Below are positions 1 to 64,000 of a stretch of 64,000 nucleotides of DNA, piece by piece. A program made the position numbers and the translations under genes. This stretch comes from Oikopleura dioica (Eukaryota; Animalia; Chordata). Numbering within the stretch: the first letter of the stretch is position 1; each line of letters begins with the position of its first letter. The DNA lies in the NCBI GenBank assembly GCA_907165135.1, contig OU015566.1:5208001-5272000 (forward strand). The letters are read 5' to 3'. The notes under the pieces were generated by a model. The model ran no database searches, had not been told where the DNA came from, and saw nothing but the letters and a program-made list of their open reading frames with translations.

Positions 1-3000
1 TTCGAGGTCTTCCACTAGACTAACGCCTCCAGTTAGAAGAAAGCGGTATCCAGGCTCGTCCAATCTTCCCGCTTGTTTCATCAGCGCCGTCGTCAGCGTG
101 AACGAGAATAAGAACTTGTCTTTTTCGAATAAAGAGCGGCAAATGTTTCTGTACAATCCCAGAGTAAAGTGATCGTTTAACTGGCAACTTCGCTTGGAAA
201 TATCCACTGTTTTCGCGTCGTAACCAGGCGCTCTCGATTTGACGATACTTTTCAGAAAAAGGTTAACAAACCATGTCAGACTGTATTGATACATTGGCTC
301 GATGGCAGCCAAATCCTGGACGCAGAAGAAAAGAACAGACGCGTGAATCGCTGTTGGCAGATATTCTGCTCGTGTCTGATCAATCTTCGCTTCCGTTAAT
401 GTTGCTTCCTTCTGCTTCGCTTGAATTTCTTCAGAAAGCGTCTTTGAGGAGCTCAGGATTTTAATCGCCGTCTCGTCTTCCAAAATATTTCCGTCCGACG
501 AAAGCACCTCCAAAATTTTGTCCTCGATTTCTTTTAATTTGTTTTTATTTTGAGCGCCTTCTACGATGAGTTTACTCTTCACTTCTGCCAAGTCCGGACG
601 CTCCTCTCCCGTCACAATTCCAAGAAGCTGGTCTGTGAGTCCATCGGGCGTGATCATGAAGTTCAAAATGCAAACTTTCACGGAAACCTCGGGCAAGTAG
701 TGAGGATTCCGGAGAACAGTCGTCAGATACAGTCGGAAATCTTTGTTCCACTCGATTGTCGAGTCTCCAAGTTTGATGCATTCGACTCCCTGCGACTTAA
801 AAGTCTGTTTCAATAAGACTGGTTCCAAAACCGAGTCAAGCTCTTCGCCAACATTTTCCAAGAGCATTGGCTGGCCGAATTGGATCGCAGTTTCGAGAGT
901 TCTCAAGTAATTCGGATTCGACATTTTCAGAACATGAAGCCCCTTCTCCATGTTTTTCACCCACTTGTTAGCTTGTCCTTGCGGATCAATCATAAGCGGC
1001 CAACGACGACTGGAGCTTTGGATGATCGCATTGTCTGTCGAGTACGCGTCAGCAGGGAGGCCGGCCAATCGCCAGTTGCGGATTTTAACTGGATCTCCGA
1101 GAATATCAGAAAGCGAAAAAACTGGGTTGTGTTCGATACCGACACTTTTCATTGCAACCATCCAGTTGTCGATCGCTTTTCTTCTAAAATCTGAAGTAAA
1201 GGGGCCGACATAAGCAGAATAGGCAGAAGCAAGAAGGACGTCGCCAGTGAGTCTTTCTAGCTGCTCTGTGAGTTCTTCCGCTCTCTTTTTCCAAGCTGCC
1301 TTTTCTCCGCCTAAGCCGGAAAGAAGTTTTTCCGCTCGATCAAGCTTCAATTCGCACATGTTGATGTCCTCTTCAAGCTCTCTTTTCTTCTGCTTCTTTT
1401 CCTCCAGTTCGTTCTCCATGGCTGTCAGTTTGTCGACGACCTCTTTCAACTCTGCCTGTTTGATCTTCAAAGTATCCATCTGAACCTTCAAATCATCTTC
1501 TGCCTGTTTGAGTGCGATCTTCTTTGGCGCCACGACTTTAGCTACTCTCTCGTAGACTTCCATTGCGATAATCCATTTGACCATTCCTTCACATGCGGTC
1601 GACACTTTTGCCACTGTCTCGGGCTTGAAGTCGTCCATCGGAATGTATTTCTCGCGGATCTTTTTAATGATCGCAGGAGGAATGTTGTCTTTGTCGTAGT
1701 TTTTGAGTGAGTCAAGGAATTTCACGTCTCCGACCATTTTCTGCGAGGGTCCCCAAAAGTCGTCCATCATTTTTCCATCGGGGCCTGGTTTTCGCTCTGA
1801 CTTGACGCCCTTCATCACGCAAACAGCCTCCAAAACAAGTCTGACCAGTGTCGGTGGGTTTTTGAATGACTTCAAGTTGGTTATATCGGCTGGCTTGAGC
1901 GTGTTCAGCGCGGAAATGGCCGATTTAAGTGCTGGCATTGCCACTGCCAGCTCAGCCTCGCAATCGTCTTTGATGGCTTTCGCCGCTGTGGCTGCTTCGT
2001 TTGCGATTGCCTCATCCGCTTGCACGAGCTCTTTTTTGGCGTCAACATCCACTTTGTCAACTTCTATTTTTTCCATGATTCTGACCGTCTCTTTTGAGGT
2101 TGCCTCAAGGACCGGCTGTTTCGCGATAATCTCTTCTTTCATAACATCAACTTGGGCTGCCGCAAAAGCGAGTTTTTCAAGACCTCCTAAATATCGCTCT
2201 TTAAGCTGCGTCACTGCAAGTCTTTTTTGCTGCAGAAGCTGTTTGAAAGTCATGATGAGCTCAAGATAATTAGTCGGAGTAAGATAGTTCTTTCGGCCTA
2301 GAATGGCAAAGAATTCTTCGGAAAGGTCACGAATGTTTTCGTGGAAATGTTTGCAGAGCTGAACACAACCTCGGTGTCCTGCATCCCCTAAGTCCAGCTC
2401 TTCCAAGAAAGTGTTGGCAACCATTTCCAAAGCATCTTCTGGCCAAGGATGAAACCAGTCGATTGTGCAACAAGAAATGAAACTGGGAAAACTGCGAAGA
2501 CGATTACGTAGAGCGTCGCCAATCGGCGAAAAAGTCAGGATAACGTGAAGATTACTTTTGACTCGCTCAACAAAGTAACCATACAGAGCGAGTGGTGTTG
2601 AATCTATCTTTCTGCCTGTTGCCTTCGCCGCAGCAGTCATCTTTTCTAAAATCTCTGCTTTTTCGTCTGGCGCAAAGAGATTCGGAATGTCTCCAGAATT
2701 AAGCAAGGAAGAAATATCTTCTAAGCAAGCCTCATCTTTCACTTGTTGATCGCCGAAAATGAATGTCGTAGGTTTGCCATCTGCTCCTGCTTTCATTAAA
2801 AGCCGTTTCATGTCATCCTTCCAGTCGTTCATGCTGTAAGAACGAGTAATCTCGAGGTGGAAGGGTTCAAAATCCTTCATGAAGGTGGCGAGTTTTGCAG
2901 CAGAGTTTCGCCCTGAGCCACCAACTCCGATGAGGAGAGCATGCCGCCTGGCTGCGCTAAAACTCGGCAGACTCTAGAAATATGCTCGATCGCGAAACGA

Positions 3001-6000
3001 AACATGACCAGCGACATAGGTGCGGTGGAAATTTGATTGTATTCCTCAAGGAAGCCCTCGACTGTCGTTTTGAGAGTTGTCATGTCGGAAATCTCGTTGT
3101 AGACCTTGGACTCGCCAGCAAAGTCTCCGAAGAAAAGTGAGCGCACGTGATCTGGCTCCAAAGAGGCGGAATTAGCCGAGAGATGCGAAAGAAGTTTTTC
3201 TAAAGGAACTTTGAATGCATCATTCGTTGCAGATTTGATGATTTCGAAGAATAATCTTTGATCATCGGCGTCCACCAGACGATCAGCGAACACCCGATTA
3301 CTTTCGTGAACCCAGAGACGGATAAATTTTTCTGGCGAGTCGAGCTGCGATGGTGGAGTTTGGAGACAACCGAGAGTTACCCTGCTAAAATCGCGGAGAT
3401 TGAAAATGTAATGAGATTTAGTTGGAGTTGGCAAAAACGTCTTGGTTGCTTGAGTGAAGAGATTTAAAGTTGCTTGGACAGCCTGGAGACCAATTCGCTG
3501 GAAAGAAGCATCGTAGTTGTTGCGTTTCATGTGGATTGACGTGATAGTGGAGAAAATGTGACTCATGGCTTCATCGGATAGCTCAGGGAGAGAGATAATG
3601 TTCATGTGGCGAGCCATCCTGTCATCTACGGTGTTTCCACTGGATGGTGGGCCCATCGCTGCCAAGAATTGAACATCTTGCAGCTGGAATTTGGTCATAT
3701 CTTTCAGATCGTAGAAAAAGTCCAAGTCAAGCCATGTTCTCAGCAGCTCAATCGGTCCTTTTGCACCGTATGTTTCCTTTTGAGGCAAACTCAAGTCATC
3801 GACAAAGACAAGGCATCGTTTTCCAACTGGAGGTCCGTAAATTCCTTTCCGCCTCCGGTCCATTTTCACCATAATTGCATCTTGAGTTTGGTGTGCTGTT
3901 GTTCTCGCCGAGAAATTGACAATTAGTGGCAAGTATCCAACTGAACCTTCTGTCTTCGATGCTTTCATCAACCAGGTTTGAGTAAGAGCGGTTTTGCCTG
4001 TTCCTGTCGGGCCAACAAAAAGTAGTGGCAACTGTCGACCTTGGACGAGTGTATTTAAGAAATAGTTTTGCTGTACCGTGGTTGCATTTGGAATGATCAT
4101 TTCTCTTGCGGAGATAGAAGCAGGGAACTCCACGGCTTCAATAAGATTCCTCCAACTCTCCCACTGCCCGTTTGCTTTTTTCAGGAAGCAATAATCGTGA
4201 ACCAGTCCTTTTTCTGGAATAGCAACAAGTTTGTTCATTTTGATTGTCTTTGGCCGAGGGTGCTCGTCCTTCATTCCAGAGAGGAGCGGACGCAAGAAAC
4301 GGTTGAATTGTTCTCTGCCTTCTTCGCTCAATGTTGCTCCAAATGACCAGATCAGTGAAAATTGAAATAAACCAATGAGCCAGTTGGATGCCTGAACAAG
4401 GCTAAGCTCGTCTCCCGATCTCCATTCATCCAGATTCGCATCAAATAATTTCAAAAACGCGCTTGTCATGTGCTGGCCACCGGATGACATCATAAATTTC
4501 TGCTTTCCCAAGAACTCTAAGCAAGGCGTAAAGAGCCAGTTAAACATGTCCATCAACATTTCTTTCTCCGACTCTTGAATTCCACTTGGCAATGTGCTCA
4601 TAAAACACTTGACGAGTGGTTTCCAGCCGAGCTGATAAGGTTCAAGATATATCATTCCACAACGAGATACAGTGGCAGGTGAGGCCTGCTCCAGATCCGC
4701 CGGTTCGAAAATCATGCTCATAGTTGAGCCCATCTGAATTATCTCTCCCGACATTAGACAGAGTTTTTTGTTGTCATCAAGGACAGTGTTCATGTTTTCA
4801 ATCCAAACAGCATCTACTGGTCCGTCGAAGATCAACCACTGCCGCGCGTTTTTTGTGCCACAGAGATTCGCTTGCTCTCGGTAATTTATTGCCAGGACAC
4901 CGTCTGACCACTCATGGGAAACGGGATCGAAAGAACCATAAAGCTGGTTCATTGTAATTGACTTCGGATTGATGACTCTGTACTCGATCGGTAGAATTTC
5001 CTCGCTGTCTTCAGACATGATTGTAAGCGCTTCGGCAAGGCAAGAATAGTTGACTGTTTTGCCTCCCATGGTAGCACCGACGATCATAAAACCATGCCGA
5101 ACAATCATCATTTCGTAAATTTGCTGGATTTTAGTTTTCACCCAGTCCGTGGGATCAAGATTACGTGCTCTCATTACTTTTTCAATAGTTGCGTTGAGCG
5201 TTATGTAATCGGGCTGCGGAAGCTCTGTTCCTGGGAATAGATCGGAAACGATTCCATTGAACAGTGGAACGTCTTGAGCCAAGAACTTGGGCAAGTTGAC
5301 ATCAATAATTGCCCTAAGCATAAGAATACTCTCATCTTCCTCTGGCTGTTGAAGTTTAAGATTTCCAGCTGCTGTTAAAACCGATTTTACAGCTCGCATA
5401 CCGTAATCGTAGTGGTGCTGGGAGGACAGCTGTTCCGAGCAGAGTTTGTAAGTAGCCACGATTTTCTGAGCAAGAGATCTTGAGTTTCCAAATCCCATCG
5501 AATAGAGGGAAATTTCACCGATCATTCCGTAATCTGGAACCATCATCGCAACTGGTCTAAACAGAACCTTGAGGTTATCTGGCAGTTCAGAGCGGCCAGC
5601 ATATCCCGGATTCATTGTTATGAAAACAGCGCATTGCGCATTCAAGTTCAAATCGGTTCCCTCAAAATTAAACCTCGTCTTTCCTTCGCCTACTGCTTTC
5701 TGAATGCAAAGAATCTGCTGCGCCACGACCGAAAGCACTTCTATTTCAATTCGGTTGAACTCGTCAAAACAGGCCCAAGCCCCACAAGCAGCCAAGCCTT
5801 TGAAAAACTTTCCCATTGCCTTGTAGTCCAGCCCATCCGAGCAGTTAAAAACGACGCACTGCTTTGCTAATGCTTTTGCTAGATCTTTTGTTGTTTCAGT
5901 TTTACCAGTTCCGGCTGGTCCCTCAGGAGCACCTCCCAAATTGAGTTTGAGAGCTCCCATCAGTGTTCGATAGCATCTGTCTGTGAGTGGTGTAATGACC

Positions 6001-9000
6001 AGTCGTGGTGAATTTCCGAGGTATTCGTAGCCATAGGGATACTCGGTGTTAATCAAGTGGACGTAAACTTCGTCTTGTTCGCCATCCTTGTTGATGTAGT
6101 AGCGAACTTGTTTCAACCAGTCGAAATCATTCACATTGGAGATATTTTCCTCAGCAAGCTCTTTGATCACGTCTCTTGCATGAACGTCCAATACTGTCAA
6201 AGCAGAGAGGGAAGTTCTTATACCGGTCGGAAGTTTACTGCGAACGAGTAAAACTATATCGCCGATTTGATCTGTTAGTTTCTGACAATACGTCTTCAGT
6301 GATCCGTTTTTGATTGCTTCTTCGGCCTCCGACGTCCAGAAAACTTGAGATCCAGAAAGAACGACTTGTCCAGGCCACTTTTGAACCCACTCCGCTCGTT
6401 TCGTAAAAGCATAATCATCCGTCCCAGCAAGACTTACTCGACGGATATTTTTCAACATAGACTCTTCGACCTGTAGAAGCCACTTTTCGACCATTCCTCT
6501 TGCTAGAGCTGGGTCTATCTTCTCATCAAAGGGAACCTCTTCTTTCTCGCTCGAGATCATGGCGAGTATTTCTAGTTTCGCATTAAAATTGAGCTTGGCG
6601 ATACCTTCAAAGCACTTTTTCAGGTGCGGCTGAACTCGAGTTGGGTCTTTCGTCTCCGAAAGAATTTCCAAAAGCTCATCATTGGAAAGAAAGAAAAATC
6701 GATTGAAGAAGAGACGTTTTTCTTCGAGATAATCATTGAGACCCTTTTGAATGAGCTCAAGTAGTTCTAAAGCTTCCCGAAGTCGACCAAGCAATCCAGG
6801 TTGATCAGTGGCAACTAAAACAGAAGGATCCTCTGCCGTTGCTGCCATGCACTCTTTCCAAGTTCCATCGACAATAGTAAAGCGACGTCCTTCTTCCGGC
6901 ATTTGAGCCATTATATCTTCGGAACTAAAAATCGGCTCCAGATAGAGCCACGCAGCTTGTACTTTAAGCCAAACATCGAGGACATCTTGCATGAGTATAA
7001 GTTTGTCGTCCCACGCCTAAATAATTTTCAGTATCATCGTCGATTATAAACCGCGATTGGCATTTCTGAGGTCTTTCAACAACAACAGTGTATATTTATC
7101 TTCATTTTGTATTTTTGTGATTTTTTAGGAAAATCATGCATTTTGTGGTTTGTTGTGCTGATTCATAATTAGTTTAAAAGTGCTCTTTTTTTAATTTCTG
7201 ATTTGTGCGTTGTTTAAATACCTGGAAACTTTTCTCGAAATACTTGAGATAGACTGAGCCTCTCATTGTCATCGCTTTCAGAATATGATCATCCAAAAGA
7301 ATGAAAATATCATCGAGCGACGAGAGAATAGAAACGTCCTAAATGAGAATGTTAACGAACCTTGAAATCTTCCGCAAACGCTCCTAAATAAGGAGAAGAT
7401 CGTAAAGCTTGACACTTGATGAGCTGGTCGTCCAGAAGAATCTGGATTTCATCCATACCTCCGAAAATACTTACGCTCTTAATTCCGTATAAATGTTTAA
7501 TAAAAGTAAAAGAAATTGAAAAAAGCAAGTCATTACCGTGTCACGATAAGGCAAAAGCGTGAATTTCATCTCCTGCCAGTCTTCCTTCATCTTATTCAGG
7601 GTTTTCTCCAGAGCATATTCCTTGGCAGCAGAGACAGCGATCTCTTCGAGCTTCGGTAAGTGCTGCCCAAGATTGAATTCAAGCATTTGTAAAAGAGTTG
7701 TGTCTTCGTCGGGGCGAATGTCAGTTCCTACAACGACTTCGACGCGGTCCCAGTGCCGCGGCCGCATTCCATTTGCTCCAAGAGCTTGAATGATCGGCAA
7801 ATCGCGCTTGAACTTGTCGATCTTTGTTCGAACAGTATCTGCCATTCTTCGTGGAGCGGGAGTGTCTGAAAATACTTTCGAAAGCTTGAAAAGAAGCCTC
7901 CACATGTTGCTGATGTCCTCGGCCATCTCTTCGACTTGTAATTTTCGAAATGTTCCATTAAGCCAGTTTTCGCTTTTGATATTCCAGTCATTTACTGTTT
8001 CCCAAAGTTGCTGGAATGGATGCATTTCCCGAATTCCATCTGGGTGTGCCTCAAAAACAGACTCTTCTCGCTCCAATAGCCGCTCTTCAAAGTTCAAATG
8101 TTCAATTCGTTCGCCTACTCTATCCAAATCGACCCTCAACGTAGACAAAACCTCTACAAATCGTTTTGTTTCCTCACTCGAATTCGTCTCCTCCATGTTG
8201 AATTTTTCGATCGCTTTGGATATTCGCTCAAGCTCAACTTCGATCTCTTTCGATTTTTTACGGACTGTGTTTTCCGCTGCCACTTTTTTCACAGCGAATT
8301 TTTCTTCGTTAAAATCGAGCACATTTCGCAAATGCTCGGGCTGTGAAAGCACGTTGTAGTTGATTCGGTAGTCTTCGTCTTCTAATGTTGCGAACTCGAT
8401 CAGGAATCCGAGGCGAATCCCCGCTTTTTGAACGCGGGCTGAAAGAGCATCTTTTTTACTTTTGACGACTTCGCGCAAGTAATTCATCGTGTTCACAAGT
8501 TGCTCGGTGTCTTCCGGCTCTCGGGCTAGTTTACGCCCGATTTCTTCGTACTCGCGATTGATTTGCCGATTCAATTGGCGGTTTTTCTGCACTTGATCTT
8601 CTACGATTCGATTTTCAAGGTCTTTAACGAGCTCTACAAGCTCAGAATTGATCTGCGTGCAATCAAGGAAGAAAATTCCAAGTTGACAATTCGGATAGAG
8701 CCCATTTATTTGATTTAAAACAGCTCTCAGTTTCATTATTCTGGCGGCGATGTCTTCACACTCTCTGTCACTCGACTCGAAAATAAAAGTACTCACTGCT
8801 TCCAATTCACTCCCTGAAAGAATAGAATCAAAGGGAGAGTACACTTCCAAAAACGTTTCCGCATTCGGAACATGCTGGCTGACGACGTAATCAGCTCTTG
8901 CGAGAAGAGAGACAACCCAATCTTCTGAGGGCAAAACTGGGAATAGATTCTGCGTCTGCAACTGATCAATGTGCTCAGGAAACAGCAAAAGCTCTAGTCT

Positions 9001-10796
9001 GTTGAGCCCGCTGCCAGATTCGATGATGTACTCGAAGCATGTTCCGAGCATTTCTTTTGTTGTCTCGAGACTCGGCGAGAAAGCAGGCTGGGGAGAGTCG
9101 TTTGCCACAAGTTTCAGATTCAAAACTGGCTTTTTCTGAATGTATTCCAAAAGATCATAGTTATGCGCCTTTTTTAAAACGGCGGGGTCTTTATGCACTT
9201 CGATGAATTCGACGATGCGAGTGAGTGAGTCTTTTACAAGCTGGCGAACTTGAGATGACATTAACGCTGCAACGCAATTGAATAGCTCCATTATATCTCT
9301 CACGGCGTCGGGATCATTTCTTTTGAGTAAATTAACGTTGTATCGCTTTTGGCTGCTCTGAAAATGATCTTCCAGGATTTCCGCAGCTTTTGGAAGCCAC
9401 TGCGTCACCAGAACATCTCTCACTTCATCACTCCGATTATTTACAGCTTGAATAAACTCTTGTGGGCTTTTGTGGCCGTCAAATGTCTCCTCGTCGCCGA
9501 GAAAAATAGCTGTGAGCGAAATTGAACATCCCAAAGTTTTGTTAGCTCGTAAATAGGAGCAGACGTTGTGTGCAGATGTTTTTCGCAGAAATTTTTTGAA
9601 GACAAGAACTCATCATGCCAAGGAACTGGTGCTCTGATTGTATTGAGCTTGGGCGACTCGTGGGGAATCTCAATTTTCAGCCGCTTTTGCTCGTATGGAT
9701 CAAAATTGGGCTCGGCAACCTGCGTAGAAAACCTGAGTCAGGTATCTGAAAGAATTTTCATAATAGACTCCCATGGACTAAAATTCTTGTAGCGGGTAAG
9801 CCGCATTTGCTTTACTAACGCGGCTTTTATGAAAACTTTTTCAGAGCCCTGTCTTCTGTTTTCCGCGCAGATAGCCGAGCCCAAGATCCAAGAGAATAAA
9901 GTCAAGAATTGACTGTTTTGTCGCGTCCAGATACTCTTCCATGATTTCATTTCTTAATTCTTTTTCTACCCATTCATAGCGCCCGCGAAGATTCGATTTC
10001 TCCAAAATAGTTTGGAACGATTTCTCATGCAAAGGTTCAAGATCGTTTGTTGGAATCTTCCGCTTCAGAACTTTCATTCGTTCCAAATCAGAACTTGTGG
10101 AGTCAAGAAACCGAGCAGGAGCCTTTCGCCGCTGCTCCATTGGTGACATTGGTCTTGAAGGTGGCGCCTCCGGTCGTGCTTCATACTCTTCGTTTAGTTT
10201 CTTGTGCGACAAAGTGCTCACTTTTGGATCTGGACGATGTTTTATTGCTCGAACTTTGAGATCGCGCGCTTTCGGACAGTAATTATTTCCAATCCGGTCG
10301 GAGTGATGGCGACTTTTCCAGCCCTCTTTGAATGGCTTTACTGTGATAATTATTTTTAAGGGAATGGAAGTGTTAGTTTTATCAGATAAATGACTGCTTA
10401 TCAAAAAAACTCAGTTAATGTTCGAAGATTAAATTTTCTTCTTTTAGAAACAAAAATAAACTGGCTTCTATCCAAAATCTTCGAGATTCGCCGCGATTGT
10501 TATTGAAAAACTGGCGATAAATCGACAATAGCGAAAAATAAAGAGGAAAAATGAAAATATCGGGGATTATCTTCCTCTTTTCCTCTGTTTTCACGAAAAA
10601 CTCCAATTCGCACCTTCCGGACCTTTTCATTAGTTGACGGATAAGAAATATCATATAACCAAAGATATATTCAATTCTCACATTCCTGAAGCTTTGCCGT
10701 GGAAAACTCATTGATCACAGGCTCGTAATTAGGAGCTCGATACTGGGTCTTCCTTGGGTAGCGATAGTCGTCATGACCGTCTGATGCCTTTCTCAT
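1..10796 (-). CDS. DNAH3: Axonemal inner-arm dynein heavy chain, DNAH3-like (DNAH3/7/12 group); 3' end lies beyond the window start. Exons ~10796-10683, 10342-~9885, ~9705-7539, alternative exons 7477-7361 / 7338-7222, then 7016-1
   Basis: AAA1 P-loop [47 protein letters not shown]; AAA3 GPTGTGKT; stalk/MTBD ([15 protein letters not shown]); [14 protein letters not shown]. Apparent 1-nt deletions at ~2944 and ~9503. Paralog choice rests on recalled similarity and is less certain than the family call. Confidence 0.9.
7222..7338 (-). other. Dynein alternative exon B (117 nt, phase 0/0): [39 protein letters not shown]
   Basis: catttag| acceptor and CAG|gtattt donor; same length and phase as exon A, 22 nt away from it. 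Confidence 0.85.
7361..7477 (-). other. Dynein alternative exon A (117 nt, phase 0/0): [39 protein letters not shown]
   Basis: aattaag| acceptor and AAG|gttcg donor; open frame homologous to exon B and to the dynein segment after YRDT. Confidence 0.8.
9706..9884. mobile_element. hAT-type MITE family 1 (TIR NNGGGCTCGGCAACCTG) interrupting dynein coding sequence
   Basis: Ends TTGGGCTCGGCAACCTG ... CAGATAGCCGAGCCCAA; 8-bp flanks GATCAAAA/GATCCAAG (6/8 identical); the protein reads ILLD before and PYEQKRL after it. Confidence 0.8.
10396..10630. repeat. ~235-bp interspersed repeat in dynein intron 1; a second copy at 18146-18167 + 18722-18935 is split by a piggyBac-like MITE
   Basis: Near-identical sequence (cttatcaaaaaaactcagttaatgttcgaagattaa...ccggaccttttcat) at both sites. 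Confidence 0.85.
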
Positions 10797-11521
10797 CCTC
10801 TTCTTGCTCAAATCATTCTTTTAATTAATATTCGAACAAACAAAAAATGCTCTGTGATTTCTCTCTTGAAAGTAATCTCAGAAAAGTGATCCTCTTAGCA
10901 GGTCGCTTAGCAACTTGTGTTTGCATAATGAACGTGCGTTGAACACATTATGCCACTAAGAAGCGTTAGTTCAAGTACTTATACAAGAAACATGTTTTTT
11001 CTTATTTTAAGATTTGCCCCAATATTATATGTAAGGATTTTCACGGGAGCATGAGGGTCTCTTTTTCACTATCACAACTACCCTTCTTTGCCATAATTTA
11101 TGATAATAAATTTATAATAAACTTTTTAAGATCAAAAACATTATTTTTCAAGAAATATAGTTTTAGTGCTGATTCCCAATATCGAATTTAATCTAAGAAA
11201 ATAAATCTTGTATAATCAATGATTCGTATTTTTGCTACAGTGATATGAGCGGTTTCCGCACCCCTATTTTTCGCCTTTAAAAATTCATATGTTTTGACTC
11301 AGATATGATATTTGATTTCTGTTTCTAGTAATGAAATTCTCAAGCTATTTTCTATTAGGGAAGAATACAATAAATTTTATCTTTTTTAACCCCTGCCCGC
11401 ATGAAAAATTTGTCACCCCTGCCCGCATATCGACCTACGCGTAGGTCTGGCCTTTTGAGGGTCTTTCGGTCGTGATAAAATTTTCGAAAGGACATGGATA
11501 GAAAGGTTAAAGGCTGAGCTA

Positions 11522-11804
11522 CCATGGAGTTGAGCTCCAAGTGGAGATAGGAGAATCTGAGCGACGCTGGCCCTGAGCGTCGCTCAATGTGGAGCGCGCC
11601 TAATTCAGCGCCAAAACCTGGACTTCGTCTTCTCGATTCTGTGATTGGCTGAATCCCTTCATTTCCGCAGAAATGAGTTTCGAGATTCTTCTGAAGCGCC
11701 CACCACGCGCTAAGGAAAATTTCTAGACTTCCCTGCGAGTGATCTGCGCGGGAAACGGGAAAGGGGACCCGGGGGCTTTCTCCACTTAGAGCTCAACTCT
11801 ATGG
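11522..11804. mobile_element. MITE with TA TSD (Tc1/mariner/pogo-like)
   Basis: TA|CCATGGAGTTGAGCTCCAAGTGGAGA ... TCTCCACTTAGAGCTCAACTCTATGG|TA. Confidence 0.8.
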
Positions 11805-12924
11805 TATCTCCTGGTCATGATCAAATGTCAAATGTCAGATTTCAAATGTCAACAAATGTCATTTTTCCGAGACTACTCTTTTTTATAGAAGAATAACTCA
11901 TTCTGAATAAGTCTTTAGCGCTCCAAATCTCGTCCAAAATCAATTCAAATATTTTAATACGGCCATACAAATATATATATATATATATACATACAAAATT
12001 AAGAGTTTATAACTTGTTCTACAAACTGAGCATTAATATGATTAAAAAGATAATCTGAAAAATGAAAAAGAAAAAAAATTGACTTGTCAATGAGATCAAA
12101 ATTTCGCTCAATTGCTAAAATCTTAAATTTTTGAATAAAAACTTTTTTGACCTCAGATCCTGATTCTCCGTTAAAAAGTAGTTCCATAAGTAGGGATCAG
12201 CTTTTTAGAAAATATTTACCAAACGCGAGATAATCGCGTTTAAAAATCAATTTACCTACGCGTAGGTCGATATTAGGGTTCGCAATAGGGTAGGCCAAAA
12301 AAAGGGATGGTCCTTAGATTTCCTCAAAACTTTCAATAATCATAGTTTTTCACCCATATATTTATTTTCAATAATAATTTGAAAAAAAAAATTTTCTTTT
12401 CCTAGATTTCCGAAGGGTTGAAAACCGAAAAAACGTGTTTTTGGGCGATAAGTTTTTCCCAAGCTCCATTTCAAAAGATTTTCTTCCGTATGTGGAAAGA
12501 TCACAATAAGACGAACATTTTGAGTACTCAACGGACCCTCTAGCGGTAGCGGAAGACATTCAAAATTGAAAAAGAAAGGTTATGCGATAGTGGGATCTCT
12601 ATAGTGCAGGAGTCGATTTTCTTATCATCCTTGTATGGGGGTGATTAACATATCTACCGAAAGCTTATGATCTACTTAACATTTTGACATGAGACTATTG
12701 GTCATTGGGGGTCACGTGAGGTCACATGACCTCAAAATAAAAAGAACATTAATGAAATCTTCATTGAAAAATGCGGCAAGCAAAACATAAAAAATTCTGA
12801 TTAATATTAAGCAATTACAAAATCATCATTGAAAATTCGAATATAAGGGTCGCGAGTTCGAATCCCAGTATGACCAATTTTTTTTTTTTGCTTAAAAAAC
12901 GAACACTTGATTTATTTTAAATAA

Positions 12925-14261
12925 TTATTCTTGTTTATTAAAGTACTCGACAGTTTGAGTGTACAGTTCTTTTTTGGATCTCTTTTTCTTCAAGTTCGAC
13001 TGGATGACAACTCTATCCTCATCTGACAATTGACTGTTCAAATAATCCAAAACATGTCCGCGAAATTGTCGAAGGGATGTCTTTTCGGGGAACATTGGCT
13101 TGACGAGTTGAACAAACTTTTCGAAGCATTGGTTTTCGTCGATCTACAACAAAATTTGCTACAATAAAAGAATGAGAATTGAAACCTCGTTATCGGCTGA
13201 AGGCCACAATTTATTTTCGCCGATTATAGCATGAAAAACGGCTACTTTTGTTCGTTTCGCCTCGCTTTCTTTGATTTCTTCGAGTTTTTTCGCCACAGAC
13301 TCGATTCGTAAAGACCGCCGTCTTTCCGTGTTCTTTGCCTCTTTCAAAGAGGCATTCGCGAATATCTTCGAGAGTTTTTCTTCAAAATCGGTCTGACGTT
13401 GCCAGAAAGTGAAGGTCATGTTGAACCGAGTCATGACGGTGGTCTCGAATTTCTTCGTATCCATGTTGAATTTCCGAGAGAAGAGATCTTTAGCACTTCC
13501 AAATGAACGTTCGCAGTCCTTATAAATGTTATTGACAGTCTCAATTTGTTAATCGAACCTGATTCGTGAAAGTGATCTCCTTCGTAAAAGGAAAGGAACA
13601 GTCGATTGAAAATTTGTTGAACCGCTCATCGACAGCCGCAAGACGAAGTTTTATGCAATCATCGAGATATTTTGACGTGTTCTTGTCGGCTGACAGTTGC
13701 TTAACGGCCTCTTCAAAGCCTAATTCCCACACAGCTTCGGTTTTTTTGGCTTCTTCGAGAAGAAATAATGCTGGTGAAGCGCAATCGGCAACATGTTGAA
13801 GAATCGTTTTGAAGTGTTCTTCAAGGCCCAAGTAATCTTCTGATGACAATAATCCAGAAACACGGCTCCAATAAGGAGCCACTAGTACGCTGTAAACCAA
13901 TGCGGAACTGCCGAGCTCACAAACAGCTTTTTCTTGGTTGTCTTCAAGAACTTTGGCATCGTCTTCGAGTTCGAGTTCGAAACGAACAAAATTGATGATG
14001 CTTCATCTCAAGATCCACCTCATCATCGATAGAGAACGTCAGAAGTTTTTTCGCGAGAGTGCGGGTGTTTCGCTGAAGATATTCTTGCGAGCCGAAGCCG
14101 TGCATGAGAAGTTTTCGGGCCAGTTTCGTGCTTTTTGGCTCGTTCTCTTTAGCACTCCTTTTGTTTTTCGTCAAGACTGACAGATGAGAAACAGGAACAC
14201 CAGCACGATTTGCAAGTTCGACAATTCTGATAGTCACAGTGACAACAGACGAAGCGGACAT
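12925..14261 (-). pseudogene. Spliced, disrupted transposase-like gene (~430 aa), probably the central/C-terminal part of a hAT-like transposase
   Basis: ORF pieces 14261-13944, 13900-13541, 13464-13159 and a last exon (tag|IDENQCFEKF...NKQE*); DCERSFGSAKDLFSRKFNM...VMTRFN resembles the hAT dimerisation-region ERxF motif; lies inside a TIR/8-bp-TSD element; stop/frameshift near 13945. Confidence 0.5.
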
Positions 14262-14424
14262 TTCAACAAAGATCGAGATTTCTGAAAAAGTTCCCGTTAA
14301 TTCTTTTTCCCAAAAAAAATCTGAATGAACAAAAAAGGAATAGAATCTAAACAAAAAAAAAAATAATTCGTACAAAAAATGATTAAGATTAAAAATTATT
14401 TGTGAATTGAAGGAATGAAGTCTT

Positions 14425-14662
14425 CGTGTCGGTATACAAAGATTGCTTGAAAAAAAAATTCACTATGCAATATTCCTTGATATAAGTCGTCGGTTCCATG
14501 TGTATAAGTCTACAGAGATTGCTTTTAAAATAATTTTTAAAATAAGCAATATTCCTTGAGAAGAGTCGTCGGTTCCATGTCCAGAAGTCTGAAGTGATTG
14601 CTTGAAAAATAATTTCTAAAATGAGCAATATTCCTGGATAACAGTCGTCGGTTCCATGTGTA
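14425..14662. repeat. Tandem repeat, 79-bp period, ~3 copies
   Basis: GCAATATTCCT...GTCGTCGGTTCCATGT at 14467, 14546 and 14625. Confidence 0.85.
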
Positions 14663-14942
14663 CGTCGAGTAAAGTAATAATTTTCACAATGCCTATTCGG
14701 TTTCGGACTCGATAATTGAATTCACATTATCCTTTTGTTTAAAGAAACTGATAATATAAATATCAAAAATCACTACAGTCTTACTACCTTAGCCATAGAA
14801 TCATATGATTCCTTTTTCGAAAACTTCTATTTTTCATTTACTAAAAAATGACCTTAGAATAAGACCTTAGAATATTGTGAACAATCATAGGAATTATTAA
14901 AATCATTTTAAAGTAATTAAAAAAAGAAAAATTCGAAAATTT

Positions 14943-15612
14943 GGCATGACCCGTCTCCTTATTTCCACTTTTACCCCGACAGCCCGTGTGCCAGGCAGCC
15001 CCCTAGTCCCACCAGTGCTCCCCGTAGTTTCCCCATTCGGGTTCGCCCGGCGCAAGGCTGTTAAGCCAAGGGCCAGGTGGGCCTTGATTTCGCCCTAGGC
15101 AAAACCAAGTCCCTCGATCCCGGGGACGGGTTGGGGCGCGCCGGGAGTCACCCGTGCTGGTGGGTGGACTGCTCTCTTCTGGCACACCAGGAGGGGCAAA
15201 GCCCCCTGGCTTGCTTGGGCCCCCTGCCCGTAGATCCGGATGAGGCAGGGGAACGGTCGGGGTGGCAGGGGGCACTGCCCTTATGAGGCTCGGGTTGTGG
15301 GATAATAATCCCGCCTCAGGCAAGTGCCCCGGCCGGTGGGATCCTAAGGGCTCGGGCTCTGCCGCTGGCCTAAAGAGACCAGCACTCCTTGCTCAAGGGA
15401 GCTGCAGGCTTGCTCTACAGCGGTCCGGTCACCGCGGCTTCAGGGGGCATCCCCAGACCCACCACTTAAACCCCCTCGCGGTGCTAGGGCCGGGCTGGTT
15501 CGACGAAACCATCCCTGGTGGGTTTCTGGGGAATTGGGGCTCGGCGACGGAACTGGCCGGCGCCCGCCCCCATCTTACCATTAGTTCTAGGGGAAGGGGG
15601 ACCAGCTTCTTT
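14943..15612. ncRNA. Candidate large structured RNA / GC-rich fold-back module of unknown class
   Basis: Sharply GC-rich block in AT-rich flanks, with many perfect or near-perfect helices (GTGTGCCAG/CTGGCACAC, CCCGGCGC/GCGCCGGG, GGGGC-AAA-GCCCC, ACCCACCA/TGGTGGGT). No convincing ORF. Transcription not shown. Confidence 0.45.
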
Positions 15613-15945
15613 AAAATTTTAAATAAATTTAAAATAAAAAACTGGCCATGCTAAAGGAGGCCGGGCGGCACTGAACACCGGCAAAATTTGCCAGCGTGGC
15701 AGTGGACCACCTAGAAAAAAGCGCAAAAATGCGCTGTCTGTCCGCCAGAGTTCGAAATCTGGTAGAAAATCCGTGCTCCTGCTCCACCAACGTGGAAAAA
15801 GCCTGCTCCCTGCTGCTTTTTGTGGCAAGTTTTATTAAAAAGTATTTTTATTTATCAATAATGAAAATTTTTTAATAAAAATTTCATAAAAACTTTAAAT
15901 TTCATTAATTTTAAATAAAAATGTTTTATTTTCCTCCACCTCCAA

Positions 15946-16027
15946 GTCTGGATGGCTTGGTGGTGAGGGCGATCGACCACCAAGGTGGAGGTTTTGGGTT
16001 CGATTCCCGGCGCCGCCGACTTTTTTT
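15946..16027 (+). ncRNA. tRNA-like Pol III unit (degenerate; not a functional tRNA)
   Basis: A-box-like TGGCTTGGTGG, B-box GGTTCGATTCCC, intact T arm, mismatched anticodon arm (CCA in loop), poor acceptor stem, T7 terminator. Confidence 0.5.
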
Positions 16028-17611
16028 CAGCTCGACCCTTCAATTTTTGAGGGCTTAAAAACTGCCTTCCGCTACCGACAGGGTATGACTTTCAATATAA
16101 AAAAAGTTTACTTTGATGTAAACTTTCATATAAAATTGAAAAAGGGTTGAAATAGACCACTCACTTTTTTTGGCCTACCCTAGTTCGCAATGAAAAATTT
16201 TTGGCTACAAAAATGGCCTCAAAATTGTTTTTTATTGAAAATTGGAATAGAAACTTCATCATTCTGAATCTAAATTTAAAAATAAAATTGAAAAAATTAT
16301 ATATGGATGTATATGGATCAGTCTGATTTGCGAAGAGATGAAATAAGGCGTCCTTTACAATCCTTCTTTAAAAGGAATTGTTATGGCACCACTGATGAGG
16401 CTGACACAGGGTGAGACTTGATACTGATAGGTGAATAATTAAAATTGCTTTTTCGAAGTGAATATGTATGTGTATCATCCTGATCTTTTAAGGGATGAAT
16501 AAGAGTGCACTTATCAAAAATTAAACAAAAAGAATAGTTCTGGCATCACTGATCATGCGGACACAGCCTGTGTCGAGAATCTGATAAGTGCGATATTGAA
16601 CATGCTTTTTACGAATTGAATATGTATCTATATCATCTCTCGTGGGATGAATGGGGGCGTATAAATCGACACTTTCATAGAAGGAATAGTTTTGTCATCA
16701 TTAACAACCCGACACAAAGTTTTGATGACTGAAATGTTGAGATTAATTTAAGAATAATTCAAGGAAAATGCTATAAATAAAAATAATGACGAAAAATTCT
16801 CGTGGCCTCCTTTTTAATTGTCATCAAATTTTCTTGTATTATTTTTAATAATTTAAATATTTTATGAAAATTTTATAAAAAAATATCTTCAAAATTAAGA
16901 ATTATTGGAAAATATTAATTTATAGTTATAAAATTTTATTATTTTTTATTTTAATATTTATTAAATTTAATAAATGCAAGAAGATAAATTATTTTAATGT
17001 ATTAAATTTTTACATAAAAATAAAAAAATATATAATTATTATTTATTAAATTTATTTTATTTAAATATTTATTTAAAAAATCGTAAGAGCACACTCTTGC
17101 TTGAAACTCAAAAGTTGGAGCTTCGAGCTTGCCTGAGCCAACAGCGCCACCATCGCCAAGCGCTCAGCGCTTTTTGGTTTGACTACGTCATGCTGACGTC
17201 GTAAAAATAGCGATTTTTCTACCGCCCGTTATTCATCAACGAAAAAGATATATAAAATCTGATTTCAGATTTGAAATCAGGAAAGCCTAATTTATATAAA
17301 AATTAAATATAATTTTATAAAATCATTAAAATAAACCCCCAATTTTTCATTGCGAACCCTAGTCGATATGCGGGCAGGGGTTAAAGAGTTTTCTGAAATT
17401 TACTGTGTAATTTTTTAAAATCGTAGGGGAGCGGTCAATTTTGAATGAAAATTGACGGAGAAAGCCACTAGCGTCAAATTTACGAAAATCCTCCGTTTCT
17501 CATTTCGGCGCAGCGCTCTCGAGTTCGCGAAAAAGAAGCGCGCTTTGATTGGTCGCCGATTTACGGTCTTCGATTTTCGAAGGCGAAAATTTCCACAAGC
17601 GAAGCGAGAGA

Positions 17612-17979
17612 ATGTCGTATCAAAACGCTCCTTACTATTCTGACAAATACACTGACGAGAAGTTCGAATACAGACACGTTCACATTCCCAAAGAGTGGGT
17701 TCGGTGAGTTTATTTGCGATTGAAATTTTCGCGAGGAAAGTGTTCAGACGACTGCCTAAAGAACGAACCATGTCGGAAACAGAGTGGCGAGAGCTGGGTG
17801 TACAGCAGAGCCAGGTAAAGTTAAAAAGTGTTTTTGTATGCTTGAAGAATTTCGAAAATGCCGCGATTATTATTTATGACTCATAAATTATGAGTGACCA
17901 ATTTTAGGGTTGGGTGCACTACATGATTCACGATCCGGAGCCACACATTTTGCTCTTCCGGCGGCTAAAGCCCTGCTAA
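17612..17979 (+). CDS. CKS1: Cyclin-dependent kinases regulatory subunit (CKS1/Suc1), 3 exons
   Basis: YYSDKYTDEKFEYRHVHIPK / MSETEWRELGVQQSQ / GWVHYMIHDPEPHILLFRR; GT-AG introns 17704-17747 and 17815-17907. Confidence 0.95.
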
Positions 17980-18167
17980 AAGAAGCCTTCCAACTCTCGA
18001 AGAATCATCTCACTGTCACCACTTTTCGCTTTCCTCCTTTTCCAGTCAGTCAACACAGCCTTCGTTATTCCTTTTATCGAATCAAGAATTCTTACTCATT
18101 CAACTTAAAATTATTCGGAACAAATTATTCCTCTTATAAATGGCCGCTTATCAAAAAACTCAGTTAA

Positions 18168-18717
18168 CCGCTTGGGACGAATTGATCATTTTGATGTCGT
18201 TTAAGACTTTGAATGCCCGTTATTACTAAACCGCATATCCAAAAGTCTCAAAATTGAAATGTATCTTAATTCATCCCTTTTTACCATTTTGTGCAAATAT
18301 GGAGTCATTATCACGTTTCAGTTCCACCTGACAGCGGATTAAAGTGGGCTTACTCGAGCGCCCGCTGAGATTTTTACTGTCAAATCGAACCAATTTGTCC
18401 GTTTTAGTTATTCTGAAATCTAAAAGTATATTTTCGATGACGCTTATTCTTATGAGATAGTTTTTGGTCAAATTAAGATTCATTTTTGATGATTGAAAAT
18501 TTTAATTTTGTGAATGAACCTATACTTATTTAAATTTCAAACAGTTCAAATTGCTAAATTTAATAGAATAGAGAAATAGAACATATGCCTTTTAGTATTC
18601 TCTGAAAATTTGAGAAAAATCGGATTACCCGATCGAGAGTTATTGCAGTTTTCGCTTAAACGACATCAAAATGATCAATTCGTCCCGCGCTCATACGCGG
18701 GGATTCGTCCCACGCGG
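18168..18717. mobile_element. piggyBac-like MITE (550 bp)
   Basis: TTAA TSD; TIR CCGC(T/G)TGGGACGAAT; internal inverted repeat GGGACGAATTGATCATTTTGATGTCG; the empty site is visible in the copy at 10396-10630. Confidence 0.88.
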
Positions 18718-19140
18718 TTAATGTTCGAAGATTAAATTTTCTTCTTTTAGAAACAAAAATAAACTGGCTTCTATCCAAAATCTTCGAGATTCGCCGCGAT
18801 TTTTATTGAAAAACGGGCGATAAATCGACAATAGCGAAAAATAAAGAGGAAAAATGAAAATATCGGGGATTCTCTTCCTCGTTTCCTCTGTTTTCACGAA
18901 AAAACTCCAATTCGCACCTTCCGGACCTTTTCATGAAAAATGCCAGGTTATTTTATGGATTGAAATTTACTTGAGCTGGTTCTGCGCTTAAGCAACCTGT
19001 GTAGAAAAATTAAGTCAGGGTTTGAAAGATCTTCAATGCCGTTAAGCGGTTTTTTAAAGAAGAAAGCCTGTGGTTTTCTAGTCAGGTTGCCGAGCTTATA
19101 TCTGGATAAACCTATTCGATAGCCTTTAAGAGCGTTTCAG

Positions 19141-21343
19141 GCTGGATCGTATCCTGAAAAGCGGGTTCTGTGGCGCCCCAAATCGGCAGAAATTAATCTC
19201 GATCTGGCCCCGATTGAGCGCTGGAGCGAACTAGCGAAGACTTACTCGAAGGAGCTCCATGCGGCGGTCAATGACGTCGTCGTTCTCGCCGACAAGATCG
19301 ACGCGAAAATCGTCCCCTTCGTCCGTGAGAAGCTTCCCGAGCTGGCCGAGACGCTTCCACAGAATTACGTCGACGAGATGAGCAGTCTTTCGCAGGGAGC
19401 TGGCCTTCCTTTCGGGGACATCGTCCTTTTCAACATTTTCTACGAAGCCTTTTCTGCCTGCACCAGTGTCGTAGCGAAGAACGGAAGCGGCGGAGTCCAC
19501 CACGCGAGAAACATGGATTTCGGTCTCTTTCTGGGTTTCGACTTCAAAAACATGACCTGGTCACTAACCGAGGCTCTCAGACCTAGGTAAAATAATAAAA
19601 CCCCAGCATTCATCAATATGAATCTGCAAAGATTAAAAAATAGCTGTTCGAAACTATTGAAATTGCTTAAGTCTTATCCATTTGGATTTCCTGAAAAATG
19701 GCGAACTCCAATTTTCGTCTGCCTCATTCATCGGCTACGTAGGAATCTTCACCGCCGTGAAAAAACAAAAGTTCTCCTTGACGATCAACGAGCGATTCAA
19801 TATAGATGGCGGCTGGGTGGGCATCCTTGAGTGGATTCTTGGAAAACACTCGGCGAACTGGCTCGGCTTCCTCACTCGAGATCTTTTTGAGAAATGCGAC
19901 GACTTCCGATGCGCGCAAGATCTTCTGAAGACAGCGGAAATGGTTTCGCCAGTTTATTTCGTTCTCGCCAGTGGAGAACGCCCCGTAAGTAAAGAAATCG
20001 AGCACGCTTTTTAGTTTCTTCTCTTTGGCTTGGCAACCTGTGTACTTATCCGGAGTCAGTCTGAAAGAGGGAAACTGAAAGGCCGCCTGCTAGGTTCAAC
20101 AAAATCGCCCGAAACCAAGATCGGGTTTTATCGGGTTTTTAGAGGCCTGAAAAATCGGATCGGGTTTTGTTGGATTTTATCGGGTTTTTGTCGGGTCGGA
20201 AATCGGGTTTTTATCGGGTTTTTGTCGGATTTTCGTCGGGTTTATTACAAGCAAAAATTAAAAATCAAGGTAAAAGAAGGTCAAAACCTTATCTATAAGA
20301 GCTCGTCCTCTGCCTTTTCCCGGTTCTGGAGGCAGTTCTCATTTATTTCGATTGCATTTTGAGTACAAAAGGGCAAGAGAGGCTATTTAGACAGACTGTG
20401 ATTGGCTGAAAAGGCAAGAAAACCCCGACGAATTTCCGACAAAATCCGACAAAAACCCGATCCTACGTCGGGTTTTGAAATTTTCAGGATCGGGTTTTGT
20501 AGGGTGAAAAATACCCGACAAAACCCGATAAATATCCGATCCGATATCGGGTTTTCCGGGCATCGGATTTCGATTTGTTGAACCTAGGCCGCCTGGCGGC
20601 TTTCTCAAAGTCCAAGTCGCGTAGCGGCCCTGTCAGAATCTCAAAATGAATTGAAAACCTAATTTTGGCAAAAATTAAGTTTCTAAGAACTGTTCTACAC
20701 CACTACGCGTAATTCTACCTTTTAAGTCCTAAATCAGGTTTTAGAGTCAGGTTGCCAAGGCTTGGCCCAAGCCAGAGACGGGGCCCCGTCAAGGGACTGT
20801 CTGTGTTGAAATCTATGTTGAAAATTTGAGCTAGCTATCTTTTTTGATATTTATTTTTATTCTGCAGGAGCCGCAAGCTCTTCAGAACCCTAAGGTTTTC
20901 CGAGAGGACTCAGCTTGCCGAGCGCGGTAACTGAACTGCCTTTTAGCTTGGAGAAATAATCGTGCGGGACCGAGAAGACGTATCCCAAACGGTCAAAATC
21001 GGCGAAGAAAGCGATCCTTCCAAATCGAGCAGCTGGTTCCTCCTTCAAACCAACTACGATCCTTCTCAAGAGCCGCCATTTTTCGACGATCGCCGTCACC
21101 CCGCGCTCAAGGTTTCGCTCTTCATTCATTTCCTTTCAAAGATTTTAATTTCAGTGCATTTCCGAGCTTTCTTCCGAAAATGCCTCTGGCGAAAATTTCA
21201 TTACGAAAGAAGCGCTTTTCGACGTTTTGTCAACTAAGCCCAGTTTAAACATGTTGACTGTTTACACGAGTCTGATCGACATTCAAGAAGGGAGCATCGA
21301 GTCTTTCGTGCGAGAATGCCCCTTTCCCTGCACTCCTTGGTGA
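19141..21343 (+). CDS. ASAH1: Acid ceramidase (first exon/start not resolved)
   Basis: INLDLAPIERW, FNIFYEAFSA-CTSVVA (N-terminal nucleophile Cys of the beta chain), HARNMDFG, QTNYD, STKPSLNMLTVYT, CPFPCTPW*. Confidence 0.92.
20024..20764. mobile_element. Degenerate MITE family 1 copy in an ASAH1 intron, hosting a second MITE
   Basis: GGCTTGGCAACCTG ... CAGGTTGCCAAGGC ends; no clear TSD. Confidence 0.6.
20090..20587. mobile_element. MITE with 8-bp TSD and subterminal ATCGGGTTTT repeats (hAT-like)
   Basis: TIR CTAGGTTCAACAAA; TSD GCCGCCTG at 20082-20089 / 20588-20595. Confidence 0.88.
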
Positions 21344-21381
21344 TATCACTCATTTCCATCCTATAAGTTATAGTCTATAAC

Positions 21382-22553
21382 TAGGGTTTCTATCGGGAAG
21401 GCGGCGCGCGGCGCGGCGCTTTTCCTATAAAATGTTCGATCCCTTATTCCTTACTTTGAATAGATTTTCAGTAAAAAACATTTTGATATAGTCATTTTGA
21501 TGACGCTGATTCATAATTTGCCCTTAAAATTTGCATTTTTTGTCGAAAAAGCGAAGAAATCCCTTCAATTTGCGGGAAAATCACTCTTAATACGTCTAAA
21601 TAAAGTTTTAAAACTCTGATTTTTTGATATGTCAAAGAACTGACGTTTTTCTTTAGTCTATCAAAATTTCGTAAGGGGGGGACACAAGGAACCAACCGAA
21701 ACCAGCGGAAGAATGGGTAGAACTGACGGCGCGCTAGTGCATTACGCGGTGAAAGCGCTGCAAAAATGAGTTTTTCTTCCTTTTCAGTATCTAAATAAAC
21801 TCGTAGAACTCTGATTTTCATATATTTTGTTAAACAAAGCGCACTTGATATTCTGTTAAATTTTCATGAGGGGGCAAAAAGCGGAACCTTCCAAAACCAC
21901 CGGATGACTGAGAGTGATGCCCCGGGCGCGCGCTAACTAGGGCTCTTTCCATGCGCTCGGACTCTGTTGACATTGCTCCCCGTGTTAGGTTCGAACCTTT
22001 TTGCATAAGGTGACAAAACCTAGTGGTTCGATATGAAATCTAGGGATTTCCGGAACTCATTACATTTGTACTATGTAAATTATGAAATTAACACTTCCTG
22101 AAGTCGAACAAAAACTTGTCGAGCATGGAATTGCTTCTCAAGAAGAGATTGACAGATCTAAAGAGACTCGTCACTATGGACAGAAAAAATGAAAGATTCT
22201 CCGACGATTTAGATCCCAGCTCGACCCACTCCACTTTCGAAGAGGAAACTTTCATAAATTTTCATATTCATATGTTTTTTTCTGCTAAATAACTTCAATA
22301 TCGATAAAAATAAACAAGCCATCCTAAATCTCCATCAAAAATTACCCATAGATATGAAATTTCCCCAAAAAAGCATGAATTTTGGTGATTTACTCCAAGC
22401 GAACCAAGGGCGCGCGCCCCTCCGTGCGAGCACCACCACGCGTGGCTCTTATCATTTTTTAAATGGCAGATTCGTTATCAGCACAAAAAACTGATATAAA
22501 CACATAAATTTCAAGAAAAAAGACCGAGTTCTATTTTCCCGATAGAAACCCTA
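21382..22553. mobile_element. hAT-type non-autonomous element (1.17 kb)
   Basis: TIR TAGGGTTTCTATCGGGAA; 8-bp TSD TCTATAAC. Confidence 0.9.
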
Positions 22554-22741
22554 TCTATAACTCATTCAAAAAAAAACAAAACTACCAGATGTCCACTTCT
22601 AAAAAAATATATTTCCGAAACTCCGGCGACTTCTTTCGCAGTAGCTGTTTTCCTCTCTCCTGTGTTTACTTGTTCTCCTCTTTTCTTCAGATCTCCACTT
22701 CAGTTCCAAATAAATATATCGACGTTGACAAATATTCAAGA

Positions 22742-23924
22742 ATGAATGTCTCCAGGCTAGAGAGCAGGATTATTCCGAAAATGACGTTTCAGCTCCACAA
22801 GGGCGAAATGGGCAGAATAGGAGTCATTGGCGGGTGCGAGCTCTACACGGGCGCTCCCTATTTCGCCGCTATTTCAGCGCTAAGAGCAGGGCCTGGGTCG
22901 GAAAAAGTTAAATTGCATCATTAAGAATTCGAATTCAGGACAGCTGCTTACTTTAGACCATGGCCAATGGGTGGGGCCGCTCTAACCCCTATAAACTGCC
23001 ACTCCTGACTGCAGTAGGCAAGAACCGACCCGAGAAGTAGGGGGCGATCTTTGCTCAGTATTCACTTCCCCCCGAAGCTGCTGTTCCAATCAAATGAAAG
23101 GGAATATAAGTTTTCTCGCGTTTTTTTTGCGTTAAGTTTTTGTGGAAGCGGAAGAAAACGGAAAACAGGTTACTCGCCAGAATTGATGGTAGTTCCGTCT
23201 TACGACTGCTCTGAGGTGAGCATTTTCAAGCATTTAGTGTCTAAAATCTCTTCGAAAGTGGTTTTCCCGTCTTCACGTGTTAATTATTGGTCCTGGTCTC
23301 GGTCGAGATCCTTCGGCAATTTCCAAAGTCGCTCGAATCATCGAAAAATCACGGCTTCCGATGGTTCTGGACGCGGACGGCATCTTCGTGCTCGAGAAAA
23401 ACCCACACATCTTGAAAGGAAAAGAAAACGTGATTTTGACGCCGAATTTGCCCGAATTCAAACGACTTTGTGAACTTGCAAGTCTGTCTGCAGATTCGAA
23501 GTTCGTTTCGTTACTTTTGTCTTTCTTAAATCTTTCGAAGGGCTGAAGAGTTGAGTAAGGCGCTTTCATGCACAGTTCTGCTCAAAGGAGAAGAGGACAG
23601 CATCTCAAATAGCGAAGTCTCGCTGAAATGTGCTCAAACGGGCAGCCCAAGAAGATGCGGCGGCCAAGGTGATGTACTCTGCGGTCTTACTGGACTTTTT
23701 CTTTACTGGGCGTTGAAGAAAAATCTTGATCAACCGACTGTCGCTGCTTCTTGGGCAGCAAGTTACTATCTAAAAAAAGCTTCGAAGATTGCCTTCGAAA
23801 AGAAGTCATACGGTAGTGAAAAGTCTAACAGGAAAGTTATTCATATCTGTTTTAAGGAATGTCTGCTCAAACTATCATCGAGGAACTGCCGCTACTGATA
23901 AAGCAAAATATTCCGGAAGAATAA
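22742..23924 (+). CDS. NAXD: ATP-dependent NAD(P)HX dehydratase (CARKD/YjeF-C)
   Basis: [55 protein letters not shown]; includes GG/GC-AG and GA-AG introns. Confidence 0.93.
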
Positions 23925-24034
23925 ATAATTTTGCTAATATCGGTTTCTTGCATTCGCCACTTCGAGCAGAAATGTGCAAAAAATATTTCTCTAGAGTTTG
24001 TTTATCTTTAAAAAATCAGTCATTGATTCTCCAA

Positions 24035-26192
24035 ATGAGAAAAACAAGAGCCCAAGCAAAGGCTCAATCCTTGCAAGAGCAAAAGCCCGTAGAACGAATT
24101 AGCGTCAAAGAGAAAACTAAAAAGAAAACTATCGCAGGAAAGTTCACCCTCAAATGCGTCACAGAGGTTGCCTTTCGATTCAAAGGTAAAGAGCATTTGG
24201 AGTAGGCTCTGGGGTTATCTTTCGAGCTGTTCCTAACTAATTCTTACCCAGAGGTCTACGCTCACGGGACTAACCCCCCTAAAAGAGTTCCTAACCCTAA
24301 CCACAAGCTCAGATTCTAGAGATATAAAATGGCTCGGCCTTTGGTGATTCATCCAAGGCGACTTACATTTTGGATCACCAACAGTCATCCAAGGCCTAAG
24401 AGCCCTTTGGGCCAAATTTTCTGTCTCAAATTAGGAACTCCTAATAGTGGAACCTAGAACTCAGGGGCAGTTCCAGAAATAACAAACCCTTATCATAATA
24501 GTCGGGGGGTACTGAATTGTGCCGCCCTGCGCCGCCCTGCGCCGCCCAGCGTCGCCCGGTCCGGAACCAATCGACTCTCATTCGACACAACCATGACCTA
24601 GGAAAGAGTCCTGAACAAGAGCGAGAGTTGGGCCCCGCCAACCCAATGAGTTCTCTACCAGAAAATGCACGCGTAAGGGCCTTTGGCCCGTCGCGTGCTC
24701 AATAAATTAGTGATTTTATGCAAGATCTGAATTTGATTGAGAACTACGCTACTGGCACCCTGAATTATAGGTTTTACTTATTTTAACTTTTTGACTATAT
24801 AAATAAGTGAGAATAACTAAGTTGACATAAAAGCTTAAATTGTGGCCTTTGAAAGACCAAAAATCTTCAAACCCGGTGAGGCTGGGCGGCACAGGGCGGC
24901 GCAAGGCGGCGCAGGGCGGCACAATTAAGTGTCTCCCTAATAGTCTTATGTGTAGGGTGGCACGCAAAAAAAATCAACTTTTGCACCAAAGAACGTACAG
25001 AGATCTTTTTTGGGTATGATATACTTTTGACGACGAAAGTTCGAAATCCGGAAAAAAAATAATTTCTGTGCCCCCAAGAAGTACTATTTTTTAGTACCTA
25101 AAAAGCTATATTTTGAGCAATCCAAGGTAGAGAAAAACGAAGCTCACCATTGAAAAGAGCGCACTCGATTTAGTCAGAAACAAAAAGAAAATGTCTTACG
25201 TAGTCCATGATCAGCTTTTGGTAAAGGTGTTTTCAGACGTCTACTACGAGAATATGTTCCAGCAGCTTCTATTCAAGTTAGTCCTTGTTGAGGAATCTCC
25301 TCATGTGCGCATCAAAACGATTCTTCTTGGCAAAGAAAAATGGACCATTCTAGCGCCGGAGAAGAAAACTAATCTTTTAGCTTTCGAGCAGAGTTTCCTT
25401 CGACGATCGGTGAAGAGGGCGATCTTTGACATTGCAAAGAGCGAAGAAAGGAAGACGAAGTCGGAAATGAAGATCTGCCTGGAGATGGCGAAACTTCCGT
25501 ATGGCACCGACCGAACAAGCGTTTTGATAAGCTCGAAAGAAAACGCGAAAGAATTCGATTTCATTGAGTGGATGTCGAAATTCCGTGAAAGCGACGAAAT
25601 GTTTGGAGATATTGAGACGCATGGCTCCTCCCTCCAATCCGATTCGAAAAAGAGATGTCTTTGGCTCCGAAACTGACAGCAACAGACAGTGGCTTCGTCG
25701 AGGAGGCTGCTAATACTGTCATGCGCAAAAAACTCAAGAAGGCCGCGTTTTTTTTCCAAGGTAGGTGTACTAATTTCTTAATTTATAAAGAACGCGCTTA
25801 GTAAGCGCCGCTTACCTTGAAATTTAAAACGGCTAGGCCCTGAATTGCGTCACTTCTGATTCTTCTTTCGAACGTATTTTGTAGATTCGGAACTGCAGTG
25901 CTTGTTCAACCACAGAATCTTTCACTTTCTCAAAGCGGCAAGAAAAAGTCGTCATTTCGGAGAAAGAACCTTGGAGATTCGCTCGCATTGGAAATCGACT
26001 GGACCTCCATATATGTTCATCGTCTTCTTTCTCAAAACCGAAAAGGACCTGAATCTACTCGAGGTTCTCGTCCAGACAACAATAGAAGAGATTCTCCGTG
26101 AGAAACGAGAGCGATTCGTGGACGACGATCCCGAAAGCTTCAACCGATTCAGCATACTTTTCAAAACTGAAAAAGAGACACTTCAAGGCTAG
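24035..26192 (+). CDS. Hypothetical multi-exon protein, family not recognised
   Basis: Open exon-like segments 24035-24186, ~25155-25760 and ~25885-26192 with splice-like boundaries; probable A-run frameshift near 25650. Confidence 0.4.
24504..24937. mobile_element. MITE with 8-bp TSD and GG-starting TIR (superfamily uncertain)
   Basis: TIR GGG..ACT(G/T)AATTGTGCCGCCCTGCGCCGCC; TSD TAATAGTC. Confidence 0.85.
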
Positions 26193-26582
26193 GGTAGGCA
26201 AAATTAATGGGGCTGGATGTGAGTGTTGGGAATTGGACCGACTGAGATTTCTCGACCCGAAAAGTACAGACCAAATTGTCGATTTATAGGTTATGACTAG
26301 TAGGCCGACGAATTTTGCCCACCCTAGAAACGAGTTCATGGGCAAGATGCTGTCAATTTCAACTTCGGAAAAGAACTCGTAAAATTGAACATTTACTCGC
26401 CAAGTGGAACGTCGATCAAGAATATCATCGATTTTAAAGCAATAATGAATTAGACTCTTTCTGAAAAAACTCCCGTTTCTACCTTTATCACCTGAGACCT
26501 TTACATATTCAAAAACAAATGTGTTTTATTGAGATTTGCGAAGAATTAAATGAAGAGAGCACTTTTCGCTGCGGGGCTCCGT

Positions 26583-27294
26583 TTACATGTTCTTGAGCGC
26601 GTCGTCAATGCAGTCTTGGATGTTGATCTCGCAGACGTACGGGCGAGTTGCGTTTTGAGTAGCTCCCCAAACTGATCCGCTCTTGAAAGAAAGATATAGT
26701 GTCATTTTTGAAAAATTAAAACGTATTCTTTCGATAAAGGAATAATTATAATTATTAATTATCCTCTAATAGAGGATTTCCGAGGACCGGAATCGGTAAT
26801 TAAGAAGGCTACCTTCATGTATCCCCAGACGTCGTCCTTAGAAGGTTCATCCTTGTCCTTTTCCTCTGGGTCGTTGTACCACTCCTGGTTTCGAAGAATG
26901 TTTCCCTTCCAGTCTTAAAATATTTGGTGAGAGTTTTCTCGCGATAGGTGGTACCTCTCCATTTCACCAGAGTTCCAGGGTTTCCTCTTCTCTTTTCGGC
27001 CTGGACCCAGCTCGATTTGCCGGTGATGCTGGTGTAGAACTCAAGCTCCGCATCACTGTTGATTCGAGGCAGGAACATATCCATTTTCTGGCAGTGGGCC
27101 TTCGCCGACTCGTACTTTTTCGCCGTGATGTAGCGTTTGTAGCAGATTGTGCCTTCCGGTCCGTTTTTGGGTGAGAAGCCGCTCGGGCAGCCGCAAGTCG
27201 TGGAACAGGCTTGTGCCACGGCGAAGAGAGTCAGGCCTGCAATTTCCGAGTTACAGTATCAGTTTCGCTTTTGTCTTACCTGAAAAACCTTCAT
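26583..27294 (-). CDS. Secreted C-type lectin domain protein
   Basis: Signal peptide MKVFSGLTLFAVAQA (needs one T restored); CPSGF...CYK...AKAHC...L..I pattern; W...RPYVCE C-terminus. Confidence 0.8.
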
Positions 27295-27546
27295 GTTCTC
27301 ACTAGTTTCGATCGTGAGAAATCAAAGGGGCTGACTTACCTTTATAGTCGTTTTTCAGTCATGTTTGGCCAGGGCGCGGCATTCTGCATGACCACAGCTG
27401 TGAGATCAAGGAGTGGTCAATCCTTACACAGGCCAACTAGCTCATTATGTATCACCGCTTGTATCAACAACAAATTGTGACGAAAGAATATTATTTCACA
27501 CCTATCTCATCTATTCATCTATACAGTCTTTCTGCGAACTGCTGAA

Positions 27547-27668
27547 CTGGACTCGACAACCTGTGTAGAAAACCTGAGTCAAGGTCTGAATGATCTCTAA
27601 AGAAAAGCCACGCAGGAGATGTTTCAGCCTCTAACTCAAGTTTTCTACACAGGACTTGGCTTTAACTA
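27547..27668. mobile_element. Degenerate MITE family 1 copy just upstream of STK36
   Basis: GGACTCGACAACCTGTGTAGAAAACCTGAGTC and inverted TTTTCTACACAGG. Confidence 0.55.
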
Positions 27669-27692
27669 AGCCCGATTCCTTTTAGACTCAAA

Positions 27693-30600
27693 ATGGAGAG
27701 ATATAAAGTGCTGGACCTGATTGGAGAAGGCAGCTTCGGACGGGTCTACCGTGGTCGTCTGCGCTACACTGGTCAATCCGTCGCCTTGAAGTTCATCTCT
27801 AAGACGGGCAGAAGCGAAAAGGAGATCAACAATCTTAAACGTGAACTCGAAATTATGAAAAGTAAGCTATCTAGTGCGCTTCTTTTTGAAGGAAAAAATT
27901 ATTGATTAATGTAGCGATCAAGCACCCAAACATAATCTGCATGCACGACAGCTTCGAGACGGAGAACGAGGTGGTCGTTGTGATGGAGCACGCAGAGGGC
28001 GAGCTCTTTCAAGTGCTTGAAGACGATGGGAAGCTGGACGAAGGGATCATTCAGACGATTGCCTGCCAGCTGGTCTCGGCGCTTTACTACCTGCACTCGA
28101 ACCGGATTCTGCACCGAGACATGAAGCCACAGAACATTTTGATTGGTAAGGGCGGCCAAATAAAACTGTGCGATTTCGGCTTTGCGCGAACTATGGGCTC
28201 TGCCACTTTCGTCTTGACTTCGATAAAGGGGACGCCGCTCTACATGGCTCCGGAACTAGTCCAGGAAAAGCCGTACGACCACACGGCCGATCTCTGGTCG
28301 CTCGGCTGCATTCTCTACGAGCTCTTCGCCGGGCAGCCGCCTTTTACACCACCTCCATCTTCCAGCTCGTTTCTCTCATCATCCAAGAGGAAATCCACTG
28401 GCCGGGCGACATGTCCTCTGAGCTTACCAGTTTCCTCAAAGGCCGGGCTCGGCAACCTGTGTTGAAAACCTGAATTTGGGCCTGAAAGAGCTTGAATGAG
28501 AAACCTTGAAGCGACTTTTTTGAAAACGAAGCCGCAGAGCGGTTTCGCTAAAATTATCGCAATCTATTCTTATTTTACCGGAGCCGCTATGCTGCTTGCG
28601 GCTTCTCGTTCAAGTTTTTTCAGGCCCTGACTCAGGTTGCCGAGCCCAACTCAAAGGAATTCTCACCAAAGACCCAAAGAAGCGGCTCGGCTGGCCGCAT
28701 TTACTCAACCACCCGTTTGTACGCCAGGGAGTGAAGATAATCGGCTCGAGATCGGAACAGCCGCTCACTGAGATCTTGTCCGACGATCAGCTACGCAAGA
28801 AGGAAGAGCAGTCGAAGCGAATGGCCTCGGCGAAGAAGCCCGGCTCCAAGCTGCTGGCGAAGGCGCGGGCGCAGATGGAAGAAAGGAAGAAGAAAGCCGA
28901 GCGAGAAAATATTCCGCCTGTTGCACCGATCCCCTCTGCTGGGCCACGAGAGAGCGTGAGGACGAACTTTTCGTTGAAAGCGAGCGTCAAAGAGTCCGTA
29001 AAGCTGCCGAAGATAGAACGCAACTCGAGCTCAATCACGGCGTCTTCAATCCAGCCTGTCGAGAAGGAACTGACCCAGATTTCGAGAGATTTCAAACACG
29101 AAATCGTGGACGCGCCGAAACGAGTTCGAAGCGCCAAAAACCGAGCTGGGCGCTCAATGAGCCGTTCTCTTCAAGAATCAATTGCTGACGCTGGAACAAC
29201 GAGCAGGTGGGAGGAGTTGGCGGAAATGACGAACCCAGACGCTGTGGAAAGCTTCACGACGCCAGTTAATCTTCTCCAAGATGGAGATTTCGTTTGCGAG
29301 TTCAAAAAGCGCCTTTTGGAGTGCTTCACGCACGCACAGAACGAGTTCCCAGAGAAAGAAAAAGTCAACGGAAAAGAATTGTGCTACGTTTTGCGCACCT
29401 TCACGAATTTGGCAGTTCTCGGCGCGGAAATCGACGTTCTCCGCAAAATCGAGCTAGAAACGCATCTTTTCGAAAGCGTGATTCAACGTTTGCGCTTCTT
29501 TGTGCAAGGAGACAAAATCGAAGAAAACGCGGCAGTCATATCGGAGCTTTTTGCGTTTTCTTGCACCTTCATGACTTCAGATCTTGGCGGCAGCAGCGCA
29601 GACGAAGATTTAAGTCGATTCTCTACCTTTGTGAATGATCTTCATCCGCTGCTAGACCCATTTATCGAAAGCTGCAGCCCCAATCTGCACAAAGACTGCG
29701 ACATTCCGGCTCAGGCAGTGACGACCTTGCTCGTCATTTGCGAGATATACGATTCGACAGACATCCAGCCATATTTGGACAATTTGTTCGAGTCCTTTTC
29801 CAGACGAAAAATCTGCGCCAAGATTTTAAATCGCGCCTTGAGCGCTTCTCAAAGGTGCACTCGTAAGATACGGCCAAAACATTTGGATTGAGTTTCGCGA
29901 TTGTTAATTTATTTCTGTTGCAGAAGTAGAATCGCAGTTATTCAAACCAAGTGGCGTTTCGATTTGTATTAGTAATTGTCCTGTAGAAAAATGGGAATTT
30001 ATCGAAAATTAGCAAATAGTAAAGTAGAATCGATGTCTATAATAAAAGTTCCAAATTGCTTTTTTGTAGTAACAGCGATGCAAGCTTATATCTACAATGC
30101 TTGGGCGTGATCCTTCGACTTCCGGTGCATGAGACTGAGCAAACGGCCTCCTCCGACAAAGAACAAATCGCGGACGAGTGTATTTGCGAAATGTTCTCGA
30201 CTCAAGCGTGGAAACACTTCCTCAAGAAGGAACTCAACGAGCCAAGCAGCTTACGCAGCGCTTTGAACTTGCTTTATCCGATGATGCTGAGAAGTAGCTT
30301 TCCACAGGAAGGAGTCGTCGCCGTTGTTGGAGAATTGGGACTGCTGATGAAGATTATCGCTGGACAAGAGGAAATCGAAATTGATTTAGGCAGCGTTTTA
30401 TTAAACACGGGATAAATTAAACCGAAAAGATCATTGTTAACAACGTTCGAAAAGAAGACGAGGCGCTCTTTGAAATGTTCGAAATCGGATTCTACATTAT
30501 GTTCATCGCGGCGCGGAAAGAGAAAGAAGTCCTCATTTCTTCCGTCGCCGGCAATTTCCTGGCAGCAGAGCACATCGAGTACAAAGACATCTTCAGGCAA

Positions 30601-32424
30601 GTGATGTCCAGTCCGCCAACGCCTACTGTAGGACTGGCCGCTCTCATCGCCGCCATCGAGCTAGGTTCAACGGTTTTTTCTTTCTCTCGACTTATTGACG
30701 AATTTTAGAAATCTATTTGCCGATTCAGGAAATTAGAAGCTCTTGCACTCGTTGCTTGGCTGATCTGACAATCATTGTGAATCGCCCGCCTCGGGGCATT
30801 TTAGACGGCGTTGTCCGAAATCTGGAGCATTCTATTCGCTCCTGCGCGCTCTCGGACCTAATTTCAATCGTCACTGATGAACCTATTTTCACTCTTCTCT
30901 GGCATCGAGCTGCACATCTTCTGGCTCTTCATATCAATGGCAAGTTGCACCTTTGTCTGGGCCTTTGCTAGGGTCTCTCGTTAGCGTTTCGGGCCGAAAC
31001 TTTCGGCTGTAGTTATATATTATATAATATATAATAAGATTTCGTGAGTTGAATTTCTGTTTCAGACGGCGAACAAAAGATCCAATGGGTTTTGTTTTCG
31101 CCTTCTGGGCTTTGCGATTTGATTTCGCTTTCGATGGCGATTTTCAGCAGAGAGCCGTATTGCTGCATCCAGTACTTAGCGGACAGCGAGTCCGTCCTCA
31201 TTCTCACAATCGCAAAGGTGAGCCATTCATTTTCCAAGCGAAAATAACCAGCCGACGAAGCTTCTTTGCCAACAAACACAGGAGCAAATTCGCATGGCGT
31301 CTTCTTCCGCCTCGGAGCAGATTTTGCGAAACTGCATCACTCTGCTCTCGCTCGTCTTCGCTCTCGACCTTGACGACGCAACGAAAGCGGCGATTCAACA
31401 GTGCTACACTCACTTCGACTTCTTGAGCCTGATCCTGCGCTACTTCAAAGAGAACAACGACAATCTCAAGATTTCCGAAGCTGCTCTCGGCTTCATTACT
31501 CGATCAGTGCTGCAGAACCCGATCCACTCGACTGATATTCAAGCTCTTTTGCCAGGTTTGTTTAAAACGCTAAACTCAAAGTGCATCTACTTGCATACTT
31601 GATAGAGTACAACGGCGAGATTAATTCAGCCATCGCGAGCTCCAATCCCGTCGTTGCCGCGGACGCGCTCACCCTCGTTCACCAGTTTCTTTTAATGGGG
31701 AAAAGCGAGCTAGCGCTGAAACTCGTCTCTGATCCCGACCCAACTGTTCTGAAGAAGTCTTTGCAATTCGGGAGGTAAGCAAATTCGAGCCCTAACAATT
31801 TCCTTCAAATTTCTAGCACAAATACAAAACTGAAAGCGTCGCTGGTCGCCTCGCAGCTCATTCTCAAACAGCGCGGAGCGGACAACCTCGATCTCTACGA
31901 TTCAGTTTCTGCGCTCTCGAACGATGCAGACGAAAATGTGAGGAGAAACGCCACTCTGTTCCTTTCAAATTTGATCTACTTCAAAGTTCCGCCCCACTTC
32001 GATGAAGTCTTAACGAATTTGGTTCGCCAAATCGATTCGAAAAACCCCAAACTTCGGCTGCAAGCGCTCGAAGCTCTCTCACACATTCCTCAGCACGGAG
32101 AAGAGTTCATCTTGAAGATGAAGAAGGCCGCTGTTTTCCAGAGAATAAACAAACTCATCATGTAAGAAGAGATAGAATGATTTCATGCTTTAGCAATTTT
32201 TAAGCTCTGAACCTTCCCCCGCCGTCCTCCAGCCACTGATCCAACGCGTGCTGCGCAAGTTGTGCACGTTCACATCAATTCGTAGCCACCTTGTGGCGAT
32301 CGGCCTGCTCTCGCAGCTGCACACACTGGCGGAGCGCAACGCCGGCGCCTCCTCCTCCGACCTGCCACGAAACCAGAAATTCCATGCCCAGATCCTGCGA
32401 ATTGTTCAAATCCTCCGCCCGTGA
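27693..32424 (+). CDS. STK36: Serine/threonine kinase 36 (Fused) with long HEAT/ARM-like C-terminus
   Basis: [69 protein letters not shown]; 1-nt deletion at ~28343. Confidence 0.93.
28443..28649. mobile_element. MITE family 1 copy forming a GC-AG intron (28442-28656) in STK36
   Basis: Perfect 8-bp TSD CTCAAAGG (28435-28442 / 28650-28657); TIRs; removal restores [10 protein letters not shown] exactly. Confidence 0.9.
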
Positions 32425-32870
32425 CTTTTGCCGCCTCGTTGTATTCCAAAAAACCAACCATTACTTCCCTGAAAGTTGTTTCCTGCTGTGCCTTTGTTTG
32501 TTCAGTCTGCCGAATATGTAAATATATGATTTTATATTTTTTCACAAATATATTCTATTTTCATAAATAAAAGCTTTTATCTCAAATTCAAAGGATTTTT
32601 TCCGCATTCGAAAGTTCAAAATAAGACTTCAATCTGACTGGCAGAGTAATTTACCAATAAAACAGGCGGAAGTCGAAATTTGGACGAAAAATCAATTTTT
32701 TTTTTGCCGTTTTTCGTTCAAGAAAAGCATTCTCTGTAAAAACCACATTCGCATTCGCTTTCAAAACTATCGAAATCGACGCATTTCGCATTCCTTGAGC
32801 TCTTTTTCCAAAGTCGTCCGTTTCCAGGCCGGAAATAATTCATTTTCACAAAAATATTTTTTAATGAAAA

Positions 32871-35800
32871 ATGAACAAATATCAGAAAAAGATAAAAGCG
32901 ATAGAAAGAATTCTAGACGAAGAAGATAGAACAGAAAAGGCTCCCTATCCACTTCATTTTGAAATCGAATGGACTTGGTACAGACGATTACAAGTAAGAT
33001 TTAGGAACAAATGAATGAAAAATATTGTAGTTCTTCATCGCTTGTTTCACTTTGATACCATTTCGTGCGATTGGAACGGTCTCTTATTTCAATAAAAGTC
33101 GATAGAGTAAGAAAGAGACCGCGATAAGTAATTGCCCTGACATGCCCTTTCCAGTTAATAATTACAGCAATACTCGATTCGTCTGGTTACTACACAAAAC
33201 CCTACCAGATTTTTCTTTACAATGCTATGTTGAAGGGATGGCTATTTAAGTGTTGAATTAAAAGCGCCAGATTTTTATTAAAACAGCCTTTGAATAGATA
33301 ACCAGACTCCAAATTTTTATCCTTGGCATTTCAATAAAGCACAGAGGCAGCCCGGCTTCCCGCCAAGAGGCGCCCATCATTGTTCTAGCTCCACACTCTT
33401 TGATGCAAGATTCCATTTTTCTAGCTCACCATGGGCTAATCACAGGACTATCACCAAGTCTAGTCTCTCACTATGGATTGAAAAAGACTTTCCTTATCGG
33501 TCCACTAACGACAGCGTGTGGCGCAATCTATCTCGACCGAGAAAACCGCGACTCACGCTCAGCTACTGTTCACGAAATCAACAAACGAGTCAAGACTGAG
33601 CAGCCTCTTCCTCAGTTAATTATGTTTCCCGAAGGAGCTGTTACTAATGGGAAAAGTTTGCTTCAATTTAAGCCTGGCGCTTTCATTCCAAGAGGTAAAT
33701 ATCATAATATTCGCGCGAAGGCCCTAGTTAGCTCATTTTTGAGGTATTATAAAAGTATTTCTCACTGAAATAATGTCAAAAAGAACAAATTAGTTTTCCA
33801 CCATTTCGGGTGACTGGCGCCAAGCCGCGCGCAGTTTTTCCGTGAGAATCCCTAAGTATAACTTATACTCTATAATTTATATTTTTTCACATTCGTTTTT
33901 CGTGTGCTGTCTGCATGCCCTTATTCTGCTTCCTTTACTTTTTGTTTAGTTCCTGTGCAGCCAGTTGCAGTTTCATTTGAGGGCTGGAGAACGGGAACCT
34001 GTTCCAAAGGAACAAATCAAGCCTGGCTGCTTCTTGTTTCATTCGCGAACTTACGAATGGAGGTTCTCAAAAAATCATCATCGTTAAAGACAGACAATAT
34101 TAAGTTGAGATTCGATTACCTTCCAGTTGTAACGCCCCTTGAAAACGAAGATCCGATTTCTTTTTCGAGCCGTGTTCGAGTTATTTTCAGTGAACACACC
34201 GGGCTGAAATCATCAAATATTTCATTCGAAAACACTCTCATTCACTTTGAGCTGAAGAGGCTTGGACTGCCATTTGAGTCGATGGACGTTGATTTGAAAA
34301 AACTGATGAAGTGTTTAGACTACAAGGTAACGCTAAATGAAAGTCGGAAATAAAGAAAACTTCCGTCAAAAGGTTGAAGACATTCATCTTCGATTGCAAG
34401 AATTCGCCAAACTTCGTGATCCAGAAGAAAATATTATAACTATAGGCTCGTTGAATCATGATATCCTTAGGGAACAACGCCTCAAGCAATACAAAAATTT
34501 ATTTCACGGCCAAATATTTACGTCAATTTGGTTCTACGTTGGTTTAAATTTGTCTTGTCAACTTGGTATTACCAAATTGATCCGACATTTTTCCGAAAAT
34601 CATTTCACGATATTCTTCTCAAAATGAAAAGATGGTCAGTTTTCACGAGCCAGATTGACCCAAAATTGTCTTATCATCATGTCATCTCTTTACGATTTCT
34701 ACTTTTATCATTGGAATGCTCATATGCTCTCATCATAATCAACGGGTCGGAAACTAATTAAGGGTTTATTCAGTCTAGGATTAATGTGTATGTACGCATA
34801 CTTTGGAAAAAATCTTAATTCGTTTCTGACTATTCTAGTGCGATCTGACGTCCATTCATCAAAAATATGCAATTCGCAAAACCGCATGTTTAATCTATTT
34901 ATTGATATTTCTTATCATTGCTTTGCGATTTTAAAAGTTCGATTATTGACAGTTCATACGATTCAACTTCTACAACAAGATAGCCGTCAACACCTTCTTC
35001 AACAACAACTACTCCAACGAGCCGATAAACCGTCGTATCATCTCGGTGCCGTGGGGTCGGACAAACTCTCTGTCAGTGCGTCCGCTTGTCGCAAACTAGC
35101 TCATCCGTAAGAGAAGATACGGTGCGAACCGCGACAGTAACTTCCCCCGGGTATGTTCCTTGGAATTTGCTTCTTCTATGATTTCAATTTTGATAAATTT
35201 ATTTTATAAAATCCTGACCAAATTTTATTCAATTTATTTGTTAAATTTTGTACATATTCTTTTACTTTTCTCATCCCTTTTTTTATATATTTCAATCTTA
35301 ATTAACAGTCACTTCTACGGTCACATAGTGAGAAGTTTTAGTGGCTGTTATTATTTTCTGCTTTTTATTATGAAAAAAATTAATTTGCGTTTTATCTCGT
35401 CACGCGCGGCGCCGGCTCCAGAATCCTTCGAAAATAACTTGCTTGGCAAGTTCGACCAGCTTATCATCCGAAAAGAAATCGATCCGAAAGGATTTCCCGC
35501 TAGAAAAACCGTCAGAGAAAGCCACGGGCTCTCTTCCTTGTTTTCAAAAGAAAAATTGTTTTTCAAAAACAATCGCTTGTTCAAAAACACTGATTGAATC
35601 TCGCTGCTATTTAACCCCGCGTCGCGCCTTTTTCCGGCATTCAAATCACAAATAAAACCACGCAAATTTCAAATTTGATTCTCGTTATTTTCGCTTGGCA
35701 TTCTAGAGTAAAAGATTAGAGAGCAAAATTCCTGCAGGACAGCCGCTTCCGTATCATGGTGACTCCAACTCCTGAAGAGGTACTGTACAAGAGTCATGCG

Positions 35801-38800
35801 CTTTTTTCGGTTTCCCCAAATCAGATGATTAGATTAGGAATGAGAAATTTCGAATTTAATTTGATTAACTCTACAATTAAAGACAAATTACAGCGAGCAA
35901 AATGGATTTTTGATAAATCTCTCGCGGAAAATAAACCCGAAAACAAAGAGGACCTCGAGGCTCAATTTTCGCGCCTTTCAAGTTCTTTTGTTTATAATTC
36001 ATGCGAGCCAGAATTTCTTAGGGAATACGGGGAAGATCTTTATGGATTTGAATCAGCTGAGGAAAAATTGTCTTTTTTGACTTCTGTTTTTGGCGACGAA
36101 TCGCCCGAGGAAAAGATCCTTCGAAACAAAGAGAAAATGGAAAATCTCGCTCGTAAGAGCGAGAATAATGAAAAGTTCGAGATTTTTTTGTCACGTGTTA
36201 AAACGGTCGCGGAGAAGATTACGCAGAAACCAGATGCGAGAGAATACATTATCGACGCGCAATTTAGAAAATCGCTAACGCCCGAACTGCAGAATTTTCT
36301 TCGCGATCAGTGTATGCTTGAAAAAACCCCCGAGGAAATATCCAAATTTCTTGACAAAAGAAAACGAAATGAGACTGTCCCCAAAATTGCCCAAATCGAA
36401 ATTGACGCGAAACTGGGCTCGTTCTTCCAGTCGACTTCTGACTTAATTTCGAAATCGACAATGTCCTTTGAGGATCAAATTGCTCAATTGAAAACTGAAC
36501 AGAAAAAATCAGAGGAGGCGGCGGAAAAACGGGCATGTGCGCTACATGATCAAATTGAAAAACTAACGGCAACAATTGCAAAATTGGAAGTTGATCGCCG
36601 TAACGATCAGAGTTTGACGCGCCAAAATAACCAGCAACGGAATTTTCAAAGTCGAAATTTGGGCGCGCCAAACTCAGATCGGCAAAGGCCACGACGATTT
36701 TGTGGATTTTGTAACACAGACACTCATTTTAGATCGCATTGCCCCTTTATAACCTGTCATTTTTGTCAGAAAAAAGGCCACATGAAAACGGCCTGTCCCG
36801 ATAATCCCGATAGAATTTACAGAGCTGCTCGGGTCGAGGGAGAAGAAACTTCAAAAAACGAGTAAATGGAACTGAAAGCCCTGGTCAGGCACCAGTTCCA
36901 AGAACTTGTTCAATTTTTCGCATTGGATTACAATATTTTGTAGAAATGACAATTTTTTCAAAGAAAATAAAAATGCTCGTCGATTCAGGTTCCCAACTTA
37001 ATCTTTTGCCCAAATCATTTATTCCCGATAATGTTAAAATTCAAGCCCCTGATATTTTTGCTAAAAATTATGGTGGAGGAAGTATTGAAATTCTTGGTTT
37101 TGTTGAATGTGATTTTCATGTTAAAACGGAAAAATGGGGTAAATCACGATTTTACATTGTAAATGACAATTGTGAGGCGATTCTCGGTTCGGAAGCACTC
37201 AAATCTAATGAATTAATGATCAATCTTCATCGTAATCGTCTTGTTAAATCTGGTCCTATCGAGCGAATGGCGAATTTATGTAATAATTCATCAAAAAGCC
37301 CAAAAATTAATAACATTGAGCATGACAGTTTTTATGCCGTTTCTGAACAAAATTTCACATTCAGAGGCAAAAGTGAGCAAATAATCGATTTGAAAATTCC
37401 TCATTTGAATAGATCAATGAATCTTTTTTTAGAAAAAAGTCAGCTTAGAAATTCCAAGCTCGAATTAATAGAATCATTTCAAAGAGTTGATCCAGAAAAT
37501 CCATTTTTTCGAGTTCTTGTCATAAACCCTCTTAATTCGACAATAAAAATTCCCGCTGGCACGGCCTTCGCAAAACTTGCAGAAATAGCTGAAATCGCGT
37601 GCATAAAGCCCTCTAAAAAGGATCTTGATTTTCTTCTTTCACGATTAAAAATAGGCAATTTATCGGAGAGCAATAAGCCAAGATTTTTCGATCTTCTCGG
37701 CATTTATACTCATTTGTTTCAAGACGAGGACGACGATTTGCCTGTCTCGAACCTTGAAAAATTTTCGATTGAACTTGAGACTGATCGCCCGATTTGTAGC
37801 AATATGTACAGAACGCCGTATGCCTTGCGGGGAGTAATGACCGGTACTCTTACCTCCTACCTTGGGCAAGACATAATAATGCGAGTAAATTCACCCTATA
37901 ATAGCCCCGCGTTACTCGTAAGAAAACGAAATGGTACATTCAGATTGTGTATAGATTACAGGAAATTAAATTCATTCACGCTTCAGCAGCATCACCCGCT
38001 GCAACAAATTGAGGACGTTTTAGGATTTTTAGAGAATAGCCTTATTTTTCTTGCGTGGATTTGCGTAAAGGATTTCATCAGTGCCTCGTGGATGAGAAAT
38101 CGCGAGAAAAACTAGCTTTTTCGACTGAAGACGGACAATTTACTTGGAAAAGACTTCCAATGGGTCTTAAAAATGCCCCTATTCATTTCGCAAAATGTAT
38201 GGATGTTATTTTACGAGACACGCCAAAAACTCAAATTTGCGCATATCTTGATGATTTAGTGGTCCATTCAAGAACAGAAGAAGAACACCTAGCCAATTTA
38301 TGTAAATTTTTTCAAATTTTAGATCAAAATAATTTACGAATTAATATTGACAAAGCGAGTTTCTTTGAGCGAAAAGCATGCATTTTGGGTTTTGAAATTT
38401 TTAACGGAAGAATACGGCCATCACAGGACAAGATCGAGGCGGTTAAAAATCTTTCTATTCCAAGAAATCGTGAGGAGGCACAATCACTTTTTGGCCTTCT
38501 TTCGCAGCACAGAAAATTTATTAAAAATTTTGCACCCCTGGGAGTAGAAATTTCAAAAACGTACAGAGGTTCATTTTGTTGGACAAAAGAGGCGACAATT
38601 GCACTCGAAAAGCTCAAAAGTATCATCTGCCAAAACACCCTTGAGCTCAAAATCCCCCCACTAAATAACGGTGTTTTTGTACTTGAGACTGACGCATCTA
38701 ATCATAGTCTCGGTGGAGTTCTTTATCTTTGCGCGGAGCGGAATAAAAATCACCATCATTCGCATAATTGCTTGCAACCGATAGCTTATCACTCGCTTAA

Positions 38801-41800
38801 TTTCACGCCGGCACAACAGAAATACGGAACATTGGAAAAAGAGCTTTATAGTGGAAAAACATGTATGGAACGATGGAGGGCTTATCTTGCTTATGTCGAT
38901 TTTCTTTGGATTACTGATAATTCTTGTGTGAAATACGCTCAATCCTTTAAGACAAGTAATTTAAAAATTCAAAGATGGTTTACGGAGCTTCAGGGCTTTT
39001 CATTTCGAATTGAACAAAGAAAAACTCATCAGATGAAAATAAGTGATTGCCTTAGTCGTAATACATTAAATTGTTCAATCAATCAAATAAGGTTCACCCC
39101 TGAATCATTTGTAGAATTCCAAAAATCTGACCGAGTACTATCACAAGTTAGACGTTTTGTTAGTATTGATAGATGGCCAAAAAACCCACCAAGTGAGCTT
39201 TACCCATTCTTTTTACGTAGACCTGACCTTGAAATCCTTGAGACCGGGGAACTAGCTATAAACTCTCCAGCCCATCAAAAAAGATTTTGCGTCCCCGAGG
39301 CATTGACAGAAACAATTTGCAGCGAATATCATGATCACTCTCATTTTGGAATCGATATTACAGCCGAAAAAATTTCTAGAAAGTATTTTTGGCCGGGATT
39401 AAAAAATACAGTCGCGAGCTTTATCAAATCATGTCACAAATGTCAAATTTCAAAACCAAATCTACAACCAAATAAACCCCCTTTAGGTAAATCTGAAACA
39501 CCAAGCGGCCCATTTGAAATTTTGTACTTCGATTTGATCGGCCCACTTCAAGAAACTGATTTTGGTCATAAATATGTAATGGTGGTTATTGACGGTTTCA
39601 GCAAGAAAGTTTATGCGGAGCCCTTGTCTTCTAAAAAATCGGATCATTTACTGCAGAAATTCCGTAGCGTATTATTTAGAAATCCTAAATTTCCAAAATA
39701 TATGGTTTTAGATAACGCGAAGGAACACGTTTTGATTGAAAAATTTTTGAAAGAAAATAAAATTGGTGTGCATTATATTCCCCCGCGTCATCCCCAATCT
39801 AACGGGCAAGTTGAAAACGTCAATCGAACCATAAAAGCCAGGCTCAGGGCTCGTTCAAACTGGGTGAATTGGGATATTTTTCTGTTTGAAATTGTTCATG
39901 AAATAAACAGTAGTTTACATACAGTGCTCGGAACAACCCCATTTTGTGTAGAAACTGGTGTAAAAATCAGTCATCATTTCCAAGACCCTTATTGGCGAAC
40001 ATACGGAGATAAAATCGACGTTGACTTTGAGAAAATTCGTGCGAAAATTGAACAAGAAAAGCAAAAAAGAATGATCAAATTTGATAATCCCCGTTTCAAA
40101 GAATATGATTTAGGCGATAAAGTTCTTATAAAAAATTTCCGCGAAAAATTCCCTCCCTTTTTGGGTCCCTATGAAGTAACGTTTAAATCCCCGAGTGGTC
40201 TATGGTACACTGTTAAAAATGATAAGGACGAATTTAGGCGACATGCAGAGCATATAAAAAGCTATTCTGAGCGAAATTCAATTTTAGAGACGAATAATGA
40301 TGTTGTAAAATACCCGAAGACTGTGACAAAACCACAAGAAAATGATCTCGAGCTTTTTGAAATTTTTTCTGAAAACTGTCTTTTTTCGAGGGATTCCCTC
40401 GGTCGGTTTGATGAAGATTTCTCTACAGAAATAGAATCGGAAAAAGCGCATGAACCTTTATCCTCTGAAATGTCAGATCAGTCATTACAATCGGAACCTT
40501 ATCGGGAGCGGTCTAGTTCTTCTTTAGAACCAGAAAATGTTTCATCCTCTTCGACTCTTTTGATAGAAATGCCATTACCGAAAATTTATCGTAATCAAGA
40601 ACCTGATTTGAATCAAGTAGGAAATGGATCAGATATTGTGCTTGATTCCGAGAAATCAAGTTCTGATTCTGAGCTTTCTGTTAATTTGACATCGTATGAT
40701 AAATTGCCCGAAATTGATCCGCTAGTTGCTCTAAAACGAAGAAGGGAAAGATCTGATGATTCCGTTGTCGAGCGTAAAATTGCTAAATTTACAGTGGAAA
40801 ATAATTTGGAAAACATGTCAATTTTAATTAAAATGGAAAATCATGATCTTGACTTTTTTGAACATCTAAATGATAAATGGAAAAATACAGACGACATAGA
40901 GGAGACTTATGTTGAAAATGGTATATTTATCAAACTAAACGAATTAACAAGAGACTCACTTTTATTTATTCTTTTTAAAATGAATCAGGACTTTGATCTT
41001 GAGGAATCAAGGGCGAAACTTCAGATAAAAGTGAAGGAAACTATTCGTAGAGAATATCCAAATTGGCGTAAATCGAGAAACGGACAACTTCTTTTTTTTG
41101 CGGTCTTTAGAGTGCAAAAAGAGCGAACGTTGTACGAACTAACTGTCCCCGAGCTAAAGACTGTTTGCGCTTTTTATGATTTACCCTGTAAGTTTAAAAA
41201 CTGCTCCAAGACAATCTTACAGGCATCTATCGAAACAGAATTGCTGAAAAAATTTCCAAATCATCCGATGCGTAAAAATGTTCTTGTTTTTCTTCCTGAC
41301 TTTGAAACTGAAATATGAAAAAGAAAGGCGAAAAAGATGCTCGTTTGCGACCCATGGAAGGTCACAGTGATATCCTTAGGGAACAACGCCTCAAGCAATA
41401 CAAAAAATTTATTTCACGGCCAAATATTTACGTCAATTTGGTTCTACGTTGGTTTAAATTTGTCTTGTCAACTTGGTATTACCAAATTGATCCGACATTT
41501 TTCCGAAAATCATTTCACGATATTCTTCTCAAAATGAAAAGATGGTCAGTTTTCACGAGCCAGATTGACCCAAAATTGTCTTATCATCATGTCATCTCTT
41601 TACGATTTCTACTTTTATCATTGGAATGCTCATATGCTCTCATCATAATCAACGGGTCGGAAACTAATTAAGGGTTTATTCAGTCTAGGATTAATGTGTA
41701 TGTACGCATACTTTGGAAAAAATCTTAATTCGTTTCTGACTATTCTAGTGCGATCTGACGTCCATTCATCAAAAATATGCAATTCGCAAAACCGCATGTT

Positions 41801-43649
41801 TAATCTATTTATTGATATTTCTTATCATTGCTTTGCGATTTTAAAAGTTCGATTATTGACAGTTCATACGATTCAACTTCTACAACAAGATAGCCGTCAA
41901 CACCTTCTTCAACAACAACTACTCCAACGAGCCGATAAACCGTCGTATCATCTCGGTGCCGTGGGGTCGGACAAACTCTCTGTCAGTGCGTCCGCTTGTC
42001 GCAAACTAGCTCATCCGTAAGAGAAGATACGGTGCGAACCGCGACAGTAACTTCCCCCGGGTATGTTCCTTGGAATTTGCTTCTTCTATGATTTCAATTT
42101 TGATAAATTTATTTTATAAAATCCTGACCAAATTTTATTCAATTTATTTGTTAAATTTTGTACATATTCTTTTACTTTTCTCATCCCTTTTTTTATATAT
42201 TTCAATCTTAATTAACAGTCACTTCTACGGTCACATAGTGAGAAGTTTTAGTGGCTGTTATTATTTTCTGCTTTTTATTATGAAAAAAATTAATTTGCGT
42301 TTTATCTCGTCACGCGCGGCGCCGGCTCCAGAATCCTTCGAAAATAACTTGCTTGGCAAGTTCGACCAGCTTATCATCCGAAAAGAAATCGATCCGAAAG
42401 GATTTCCCGCTAGAAAAACCGTCAGAGAAAGCCACGGGCTCTCTTCCTTGTTTTCAAAAGAAAAATTGTTTTTCAAAAACAATCGCTTGTTCAAAAACAC
42501 TGATTGAATCTCGCTGCTATTTAACCCCGCGTCGCGCCTTTTTCCGGCATTCAAATCACAAATAAAACCACGCAAATTTCAAATTTGATTCTCGTTATTT
42601 TCGCTTGGCATTCTAGAGTAAAAGATTAGAGAGCAAAATTCCTGCAGGACAGCCGCTTCCGTATCACAGTATATCAGTCGACGGAAAATGCAATCAAAGT
42701 TTAACATATCTGAAAAGGAAACGACTCAGAAATTTGTAAGATTTAGTTTTTTTTAATTAAGAGACTCGTCAAAGATTTAAAAATCTCCTGGAAAGAAACA
42801 ATGGTCAACTGGATGCTATTTCTTATGTCAAAAATCACAAATTCTACTTTGCAGACTTAGAAGAAAGAGTTCACTGGAAAAAACGGGTAGGCTTCATTTC
42901 CCCAAGAGCTTCATTTCCCCAGAGCTTCATCTCCCCAAGAGCTTCATTTCCCCAGCCTGAGCAGATGAAGCTCTTGGGGAGATGAAGCTCTGGGGAAATG
43001 AAGCTTTTAATTGCGTGGGCGACTTGTACATAGTGGTCAATGGCTGAGCAGGGCTGCGCAACAAAACTTATTTTTTCATTAAGTTTGAAAGTCTAAAATG
43101 TATGTGTTTCATAAAAGAAAAAAGTATTTCTTCGCCATCATAATAACGTTTTCCTTCTTTATCAAACGTCGTTCCTAAATTATTATCCCAAAATAATCGA
43201 GCTTAATGATTATGACATTGGTTCTATCTTTTATTTTTTTTCTAAAATAACGATAAATAATGAAATATAAAAAGTAAACGGTAATATGCGAAGCTATTAC
43301 CGGTAACTATTCAGTGTCTAGCAGACTTATTCAATAAAAACAGTTTTGATTAAATATTTTTGATGCTCGAGAAAAGATATTTCTTGATTTTATTCTATAA
43401 TTGCAACGAATACGTGTTACATACGAAAAGGCTTAATATTTCTCAAAATTTTCTTGAATTTTTTTTCTGAAATATTAAAAAAGTCGAGTAAGAGCTTCAT
43501 TAGCCCAAGAGCTTCATCTCCCCAAGAGCTTCATCTGCCCAGGCTGGGGAAACGAAGCTCTTGGGGAAATGAAGCTCTGGGGAAATGAAGCTCTTGGGGA
43601 GATGAAGCCTACCCGGAAAAAACGGCTAAGTTCTAGCGATTTAAAATGA
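32871..43649 (+). CDS. LPCAT2: Lysophosphatidylcholine acyltransferase (LPCAT1/2-like), interrupted by the gypsy element and a Mutator-like MITE
   Basis: LAPHSLMQD (acyltransferase motif I), YLDRE, MFPEGAVTNGKSLLQFKPGAF, PVQPV; EF-hand-like region continues after 42667; native end WKKRLSSSDLK* at 43649. Confidence 0.8.
34459..35756 (+). repeat. 5' LTR (1298 bp)
   Basis: TGATATCC...CCGTATCA; the only difference I found from the 3' LTR is one A in a homopolymer. Confidence 0.95.
35756..36865 (+). CDS. gag: Gag (369 aa)
   Basis: Two CX2CX4HX4C knuckles (CGFCNTDTHFRSHC, CHFCQKKGHMKTAC). Confidence 0.92.
   Translation: MVTPTPEEVLYKSHALFSVSPNQMIRLGMRNFEFNLINSTIKDKLQRAKWIFDKSLAENKPENKEDLEAQFSRLSSSFVYNSCEPEFLREYGEDLYGFESAEEKLSFLTSVFGDESPEEKILRNKEKMENLARKSENNEKFEIFLSRVKTVAEKITQKPDAREYIIDAQFRKSLTPELQNFLRDQCMLEKTPEEISKFLDKRKRNETVPKIAQIEIDAKLGSFFQSTSDLISKSTMSFEDQIAQLKTEQKKSEEAAEKRACALHDQIEKLTATIAKLEVDRRNDQSLTRQNNQQRNFQSRNLGAPNSDRQRPRRFCGFCNTDTHFRSHCPFITCHFCQKKGHMKTACPDNPDRIYRAARVEGEETSKNE
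35757..35770 (+). promoter_or_regulatory. Primer-binding site, probably tRNA-Trp type
   Basis: TGGTGACTCC immediately after the 5' LTR; complementary to a ...GGAGTCACCA tRNA 3' end (tRNA identity inferred). Confidence 0.7.
36853..36900 (+). promoter_or_regulatory. -1 ribosomal frameshift signal at the gag-pol junction
   Basis: A AAA AAC heptamer in the gag frame, 7-nt spacer, stem TGGAACTG/CAGTTCCA; the pol frame is -1 and open across the site. Confidence 0.85.
36853..41318 (+). CDS. pol: Pol: protease, RT, RNase H, integrase, long C-terminal extension; 1-nt deletion at ~38046
   Basis: LVDSGS; SPYNSP..RLCIDYRKLN; DLRKGFHQ; PMGLKNAP; YLDD; LETDAS; HHCC; DLIGP/LDNA/ENVN; GPY. Confidence 0.92.
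41368..42666 (+). repeat. 3' LTR (1299 bp)
   Basis: Direct repeat of 34459-35756. Confidence 0.95.
42885..43614. mobile_element. Mutator-like fold-back MITE in the last LPCAT exon
   Basis: TIR GGGTAGGCTTCAT(T/C)TCCCCAAGAGC with arrays of ~17-18-bp subterminal repeats; 9-bp TSD GGAAAAAAC. Confidence 0.88.
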
Positions 43650-43820
43650 CAATAAAAAAACAGAGGTGTTGTTTCTTCTGAGTGGCACGAAAGTCAATCG
43701 CCTTTTATTCCTTGTCTAAATCTGTATATCATAAACAGTATATGTAAATTAAATCCATTTTAATTTTCCTTCGCATAAACTTTTTAATATGATTCTTATT
43801 CAGCAGTCTTGATAATTTCT

Positions 43821-45184
43821 TCAGAATTTGTTAATTTTTTCACAGCAGTTTTCGCCTTTTGGACTGCGTTTTCGAATTTTTTCTTCAAAATGACTTGTTT
43901 ATTTCGCTCAATTCCTTTCAAATAGCTCTCAGGCATATGAGAGGCAAAGGCGAAATCGTTGACGTCGAAAATGGGATAGTCAGTTTCGTCAGCATCATTT
44001 CCAGAATTTCTTTTTAGAGCTCAATCTTCTTGATTCAAATTTATCTTAACGGCGATTTTCGCTCATCCCTTCCTAAACCAATACAACAACGGTGGAGAAT
44101 CGACGATGATATCGCTGTCAAGTCGAATACGAAGTTGTTTTTTGACTCTAGGAAGGAGAACAGAGATAATTTCCGAAAGTCAAAGAACCTCTGTTTGAAT
44201 AAATTTTGAAGAGCCTGATTTCCAATTTTCGGCGCGCCAACAGAAACAACTCGAAAGTTAAGGGTCTCTTTTTCATATTTAGGTGCCAGGGACATTCCCA
44301 TCAGTGAAGCGATAGCGCCACCAAGCGAATGGCCAACAAATAAAATCTCATCGACTTGCTTTTCTGAGTCCGCAACTTTTAAAGTCCTATCGAGGAAGTT
44401 TTCGACTTTCGGTTTCAATGCCATGAAGCACTCGTAGAATCCGCTGTGAACTTGAGCGCCGGTTTCTTCGAAATCAACTTGATTCATCTTGAGATCTTGC
44501 CACACGTCTCCAAGCTCAGTCGTTCCGTTAATTGTCACAATTGCATATGATTTTCTCTGGAGAAGGGTTTTTATATGATGAGCTATCATAAATGATACAT
44601 CCCTTAGCTTACATTTAAAGATCCCTGTCCTGGTCGCCATCTACAGACTTTTCTTTCGCATAAATAAGGAGAGCGTCGGAAGATGTTTCTTCATCGCGGA
44701 GAACTTCGAAGTCAAAAACTTCAATTCTATTCATCAGCTGGTCAAACTCGTTCTTATTTTGGAGAGGAAAGATTGCTCAGAGAACTGACTTAGATTTTAT
44801 TTTATTTTCCGATTCCTGTCTCGATTCTGGTCCCTTGAAATATTGCGGAATGGAGTTCCAATTTACTTTCCCATCATTTTTTGCCGAGTCGAAGATTTCC
44901 TTGATAACCTAGAAACATAGCGTTGTCTCAGCGTTCGGGTTAGATGTGCATCTTACGGGATTGCAATGAGCGAGAAAAGCGAGTCGTGTAGAGAATTGAA
45001 TCATGTAAATTTTGTCGATGGAGACATCTTGATAGTTCTTTTCAATCCATTCTGTTGCTTCTCGGTTGAAACACTGCGAAATTTTCCTCTTGATAAGCTC
45101 TGAACAACACATTTTTAAATGAGCACTTATGAATTTCAATTTGCGCCAGAGACCGGAAATGCGACAATAAGTAAGATCTTTCAC
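43821..45184 (-). CDS. Class 3 lipase (alpha/beta hydrolase)
   Basis: VHSGF, VGHSLGGAIA, SVGAPKIGN, SHMPESY; exon boundaries approximate. Confidence 0.85.
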
Positions 45185-45271
45185 TATTAGTGAAAATTCT
45201 TAAAGAATACAAATCTTTAGTCAGCGGTTTAACAGTATTGAGAATTTATCATAGAATTTTTTTTTTGCTTT

Positions 45272-47374
45272 ATGAAAAAAGTGTACTCAAAAGGTAATTT
45301 GCGAGGCGAGGACGCGCAGATTGCCCTGGAAGGAAACAAGGAAGAGAATCAAGAAAATCAGAAGGAAACTCATGGAAGTTACAGGAAAAAGTCACGCAAT
45401 TAGAAACCCTATTTTTCTCTGAGGAGACTGTTCTCAAAGATCGTCAAAAATCTTTTTCTCGCTTCAGAAGCGCGCAGTTCTTCACTTCAAGACTTCCGAA
45501 AAACAGTAAATCGTCGCTAACGTGCACCTTCATCGGCGTCGTAGCTGCTGCACGGATCGCCCACGGCTTTTTCATCTCGATCACTGGCCCTGTACTTCCC
45601 AGTCTCGCCTACAACTGCGACGTTTCTGTAGGAGATGTATCGTCTGTTTTTTCGTGGAAAGGGCTTGGAAACGTCGGCGGAGCGATCGCTGGTGGAATCG
45701 TTTTTCCAAGGCTTCGATCAGGGAAAGTTTCTTTTTTAACTTTTTACCATAGTTAAAAAATCCAAGCTGTAAAGAAAATTGCGCGTAGGAAAGAGCAAAT
45801 TGCTCACTATCGGCGGCAGTCTACTGTTAAACGGAATCTTTATTGCTCTCATGCCATTCGTCACGGAACTCTGGCTACTCGGAACTGTGTCCTTTGCTAC
45901 AACGCTTACGAGTTCTTATTTAAACACGGGCTTGGAGTCACTTTTGCTGAATATTTTCGGAGTAGGGGGATCCACTTGGGTCATTGCCATCTACCATGCG
46001 TTCTTCACCATCGGAGGCATTTCCGCACCCCTGCTCGTGCAAGTGTTCAAGTCCAGTGATCCTCTCAAGGTGTCCTTTCTCAGTCGCCAATATTTCTCAT
46101 CCAGAATTTCCAGGAGTGCGTCTCCAGCGCCAATAATTTCACCGGCTACCAAAAAAACTACACTTCGGGCATTCAACTCGATCACAGTAAGAAAAACATG
46201 AAATCACTTGTTTTCAATCTTTTATGAAGTCGACGCAGACATAATCCCACCATATATAATCGTCGGCGCGATCGTCGTCGCCAGTGGAATATTCACCTGT
46301 GTCTGCGCCGTATGGAAACTCGTTGAAAAACTGACCACCGCCAAACATGATGAGGTTTGTTTCGCCATCTAATTTCGCACTCAAAAAAGTGAAGGTTGAT
46401 TTGCGCGCTCAAGATCCTTGGCAAGACCTTCATCTTTTTTTTCTGTTCACGATGCTGATTCATGCTTGCTGTGCGAACGCCGATACTATCTTCCAGGCAA
46501 GTAAAGCTTGAATGCAACTACAACCAATAGAGGAGGCATGCACTGATTTCCTCACTTTAGTCGTTCATCTACTACTACGTACTTTGCTCAGAAACCTTCG
46601 ACTGGGATCCCGTTCAAGCCAACCACATCAACATGATCTTCTGGGCTGCCTTTATTGTCGGGAGATTCAGCGGAAGCTACGCCGCTAGAAAGTTAAAACC
46701 AACTTTTTTGATCTTGATCTATTTCACGGGCTCCACCGTCGGGATCAGGCACGGCAAGAAAAATTTTATGATTTCGGCCAATTTTGCTTGATTTTTCATG
46801 CATGGAGAAGTATGATCCTGGGCGTAGACAGTTTTGCTGGTGGATCTTCAAAGGGCCCATTATTAAGCACAGCTACTGTCATCTACGGACTTTTTGTTTC
46901 CCAACTCTACGCGAGCTGCACCTGTCTCTGCAACAGCTTCACCAATATGGGCCTTTCATACGTCTTTATCAACAATCTGGGCTCCTCGATCGGCACTATG
47001 ATCGCTCCAACAGTCACTGGTCAGTAATTTTGCAAGCTCAACACTCGCTCACTCCTCATTCACAGGAAAATACATCGAAGACTCGCCAATTTCATTCGCA
47101 TGGGCATGTTTCGTCTTCTGCACTTGCGGTCTTTTTTTCGAAGCGCTCGTTCATCTCGAAGGATTTCGAATCATGCAAGGTACTTCCTATAGCAAAACTC
47201 TCAAGGAACGGTCGACTGCTTTTAAGTGAGCAATTGAAGCAAACTGAAATCTCGACTTTCGAAAAGGCATTTTTCCGCTGCTCATTTCCAGTAGAAGGCT
47301 TCGGAAGAAGCGCCTCAAAACAACGCCAATCTGCCGAATCTGGAATCAAGGAAGAGCACAATTTATTCTCTTGA
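45272..47374 (+). CDS. MFS transporter, MFSD4/NaGLT1-like (start approximate)
   Basis: ITGPVLPSLA..VSSVFSWKGLG, HAFFTIGGISAPLL, FWAAFIVGRF, multiple hydrophobic helices. Confidence 0.75.
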
Positions 47375-48048
47375 AAAAGGATTAACTGAAAAATCATTAC
47401 CTGAAATTTTTGCAAATCAAATTGAAATTTCGCGGTCAACTTTCAACTTTTTGTGAAATCTTTTATCGAGCTATAAGAGGGGACGCTAAGATTTTCCAAA
47501 TTTCGGCTCGAATAGTTTGACCCGAGAAAACCATCTAAAAAGATCATTCTCGAAGTAGACGTGTGAAAATGCCCAGCCCAGTGATTTGACACGTGTCGCC
47601 TGGATAAATATTTCCGCTCAGCTGATTACTACTGGGCAAAAGGCCACGTTCGTGTTTTTGACTTTGGCCCGAAAAGAGGCAAGAAATTGCTAATTGTTGA
47701 AACCGTCGGCTGAGCGGGGTTCCATTTGGCTGCCAAGAGCGGAAATGAGAATGGATTTGGCCACCACAAGGTGAAAGCAGGTGCTCCTCGCCGCGCGCTA
47801 TTTAGACAGTGCTCGCCGCCAAAACGGAATTACTTTCCTTGCTAGCCGCAAATCTGAAAATATTCAGCACCGCTGAGCGCGCTTTTCGCGAAAAAGAGCA
47901 GCCCGTTCCAATCAGCTACCTGATTAGCTCACTTTTGAAAGCGCGGTTGCGAAAAGAAAGTTCCAGTTTTGTAAAAATATAGTTTTTATTCTGGGAAAAT
48001 AGGTTGATTAGTAGAAAAGAGAGAGAGAGAGATCTTCTCGGAGTAGTT

Positions 48049-51000
48049 TTACTTGTTGGAAAAGCTTCTTGGATGAGTGTTGGATTTCTTCCACGGAGTA
48101 GTGGCCGCTTTCTCGATTGTCGGATCAGCTGTGACTTTGTCCATCACCCAGCGGTGGTTCGCGCGGCGTCTCCGCAGCCGCACCAGAGCTGTGTCAGTCT
48201 AAAAGTCCCTTTCAACTCGAAATTTCGCTTGTTTTCTTGAGTTACCGCAGTAGCAGCGCGTTTGTCCTTCAAGTCCGCTTGGAGGCGATTTTTGGCTGCG
48301 ACAAGCATTTCGATATTCTTCCTTGATTCTTCGATTGAGATGCCCAGCGTGGTGCTCGCGCGGATGATTCTACGTGTGTCGGCGATCGTCGTGTTCGGGT
48401 GCCGGTGGTAGGTCGCCACCAGAGGACGGTTCATGTACTCGCGAGTTGTCAGATCTTCAAAATTCATCATTATTTTCGAATATCAATTTCGCACTCAAAA
48501 ACGTAAAATCAACGCTCTTGGCTCGGCAGCCAGAGTCAGGCTTCAGACAGGGTTGAAAATTTCGCGGATTTTTTTGGGTTCAAATCGCTCAAAATCGCTT
48601 CAAAATCGCTCATCGCTCCGCTCGCTCCGGAGAAATTTTTTTGAAATCGCTCATCGCTCCGCTCGCTCCGCGATTTTTTCCCGAAATTTTCAACCCTGGC
48701 TTCAGATTTAGCGATATTTTAACGACGCCGGAAAGCGGCTTCGCCAGAATTCGAAAACTATTTTTTTTAGTTTTCCCAAAAAATACAGCTCTTTCTGAAC
48801 CCTGACTCAGGTTGCCGAGACGGGGTATGTACGGATAGCTTTGCCTGAAGAACTTACTTTCTTGCGACTCGGGCCCGTCAATGTAGCCCTTCGCGGTCTC
48901 GGTGAGCGTCTTGTGTCGCTCCAGCTTGTGGATGGCCTTTCTGTTCTTTCCACGCGCCAAGTCGAGCTTCTGCTCCAAGCTCACCGTCTCGGCCACTTTT
49001 TGCATCAATCCTTCGTTCACGTTTTCATGAGCGTCCTTTTTTGGTTGAAAGCGATTTTCGATTGTTGAGCGCAAGATCAGCGATTTATTTTTAGGCAAAT
49101 ATTTTGATTAAATTAAATTAATATTTGTCAAAGAGGGAACGCGCGCTTTTTTCATGGCGAATCGTTTTTAGGTGTTCAAAAGAAGGATAAAAAACAAGAT
49201 TTATTGATATGGATTGATCAAAAATGGTAAATTTTTCCCTCGCAGTTGGATCCGAGTGGTCGCCGTTTGCCCAAGTCGCCGTCTGCCCAAGATCGCCGTT
49301 TGCCCAACTTGGGCAGACGGAGACTTGGGCAAACGGCGATCTTGGGCAGACGGCGATCAAATTGAAAATATAATCATGATTCTATTTAAAGAAATTAATT
49401 CAAGGTTTCTGAACTTTATGAGCGCAAAGAAGACTTTGATTTCAGTTTATAATTACTAAGATCGGGAATTTTCTCATCTAAGATGAGTCATCTTGAATTC
49501 TGAAATCAAAACCAGCAGGATAGGATAGATAGAGATGGTAAAGTTAAATCGCTGGTTTTACGTCCGAGGCCTACAGATTGAGGAAACGATAGATGTGCCG
49601 AGTCCTCACAAGCGCTAATCCCCAACTTGGTTGAATTGATGGTCACATATTGGCATAATATGATATTGCTGTTTCTTGTGATTCATTATCGGTTCGTTCT
49701 ATTTTTGGAGTTATTTCTGATTGAAACTCAGGGAAACAGTCATTGTGAGAAGTGAGAAAAAAAGGGGAAAACTGATGAAACTCTTCCCAAAACCTCCTCC
49801 CAGCGAAGAGGGGTACTCAGGCTTGATTTACAAACATCAAATGCACAATCTTATGACAACCGAATAATGATCCAGTCTCAGTAAACCGGATTCTTTTTCT
49901 TCTTGATTAACTCTTCCAGGAATAGTTTATTAGGACTTTGATTGAGAATTTAGCGGCTCTCATAATTAGACCACCCATTACGAAGGCTCTTCGTGATCAA
50001 TGTAAACGATGTCATAATTCGGAAAGCTTACTTCTATTATTTTATGATCAATCAATTAAAAATAATTCACATCGCCGTTTGCCTAAGATCTCCGTCTGCC
50101 CAAGTTGGGAAAACGGCGACTTGGGCAGACGGCGACTTGGGCAAACGGCGACTTGGGCAAACGGAGACCACTCATGATGAGCACAAGATCGATAGTCCGT
50201 TTCAGTGTATGTGAGATCATTTGAGTAAATAGCATTTATTAAATACAAAACTTGTTTCAACCCTTTCCTGAGCTCTTACGTGAGCATCTCCGATGGCCAG
50301 TTTGACTTCGCGTCGCAATTCGCTGGATCTGTGTGTGCAATCATGCGATTCCTAAAACCGCGACTTTATTTTCACTCAATTTTCTCCACATTGGCTCCAG
50401 TCAAAAGAATGTTAATTACGCTCGTTTCTGCTGCAATTCAAATACTTTTCTTGTAATTTTGAACATTAGAAGTTCCTTTAAAATGATCAAAATAAACTGC
50501 GCCGAAATACTTCACTTTTGTTTTTTCAAAACGAATTTTTAGATCGACTTTATCAGATTCTACTGCACAATTTTAAGGATTTTCTAGCGCTTTCAATAAA
50601 AAAACCATTCCCCGAATTTTTTTTTCAAAATGCCAAAAATAAGTTATTTACCAAACGTTTTTTGGAGCTTTTTGGATAATCCAGCAGTCTGCGGAAAATT
50701 ATTTTTGTTGCGCTCGAAATCGCCTTTCGCGTTTTGACTCAAGCGAATTCGAAAAAGAGAGAAATAGAATGAGCCACATGGATAATCCAAACACTGTGGG
50801 TAATTTAGAAAATTGAGCATTTACGAATTTACTCGACCCTAACGACGATTTAAAATATGTCAACAGCTTTTATTCAGCCTAGTCTAAAGAGAAATAGGCG
50901 TCTTTTATTCGCTCAGACGAGTAATTCTGGCCTTAGATTGGCTAAAGTGGCAAAAAGAAAGGACTAAGTTAAAAAAGTCAACAGAGTTATTTCGAAGTTG

Positions 51001-53032
51001 TTGGGAATTTAGAGGCCTTTTAGTCATTCAAAGGCCAGTATTTTTTGCGAAAGCCAATCACAGGCGATAAAACTCCAAAACCAGGGACCCACCAGAAGCA
51101 TTTGCTCACAAAAAGGGCAAAAAAATATTAAGAATTATTTTTCAATTCAAAGTTGAGGACGTGCCGTCGTTCTAGAATGGGTTACCTTATCAGCTGTCTG
51201 AGCTTCCGGCGTGTCGATCAGCGGCAGAAGTTCCTCTGCGATTCCGTCAGGAAGAAATTCTTCTGGTCCAATTTGTCTGAAATTAATACGTAAACGATTC
51301 GAGAATTTAAATCGTCGAAATCCGCTCTCCTGCGTCGCCTTATCACATTTAGAGCGCTCTAAAGCCGAGAAGAATTGATAAAAGAAACTGTACCTGATGG
51401 CGTCTGACATGTGCGTCTTGTAAGTGCGTCCGTTGGCGGCGTGGACGGCCAAAAACTCGAGAACTTCGTTTCTTTCCTCGAGCACGGCGCTGACTCGAGA
51501 TCTCAAATCGAGTAAATGTTCGTTCTTTTCCGAGAAAGAGCGAAATTCCAAGTCTTACCTCGAACTGCTGAGCTCGGTAAGCTGGCGCTGGACTTGTCGC
51601 AGTTTTGACTCCAAACCGCGTTTGATATCGTTCAGCTCTCTCTTTTCTTTTCACAAGTTCCAAAGCATAACATTTTCTCTTTCATTTTTTAGGTTCCCCA
51701 ATCCGATCATTCTCCTTTGAAAAAGCCTTTTCTCAAGATTTATTAAGAAAATTGACGAGTTAGACCCTGGTTGTTTCTCAGTTGAATTTCGATAAGAACG
51801 AAGAAAATTAAGATTTTTGAAAGGAAACGCTTCCAAGTCTCGTTTGAAAGAAGGGTACTTTTGGGAGACGCTCGGTTAGATTACCAATTGGTATTCAAAT
51901 ACCAATTTTGGTATTCAAATACCAATTTTTGGTATTCAAATACCAATTTGGTATTCAAATACCAAATTCGCCAAAGAATACCAATTACGCCCACCAAAAA
52001 ATGCGAGTGTGCGCTCCGCGCCTGTTTTATAGGAAGCTGAGATGAGATCATGCTAGACTAGTTAGGAACTAATCCCATGAGCAAAAGATTATCTGCTTCG
52101 TCGTGGTCAGACTCCCTTTTCGGTCGATTTTTTCGCAGATTCACCGTGTCAGTATTCAATTTGATATCCTAAAACTTGATCTTCTGCTTTAGCTTGCGGG
52201 CTTTTACCTTTCTGATGTGTTCGAATGATTTCTCCAATGTATCTTTGCATCGGAGCAGATATTTTATTTCTGCATTGACTGAGCCCAGACTTTCCCGGAG
52301 TCGCTTTACTACCTCGCGGACCTGAAATACAAAGATTAAACACAAAGAAAATTACGTATCAGAAAAAACTAAAGCTATTTGATTTTATTATTGTAAAAAA
52401 AAGATGACGCATGATTCATGCGGCATGAAAAAACCATCAAACAGCCATAAGCAGGCCTAACAAGCCGACCTAAAGAGCTCTTAAAAGCGAGCAATATTGA
52501 AAACACGGTTCATTTAAAATTCCTTTTTACGGTGAAAGTAGAGACCCTTAAACTTAACCACGTCATTTTTCCTAATTTTTGCGAAGATTACTCGAACCGA
52601 TGGAGCATCGATTCTTTACGGGTAATTTATTTCATCCCTTTTCTGGGCAAAGGGAGGCGCGATCGTCTAACACGTTGAAAATCGCGTCTTCTTTTTGGAA
52701 GGCGCAGTGGGCCAGCTGCCGCGTCTTGGATGATTAATAAGGCGACAAAGCCAAAATGGGCTTTGCCGCCGAGGCGGGAACCGGTCGTTTAGAGTGGATC
52801 ACGGAAATCGCGTCAGTCATTGATTGACAAGCCAATTGCGCTACAATGGCACTCTTACCCAACTAGAGATCATCAAATCAACTGGAGGCGCGCGACTCGC
52901 AAACTCCGCACTCCTCGCAAAGTCAACTTGGCTTTTGATCACGTGTTTGCTCGAACTCGCTATTTCAAAAAATATTGTATGTGAGAGACTCTCAACTTGT
53001 GACTTTTCGTCGAAAAATATCAAGTCACCCAT
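48049..53032 (-). CDS. CCDC105: Tektin-like protein CCDC105/TEKTL1 (5' end approximate)
   Basis: TVNLRKNRPKRESDHDEADNLL; QKVAETVSL; GYIDGP..MNRPLVATYHRH; ALVRLRRR match recalled CCDC105 motifs. Confidence 0.75.
48517..48824. mobile_element. MITE family 1 copy in a CCDC105 intron, hosting a nested MITE
   Basis: GGCTCGGCAGCCAG ... CAGGTTGCCGAG ends. Confidence 0.7.
48548..48698. mobile_element. Nested hAT-type MITE (151 bp)
   Basis: TIR CAGGGTTGAAAATTT; 8-bp TSD GCTTCAGA. Confidence 0.88.
49254..50173. mobile_element. Fold-back element with palindromic repeat arrays at both ends
   Basis: TIR GAGTGGTC.CCGTTTGCCCAAG; arrays of CGCCGTTTGCCCAAG and complement at 49254-49360 and 50081-50173; no TSD found. 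Confidence 0.7.
51881..51967. repeat. Tandem array of a palindromic ~20-bp unit
   Basis: TTGGTATTCAAATACCAA x4. Confidence 0.85.
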
Positions 53033-54539
53033 TTACAGTCTAACGATCTTGTATAAAGATATTTTTGCTAAAAGATAAATTGTACATTCTGAAGTTTTTT
53101 ATCCCCCCACTTGAACTCGGATTTTTAAGGAGAGACGCGAGATAAAAGTCGTCTCTTTTACCTCCCCGCGTTCTCTTACCTCTTCCATGATTTGAGAATC
53201 CTAGGTTTTCTCGAAAATGATGGCTTCGAAAATTGAGTTTCAGCTGTATTTCAGAAACGTTTTCTTTACGAATATTGATTGACGACGTTCGATCAAACTG
53301 TCTCCCTATCAGCTGCTCCCGCTCGGAGCGAAGACTTATCTAACGTGCCTTTCTTTAAGTCTGACTCGCCATTGCCTTGAAAAAGCAGTAAAAGAGCTGA
53401 GACCGGGAAGTGGCAGTTGTTTATCTAAAAACTGGGAACACGTGGCGACAAATCGAATTGATCTTAGATGAACCTCGGCCGAGGAAGCACTCTGTTACCG
53501 GCAAAATACGAGACGACAAAAACTCGTGACGCAATTTTTTTCGTATTTTGCATTCTTCTCAAGCCTGCCTTCTGAATTTACTAATGGAAGAAATTCAATG
53601 CGCGATTTTTGAACGCATCTAAAAACATGATTTGATGTGAACAATTTTTTTTAGAAATTGACTGTTTGGCGGGCATTTTATGCGATTCAATGAAAATCTT
53701 GGACGAGAAAATATTTTGATCACGGTGAGCCTGGGCGGCAACCAACCAGTGGCTAGTTTGGCTATGCGTCGCCTGGCCACCGAAGTGTCAGCTATTCTTA
53801 GGTTTCGGCTTGCAAAAAATGCAAAAAAAACAGCCAAAAAAAAACTAGCCCAAAACAAGTCCAAAATTTTGGCCCAAAATAGCCATCAACCAAGTAGCCA
53901 TTTTGTTGCTGGTAAAAGACCAAAGTCGGCCTTAAAACCGTCGGTGAGAAAATAGTAAAATTTCAAGGCTATTTCGAATTTATGGGGGATCAGATGTTTC
54001 ACCTCTCTGATGAAAATTAGTTGCATTTTTAGTTGAGGCAATCAAACATGAGCCTGATTAAAAAGTGAACAGCTTTGAAAAATTGCACTGAAATAGATTT
54101 TCTATCCAGTGATAGATCCAATAAGCCCGTCGTTGCATATTCAACAGGAGCTTTTGGAAAGAAAGTTTGGGCCTCCTGGGCTGGGGCCACTTCGTGATTC
54201 GCTTTGGTTGATGTTGCTGGCGCGTGTTGCTTTCTTGTGATGTAATTTTAATCGAGTTGGGCTGAGCTGAGTTCGGTTTATCCACAAAACACGCGCTACC
54301 TATGCTCGCGCGTATTTTTAGTAAAATAAAATGAAGCTTTTAGAGTATCTCCGATCCGCCCATGCCAAACATTTTTGATGCATCAACCCAGCTCGGGTGC
54401 AACTCAGCCCGCGCCAATTAATGGCGATCGAGAAATCGAATCAGTTAACTTCCAAACGCAAAACAAGCACTCTCGACTTCCGGGAGCATCCTAGGACGCT
54501 TTTAGAAGAAAAATCATTGTCCGTTTTTTGCAAAAATTC

Positions 54540-57000
54540 AGTCGCAATCAAAGTCAATTAACTAATCCTTCTTTTCGCCGTAATTTCCCACGTTTTCTTT
54601 CGCTCCCCGTAATTTTAAAACGCCTTTCAATTTAACTATCAAAATTCTAATCACTCGATCATTGCATCGAAAATCCTGGAACAAAGGACCTCGCCTGTCC
54701 TGGCAAAAATGTGAAAATCCGGTTTGATGCTAAAAATATCCGATGCAAGAATAAAGAGATAATTGCACAGAAAAAAATTGCTTTAGATACTCATTCATAC
54801 AATACAGTAGATTTTGAATAAAAACAAGCCGAATCTGGTAGACTCAGTAGATCCACGCGAGCCGCCCAGAAAATAATCATTGGGCAGATCCAGAGGAAAA
54901 ACCGTGCCAATTCGCACAAATTCGCGCCAATTTTTAAGGACTCGACCATTTTTTTCTAACCACAGAATCGGTAGTACGGGGTTATCATTCGAGCTGCCCC
55001 TAACCCTAACCCTAACCCACCTAAGGCCTAAACCAGGGGACCCCCGTTAAGAGTTCCTAGTCACTAACCCTAACCACTAGCCTAGATTCAAGAGATATTG
55101 GATGGCTCAAATCATAGGCTCGAATGATAACCCCTCTCTTCGCCAGAATCAGGGGCAAATAAATTGCAAAAACGACCGGTTATTTTTAATGTATCTTTTT
55201 CTGGGCTGTATGCGACATTTATTCTAATTAAAAATAAATAAAGTTTAGAAAAAAAAATTCCTTTGGTACTTACCCCGCGCATGTAAGCAAAGATCTTGTC
55301 GTTTGACTCCAGTAAAATCTGCTCCAAGGATCATCAAAAGCTTTCTCCTTTTTTTTAACAAAGTTTGAATTCAGTGCGATTTTTAACACCTCGCCCGTCA
55401 CCCTAGAAAATAACCGCTTGTTGAAACTTTGCGAAATTTCATTTTCCGGTGGTAATGGCCACGGAAGCGGCGGTTTTTTCCTTCCAGAAATAATCTTGTC
55501 AATTAACAATTTCTCCTATGATTTCTCACCGCGGTCAAGTTGTAAGTGACGACACTACGAGTTGCAAAATTTACAAAACGTGTGTTTCAAGTTTAGAAAT
55601 CGCTAGGGAGAGGGATCAGCTCAAAACAAAAACAAAACTTGCGAAATTTCGCGTCCAACTCAACTCAAGTGAACCAGGCCCAAGGTGGGGTCTTTCTTTG
55701 TGCAATCACGAACGACAACTTACATTATTAGTAGGAAAGTGCGTTCATGGTCAAGAATTTCATGCCGCTAAAAAGAATAATTTTTTTTGGGGCACTATTT
55801 TTCACAAAATTGCCATTGTTTATTTTTCAATAACCAACAATTGTCCATAATTTTTCAAAGTAAAGGCAGTATTTCATAAACCCAACAGGCCAAAAGTGTT
55901 GAGTTGCCGACCCTAGCCTTTTCGAACCCAAAAGTATTCTCTAACGCAAATGATATGCGGCGTATCCTTACTAGCGAGGTGAGACTTTTGAGTCTTTTAA
56001 AAAGCCTTCTAAAAAGTTAACTCGTTTATTCTTGTTTTGAACATGAATGTATCTGGCCGAAAAAGTGTGGCTTTGTATATTTTGCGATGGCAAATTCGCG
56101 GAAAGGGTTGGTTGAATCTTTTGGCAACGTTGTCTGAGTTAATCCCGAGAGATGAGTGTGTATGGCACAACATTTTAGATTAGCTGACGTCGGTTTCAAT
56201 CCAAAACTAATCGCTTATTTTGGGAAAGCGCAATTCCACCCGGCCGGGGCTCTATTCAATATTTCTCCCACAAGTTATGTATTTACTAACATTCAATCAA
56301 ACACCACCGAACCTCCCAAAACAGAGATTCTCGTACCAATTCCAATCTCTTCATTCAAAAAAGGGAACGAAGAGAGATTCTTCCTCAATTAGAGCCAAGT
56401 TTCGTTTTTCTCGACCCGCGTTAAGAATTATTCAAGCTAGTTGATGATCCGGTCCTGTTCTCGAAAAGTAGGAAGTGGGTCGTGTCGCCTTGCATTGTCG
56501 ATGACGAGATTGCACTTCTTCGAGGCTCCTTTCGACGAAGAGAGATTCGTCATTGTCGACAGTTTCCATTTGTTGGGACCCACCGGCTTCACCATCGTTT
56601 CAAATCTGAAATTTTTTATAAATCTCTTGCATTTCGCCTATCAATAAAAAAGTAGTCTGTTCAAATTCATTTAGCCTATTTGTCAATGGATGCAATAAAA
56701 GAAATGCATCAACATAAATTAATAATTGAAAATTATGTTTATTTGAGCTTTCGATTATGCTGAGACGTTGACTTTCTTTCAAGGAGATAACTTTTCCAAA
56801 TTAGCTAATTCTCTTGACTTTCTCTAGAACGTGTTTTCCTTTGTTTGCTTTTTTCAAAATTCTGAGCGTCAACTTTTCTCTCTTTTGTTCTCTTTCACAA
56901 GTTTCAAAGTTCTTTGAGTCTCTTTTACTTGCGCAGATTTCCGGCGCCAATGACCTTGCCGATTTTTAAAAGGAAAGCTAAGATTTACCTGTGTTCAGTT
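54540..57000 (-). other. Possible unrecognised multi-exon gene
   Basis: Exon-like open segments (55270-55509, ~56420-56600, ~56790-56960); no family motif recognised. Confidence 0.25.
54985..55110 (+). repeat. Interspersed repeat with CCCTAA microsatellite; related copy at ~24230-24330
   Basis: Shared AAGAGTTCCTA..CTAACCCTAACCAC..AGATTC.AGAGATAT..ATGGCTC. Confidence 0.55.
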
Positions 57001-57621
57001 TCCGCTCCTTCAGAAACCAACTTCTTTTGACGGCGCGATAAACATGCTTACGGACTCAGATTGGGCTATTTGCTGAAGCTCCTATTTGGCCAAGGACTGT
57101 ATTCCCTCTTTAGAATTACTGTAATCCATACACTCGACTAAAACTCAAAATTCAGTTTTTTGAAAATATTTTTTCCAATTTTTTTTGGAAATCGATAAAT
57201 TTACTAATCAAAAATTTAAATCCATTAATAAGTCAACAGTTAGTAGCTTATTAAATAAAACTCAAAAAAATCATCAAAAAAAGACTGAAAAATCAGAAAA
57301 ACAAAAATCGTGCCGTTCCTCTGATGTGTGAAGCGCAACTGAATTAACAAAAACAAAACGGTTTCCATCGAGACAATCCAGAAACTTTTTTTTTCGAGAA
57401 CGTTTTTTTTCAGCGGATCACTCCGCGGGCCATCGAAAACAAGGCCTGAGGCGGAAACAAGCCTCTGAATCTTGCAGTTTTTTTTTAGAAGCAGTTTTTC
57501 TTTATTTTGAGCGAAAATACTTGAAATTCTACGATTGGTGATTTTGAGTTCGATTGTCTATTTGGCCTTCTTCTTGAGTTCTGTTCAAATTTAGCCAGAA
57601 ATGCCGACTTCGAGTTAGAAA

Positions 57622-59027
57622 ATGAGGTTTTTCTCCGCAGAGCTTGTCTTCACATTCATTTCCACTGTCTTCGCTGCAGAAACTCCAGCTGGGCTCGGCA
57701 ACCTGAGACTCAGGTAAAACTCAGGTTTACTCAGTAAAAACCTGAGTCAGGCTCTCAAAAAGCTAAAATGAAAAGACTTCTTTTTTGGAAAAGCCGCTAC
57801 GCGACATTTTATTTAAGCTTTTTGAGAACCTGACTCAGGTTTTTTACTCAGGTTGCCGAGCCCTGAACTCCAGTAAGTGTTTCTTTTACCGACTTTCGCA
57901 AATTTCTAATCGCTGGATTCGAGGCTGAATCAAGGTTAAAAACTTCCTCAACGTGGCTGTGTTTTCAATTTTTGAAATTACACGGCTTTGAGCTTTTTTT
58001 CTTTTATTGACGACAAGGAGCCCTTTCCGCCGCTCGCTGCTAGCAAAAGCGGAAGGGCAATTACGGGAATGATTCAGGGCCTGTCATGCCAAGTATGTAT
58101 TGCTGCCAGGTCGCCGGACGAATGCGCAGAGGGAGGAACCTTCCAATGTCCTCCAGGAAATGTTTAGGGCTAGAAAATATTAAGCTCGCCAAGTAGTGAC
58201 GTGGAGACTTTCAAACTATAGTTCATTCTGCTTTATACTAATGCATAAGTTTTGCCGTAACAGAGCCCCGATCAAGAATTGTGAGTATTTGGCTCATCGG
58301 ATTTTTCTCCGAACTTATCTGAGATAGGCCCTTAATGTCAACGGATTGAAATCCCTATGCCTAAGGGCCTTAGGATGATCCAAGAATAATTCCAATTTGG
58401 AAACTCCAGTCTTTGCAAATTGTATGATGAATGAGTAGCCTCTACGAAATTTTCTAAAAGTCTGGCTGAAGCTAAAATATTTTTTTTTAATTCAAGCTTG
58501 TTTGAATTTTGCAGCCCGAGAAGACATTTGCCGGACAGTATCAGAACTGCGCGAGGGCGGAGTGCCGGAAGTGACCAAAACTTGCTCAAGCAAAAAAGAG
58601 TGCTTCAGCATGAAAACGGCGAAGAAAAACGAATGCAATAGAAATTCGGATTCTTACTTTTGCATCGATTGCTGCGAGGAGCCAGGTTCTTTCATGGGAG
58701 ACTTTGGCGCTTGAAATTATTGATTTTATTCAGCGTGCAATACTGGCGGCATTTATGAGCGACTTCCGATGGCAGTGCCGATTTCCATTGCTGGACCTTC
58801 AGGAAAGAGTTCCGGAAAATCTAGAATTTTTGATATTGCTCAAATCGAGCTAACAAAAGTTAGAAAACAAGCGGGTTCGAAATTATCATCTGAATAAATT
58901 CTTTCCTTGAACTCGATAAAAAGCTGAGCCTGAGCCATCGTCGGCTGGATCAATCAACAAATTGAATCTAGCACTGCTGCTGTATGCATACAACACTATT
59001 GCCAATGTAGTTGCACTTTCGATTTGA
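57622..59027 (+). CDS. Ly6/uPAR (three-finger) protein with signal peptide and GPI-type C-terminus
   Basis: MRFFSAELVFTFISTVFA; LSCQVC...C...C / IC...KTC...EC...EC...CIDCCEEP.CN; hydrophobic tail LALLLYAYNTIANVVALSI*; GA-AG intron 58157-58514. Confidence 0.75.
57689..57865. mobile_element. MITE family 1 copy at the first splice donor of the Ly6 gene
   Basis: CTGGGCTCGGCAACCTG ... CAGGTTGCCGAGCCCTG; perfect TSD AACTCCAG. Confidence 0.92.
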
Positions 59028-59125
59028 ATAGAAACATTAAAGCTGACTCTGTTGCGTTTATTGAAAATCCAAGATGAACAAAAACCGAGTATATTCTGAG
59101 TCAGTCATAATCTATGATTCATAGA

Positions 59126-62100
59126 CTATGAAGATTTTGGCAGGACGGTCCACTGGAGAATCGAGGCGTCCATGCCACCAGTCGAAAGAAGATGCTTGTC
59201 GTCTTGGGTGAACTCGACGGCCGTCACGTGGCTTGAATGACCGCTTTCCGAAGGATTGATCAACTTGACTTCGAAAAAAAAAGAAACGGAATGCCCCTAA
59301 TTTTCCGGTTTTATATTCCTAAAAGAAGACCTCCGATTCAACTTATTGTCAACTTCATGCTGATAGAAAAAAATGCTAATTTAGGGACCTTTTTTGATGA
59401 AAATAAAACACGTTGAATCCGGGTCAAACCAAAAAAATTGATGTATTTTTAACTCCCCTACCCCTTTTTGCCTCACAAACCCTTTCCTGTACTCCCTGGA
59501 AGGAGCCTGAGCTTGTCTCGCCGGGTACTCGAAAAGTCTCACATGGCCAAAGTCATCAGCAGCGGCGAGAACGTTTCCCCGTTCGACCTGAACAAGAGGT
59601 TTTCATGATTTCGCTGCAGAATTGACGGAAATTGCGCAATTGTGAAATCTCTTCCCGCGGCTGATCCCGTAATGGAAACAGAGCCAGCGTCGCGGTGGAA
59701 GAATCCCTTCAGCTAATCCCCTGTTGCAAAATCAATAAAAACGCGCCCTTTGATGAAGACTGAAATTTCCGCCCCTCAAAGCATCTTTTGGGCCTCGAAA
59801 TCCCAAAAAATAAACTAAAACGTGAAAAATGATAATTTGTTTGGCGTCAGCGCGAATTCAGTAGAGACTGAGACTCGTCAAACGTGCCCTGGGATGGGAT
59901 GATCCGCTGTGATGCAAATTTTATTTTGAATTCGCAAATATGCAACAAATCAAGCGAGATCTCGTTTTCTGACGATTTAGATTTATCGCGACAGTAATAA
60001 TGTTTTTAACATTTCGCAAATTACAGTTAAAATGTACTTACAGTGGTATGACTCATACCGTATGAGCGGTTTCCGCACCCCTACGATTTTGAAAAATTAC
60101 ACAGTAAATTTCTGAAAACTCCTTTTATTGTATTTTACCCTAATAGAAAATGGCGTGAGAAACTCATTACAGGAAACAGAAATCAAATATCATATCTGAG
60201 TCAAAAGATATGAATTTTTAAGGCGAAAAATAGGGGTGCGGAAACCGCTCACACCACTGTATACTCAAAACTGGACTCGTCATCCTGCGTAGAATCCCTG
60301 AGTAAGAGTGCGAAAGAGCTTGCTTGTAGCGGCTTTTAATACAAAGCCGCGGCTTTCGATTCAAACTCTTTCGTACCCTTACTCAAGTTTTCTACCTAGA
60401 GTCTAGGTCCTAGACTCAAAAGCCGAGCCGGACTCTAGAATATAAGCTTTAGAATTTGGTCTGTAAATTCCAAAAATAGGCGTTTTCTGACCTGGAGGTG
60501 GAATTGATATCAGTGCCGTCGGCTCCTTCTGGCCAGATTCCGATATTGTTGATTCCGATGGTGCAGTTCGAAGTCGACCAAGGCGTGTGTTTCATCGTCG
60601 ACGGCTGCGTGATCTGTTTGCACGTTTCCACTGTCCACATCAATTGCTTGTTTGGTTATTTTTTCGATTCATGTTGAGATCTACTCGCCGCTTTTCGGCG
60701 GAAGCTAAGCCCAGCTCGGACGCCGTCGAGTTTCTACTCGAAATTGGTACTTTTACGCTTTGAACGTGCGCTTTCAAGATTTATTTTGAAATGGAACTCT
60801 TCCTACAAAGTTGTAAAAAAGGAAAAAACTAAATTTTAGAGATTGATATTTTGAGCTTCGAAATCTAAATTTTGAGGAGAAAAACCAACAAAAAGGAAAT
60901 GAACTATGCTTTCTGGATTGCCAATCCAGGATTGGGTTTTGATTGGTTGAAATTGCGTAACCATTCCTCATAATCGCCCGAGTTGGAGCAGATATGCTTC
61001 GAGTCGTCCGACCAGTCGAGATGGCTGATAAAGCTATCGGCCTGGTTCACAAAATTGTTCGTTCCCTATGTTGTCAAAAGTCCTTATCGGAGAGCTTCTA
61101 ATTTTCCCAGCCCGGTCAGTACAACAAGCCCGATTTCGATCGCGCGTTCATTCCAGCGCCGGCTAAATCCGCCCTTATCTCCTATTTTTCGTCATTTCCA
61201 CACAGAGAAACTAGAATAATTTGTTTAAATTAAAGGCTTCTGTTTCCACTTCTGCTTCCGATATTGATGAAAAAAGGGCTCGGCAAGCATTGTTGAAAAT
61301 CTGACTCAGAACAAGAATGAAAAGCCACTCGACTTAGTTTTTCTACACAGGTTGCCGAGTCCGGATTAAAAGAGACAAAAATTTTAGAATTGCTCAAAAA
61401 TCTAGTCACGAAAAAACGACTAACGAACAGGTGAGTGTCCAGCGCAGCCAGTCATCCACAGCTTGGGAGGACTTTGATTTAAACGAGTTATAAACTGTTT
61501 ATATGAGTAGGATGGGCATGTCGCCAGAATCTGTCAGATTTATGCTGATTTTGTTGATTGAGTTGCATAACTTCTAAATTTTACAGATTGACGAGTTCGA
61601 TGTACCTTTGTACGGAAAAATTGGTTCTAAGAGGAGAGATAAAGACTTTAGAATGGCGGCTCAATTCGCAACAATTAAGAAAATCCGGCCTTATCGCAAA
61701 GGCTCTCGTCAGTTCCGCTCGTGGAATCAACTCCACAAGGAACTTTTTCGTGTCCAACAATCTCCGGCCAGGAGATCATTATTTAATTATTTGATCAAAC
61801 TCAATCAGATCACCCAGGGGCTTCCTCAACCCCTTCTCATAATACTGTCACTGAGGGAGTACTCGCTGACTGCTGAAGAAACTTATTTTAGAACTTTTAT
61901 AAAAATCCAAGATCAATAAAACTTCAGAAATTTCGACCGTAATAATCACCGCCGAGGGAATCTAAGGGAGGGTCTCCGGTTACTAATTTTCGTAAAAGAA
62001 TCTGTGAAAGAGGGGGCAGGTGTTTTCGAACCCAATTATCGCGCATGATTAGGTGAGGTTCACGACTAGATTAAGGGCGTCTCCTGGCTGAGACTCTCAG

Positions 62101-64000
62101 TCAAAGACTGAAAATGCAAATTCCATCTCAACTCACGAGCCGTTCGCTTCAACGTGCTACAATTCAAAACGGGAGACAGCTGTTAAAACCGGATCCAGCG
62201 GCAAATGTCCGATCACGATTTTCTGCTCGGAGCCGTGGCCACATTAGCGGCTAATTAGGTGATGAGCTCTAACCACGCGGGGCCGACCGCTGGAGATGTT
62301 CAATCTCCTCTTTTTAACTTAAATTTTGGCGAAAACAATAATTGGATCCATTTTTGGTGAACCGCTCCTTGAATGGCCATGGAGACGGCCAGCGCGACGG
62401 AAGCCAGGCACACTTAATTTGATAAGCTTAGACCAATAGTCACCAATACTGGTCTCCTTACTGGTAAAGGTAGACGTTGTTGTCGTGTGAGCCCAGAGCC
62501 AAGTAGTTGCCATCTGGAGAAAATGAAGCTACAGAAATCGGCTCTTTCTTTCCGTCGGCGCCGCGTTGGAGGATTTCCCCGTTTTCTGAAAAAAATAAAA
62601 TTAAAATTTTCAGCTAAAAAAACATTAACTGGAGGATCAGAAGCTAAATTCGGATTGCGATAGTCTATGACCGGAAAAAAGCCCGTGCCGCGCCCAAAGT
62701 TGAACGATTTAGAAGGTTTAGCGATATTTAGCCACAACGATCTGATAAATATGAAAAAATGGAACATAATTATCCTCCTGGCACGAGCGGCAAATCCGGC
62801 TCAAAACATGGGTGCCCATTCTTGTCCCCTGTGTAAGATACATAATCGCCGAGGTCCAAACTTCAAGGCCGAGATTTCAACATTACCGAGTTCTATGATT
62901 AGCCATTCGCCCTTCGTCGTTCCCACTGCGGCTATGTTCTCCGTCGGGTGCACTCCAGCGCAGCGGAAGGCCAAGTCTAAAAAGCAAAGCAATTTCAACT
63001 GCGAAAAAGTGAGGCGGATCGGGCAATTACGCAAGCACACGTTGATCTGATTACCGGTTCATGCCTAATCCCCTTTTCTTCGCCGCCCTTTCACAAGTTT
63101 ACGTAACACACGAGTTTGACGATTCCTAACAGGTAAACAGCAATTTCCACTTACTGTATACTTTCGTCCACACGGGCTTGTGGTAGTCCAAGTCCCACAG
63201 CACTACTCGCCCGTCAAAACACGCTTTTTGGGTTGAAAAAATGATACATTTTTAATTATGGTTTTCTCTTGACAGTTTTTGAACCCTTTTGCCTGTAAGA
63301 AACTGACTGTTCTTGGTTTTGGAAGTGGCAAGTCCCCAAAGCGAGTCAAAATGTCCCTAATAAAACCGATAAATGCGACAGTGATGAACTGGTCCGTGAT
63401 TCGGCGTAAAATCGAGAAGCCGCTAACCTGCATAATTGTCGAATATTCTTCTTCGAAATTCATCTTCATGATCGAGTTCTTGGTAGTTCCCACGTAGATA
63501 GTCCCTGAAAACCAATTCAAATTCGAGCAATCGAGAAATTGAACTTGCCATTGCGGCCAAGGACAACACAGCGGCAGCCACCGACGTAGTCTAAAATATT
63601 ATCCGTCAAAATAAAAAAAATCAAAAAAAAGAGAAAAACCTGGAAGTGATGTTTCGTCAAGAACTTCGCCTTCCGGACTCGTGGCCACGATTCTTCCGTC
63701 TTTGCCCCCGCCGGTTATGATGTCGCCTTCAGGGTCGATTTCAATCGAAAAGATTCCGCCTAAATTTGTTGAGATTCTTATTTTCAAACAAACAGATGAG
63801 CTTTTAACCGATATTTTCGGCAAACATCGGAAATCAAATGAAAATTCGGGCAACACTGGTAATGTCGCCGAATGTCGCTGAATGTCGCCGAATGTCGCAA
63901 AAAATGCTATTTTTTGAACAAAAACACGAAAATGGCGACATTCGGCGACATTTGGGGACATAACCAGGGGAAAATCCGTGAAGTACCTTGGTGAACATTT
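59126..64000 (-). CDS. EML: Echinoderm microtubule-associated protein-like (EML/EMAP), 3' part; 5' end beyond window
   Basis: ITGGGKDG, YVGTTKN, LAVGSHDN, GIWPEGADGTDIN, GHSSHVTAVEF..LLSTGGMDASILQW. Confidence 0.88.
60041..60259. mobile_element. Tc1/mariner-type MITE (intact copy)
   Basis: TA|CAGTGGT...ACCACTG|TA with long TIR GAGCGGTTTCCGCACCCCTA. Confidence 0.88.
61274..61363. mobile_element. Short MITE family 1 copy in an EML intron
   Basis: GGGCTCGGCAAGC ... CAGGTTGCCGAGTCC; flanks GATGAAAA/GATTAAAA. Confidence 0.7.
63859..63965. repeat. Small fold-back repeat array
   Basis: (AATGTCGCCG)n followed by inverted CGACATTCGG units. Confidence 0.65.

Follow-up and report, generated by a model that had tools for sequence, protein, structure and literature searches.

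In a dynein heavy chain gene of Oikopleura dioica, two neighboring 117-nt exons very probably form an ancient mutually exclusive pair, with one exon used per mRNA and two versions of the motor's linker encoded. The exclusivity is most likely enforced by steric interference across the 22 nt that separate the two exons. We set out below the sequence, annotation, comparative and structural evidence for this reading, together with the alternatives to it.

Two homologous exons of equal length in a dynein heavy chain gene

The window (the whole 64,000-nucleotide stretch of O. dioica DNA analyzed here, to which all coordinates refer) carries the gene on its minus strand. Two 39-codon exons, which we call A and B, lie there in tandem, each of 117 nt, in phase 0/0 and open in frame, with AG before and GT after. 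The first-pass annotation had described two homologous phase 0/0 exons of this length with AG/GT sites, 22 nt apart, and both our reading of the sequence and the alignment bore this out. Aligned without gaps, the two exons are identical at 57 of 117 nucleotides and at 17 of 39 amino acids (44% at the protein level). When the whole 64.3-Mb genome was searched in six frames, exon A and exon B matched each other reciprocally (E of ∼7e-4), and their resemblance is thus not due to chance. The pair is a genuine and old tandem duplication of one 117-nt exon, the copies of which have since diverged.

Upstream of the pair, the constitutive exon (7537..9357, minus strand, as are all of the following features) ends in ..PYRDT and encodes the tail and the first part of the DHC_N2 linker domain; the public protein P0003 could be traced exactly along it. 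An intron of 59 nt (7478..7536, gtaatg..attaag) leads to exon A (7361..7477), the derived copy, which has KCQAL as its hallmark and gttcgt as its donor. The spacer that follows (7339..7360) has 22 nt, gttcgttaacattctcatttag, starting with the exon A donor gttcgt and ending with the exon B acceptor tttag, and contains a branch-site-like ttaac 13 nt from its end. Exon B (7222..7338, donor gtattt) is nearer to the ancestral family sequence. Beyond it lie an intron of 205 nt (7017..7221, gtattt..atttag) and the downstream constitutive exon (2880..7016), which starts with AWDDKL.. and, according to the public model, encodes the rest of the linker, AAA1 and AAA2. Contrary to that model, the coding sequence continues in another frame up to the start of the window. 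In the isoform with B, the 59-nt intron is part of a 198-nt intron (7536-7339), and in the isoform with A the 205-nt intron is part of one of 344 nt (7360-7017). Of the junction coordinates proposed earlier, those at the ends of exons A and B and of the downstream exon proved correct, and the end of the upstream exon had to be moved from 7539 to 7537; the mended upstream joints are 7537>7477 and 7537>7338.

Assignment of the gene to the DNAH3-type inner-arm dyneins

The best PDB matches of the upstream exon are DNAH3 chains, followed by DNAH7 and DNAH12. For the downstream exon, the top match is the organism's own public protein, OKI2018_I69 chr1.g1402, followed by vertebrate DNAH3 with ∼60% identity. 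In a tree built from the 400 residues that follow the segment, the gene is placed beside DNAH3 sequences from vertebrates and sponges; the branch that separates this side from the DNAH7 and DNAH12 sequences has 100/99 support. An O. dioica paralogue on C5 is placed with DNAH7. By this placement, we assign the gene as the O. dioica orthologue of DNAH3, a single-headed inner-arm dynein heavy chain. The human DNAH3 protein forms the heavy chain of inner dynein arm c (IDA-c) (PMC10266980), and human DNAH7 is used in two arms, b and e (Walton et al. 2023, PMC10266980). Two chains of PDB entry 9fqr are dynein heavy chains by sequence: chain Xx (4069 aa), labelled "putative malate dehydrogenase 1B," is DNAH3-like, and chain Hl (4583 aa), labelled "Radial spoke head protein 9 homolog," is DNAH10-like, so that both names are misassigned in the PDB copy used.

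Both DHC_N2 and AAA1 were found in the gene; its later parts could be aligned up to the start of the window, and the last part lies outside it. The DHC_N2 match is complete for both isoforms (480.7 and 479.9 bits). With ∼15 loci across the genome that carry the linker domain, the dynein set shows no obvious reduction; own-genome searches of these ∼15 dynein heavy chain loci revealed no second exon pair. A recent copy from a paralogue was also considered as a source and was ruled out, the nearest paralogue segment sharing 61% identity with B and 47% with A.

Annotated isoforms each contain one of the two exons

In GenBank, gene g1402 has two proteins, t1 (CAG5104628.1) and t2 (CAG5104629.1), each of 2184 aa, which differ solely at residues 767-805. 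There t1 has exon B as its sole alternative exon and t2 has exon A; neither has both. The mutually exclusive use that had been predicted from the sequence is thus already found in the public annotation. When AUGUSTUS is guided by hints, alternative transcripts reflect conflicting hints. The OKI2018_I69 annotation was produced by AUGUSTUS, which was given intron hints from RNA-seq as well as transcript hints, and comprises 18,794 isoforms of 17,260 genes (PMC8008620), and from this description of its method we infer that t1 and t2 were backed by RNA-seq junction hints. Both isoforms have been deposited, though we found no paper that describes them: our literature search returned none on the A/B pair, on exclusive exons in axonemal dynein, or on such exons in Oikopleura dynein.

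A look-up of sequencing runs listed no RNA run that contains this stretch, and RNA reads from three bulk runs and one single-cell run were searched against positions 6600-8000. No joints were found, and four partial reads matched with 90 to 95% identity. Three of these four fall on 7211-7304, within exon B, a stretch that is 91 to 94% identical to the sister lineage L001. Because the reads match where L001 is similar, the runs probably come from another O. dioica lineage. The best 80-nt window against L001 reaches 94% in exon B and 84% in exon A, which is below the 90% read cut-off, and the absence of reads on A is thus uninformative. In a further search with residues 690-900 of the public protein P0123, no O. 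dioica cDNA fragment was recognized as judged by percent identity, the matches having at most 64% except for P0220, with 75% over half of the query.

Age of the pair and selection on both exons in related lineages

Related loci were gathered from public assemblies and marine metagenomes by means of the flanking exons, A-type peptides and an A+B profile. Search queries were single exons or the public proteins P0003 and P0123; concatenated rows of flank plus segment were used for trees only. We take these loci to belong to other appendicularians. Loci with enough flanking sequence were included in the monophyly trees, where they form one clade with the window's gene, supported at 100/99 for six rows (400 residues after the segment) and at 100/98 for ten rows (199 columns, A segment included).

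Orthologues had been named as the place to look for the exon pair, and the pair is indeed kept in at least seven related lineages, always as 117 plus 117 nt with AG/GT and with spacers of 20 to 41 nt. The spacer measures 20 nt in L001/L009, 24 nt in P0244, 25 nt in L014/L016/L019, 27 nt in L011, 36 nt in L002/L003, 38 nt in L010 and 41 nt in L018. When a profile was run against 1.84 billion representatives, one protein, P0244, had both copies; it is an 82-aa open reading frame in genomic DNA of an L011-like lineage from a public assembly and not a transcript. Because its 24-nt spacer is in frame and has no stops, a prokaryote-style gene caller translated both exons and the spacer between them as a single peptide; if the spacer were retained in a transcript of that lineage, the frame would stay intact.

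The A-type segments form one clade on a long stem (SH-aLRT of 99), and the B-types lie near the single-copy outgroups. This pattern argues that the duplication is older than these lineages and that A is the derived copy. In the outgroups L004 and L005, there is a single B-like copy, intronless at the site.

Compared with L001, exon A has a dN of 0.068 and a dS of 1.23 (dN/dS of 0.055), and exon B a dN of 0.022 and a dS of 0.81 (dN/dS of 0.027). Against L002, pN is 0.14 for A and B alike, with synonymous sites saturated. The flanking introns are only 41 to 59% identical, versus 82 to 88% for the exons. As judged from these substitution patterns, both A and B are under strong purifying selection.

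A alone is present at three related loci (L012, L013 and L017), which implies that B is dispensable in some lineages. At L012 (2150-2900), exon B and both flanking introns are gone and one continuous open frame remains. At L017 (395-665), both introns are kept and a 151-nt intron holds no exon B. At L013 (1358-1500), an insert of ∼140 nt, rich in acgtaat-like repeats, interrupts the A-type segment after ..LIKCQ and looks like a young intron or a transposon insertion at a new position. In the tree, L017 groups with L014/16 at 92/92 and L012 with L013 at 94/90, which suggests that B may have been lost twice independently; a single A-only clade was not rejected (AU test, p = 0.10).

The loss of B at these three loci, and the RNA reads that showed nothing on exon A, might be taken to mean that one of the exons is a dead or unused duplicate and that a single isoform is made. 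We regard this as highly improbable. In at least seven lineages, frame, length and AG/GT sites have been kept for both exons while the adjoining introns were scrambled, the dN/dS values are low (0.03 to 0.06) for both, both isoforms are present in an RNA-seq-guided annotation, and the missing reads on A are explained by the lineage divergence described above. The first-pass annotation had listed a dead duplicate as a finding that would overturn its reading, and the purifying selection on both exons, together with the retention of the pair, excludes it.

A single copy in other heavy chains and the structure of the segment

On solved heavy chains, as had been proposed, the segment could be mapped, and A and B match the same residues, namely, 927-962 of DNAH7 and ∼1029-1063 of DNAH3. 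The assumption that dynein heavy chains carry this segment once was likewise borne out: none of the 213 DNAH3/7/12-type relatives outside the clade has two copies, and each has one. Among these relatives, 194 are nearer to B and 8 nearer to A, and the KCQ motif of A occurs in none. The vertebrate DNAH3 sequences examined have one B-like copy each. A retains Q12, Q23 and P29 of the near-invariant family residues, and B retains L5, H18, T24, M25, G27, K32 and E35; the two copies have lost different ones.

AlphaFold models of residues 600-1010 have a pLDDT of 92.1 and 91.8, their secondary-structure strings are identical between the isoforms, and both match solved dynein linkers. The segment occupies model residues 168-206, comprising the second strand of a hairpin, a helix of 18 residues (176-193), and the first 11 residues of a long helix (196-236). 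In human cytoplasmic dynein 1, its counterpart is roughly residues 1484-1522, a stretch close to where motor-domain constructs have their N terminus. The tail-to-linker region to which the difference had been assigned on first reading can thus be specified as the N-terminal part of the linker. According to the models, A and B are predicted to encode the same linker element with the same fold.

The possibility has to be weighed that both exons are constitutive, the 22 nt being cut out as an ultra-short intron and the segment doubled in the protein. Both exons are multiples of three and in phase, so the frame would survive their co-inclusion; the spacer has GT..AG ends; and ultra-short introns do occur in a few animals (PMC13644364). 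Against this, neither public isoform contains both exons, and the segment is present in a single copy in all 213 relatives and, as A, at the three A-only loci inside the clade. Moreover, the segment is a strand plus a helix packed into a conserved fold. The intron lengths point the same way: the median intron of the O. dioica genome is 49 nt (PMC8008620), and among 51 animal genomes only those of myxobolids and Dicyema had introns of less than 30 nt (PMC13644364). A doubled segment therefore seems to us very unlikely, and the use of one exon per mRNA remains the preferred reading.

The short spacer and probable exclusive splicing

At 22 nt, the spacer is below the customary lower limit of ∼30 nt for animal introns, a figure which may not be that of Oikopleura. 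With this distance between the donor of A and the acceptor of B, and with the likely branch site 8 nt from the donor, the spliceosome would be unable to join A to B. The upstream exon would be joined either to A, with B then skipped, or to B, with A then removed together with the intron. Since both exons are multiples of three, nonsense-mediated decay would miss any co-inclusion. The short spacer would be what maintains exclusivity, and the gene would yield two motors with 22 residue differences between them in the mobile N-terminal part of the linker, probably adapted to different kinds of cilia or axonemal settings.

Spacers of 36, 38 and 41 nt, found in three lineages, are near a spliceable size; steric exclusion may therefore not operate everywhere, or the distance from donor to branch site may be what is limiting. 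These longer spacers, which approach normal intron size, and the generally short introns of Oikopleura lend some weight to the view that exclusivity is set by competing RNA structures or splicing factors and that the short spacer is a by-product of genome compaction. We consider this view unlikely overall, though it deserves more weight than the two alternatives discussed above. In L002 the flanking introns measure ∼565 and ∼295 nt and the spacer still has 36 nt, and the spacer is thus short even where compaction is relaxed. In most lineages a branch-site-like motif can be recognized by eye 12 to 16 nt ahead of the exon B acceptor, 8 to 28 nt from the donor, and the 59-nt upstream intron leaves little space for selector structures. 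Interference across the short spacer is accordingly the explanation that we favor.

State of the gene in the present assembly

The public model omits 612 nt (9969-9358) and thus is without 142 residues that are conserved in L001. Within the omitted stretch, a MITE lies at ∼9885-9705, inside coding sequence, after ..SILDFILLD, with the inverted ends cttgggctcggc .. gccgagcccaa. Further upstream (10336-10685, minus strand), the public model as traced needs a first intron of 350 nt that starts with GA and ends with AG. Non-canonical introns are known in O. dioica, and a GA..AG first intron would fit among them.

Two apparent frameshifts affect the gene on the minus strand. The first is in a T run at ∼9503-9507, after ..LFF in conserved coding sequence, with five T versus six in L001. 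The second, at ∼2950 (2940-2960), after ..AQPGG and just before the AAA3 P-loop, is one base short, and a second C at ∼2950 would restore the frame. Owing to this second frameshift, public model g1402 runs out of frame and stops at 2877-2879, with 2184 aa. The true frame is open from ∼2943 to the start of the window, with 77 to 80% aligned identity to the L002 orthologue. Both frameshifts are probably Nanopore assembly errors, the first of homopolymer type. If the frameshifts and the MITE were real, the gene would be damaged in the sequenced individual.

Possible significance and comparison with known systems

Axonemal dynein diversity is usually put down to paralogous genes. We suggest, as a tentative possibility, that the exon pair stands in for a gene duplication here, the derived A and the ancestral-like B giving two functionally distinct inner-arm dyneins. 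If this were true, one might serve sperm flagella and the other the ciliary rings or the cilia of the gut, or they might occupy two docking sites within the 96-nm repeat, and the 22 differing linker residues would alter linker swing or docking. To our knowledge, natural isoforms of the dynein linker, the motor's lever, are hardly known, and a natural pair of linker variants would be of use in studying how the dynein power stroke is tuned. A compact chordate genome has long kept two versions of a single linker element. A and B would provide a ready comparison for motor mechanics and for cell-type-specific cilia, and the pair would be a clean tunicate example of exclusive splicing by a short spacer.

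Human DNAH3 belongs to the same orthologous group as the O. dioica gene, and human DNAH7 shows that one heavy chain gene can serve more than one axonemal site (PMC10266980); unlike in O. dioica, no alternative exon at this segment of human DNAH3 is described in that study. Within the dyneins, a mutually exclusive exon was predicted in the cytoplasmic heavy chain DHC1 of Schistosoma mansoni (Pillmann et al. 2011, PMC3228551), a prediction cited again by Kollmar (2016, PMC5100056). Like the present pair, that one consists of two homologous exons of equal length in a heavy chain and was proposed because other heavy chains have one copy. In contrast, the O. dioica chain is an axonemal inner-arm chain, and its pair lies in the N-terminal part of the linker, in phase 0/0 and with a spacer of sub-minimal length.

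Muscle myosin heavy chain genes of insects and other invertebrates have several alternative exon clusters with long intervening introns, and tuning of the motor by them has been shown experimentally. The O. dioica gene resembles them in that one motor gene swaps homologous exons for mechanical elements instead of relying on paralogous genes. Unlike in the myosins, a dynein is concerned here, with one pair and a short spacer, known from sequence and annotation.

The closest parallel for the arrangement is found in Caenorhabditis elegans, where five exclusive clusters have intervening introns of 14 to 30 nt, all exons are multiples of three, and excision of the short introns was never observed (PMC4165533). 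These clusters are egl-15 5B/5A (14 nt), let-2 9/10 (30 nt), bet-2, gly-5 and gly-6 (Kuroyanagi et al. 2014, PMC4165533). Shared with O. dioica are homologous tandem exons of 3n length and an intron of sub-minimal size, double inclusion in O. dioica, too, being most likely physically barred and not policed by nonsense-mediated decay. The genes and the phylum are different, however, and the C. elegans cases were verified by RT-PCR whereas the present one is known only from public annotation; in addition, the spacer of the Oikopleura clade spans 20 to 41 nt over the lineages. Exclusive splicing by means of a short spacer was thus already known, and the axonemal dynein pair of O. dioica very probably adds another case.

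Follow-up and report, generated by a model that had tools for sequence, protein, structure and literature searches.

The stretch of Oikopleura dioica DNA analysed here (the window, 64,000 nt) carries a transposon at 12287-16182 that is bounded by a pair of terminal inverted repeats (TIRs), the left one (TAGGGTAGGCCAAAAAAA) at 12287-12304 on the plus strand and the right one at 16165-16182 on the minus strand. The same 8-bp target-site duplication (TSD), GTTCGCAA, stands directly outside both ends, at 12279-12286 and at 16183-16190. The transposase gene of the element is a minus-strand remnant at 12928-14261, detected by tblastn with a 773-aa relative (P0001), of which it retains residues 10-96 and 444-773; residues ~97-443 are absent owing to an internal deletion, and the ATG is located at 14261-14259. 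Between this gene and the right subterminal region sits a GC-rich block, the core of which has its edge at 14944, 0.68 kb upstream of the transposase gene. The original prediction had placed the block inside a hAT transposon and upstream of a transposase gene, and both placements are borne out.

The element is accepted as hAT-type because of the length of its TSD, the start of its TIRs and the hAT-derived structural neighbours of its transposase. TSDs of 8 bp, the length typical of hAT elements, are present at the window element, at a full-length sister element on contig C2 (CTGACTTG) and at E29, a member of a more distant family (GTTTACAT). Both ends of the window element start with TAGGGTAGGCC, which agrees with the hAT pattern YARNG and is similar to the end of Ac, TAGGGATGAAA. 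At the protein level, hAT transposases are defined by an RNase-H-like core together with the C-terminal dimerisation domain PF05699. The transposase itself yielded no Pfam match and no PDB sequence match, and only seven relatives were found among 1.8 billion cluster representatives. Its Atlas model has structural neighbours of the GTF2IRD2, ZBED and DUF659 types with Dimer_Tnp_hAT (TM 0.5-0.68), a lead only, while the AF2 model of the E29 transposase is poor (pLDDT 46.6) and a Foldseek search with this poor model was uninformative. We take the ..NQxCERSF.. motif of the transposase to resemble the hAT C-terminal signature.

In the genome searched (64.28 Mb, 19 contigs), 48 ends of the TAGGGTAGGCCAAAAAAA type occur, and perfect 8-bp TSDs flank 15 of 16 further elements, with L025 being off by one base. 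The full-length sister element (L004 3805-8930) encodes the 773-aa protein P0001, which is the public annotation Oidioi.mRNA.OKI2018_I69.XSR.g14271.t1. Over 213 codons, the window and C2 transposases differ with a dS of 1.03 and a dN of 0.105 (dN/dS 0.10), and the non-coding ends of the two elements are 63-78% identical; by these measures both elements are old lineages.

The non-coding GC-rich island is a real feature with abrupt borders, as had been predicted: its GC content is 0.646 at 14946-15612 (64.6% against 0-25% in the flanks), compared to 0.248 at 14700-14945 on one side and 0.00 at 15613-15639 and 0.07 at 15831-15930 on the other. The extent of ~670 nt originally given describes this island, but the conserved unit is wider and has an inner structure of its own. 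It consists of a conserved core at 14944-15440 (minus strand), a family-specific 5' extension at 15441-15612 (minus strand), which contains the helix 15451-15464/15516-15531 and has no counterpart in E29 and its relative E30, and a second GC block (block B) at 15640-15830 (minus strand), in which the near-identity to the C2 copy ends at ~15790. The extension and block B are separated by a pure A/T linker of 27 nt at 15613-15639, which is self-complementary and differs from C2 by 1 substitution and one indel.

All helices listed in the original prediction were found where it had placed them, including the paired arms GTGTGCCAG (14986) and CTGGCACAC (15179), the arms CCCGGCGC (15046) and GCGCCGGG (15138), a hairpin at 15187-15209, a rod at 15269-15330 and the helix formed by CCCCAG-ACCCACCA (15451) and TGGTGGGT-CTGGGG (15516). 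The claimed density of pairing was upheld in part. On the plus strand, the block has a minimum free energy of -333 kcal/mol, whereas its dinucleotide shuffles average -312 +/- 8 (z -2.7); folding of the minus strand gives z -3.3, and none of 80 shuffles was as stable as the block. In 150-nt windows, the mean z of the block is -1.8 (plus) and -2.1 (minus), compared to -0.5 and -0.3 for the remainder of the element. The excess over shuffles is thus real but modest, and the dense pairing is therefore mostly due to GC content. The C2 block behaves similarly (z -2.3 and -3.65 on its two strands). A third GC-rich block, that of the sister family L022, shows a stronger excess than the window block (z -4.7 and -6.2), and in all three blocks the lower z belongs to the minus strand.

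Several observations bear on whether the block encodes protein. Its open reading frames are short, and the indels that separate the window and C2 copies measure 1, 2, 1, 3, 1 and 1 nt. Six-frame searches of the genome recovered two copies, so that the whole block has one other genomic copy, which is located in the full-length sister element. A third copy is represented by P0008, a sequence of 91 aa encoded on an 863-bp environmental ENA contig and spanning window positions 15215-15490. These three copies display three different reading-frame patterns. The translations of two further block ORFs have no relatives, and no block ORF has a Pfam match. Given the frameshifting indels, the differing frames and the lack of homologues, the block is judged to be non-coding, a reading that P0008, which is also the more diverged sequence, confirms by adding yet another frame pattern; the candidate of a protein-coding exon was rejected on the same grounds.

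The prediction that the block belongs to no known RNA family also held. Rfam 15 gave 0 matches at the gathering threshold over the whole window, and a search of 14700-16200 under permissive filters, in which E values as high as 1 were accepted, returned chance-level matches only (E > 0.05), none of them inside the GC island that ends at 15612. The E29 block has no Rfam match either. Among the covariance models for hammerhead, HDV-like and twister ribozymes, group I/II introns, RNase P/MRP and telomerase RNA, none matches the block, and the ribozyme-like character once proposed for it found no ribozyme core to rest on. The telomerase template words CCCTAA and TTAGGG are absent from the block; a telomerase template and RNase P/MRP were rejected as candidates for want of a template word and of a covariance-model match. 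ARAGORN called no tRNA. The block resembles Rfam ribozymes and housekeeping RNAs in its GC-rich, multi-helix appearance.

A GC-rich insert of this kind could be a nested retroposed RNA or a captured fragment of foreign or host DNA. The block is flanked by AAAATTT on both sides, its CpG observed/expected ratio is 0.63 against 1.17 for the genome, and a different block occupies the same site in the L022 family, all of which would suit such an origin. The AAAATTT words, once regarded as direct repeats that bound the insert, are not significant: the word recurs at 15683, 15864 and 15878, and we estimate about a one-in-three chance of a matching 7-mer in flanks so rich in A and T, in which such a match is to be expected by chance. 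The block is furthermore without an A-tail, and just two copies of it exist in the genome, both in the same type of element instead of dispersed with TSDs of their own. Six-frame genome searches yielded no outside match, nor did scans for exact words in metagenome contigs, viral contigs and prokaryote genomes, and a foreign origin was rejected on the basis of the empty scans. Since a distantly related hAT family also carries the block, and in this orientation, as described below, a retroposed or captured origin is considered highly improbable.

Within the family formed by the window and C2 elements, the block is far better conserved than its surroundings. From 14946 to ~15790, only 21 of 845 sites differ (2.5%), whereas identity falls to ~75% on either side of this tract; in the core at 14944-15440 there are 10 substitutions. 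The differences in the block comprise 7 transitions and 14 transversions, a Ts/Tv of 0.5, which indicates that transitions are not favoured, and most of the substitutions that fall in stems break pairs.

The related L022 and L018 elements encode transposases that are 44-60% identical to that of the window family. In L022, a block at 3810-4410 takes the same position and is similar in size and GC content. Blastn, shared k-mers and local alignment revealed no homology between this block and that of the window on either strand, and none of the conserved motifs described below occurs in it; the L022 block was consequently rejected as a homologue. The module thus appears to be replaceable, since L022, the closer relative by transposase, has a GC block of unrelated sequence in this position. 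In other subfamilies, GC-rich minisatellites with a 57-nt unit are found at the position of the block.

These properties could be produced by a functionless hotspot of ectopic gene conversion between copies, in which GC-biased repair would account for the GC-richness. The sharp bounds of the window/C2 tract, its uniform 2.5% divergence with the A/T linker included, the Ts/Tv of 0.5, the prevalence of pair-breaking stem substitutions, and the unrelated GC-rich cargo and minisatellites at the same position in other elements are all in line with this explanation. If it were correct, the block would offer a clean example of concerted evolution limited to one segment of a transposon. Arguments against it come from a second, independent pair of elements.

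This second pair is formed by E29 (L029 2302-7273) and E30 (in L030), the TIRs of which start with TAGGGTCGGAAATTTC and the transposases of which are only ~25% identical to P0001. Both likewise carry GC blocks upstream of the transposase gene. In block 2, E29 and E30 differ at 10 of 475 sites (2.1%), whereas their transposases have a dS of 0.63 and a dN of 0.09 (dN/dS 0.14). The divergence follows a gradient from 2% in block 2 through ~7% in its flanks to ~17% in the gene. The idea of a swappable passenger DNA that had been homogenised by a recent recombination patch was dropped when this second family pair exhibited the same pattern. That reading had rested on the sharp tract bounds, the Ts/Tv of 0.5 and the unrelated L022 block.

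The window core at 14944-15440 aligns locally with E29 block 2 through colinear anchors, with z 9.4 on the transposase-sense strand and z -0.4 on the antisense strand. By this alignment, the core is homologous to E29 block 2 and stands in the same place and orientation. One shared motif is the 14-mer GGAGACGGGTCATG at 14945-14958 (minus strand), where the sense strand of the block has its 3' edge; it has exactly four exact matches in the 64 Mb genome, one per block and each at the transposase-proximal edge. In all four copies, the motif GGGGAAACTACGNGGA (15019-15034, minus strand) lies 76-77 nt upstream of the 14-mer. A hairpin at 15385-15401 (minus strand) contains the 13-mer CCCTTGAGCAAGG, which is common to E29 and E30 and is one of the colinear words that link the window core to both, together with CGGTGACC, ACCCCGAC and others. 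The alignments also show CAACCC[GA]AGCC in both families; this word forms the conserved loop of the rod, an irregular hairpin that extends over 15262-15340 on the minus strand (fold z -5.4, sense). The ends of the core are complementary in both families (GTGACC and GGTCAT). Block B of the window and E29 block 1 share no significant homology (z 0.8), and a covariance model of the 3' domain found no members in the whole genome beyond the four known copies.

The homology of the block across two deep hAT families is new. Conservation between the families takes the form of identical islands of 7-14 nt. Within both families, block divergence amounts to ~0.23 times dN, which makes the block about four times slower to change than the transposase at its non-synonymous sites, and we estimate the interfamily value to be of the order expected from this ratio. 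Such scaling with dN fits a block that has long been inherited vertically, under a constraint both strong and steady, and that was replaced in the L022 lineage. For the conversion hotspot, it is unfavourable that a second independent family pair behaves alike, and as a gradient of 2%, 7% and 17%; that block divergence roughly tracks transposase dN both within and between families; and that exact 13-14-mers survive at ~25% transposase identity, which neutral sequence could not do. Two 'patches' at one and the same module, combined with these shared words, are hard to explain without selection, and we consider a functionless conversion hotspot unlikely. The strong constraint makes a functional non-coding module likely, and the block is probably functional.

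Whether the block acts as RNA or as DNA was addressed by the distribution of substitutions over its predicted structure. When the core is folded alone on the sense strand, the 19 within-family substitutions give 12 paired positions, whereas 22.3 would be expected from the identity of the bases (P 0.0003 if both references are counted, and an estimated ~0.015 with each counted once). On the antisense strand, 23 are paired against 23.3 expected, which is no depletion. The informative strand is the minus strand of the window, which is the transposase-sense strand, because it is only there that substitutions avoid stems. This conclusion relies on the core-only test, as the signal of a stem/loop test over the entire block largely disappeared once it was conditioned on base identity. 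Among the changes between E29 and E30, two convert a G-C pair into G-U on the sense strand, and two others fall in the loop of one and the same perfect 7-bp hairpin.

The third copy contributes further indications. P0008 has Val for Ala at 15265-67 and Asp for Gly at 15331-33, implying C>T at 15266 and G>A at 15332, although the third codon positions remain unseen in changes that are derived from protein. These two positions pair in the local fold of either strand, and we infer that the pair 15266:15332 has changed from C-G to U-A, a compensatory replacement. In addition, P0008 appears to extend the hairpin 15385-15401 by one base in each arm. Covariation among copies is limited to this one putative pair: compensatory double changes were found within neither family pair, and the comparison covers two deep lineages and one fragment.

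Between the families, conservation of structure is weak. The SCI is 0.31, for an interfamily alignment that is itself uncertain, and the consensus fold of an anchored four-sequence alignment is better than that of column shuffles, with z -2.2 on the sense strand and -2.9 on the antisense strand. E29 block 2 has z -0.8 (sense) and -2.0 (antisense) and does not stand out by its folding energy. The rod and its E29 counterpart are similar irregular hairpins with differing stems and a common CAACCC[GA]AGCC loop, and more generally the conserved unpaired islands adjoin helices that differ between families. In E29, the 5' segment pairs over a long range with both 3' motifs, an arrangement that the window copy does not share.

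The low SCI and the E29 value of z -0.8 lend themselves to a DNA-level reading, according to which the block acts in cis as a promoter or enhancer of the transposase gene and is conserved for protein binding. The organisation of the interfamily conservation as short identical islands points the same way, as do the CCAAT-like and TATA-like words seen by eye in the upstream block of E29. Within families, however, the spacers are as invariant as the islands (~2% over 475-845 nt), which would be unusual for clusters of binding sites, and the candidate compensatory change in the third copy is likewise at odds with this reading. The strand-specific avoidance of stems argues against both a DNA-level element and a conversion hotspot. 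A purely DNA-level role is accordingly viewed as fairly unlikely, and a function at the RNA level as likely.

In the best explanation, which we put forward tentatively as having a close to even chance of being correct, the block serves the transposase as a structured 5' leader or as a regulatory RNA module and is conserved in this role. Transcription would start upstream of the block and run in the direction of the transposase, on the minus strand of the window, and the transposase pre-mRNA would carry the block as a long, GC-rich 5' leader with many hairpins, which may be a first non-coding exon. A splice-acceptor-like motif, a Y-run followed by CAG^AAATCT (14282-14292, minus strand), is located 20 nt upstream of the ATG. 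The motif is also present in C2, E29, E30 and L022, such that a Y-run with (C/T)AG^AAATCT precedes the ATG by 12-23 nt in three families; it looks like a candidate 3' splice site or spliced-leader acceptor. O. dioica is known to trans-splice its transcripts. The AT-rich stretch of 0.55-0.67 kb that separates the ATG from the block could be removed via this conserved acceptor, (Y-run)(C/T)AG^AAATCT, either by cis-splicing that joins the block to the acceptor or, alternatively, by the trans-splicing of a spliced leader onto it. For the cis-splicing option, a possible GT donor is offered by the invariant sequence GGAGACGG^GTCATG, as the 14-mer at the block edge contains a GT. This donor is weak and putative; the element's own introns also have weak GT donors, e.g. 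GTGAAT and GTTTAC. The amount of transposase would then depend on the folding of this leader and on the upstream ATGs in it.

A role of the block in trans can be set beside the leader interpretation. The block would in that case be a free-standing transposon RNA that serves as a scaffold or cofactor of the transposase, as a small-RNA precursor or as a silencing decoy. Evolution four times slower than that of the transposase non-synonymous sites, a core closed by complementary ends in both families and conserved unpaired islands next to helices that vary between families are features that such an RNA might show, and the non-autonomous window copy has retained an intact block despite the deletion in its transposase. 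On the other hand, no conserved complementarity of the block to the element ends was seen, the sole TIR-like word (15094-15104) being altered in C2, and T4 runs inside the block on both strands speak against a Pol III unit. It further counts against this reading that DDE and hAT transposases are not known to have an RNA cofactor. A free-standing RNA acting in trans is thus quite unlikely, and the observations are better matched by a 5' leader or a regulator of the transposase than by a free-standing cofactor RNA. There is only a slim chance, in particular, that the ~500-nt core represents a new family of transposon RNA working with a hAT (DDE-type) transposase, whether as an assembly scaffold, as a cofactor in targeting or regulation, or as an RNA that counters silencing. 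An RNA role beside the transposase would explain why, in two long-split families, the block has evolved at about a quarter of the rate of the non-synonymous sites.

The closest parallel to the preferred leader interpretation is the leader of Ac, which is ~0.65 kb long and GC-rich. As in Ac, a non-coding stretch of several hundred nt lies between the end of a hAT element and the transposase ORF. The untranslated leader of maize Ac is long, and its shortening raised transposition in Arabidopsis (PMC2921059). The two are unrelated in sequence, and in O. dioica, unlike in Ac, an AT-rich spacer of 0.55-0.67 kb and a conserved acceptor stand between the block and the ATG. Furthermore, the O. dioica block, the transcription of which is predicted, is better conserved than its transposase, and this across two deep families. 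The block also recalls the bridge RNA of IS110 and the omega RNAs of TnpB, IscB and Fanzor in that a structured non-coding RNA is encoded beside the recombinase or nuclease gene of a mobile element, although here the RNA is predicted. Those RNAs belong to other enzyme classes, abut or overlap the element end and have loops complementary to the ends or the target, whereas the O. dioica enzyme is hAT-like (DDE type) and the block is internal.

Cut-and-paste transposons are usually described as consisting of terminal repeats and a transposase gene. In the elements studied here, the best-conserved part is a non-coding block, and this holds for two deeply diverged hAT families (K ~0.02, compared to a dS of 0.6-1.0 and a dN of ~0.1). 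Should the block act as RNA, it would add to a eukaryotic DDE transposon a layer of regulation, or a cofactor, that has so far not been described. The block is a concrete candidate for such a layer: its strand and its borders are defined, its motifs are conserved, and a splice acceptor is predicted. Its host is a chordate whose genome is very compact and contains related elements that are young, as their perfect TSDs show. Related elements have been reported to create introns.

Three smaller features complete the element. A 79-bp tandem repeat of 2.9 copies, identified with TRF, lies at 14440-14662 between the block and the gene. On the plus strand, a B-box-like fragment (GAGTTCGAATCCC) followed by a T-run occurs at 12840-12890 and aligns with the C2 copy. 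Also on the plus strand, at 15940-16027, is a tRNA-like module in which ARAGORN called no tRNA; it combines A-box-like and B-box motifs with a T7 run and is 76-88% conserved in C2, L022 and L018.

A conserved acceptor-like motif precedes the transposase start codon in three hAT families, and consists of a pyrimidine run followed by (C/T)AG|AAATCT, located 12-23 nt 5' of the ATG. It is found on the minus strand at 14282-14292 of the window, around position 5600 of L004, the locus carrying the full-length sister copy on contig C2, around 4100 of L029, which holds E29 of the second hAT family, and around 3470 of L022, a member of the sister family. Its conservation points to a spliced-leader site or to an intron within the 5'UTR. 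Further upstream, a 79-bp tandem repeat of 2.9 copies (window 14440-14662) lies in the interval separating the start of the transposase from the GC block. Each of its units includes GTCGTCGGTTCCATGTG, and part of this repeat is common to the C2 copy.

The subterminal region harbors a tRNA-like module, composed of an A-box-like TGGCTTGGTGG, a B-box (GGTTCGA[AT]TCC) and a T-run terminator, which is present at window 15940-16027 (+), L004 3935-4050 (-) and L022 4975-5067 (+). The module is 76-88% conserved between two transposon families with unrelated GC blocks and may either be a Pol III unit or provide a TFIIIC site; ARAGORN predicted no tRNA at this module. Near the opposite element end, window 12840-12890 (+) holds another B-box-like word with a T12 run behind it, which has the same orientation as the 15940-16027 module and is also present in the C2 copy.

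In E29, the segment CCCGTCTCCCCTAGTTTCCCC (L029 3025-3045) directly precedes block 2, the counterpart of the window GC-block core, and shows complementarity to each of the two conserved 3' motifs (L029 3479-3569). The resulting duplex has an energy of -74.6, compared to -57.3 ± 4.8 for shuffled sequences, and such pairing of the pre-block segment to the 3' motifs is absent from the window copy.

L018 (contig C5) is an internal-deletion derivative of L022, to which it is 98-99% identical, and has retained a perfect TSD. It lacks L022 2497-4242 and has thereby lost the N-terminus of the transposase along with most of its GC block. GC-rich 57-nt minisatellite arrays occur in the non-autonomous relatives L012, L013, L017 and L020 (contigs C1, C4 and C5), which carry the TIR TAGGGTCGGCCAAAAAAA; in L017, the one analyzed with Tandem Repeats Finder, the arrays are in opposed orientation. 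Since all four have perfect 8-bp TSDs, this transposon family looks recently active.

Regarding the sequences next to the elements, the full-length C2 copy, with its end at L004 3805, is inserted into the terminal 3' part of a long ORF (L004 1113-4058) with similarity to ch-TOG/XMAP215, whose reading frame runs into the element end. Directly to the right of the window element lies an exon (17549-17707, +) encoding a peptide that, in our reading of the translation, appears CKS1-like (cyclin-dependent kinase subunit).
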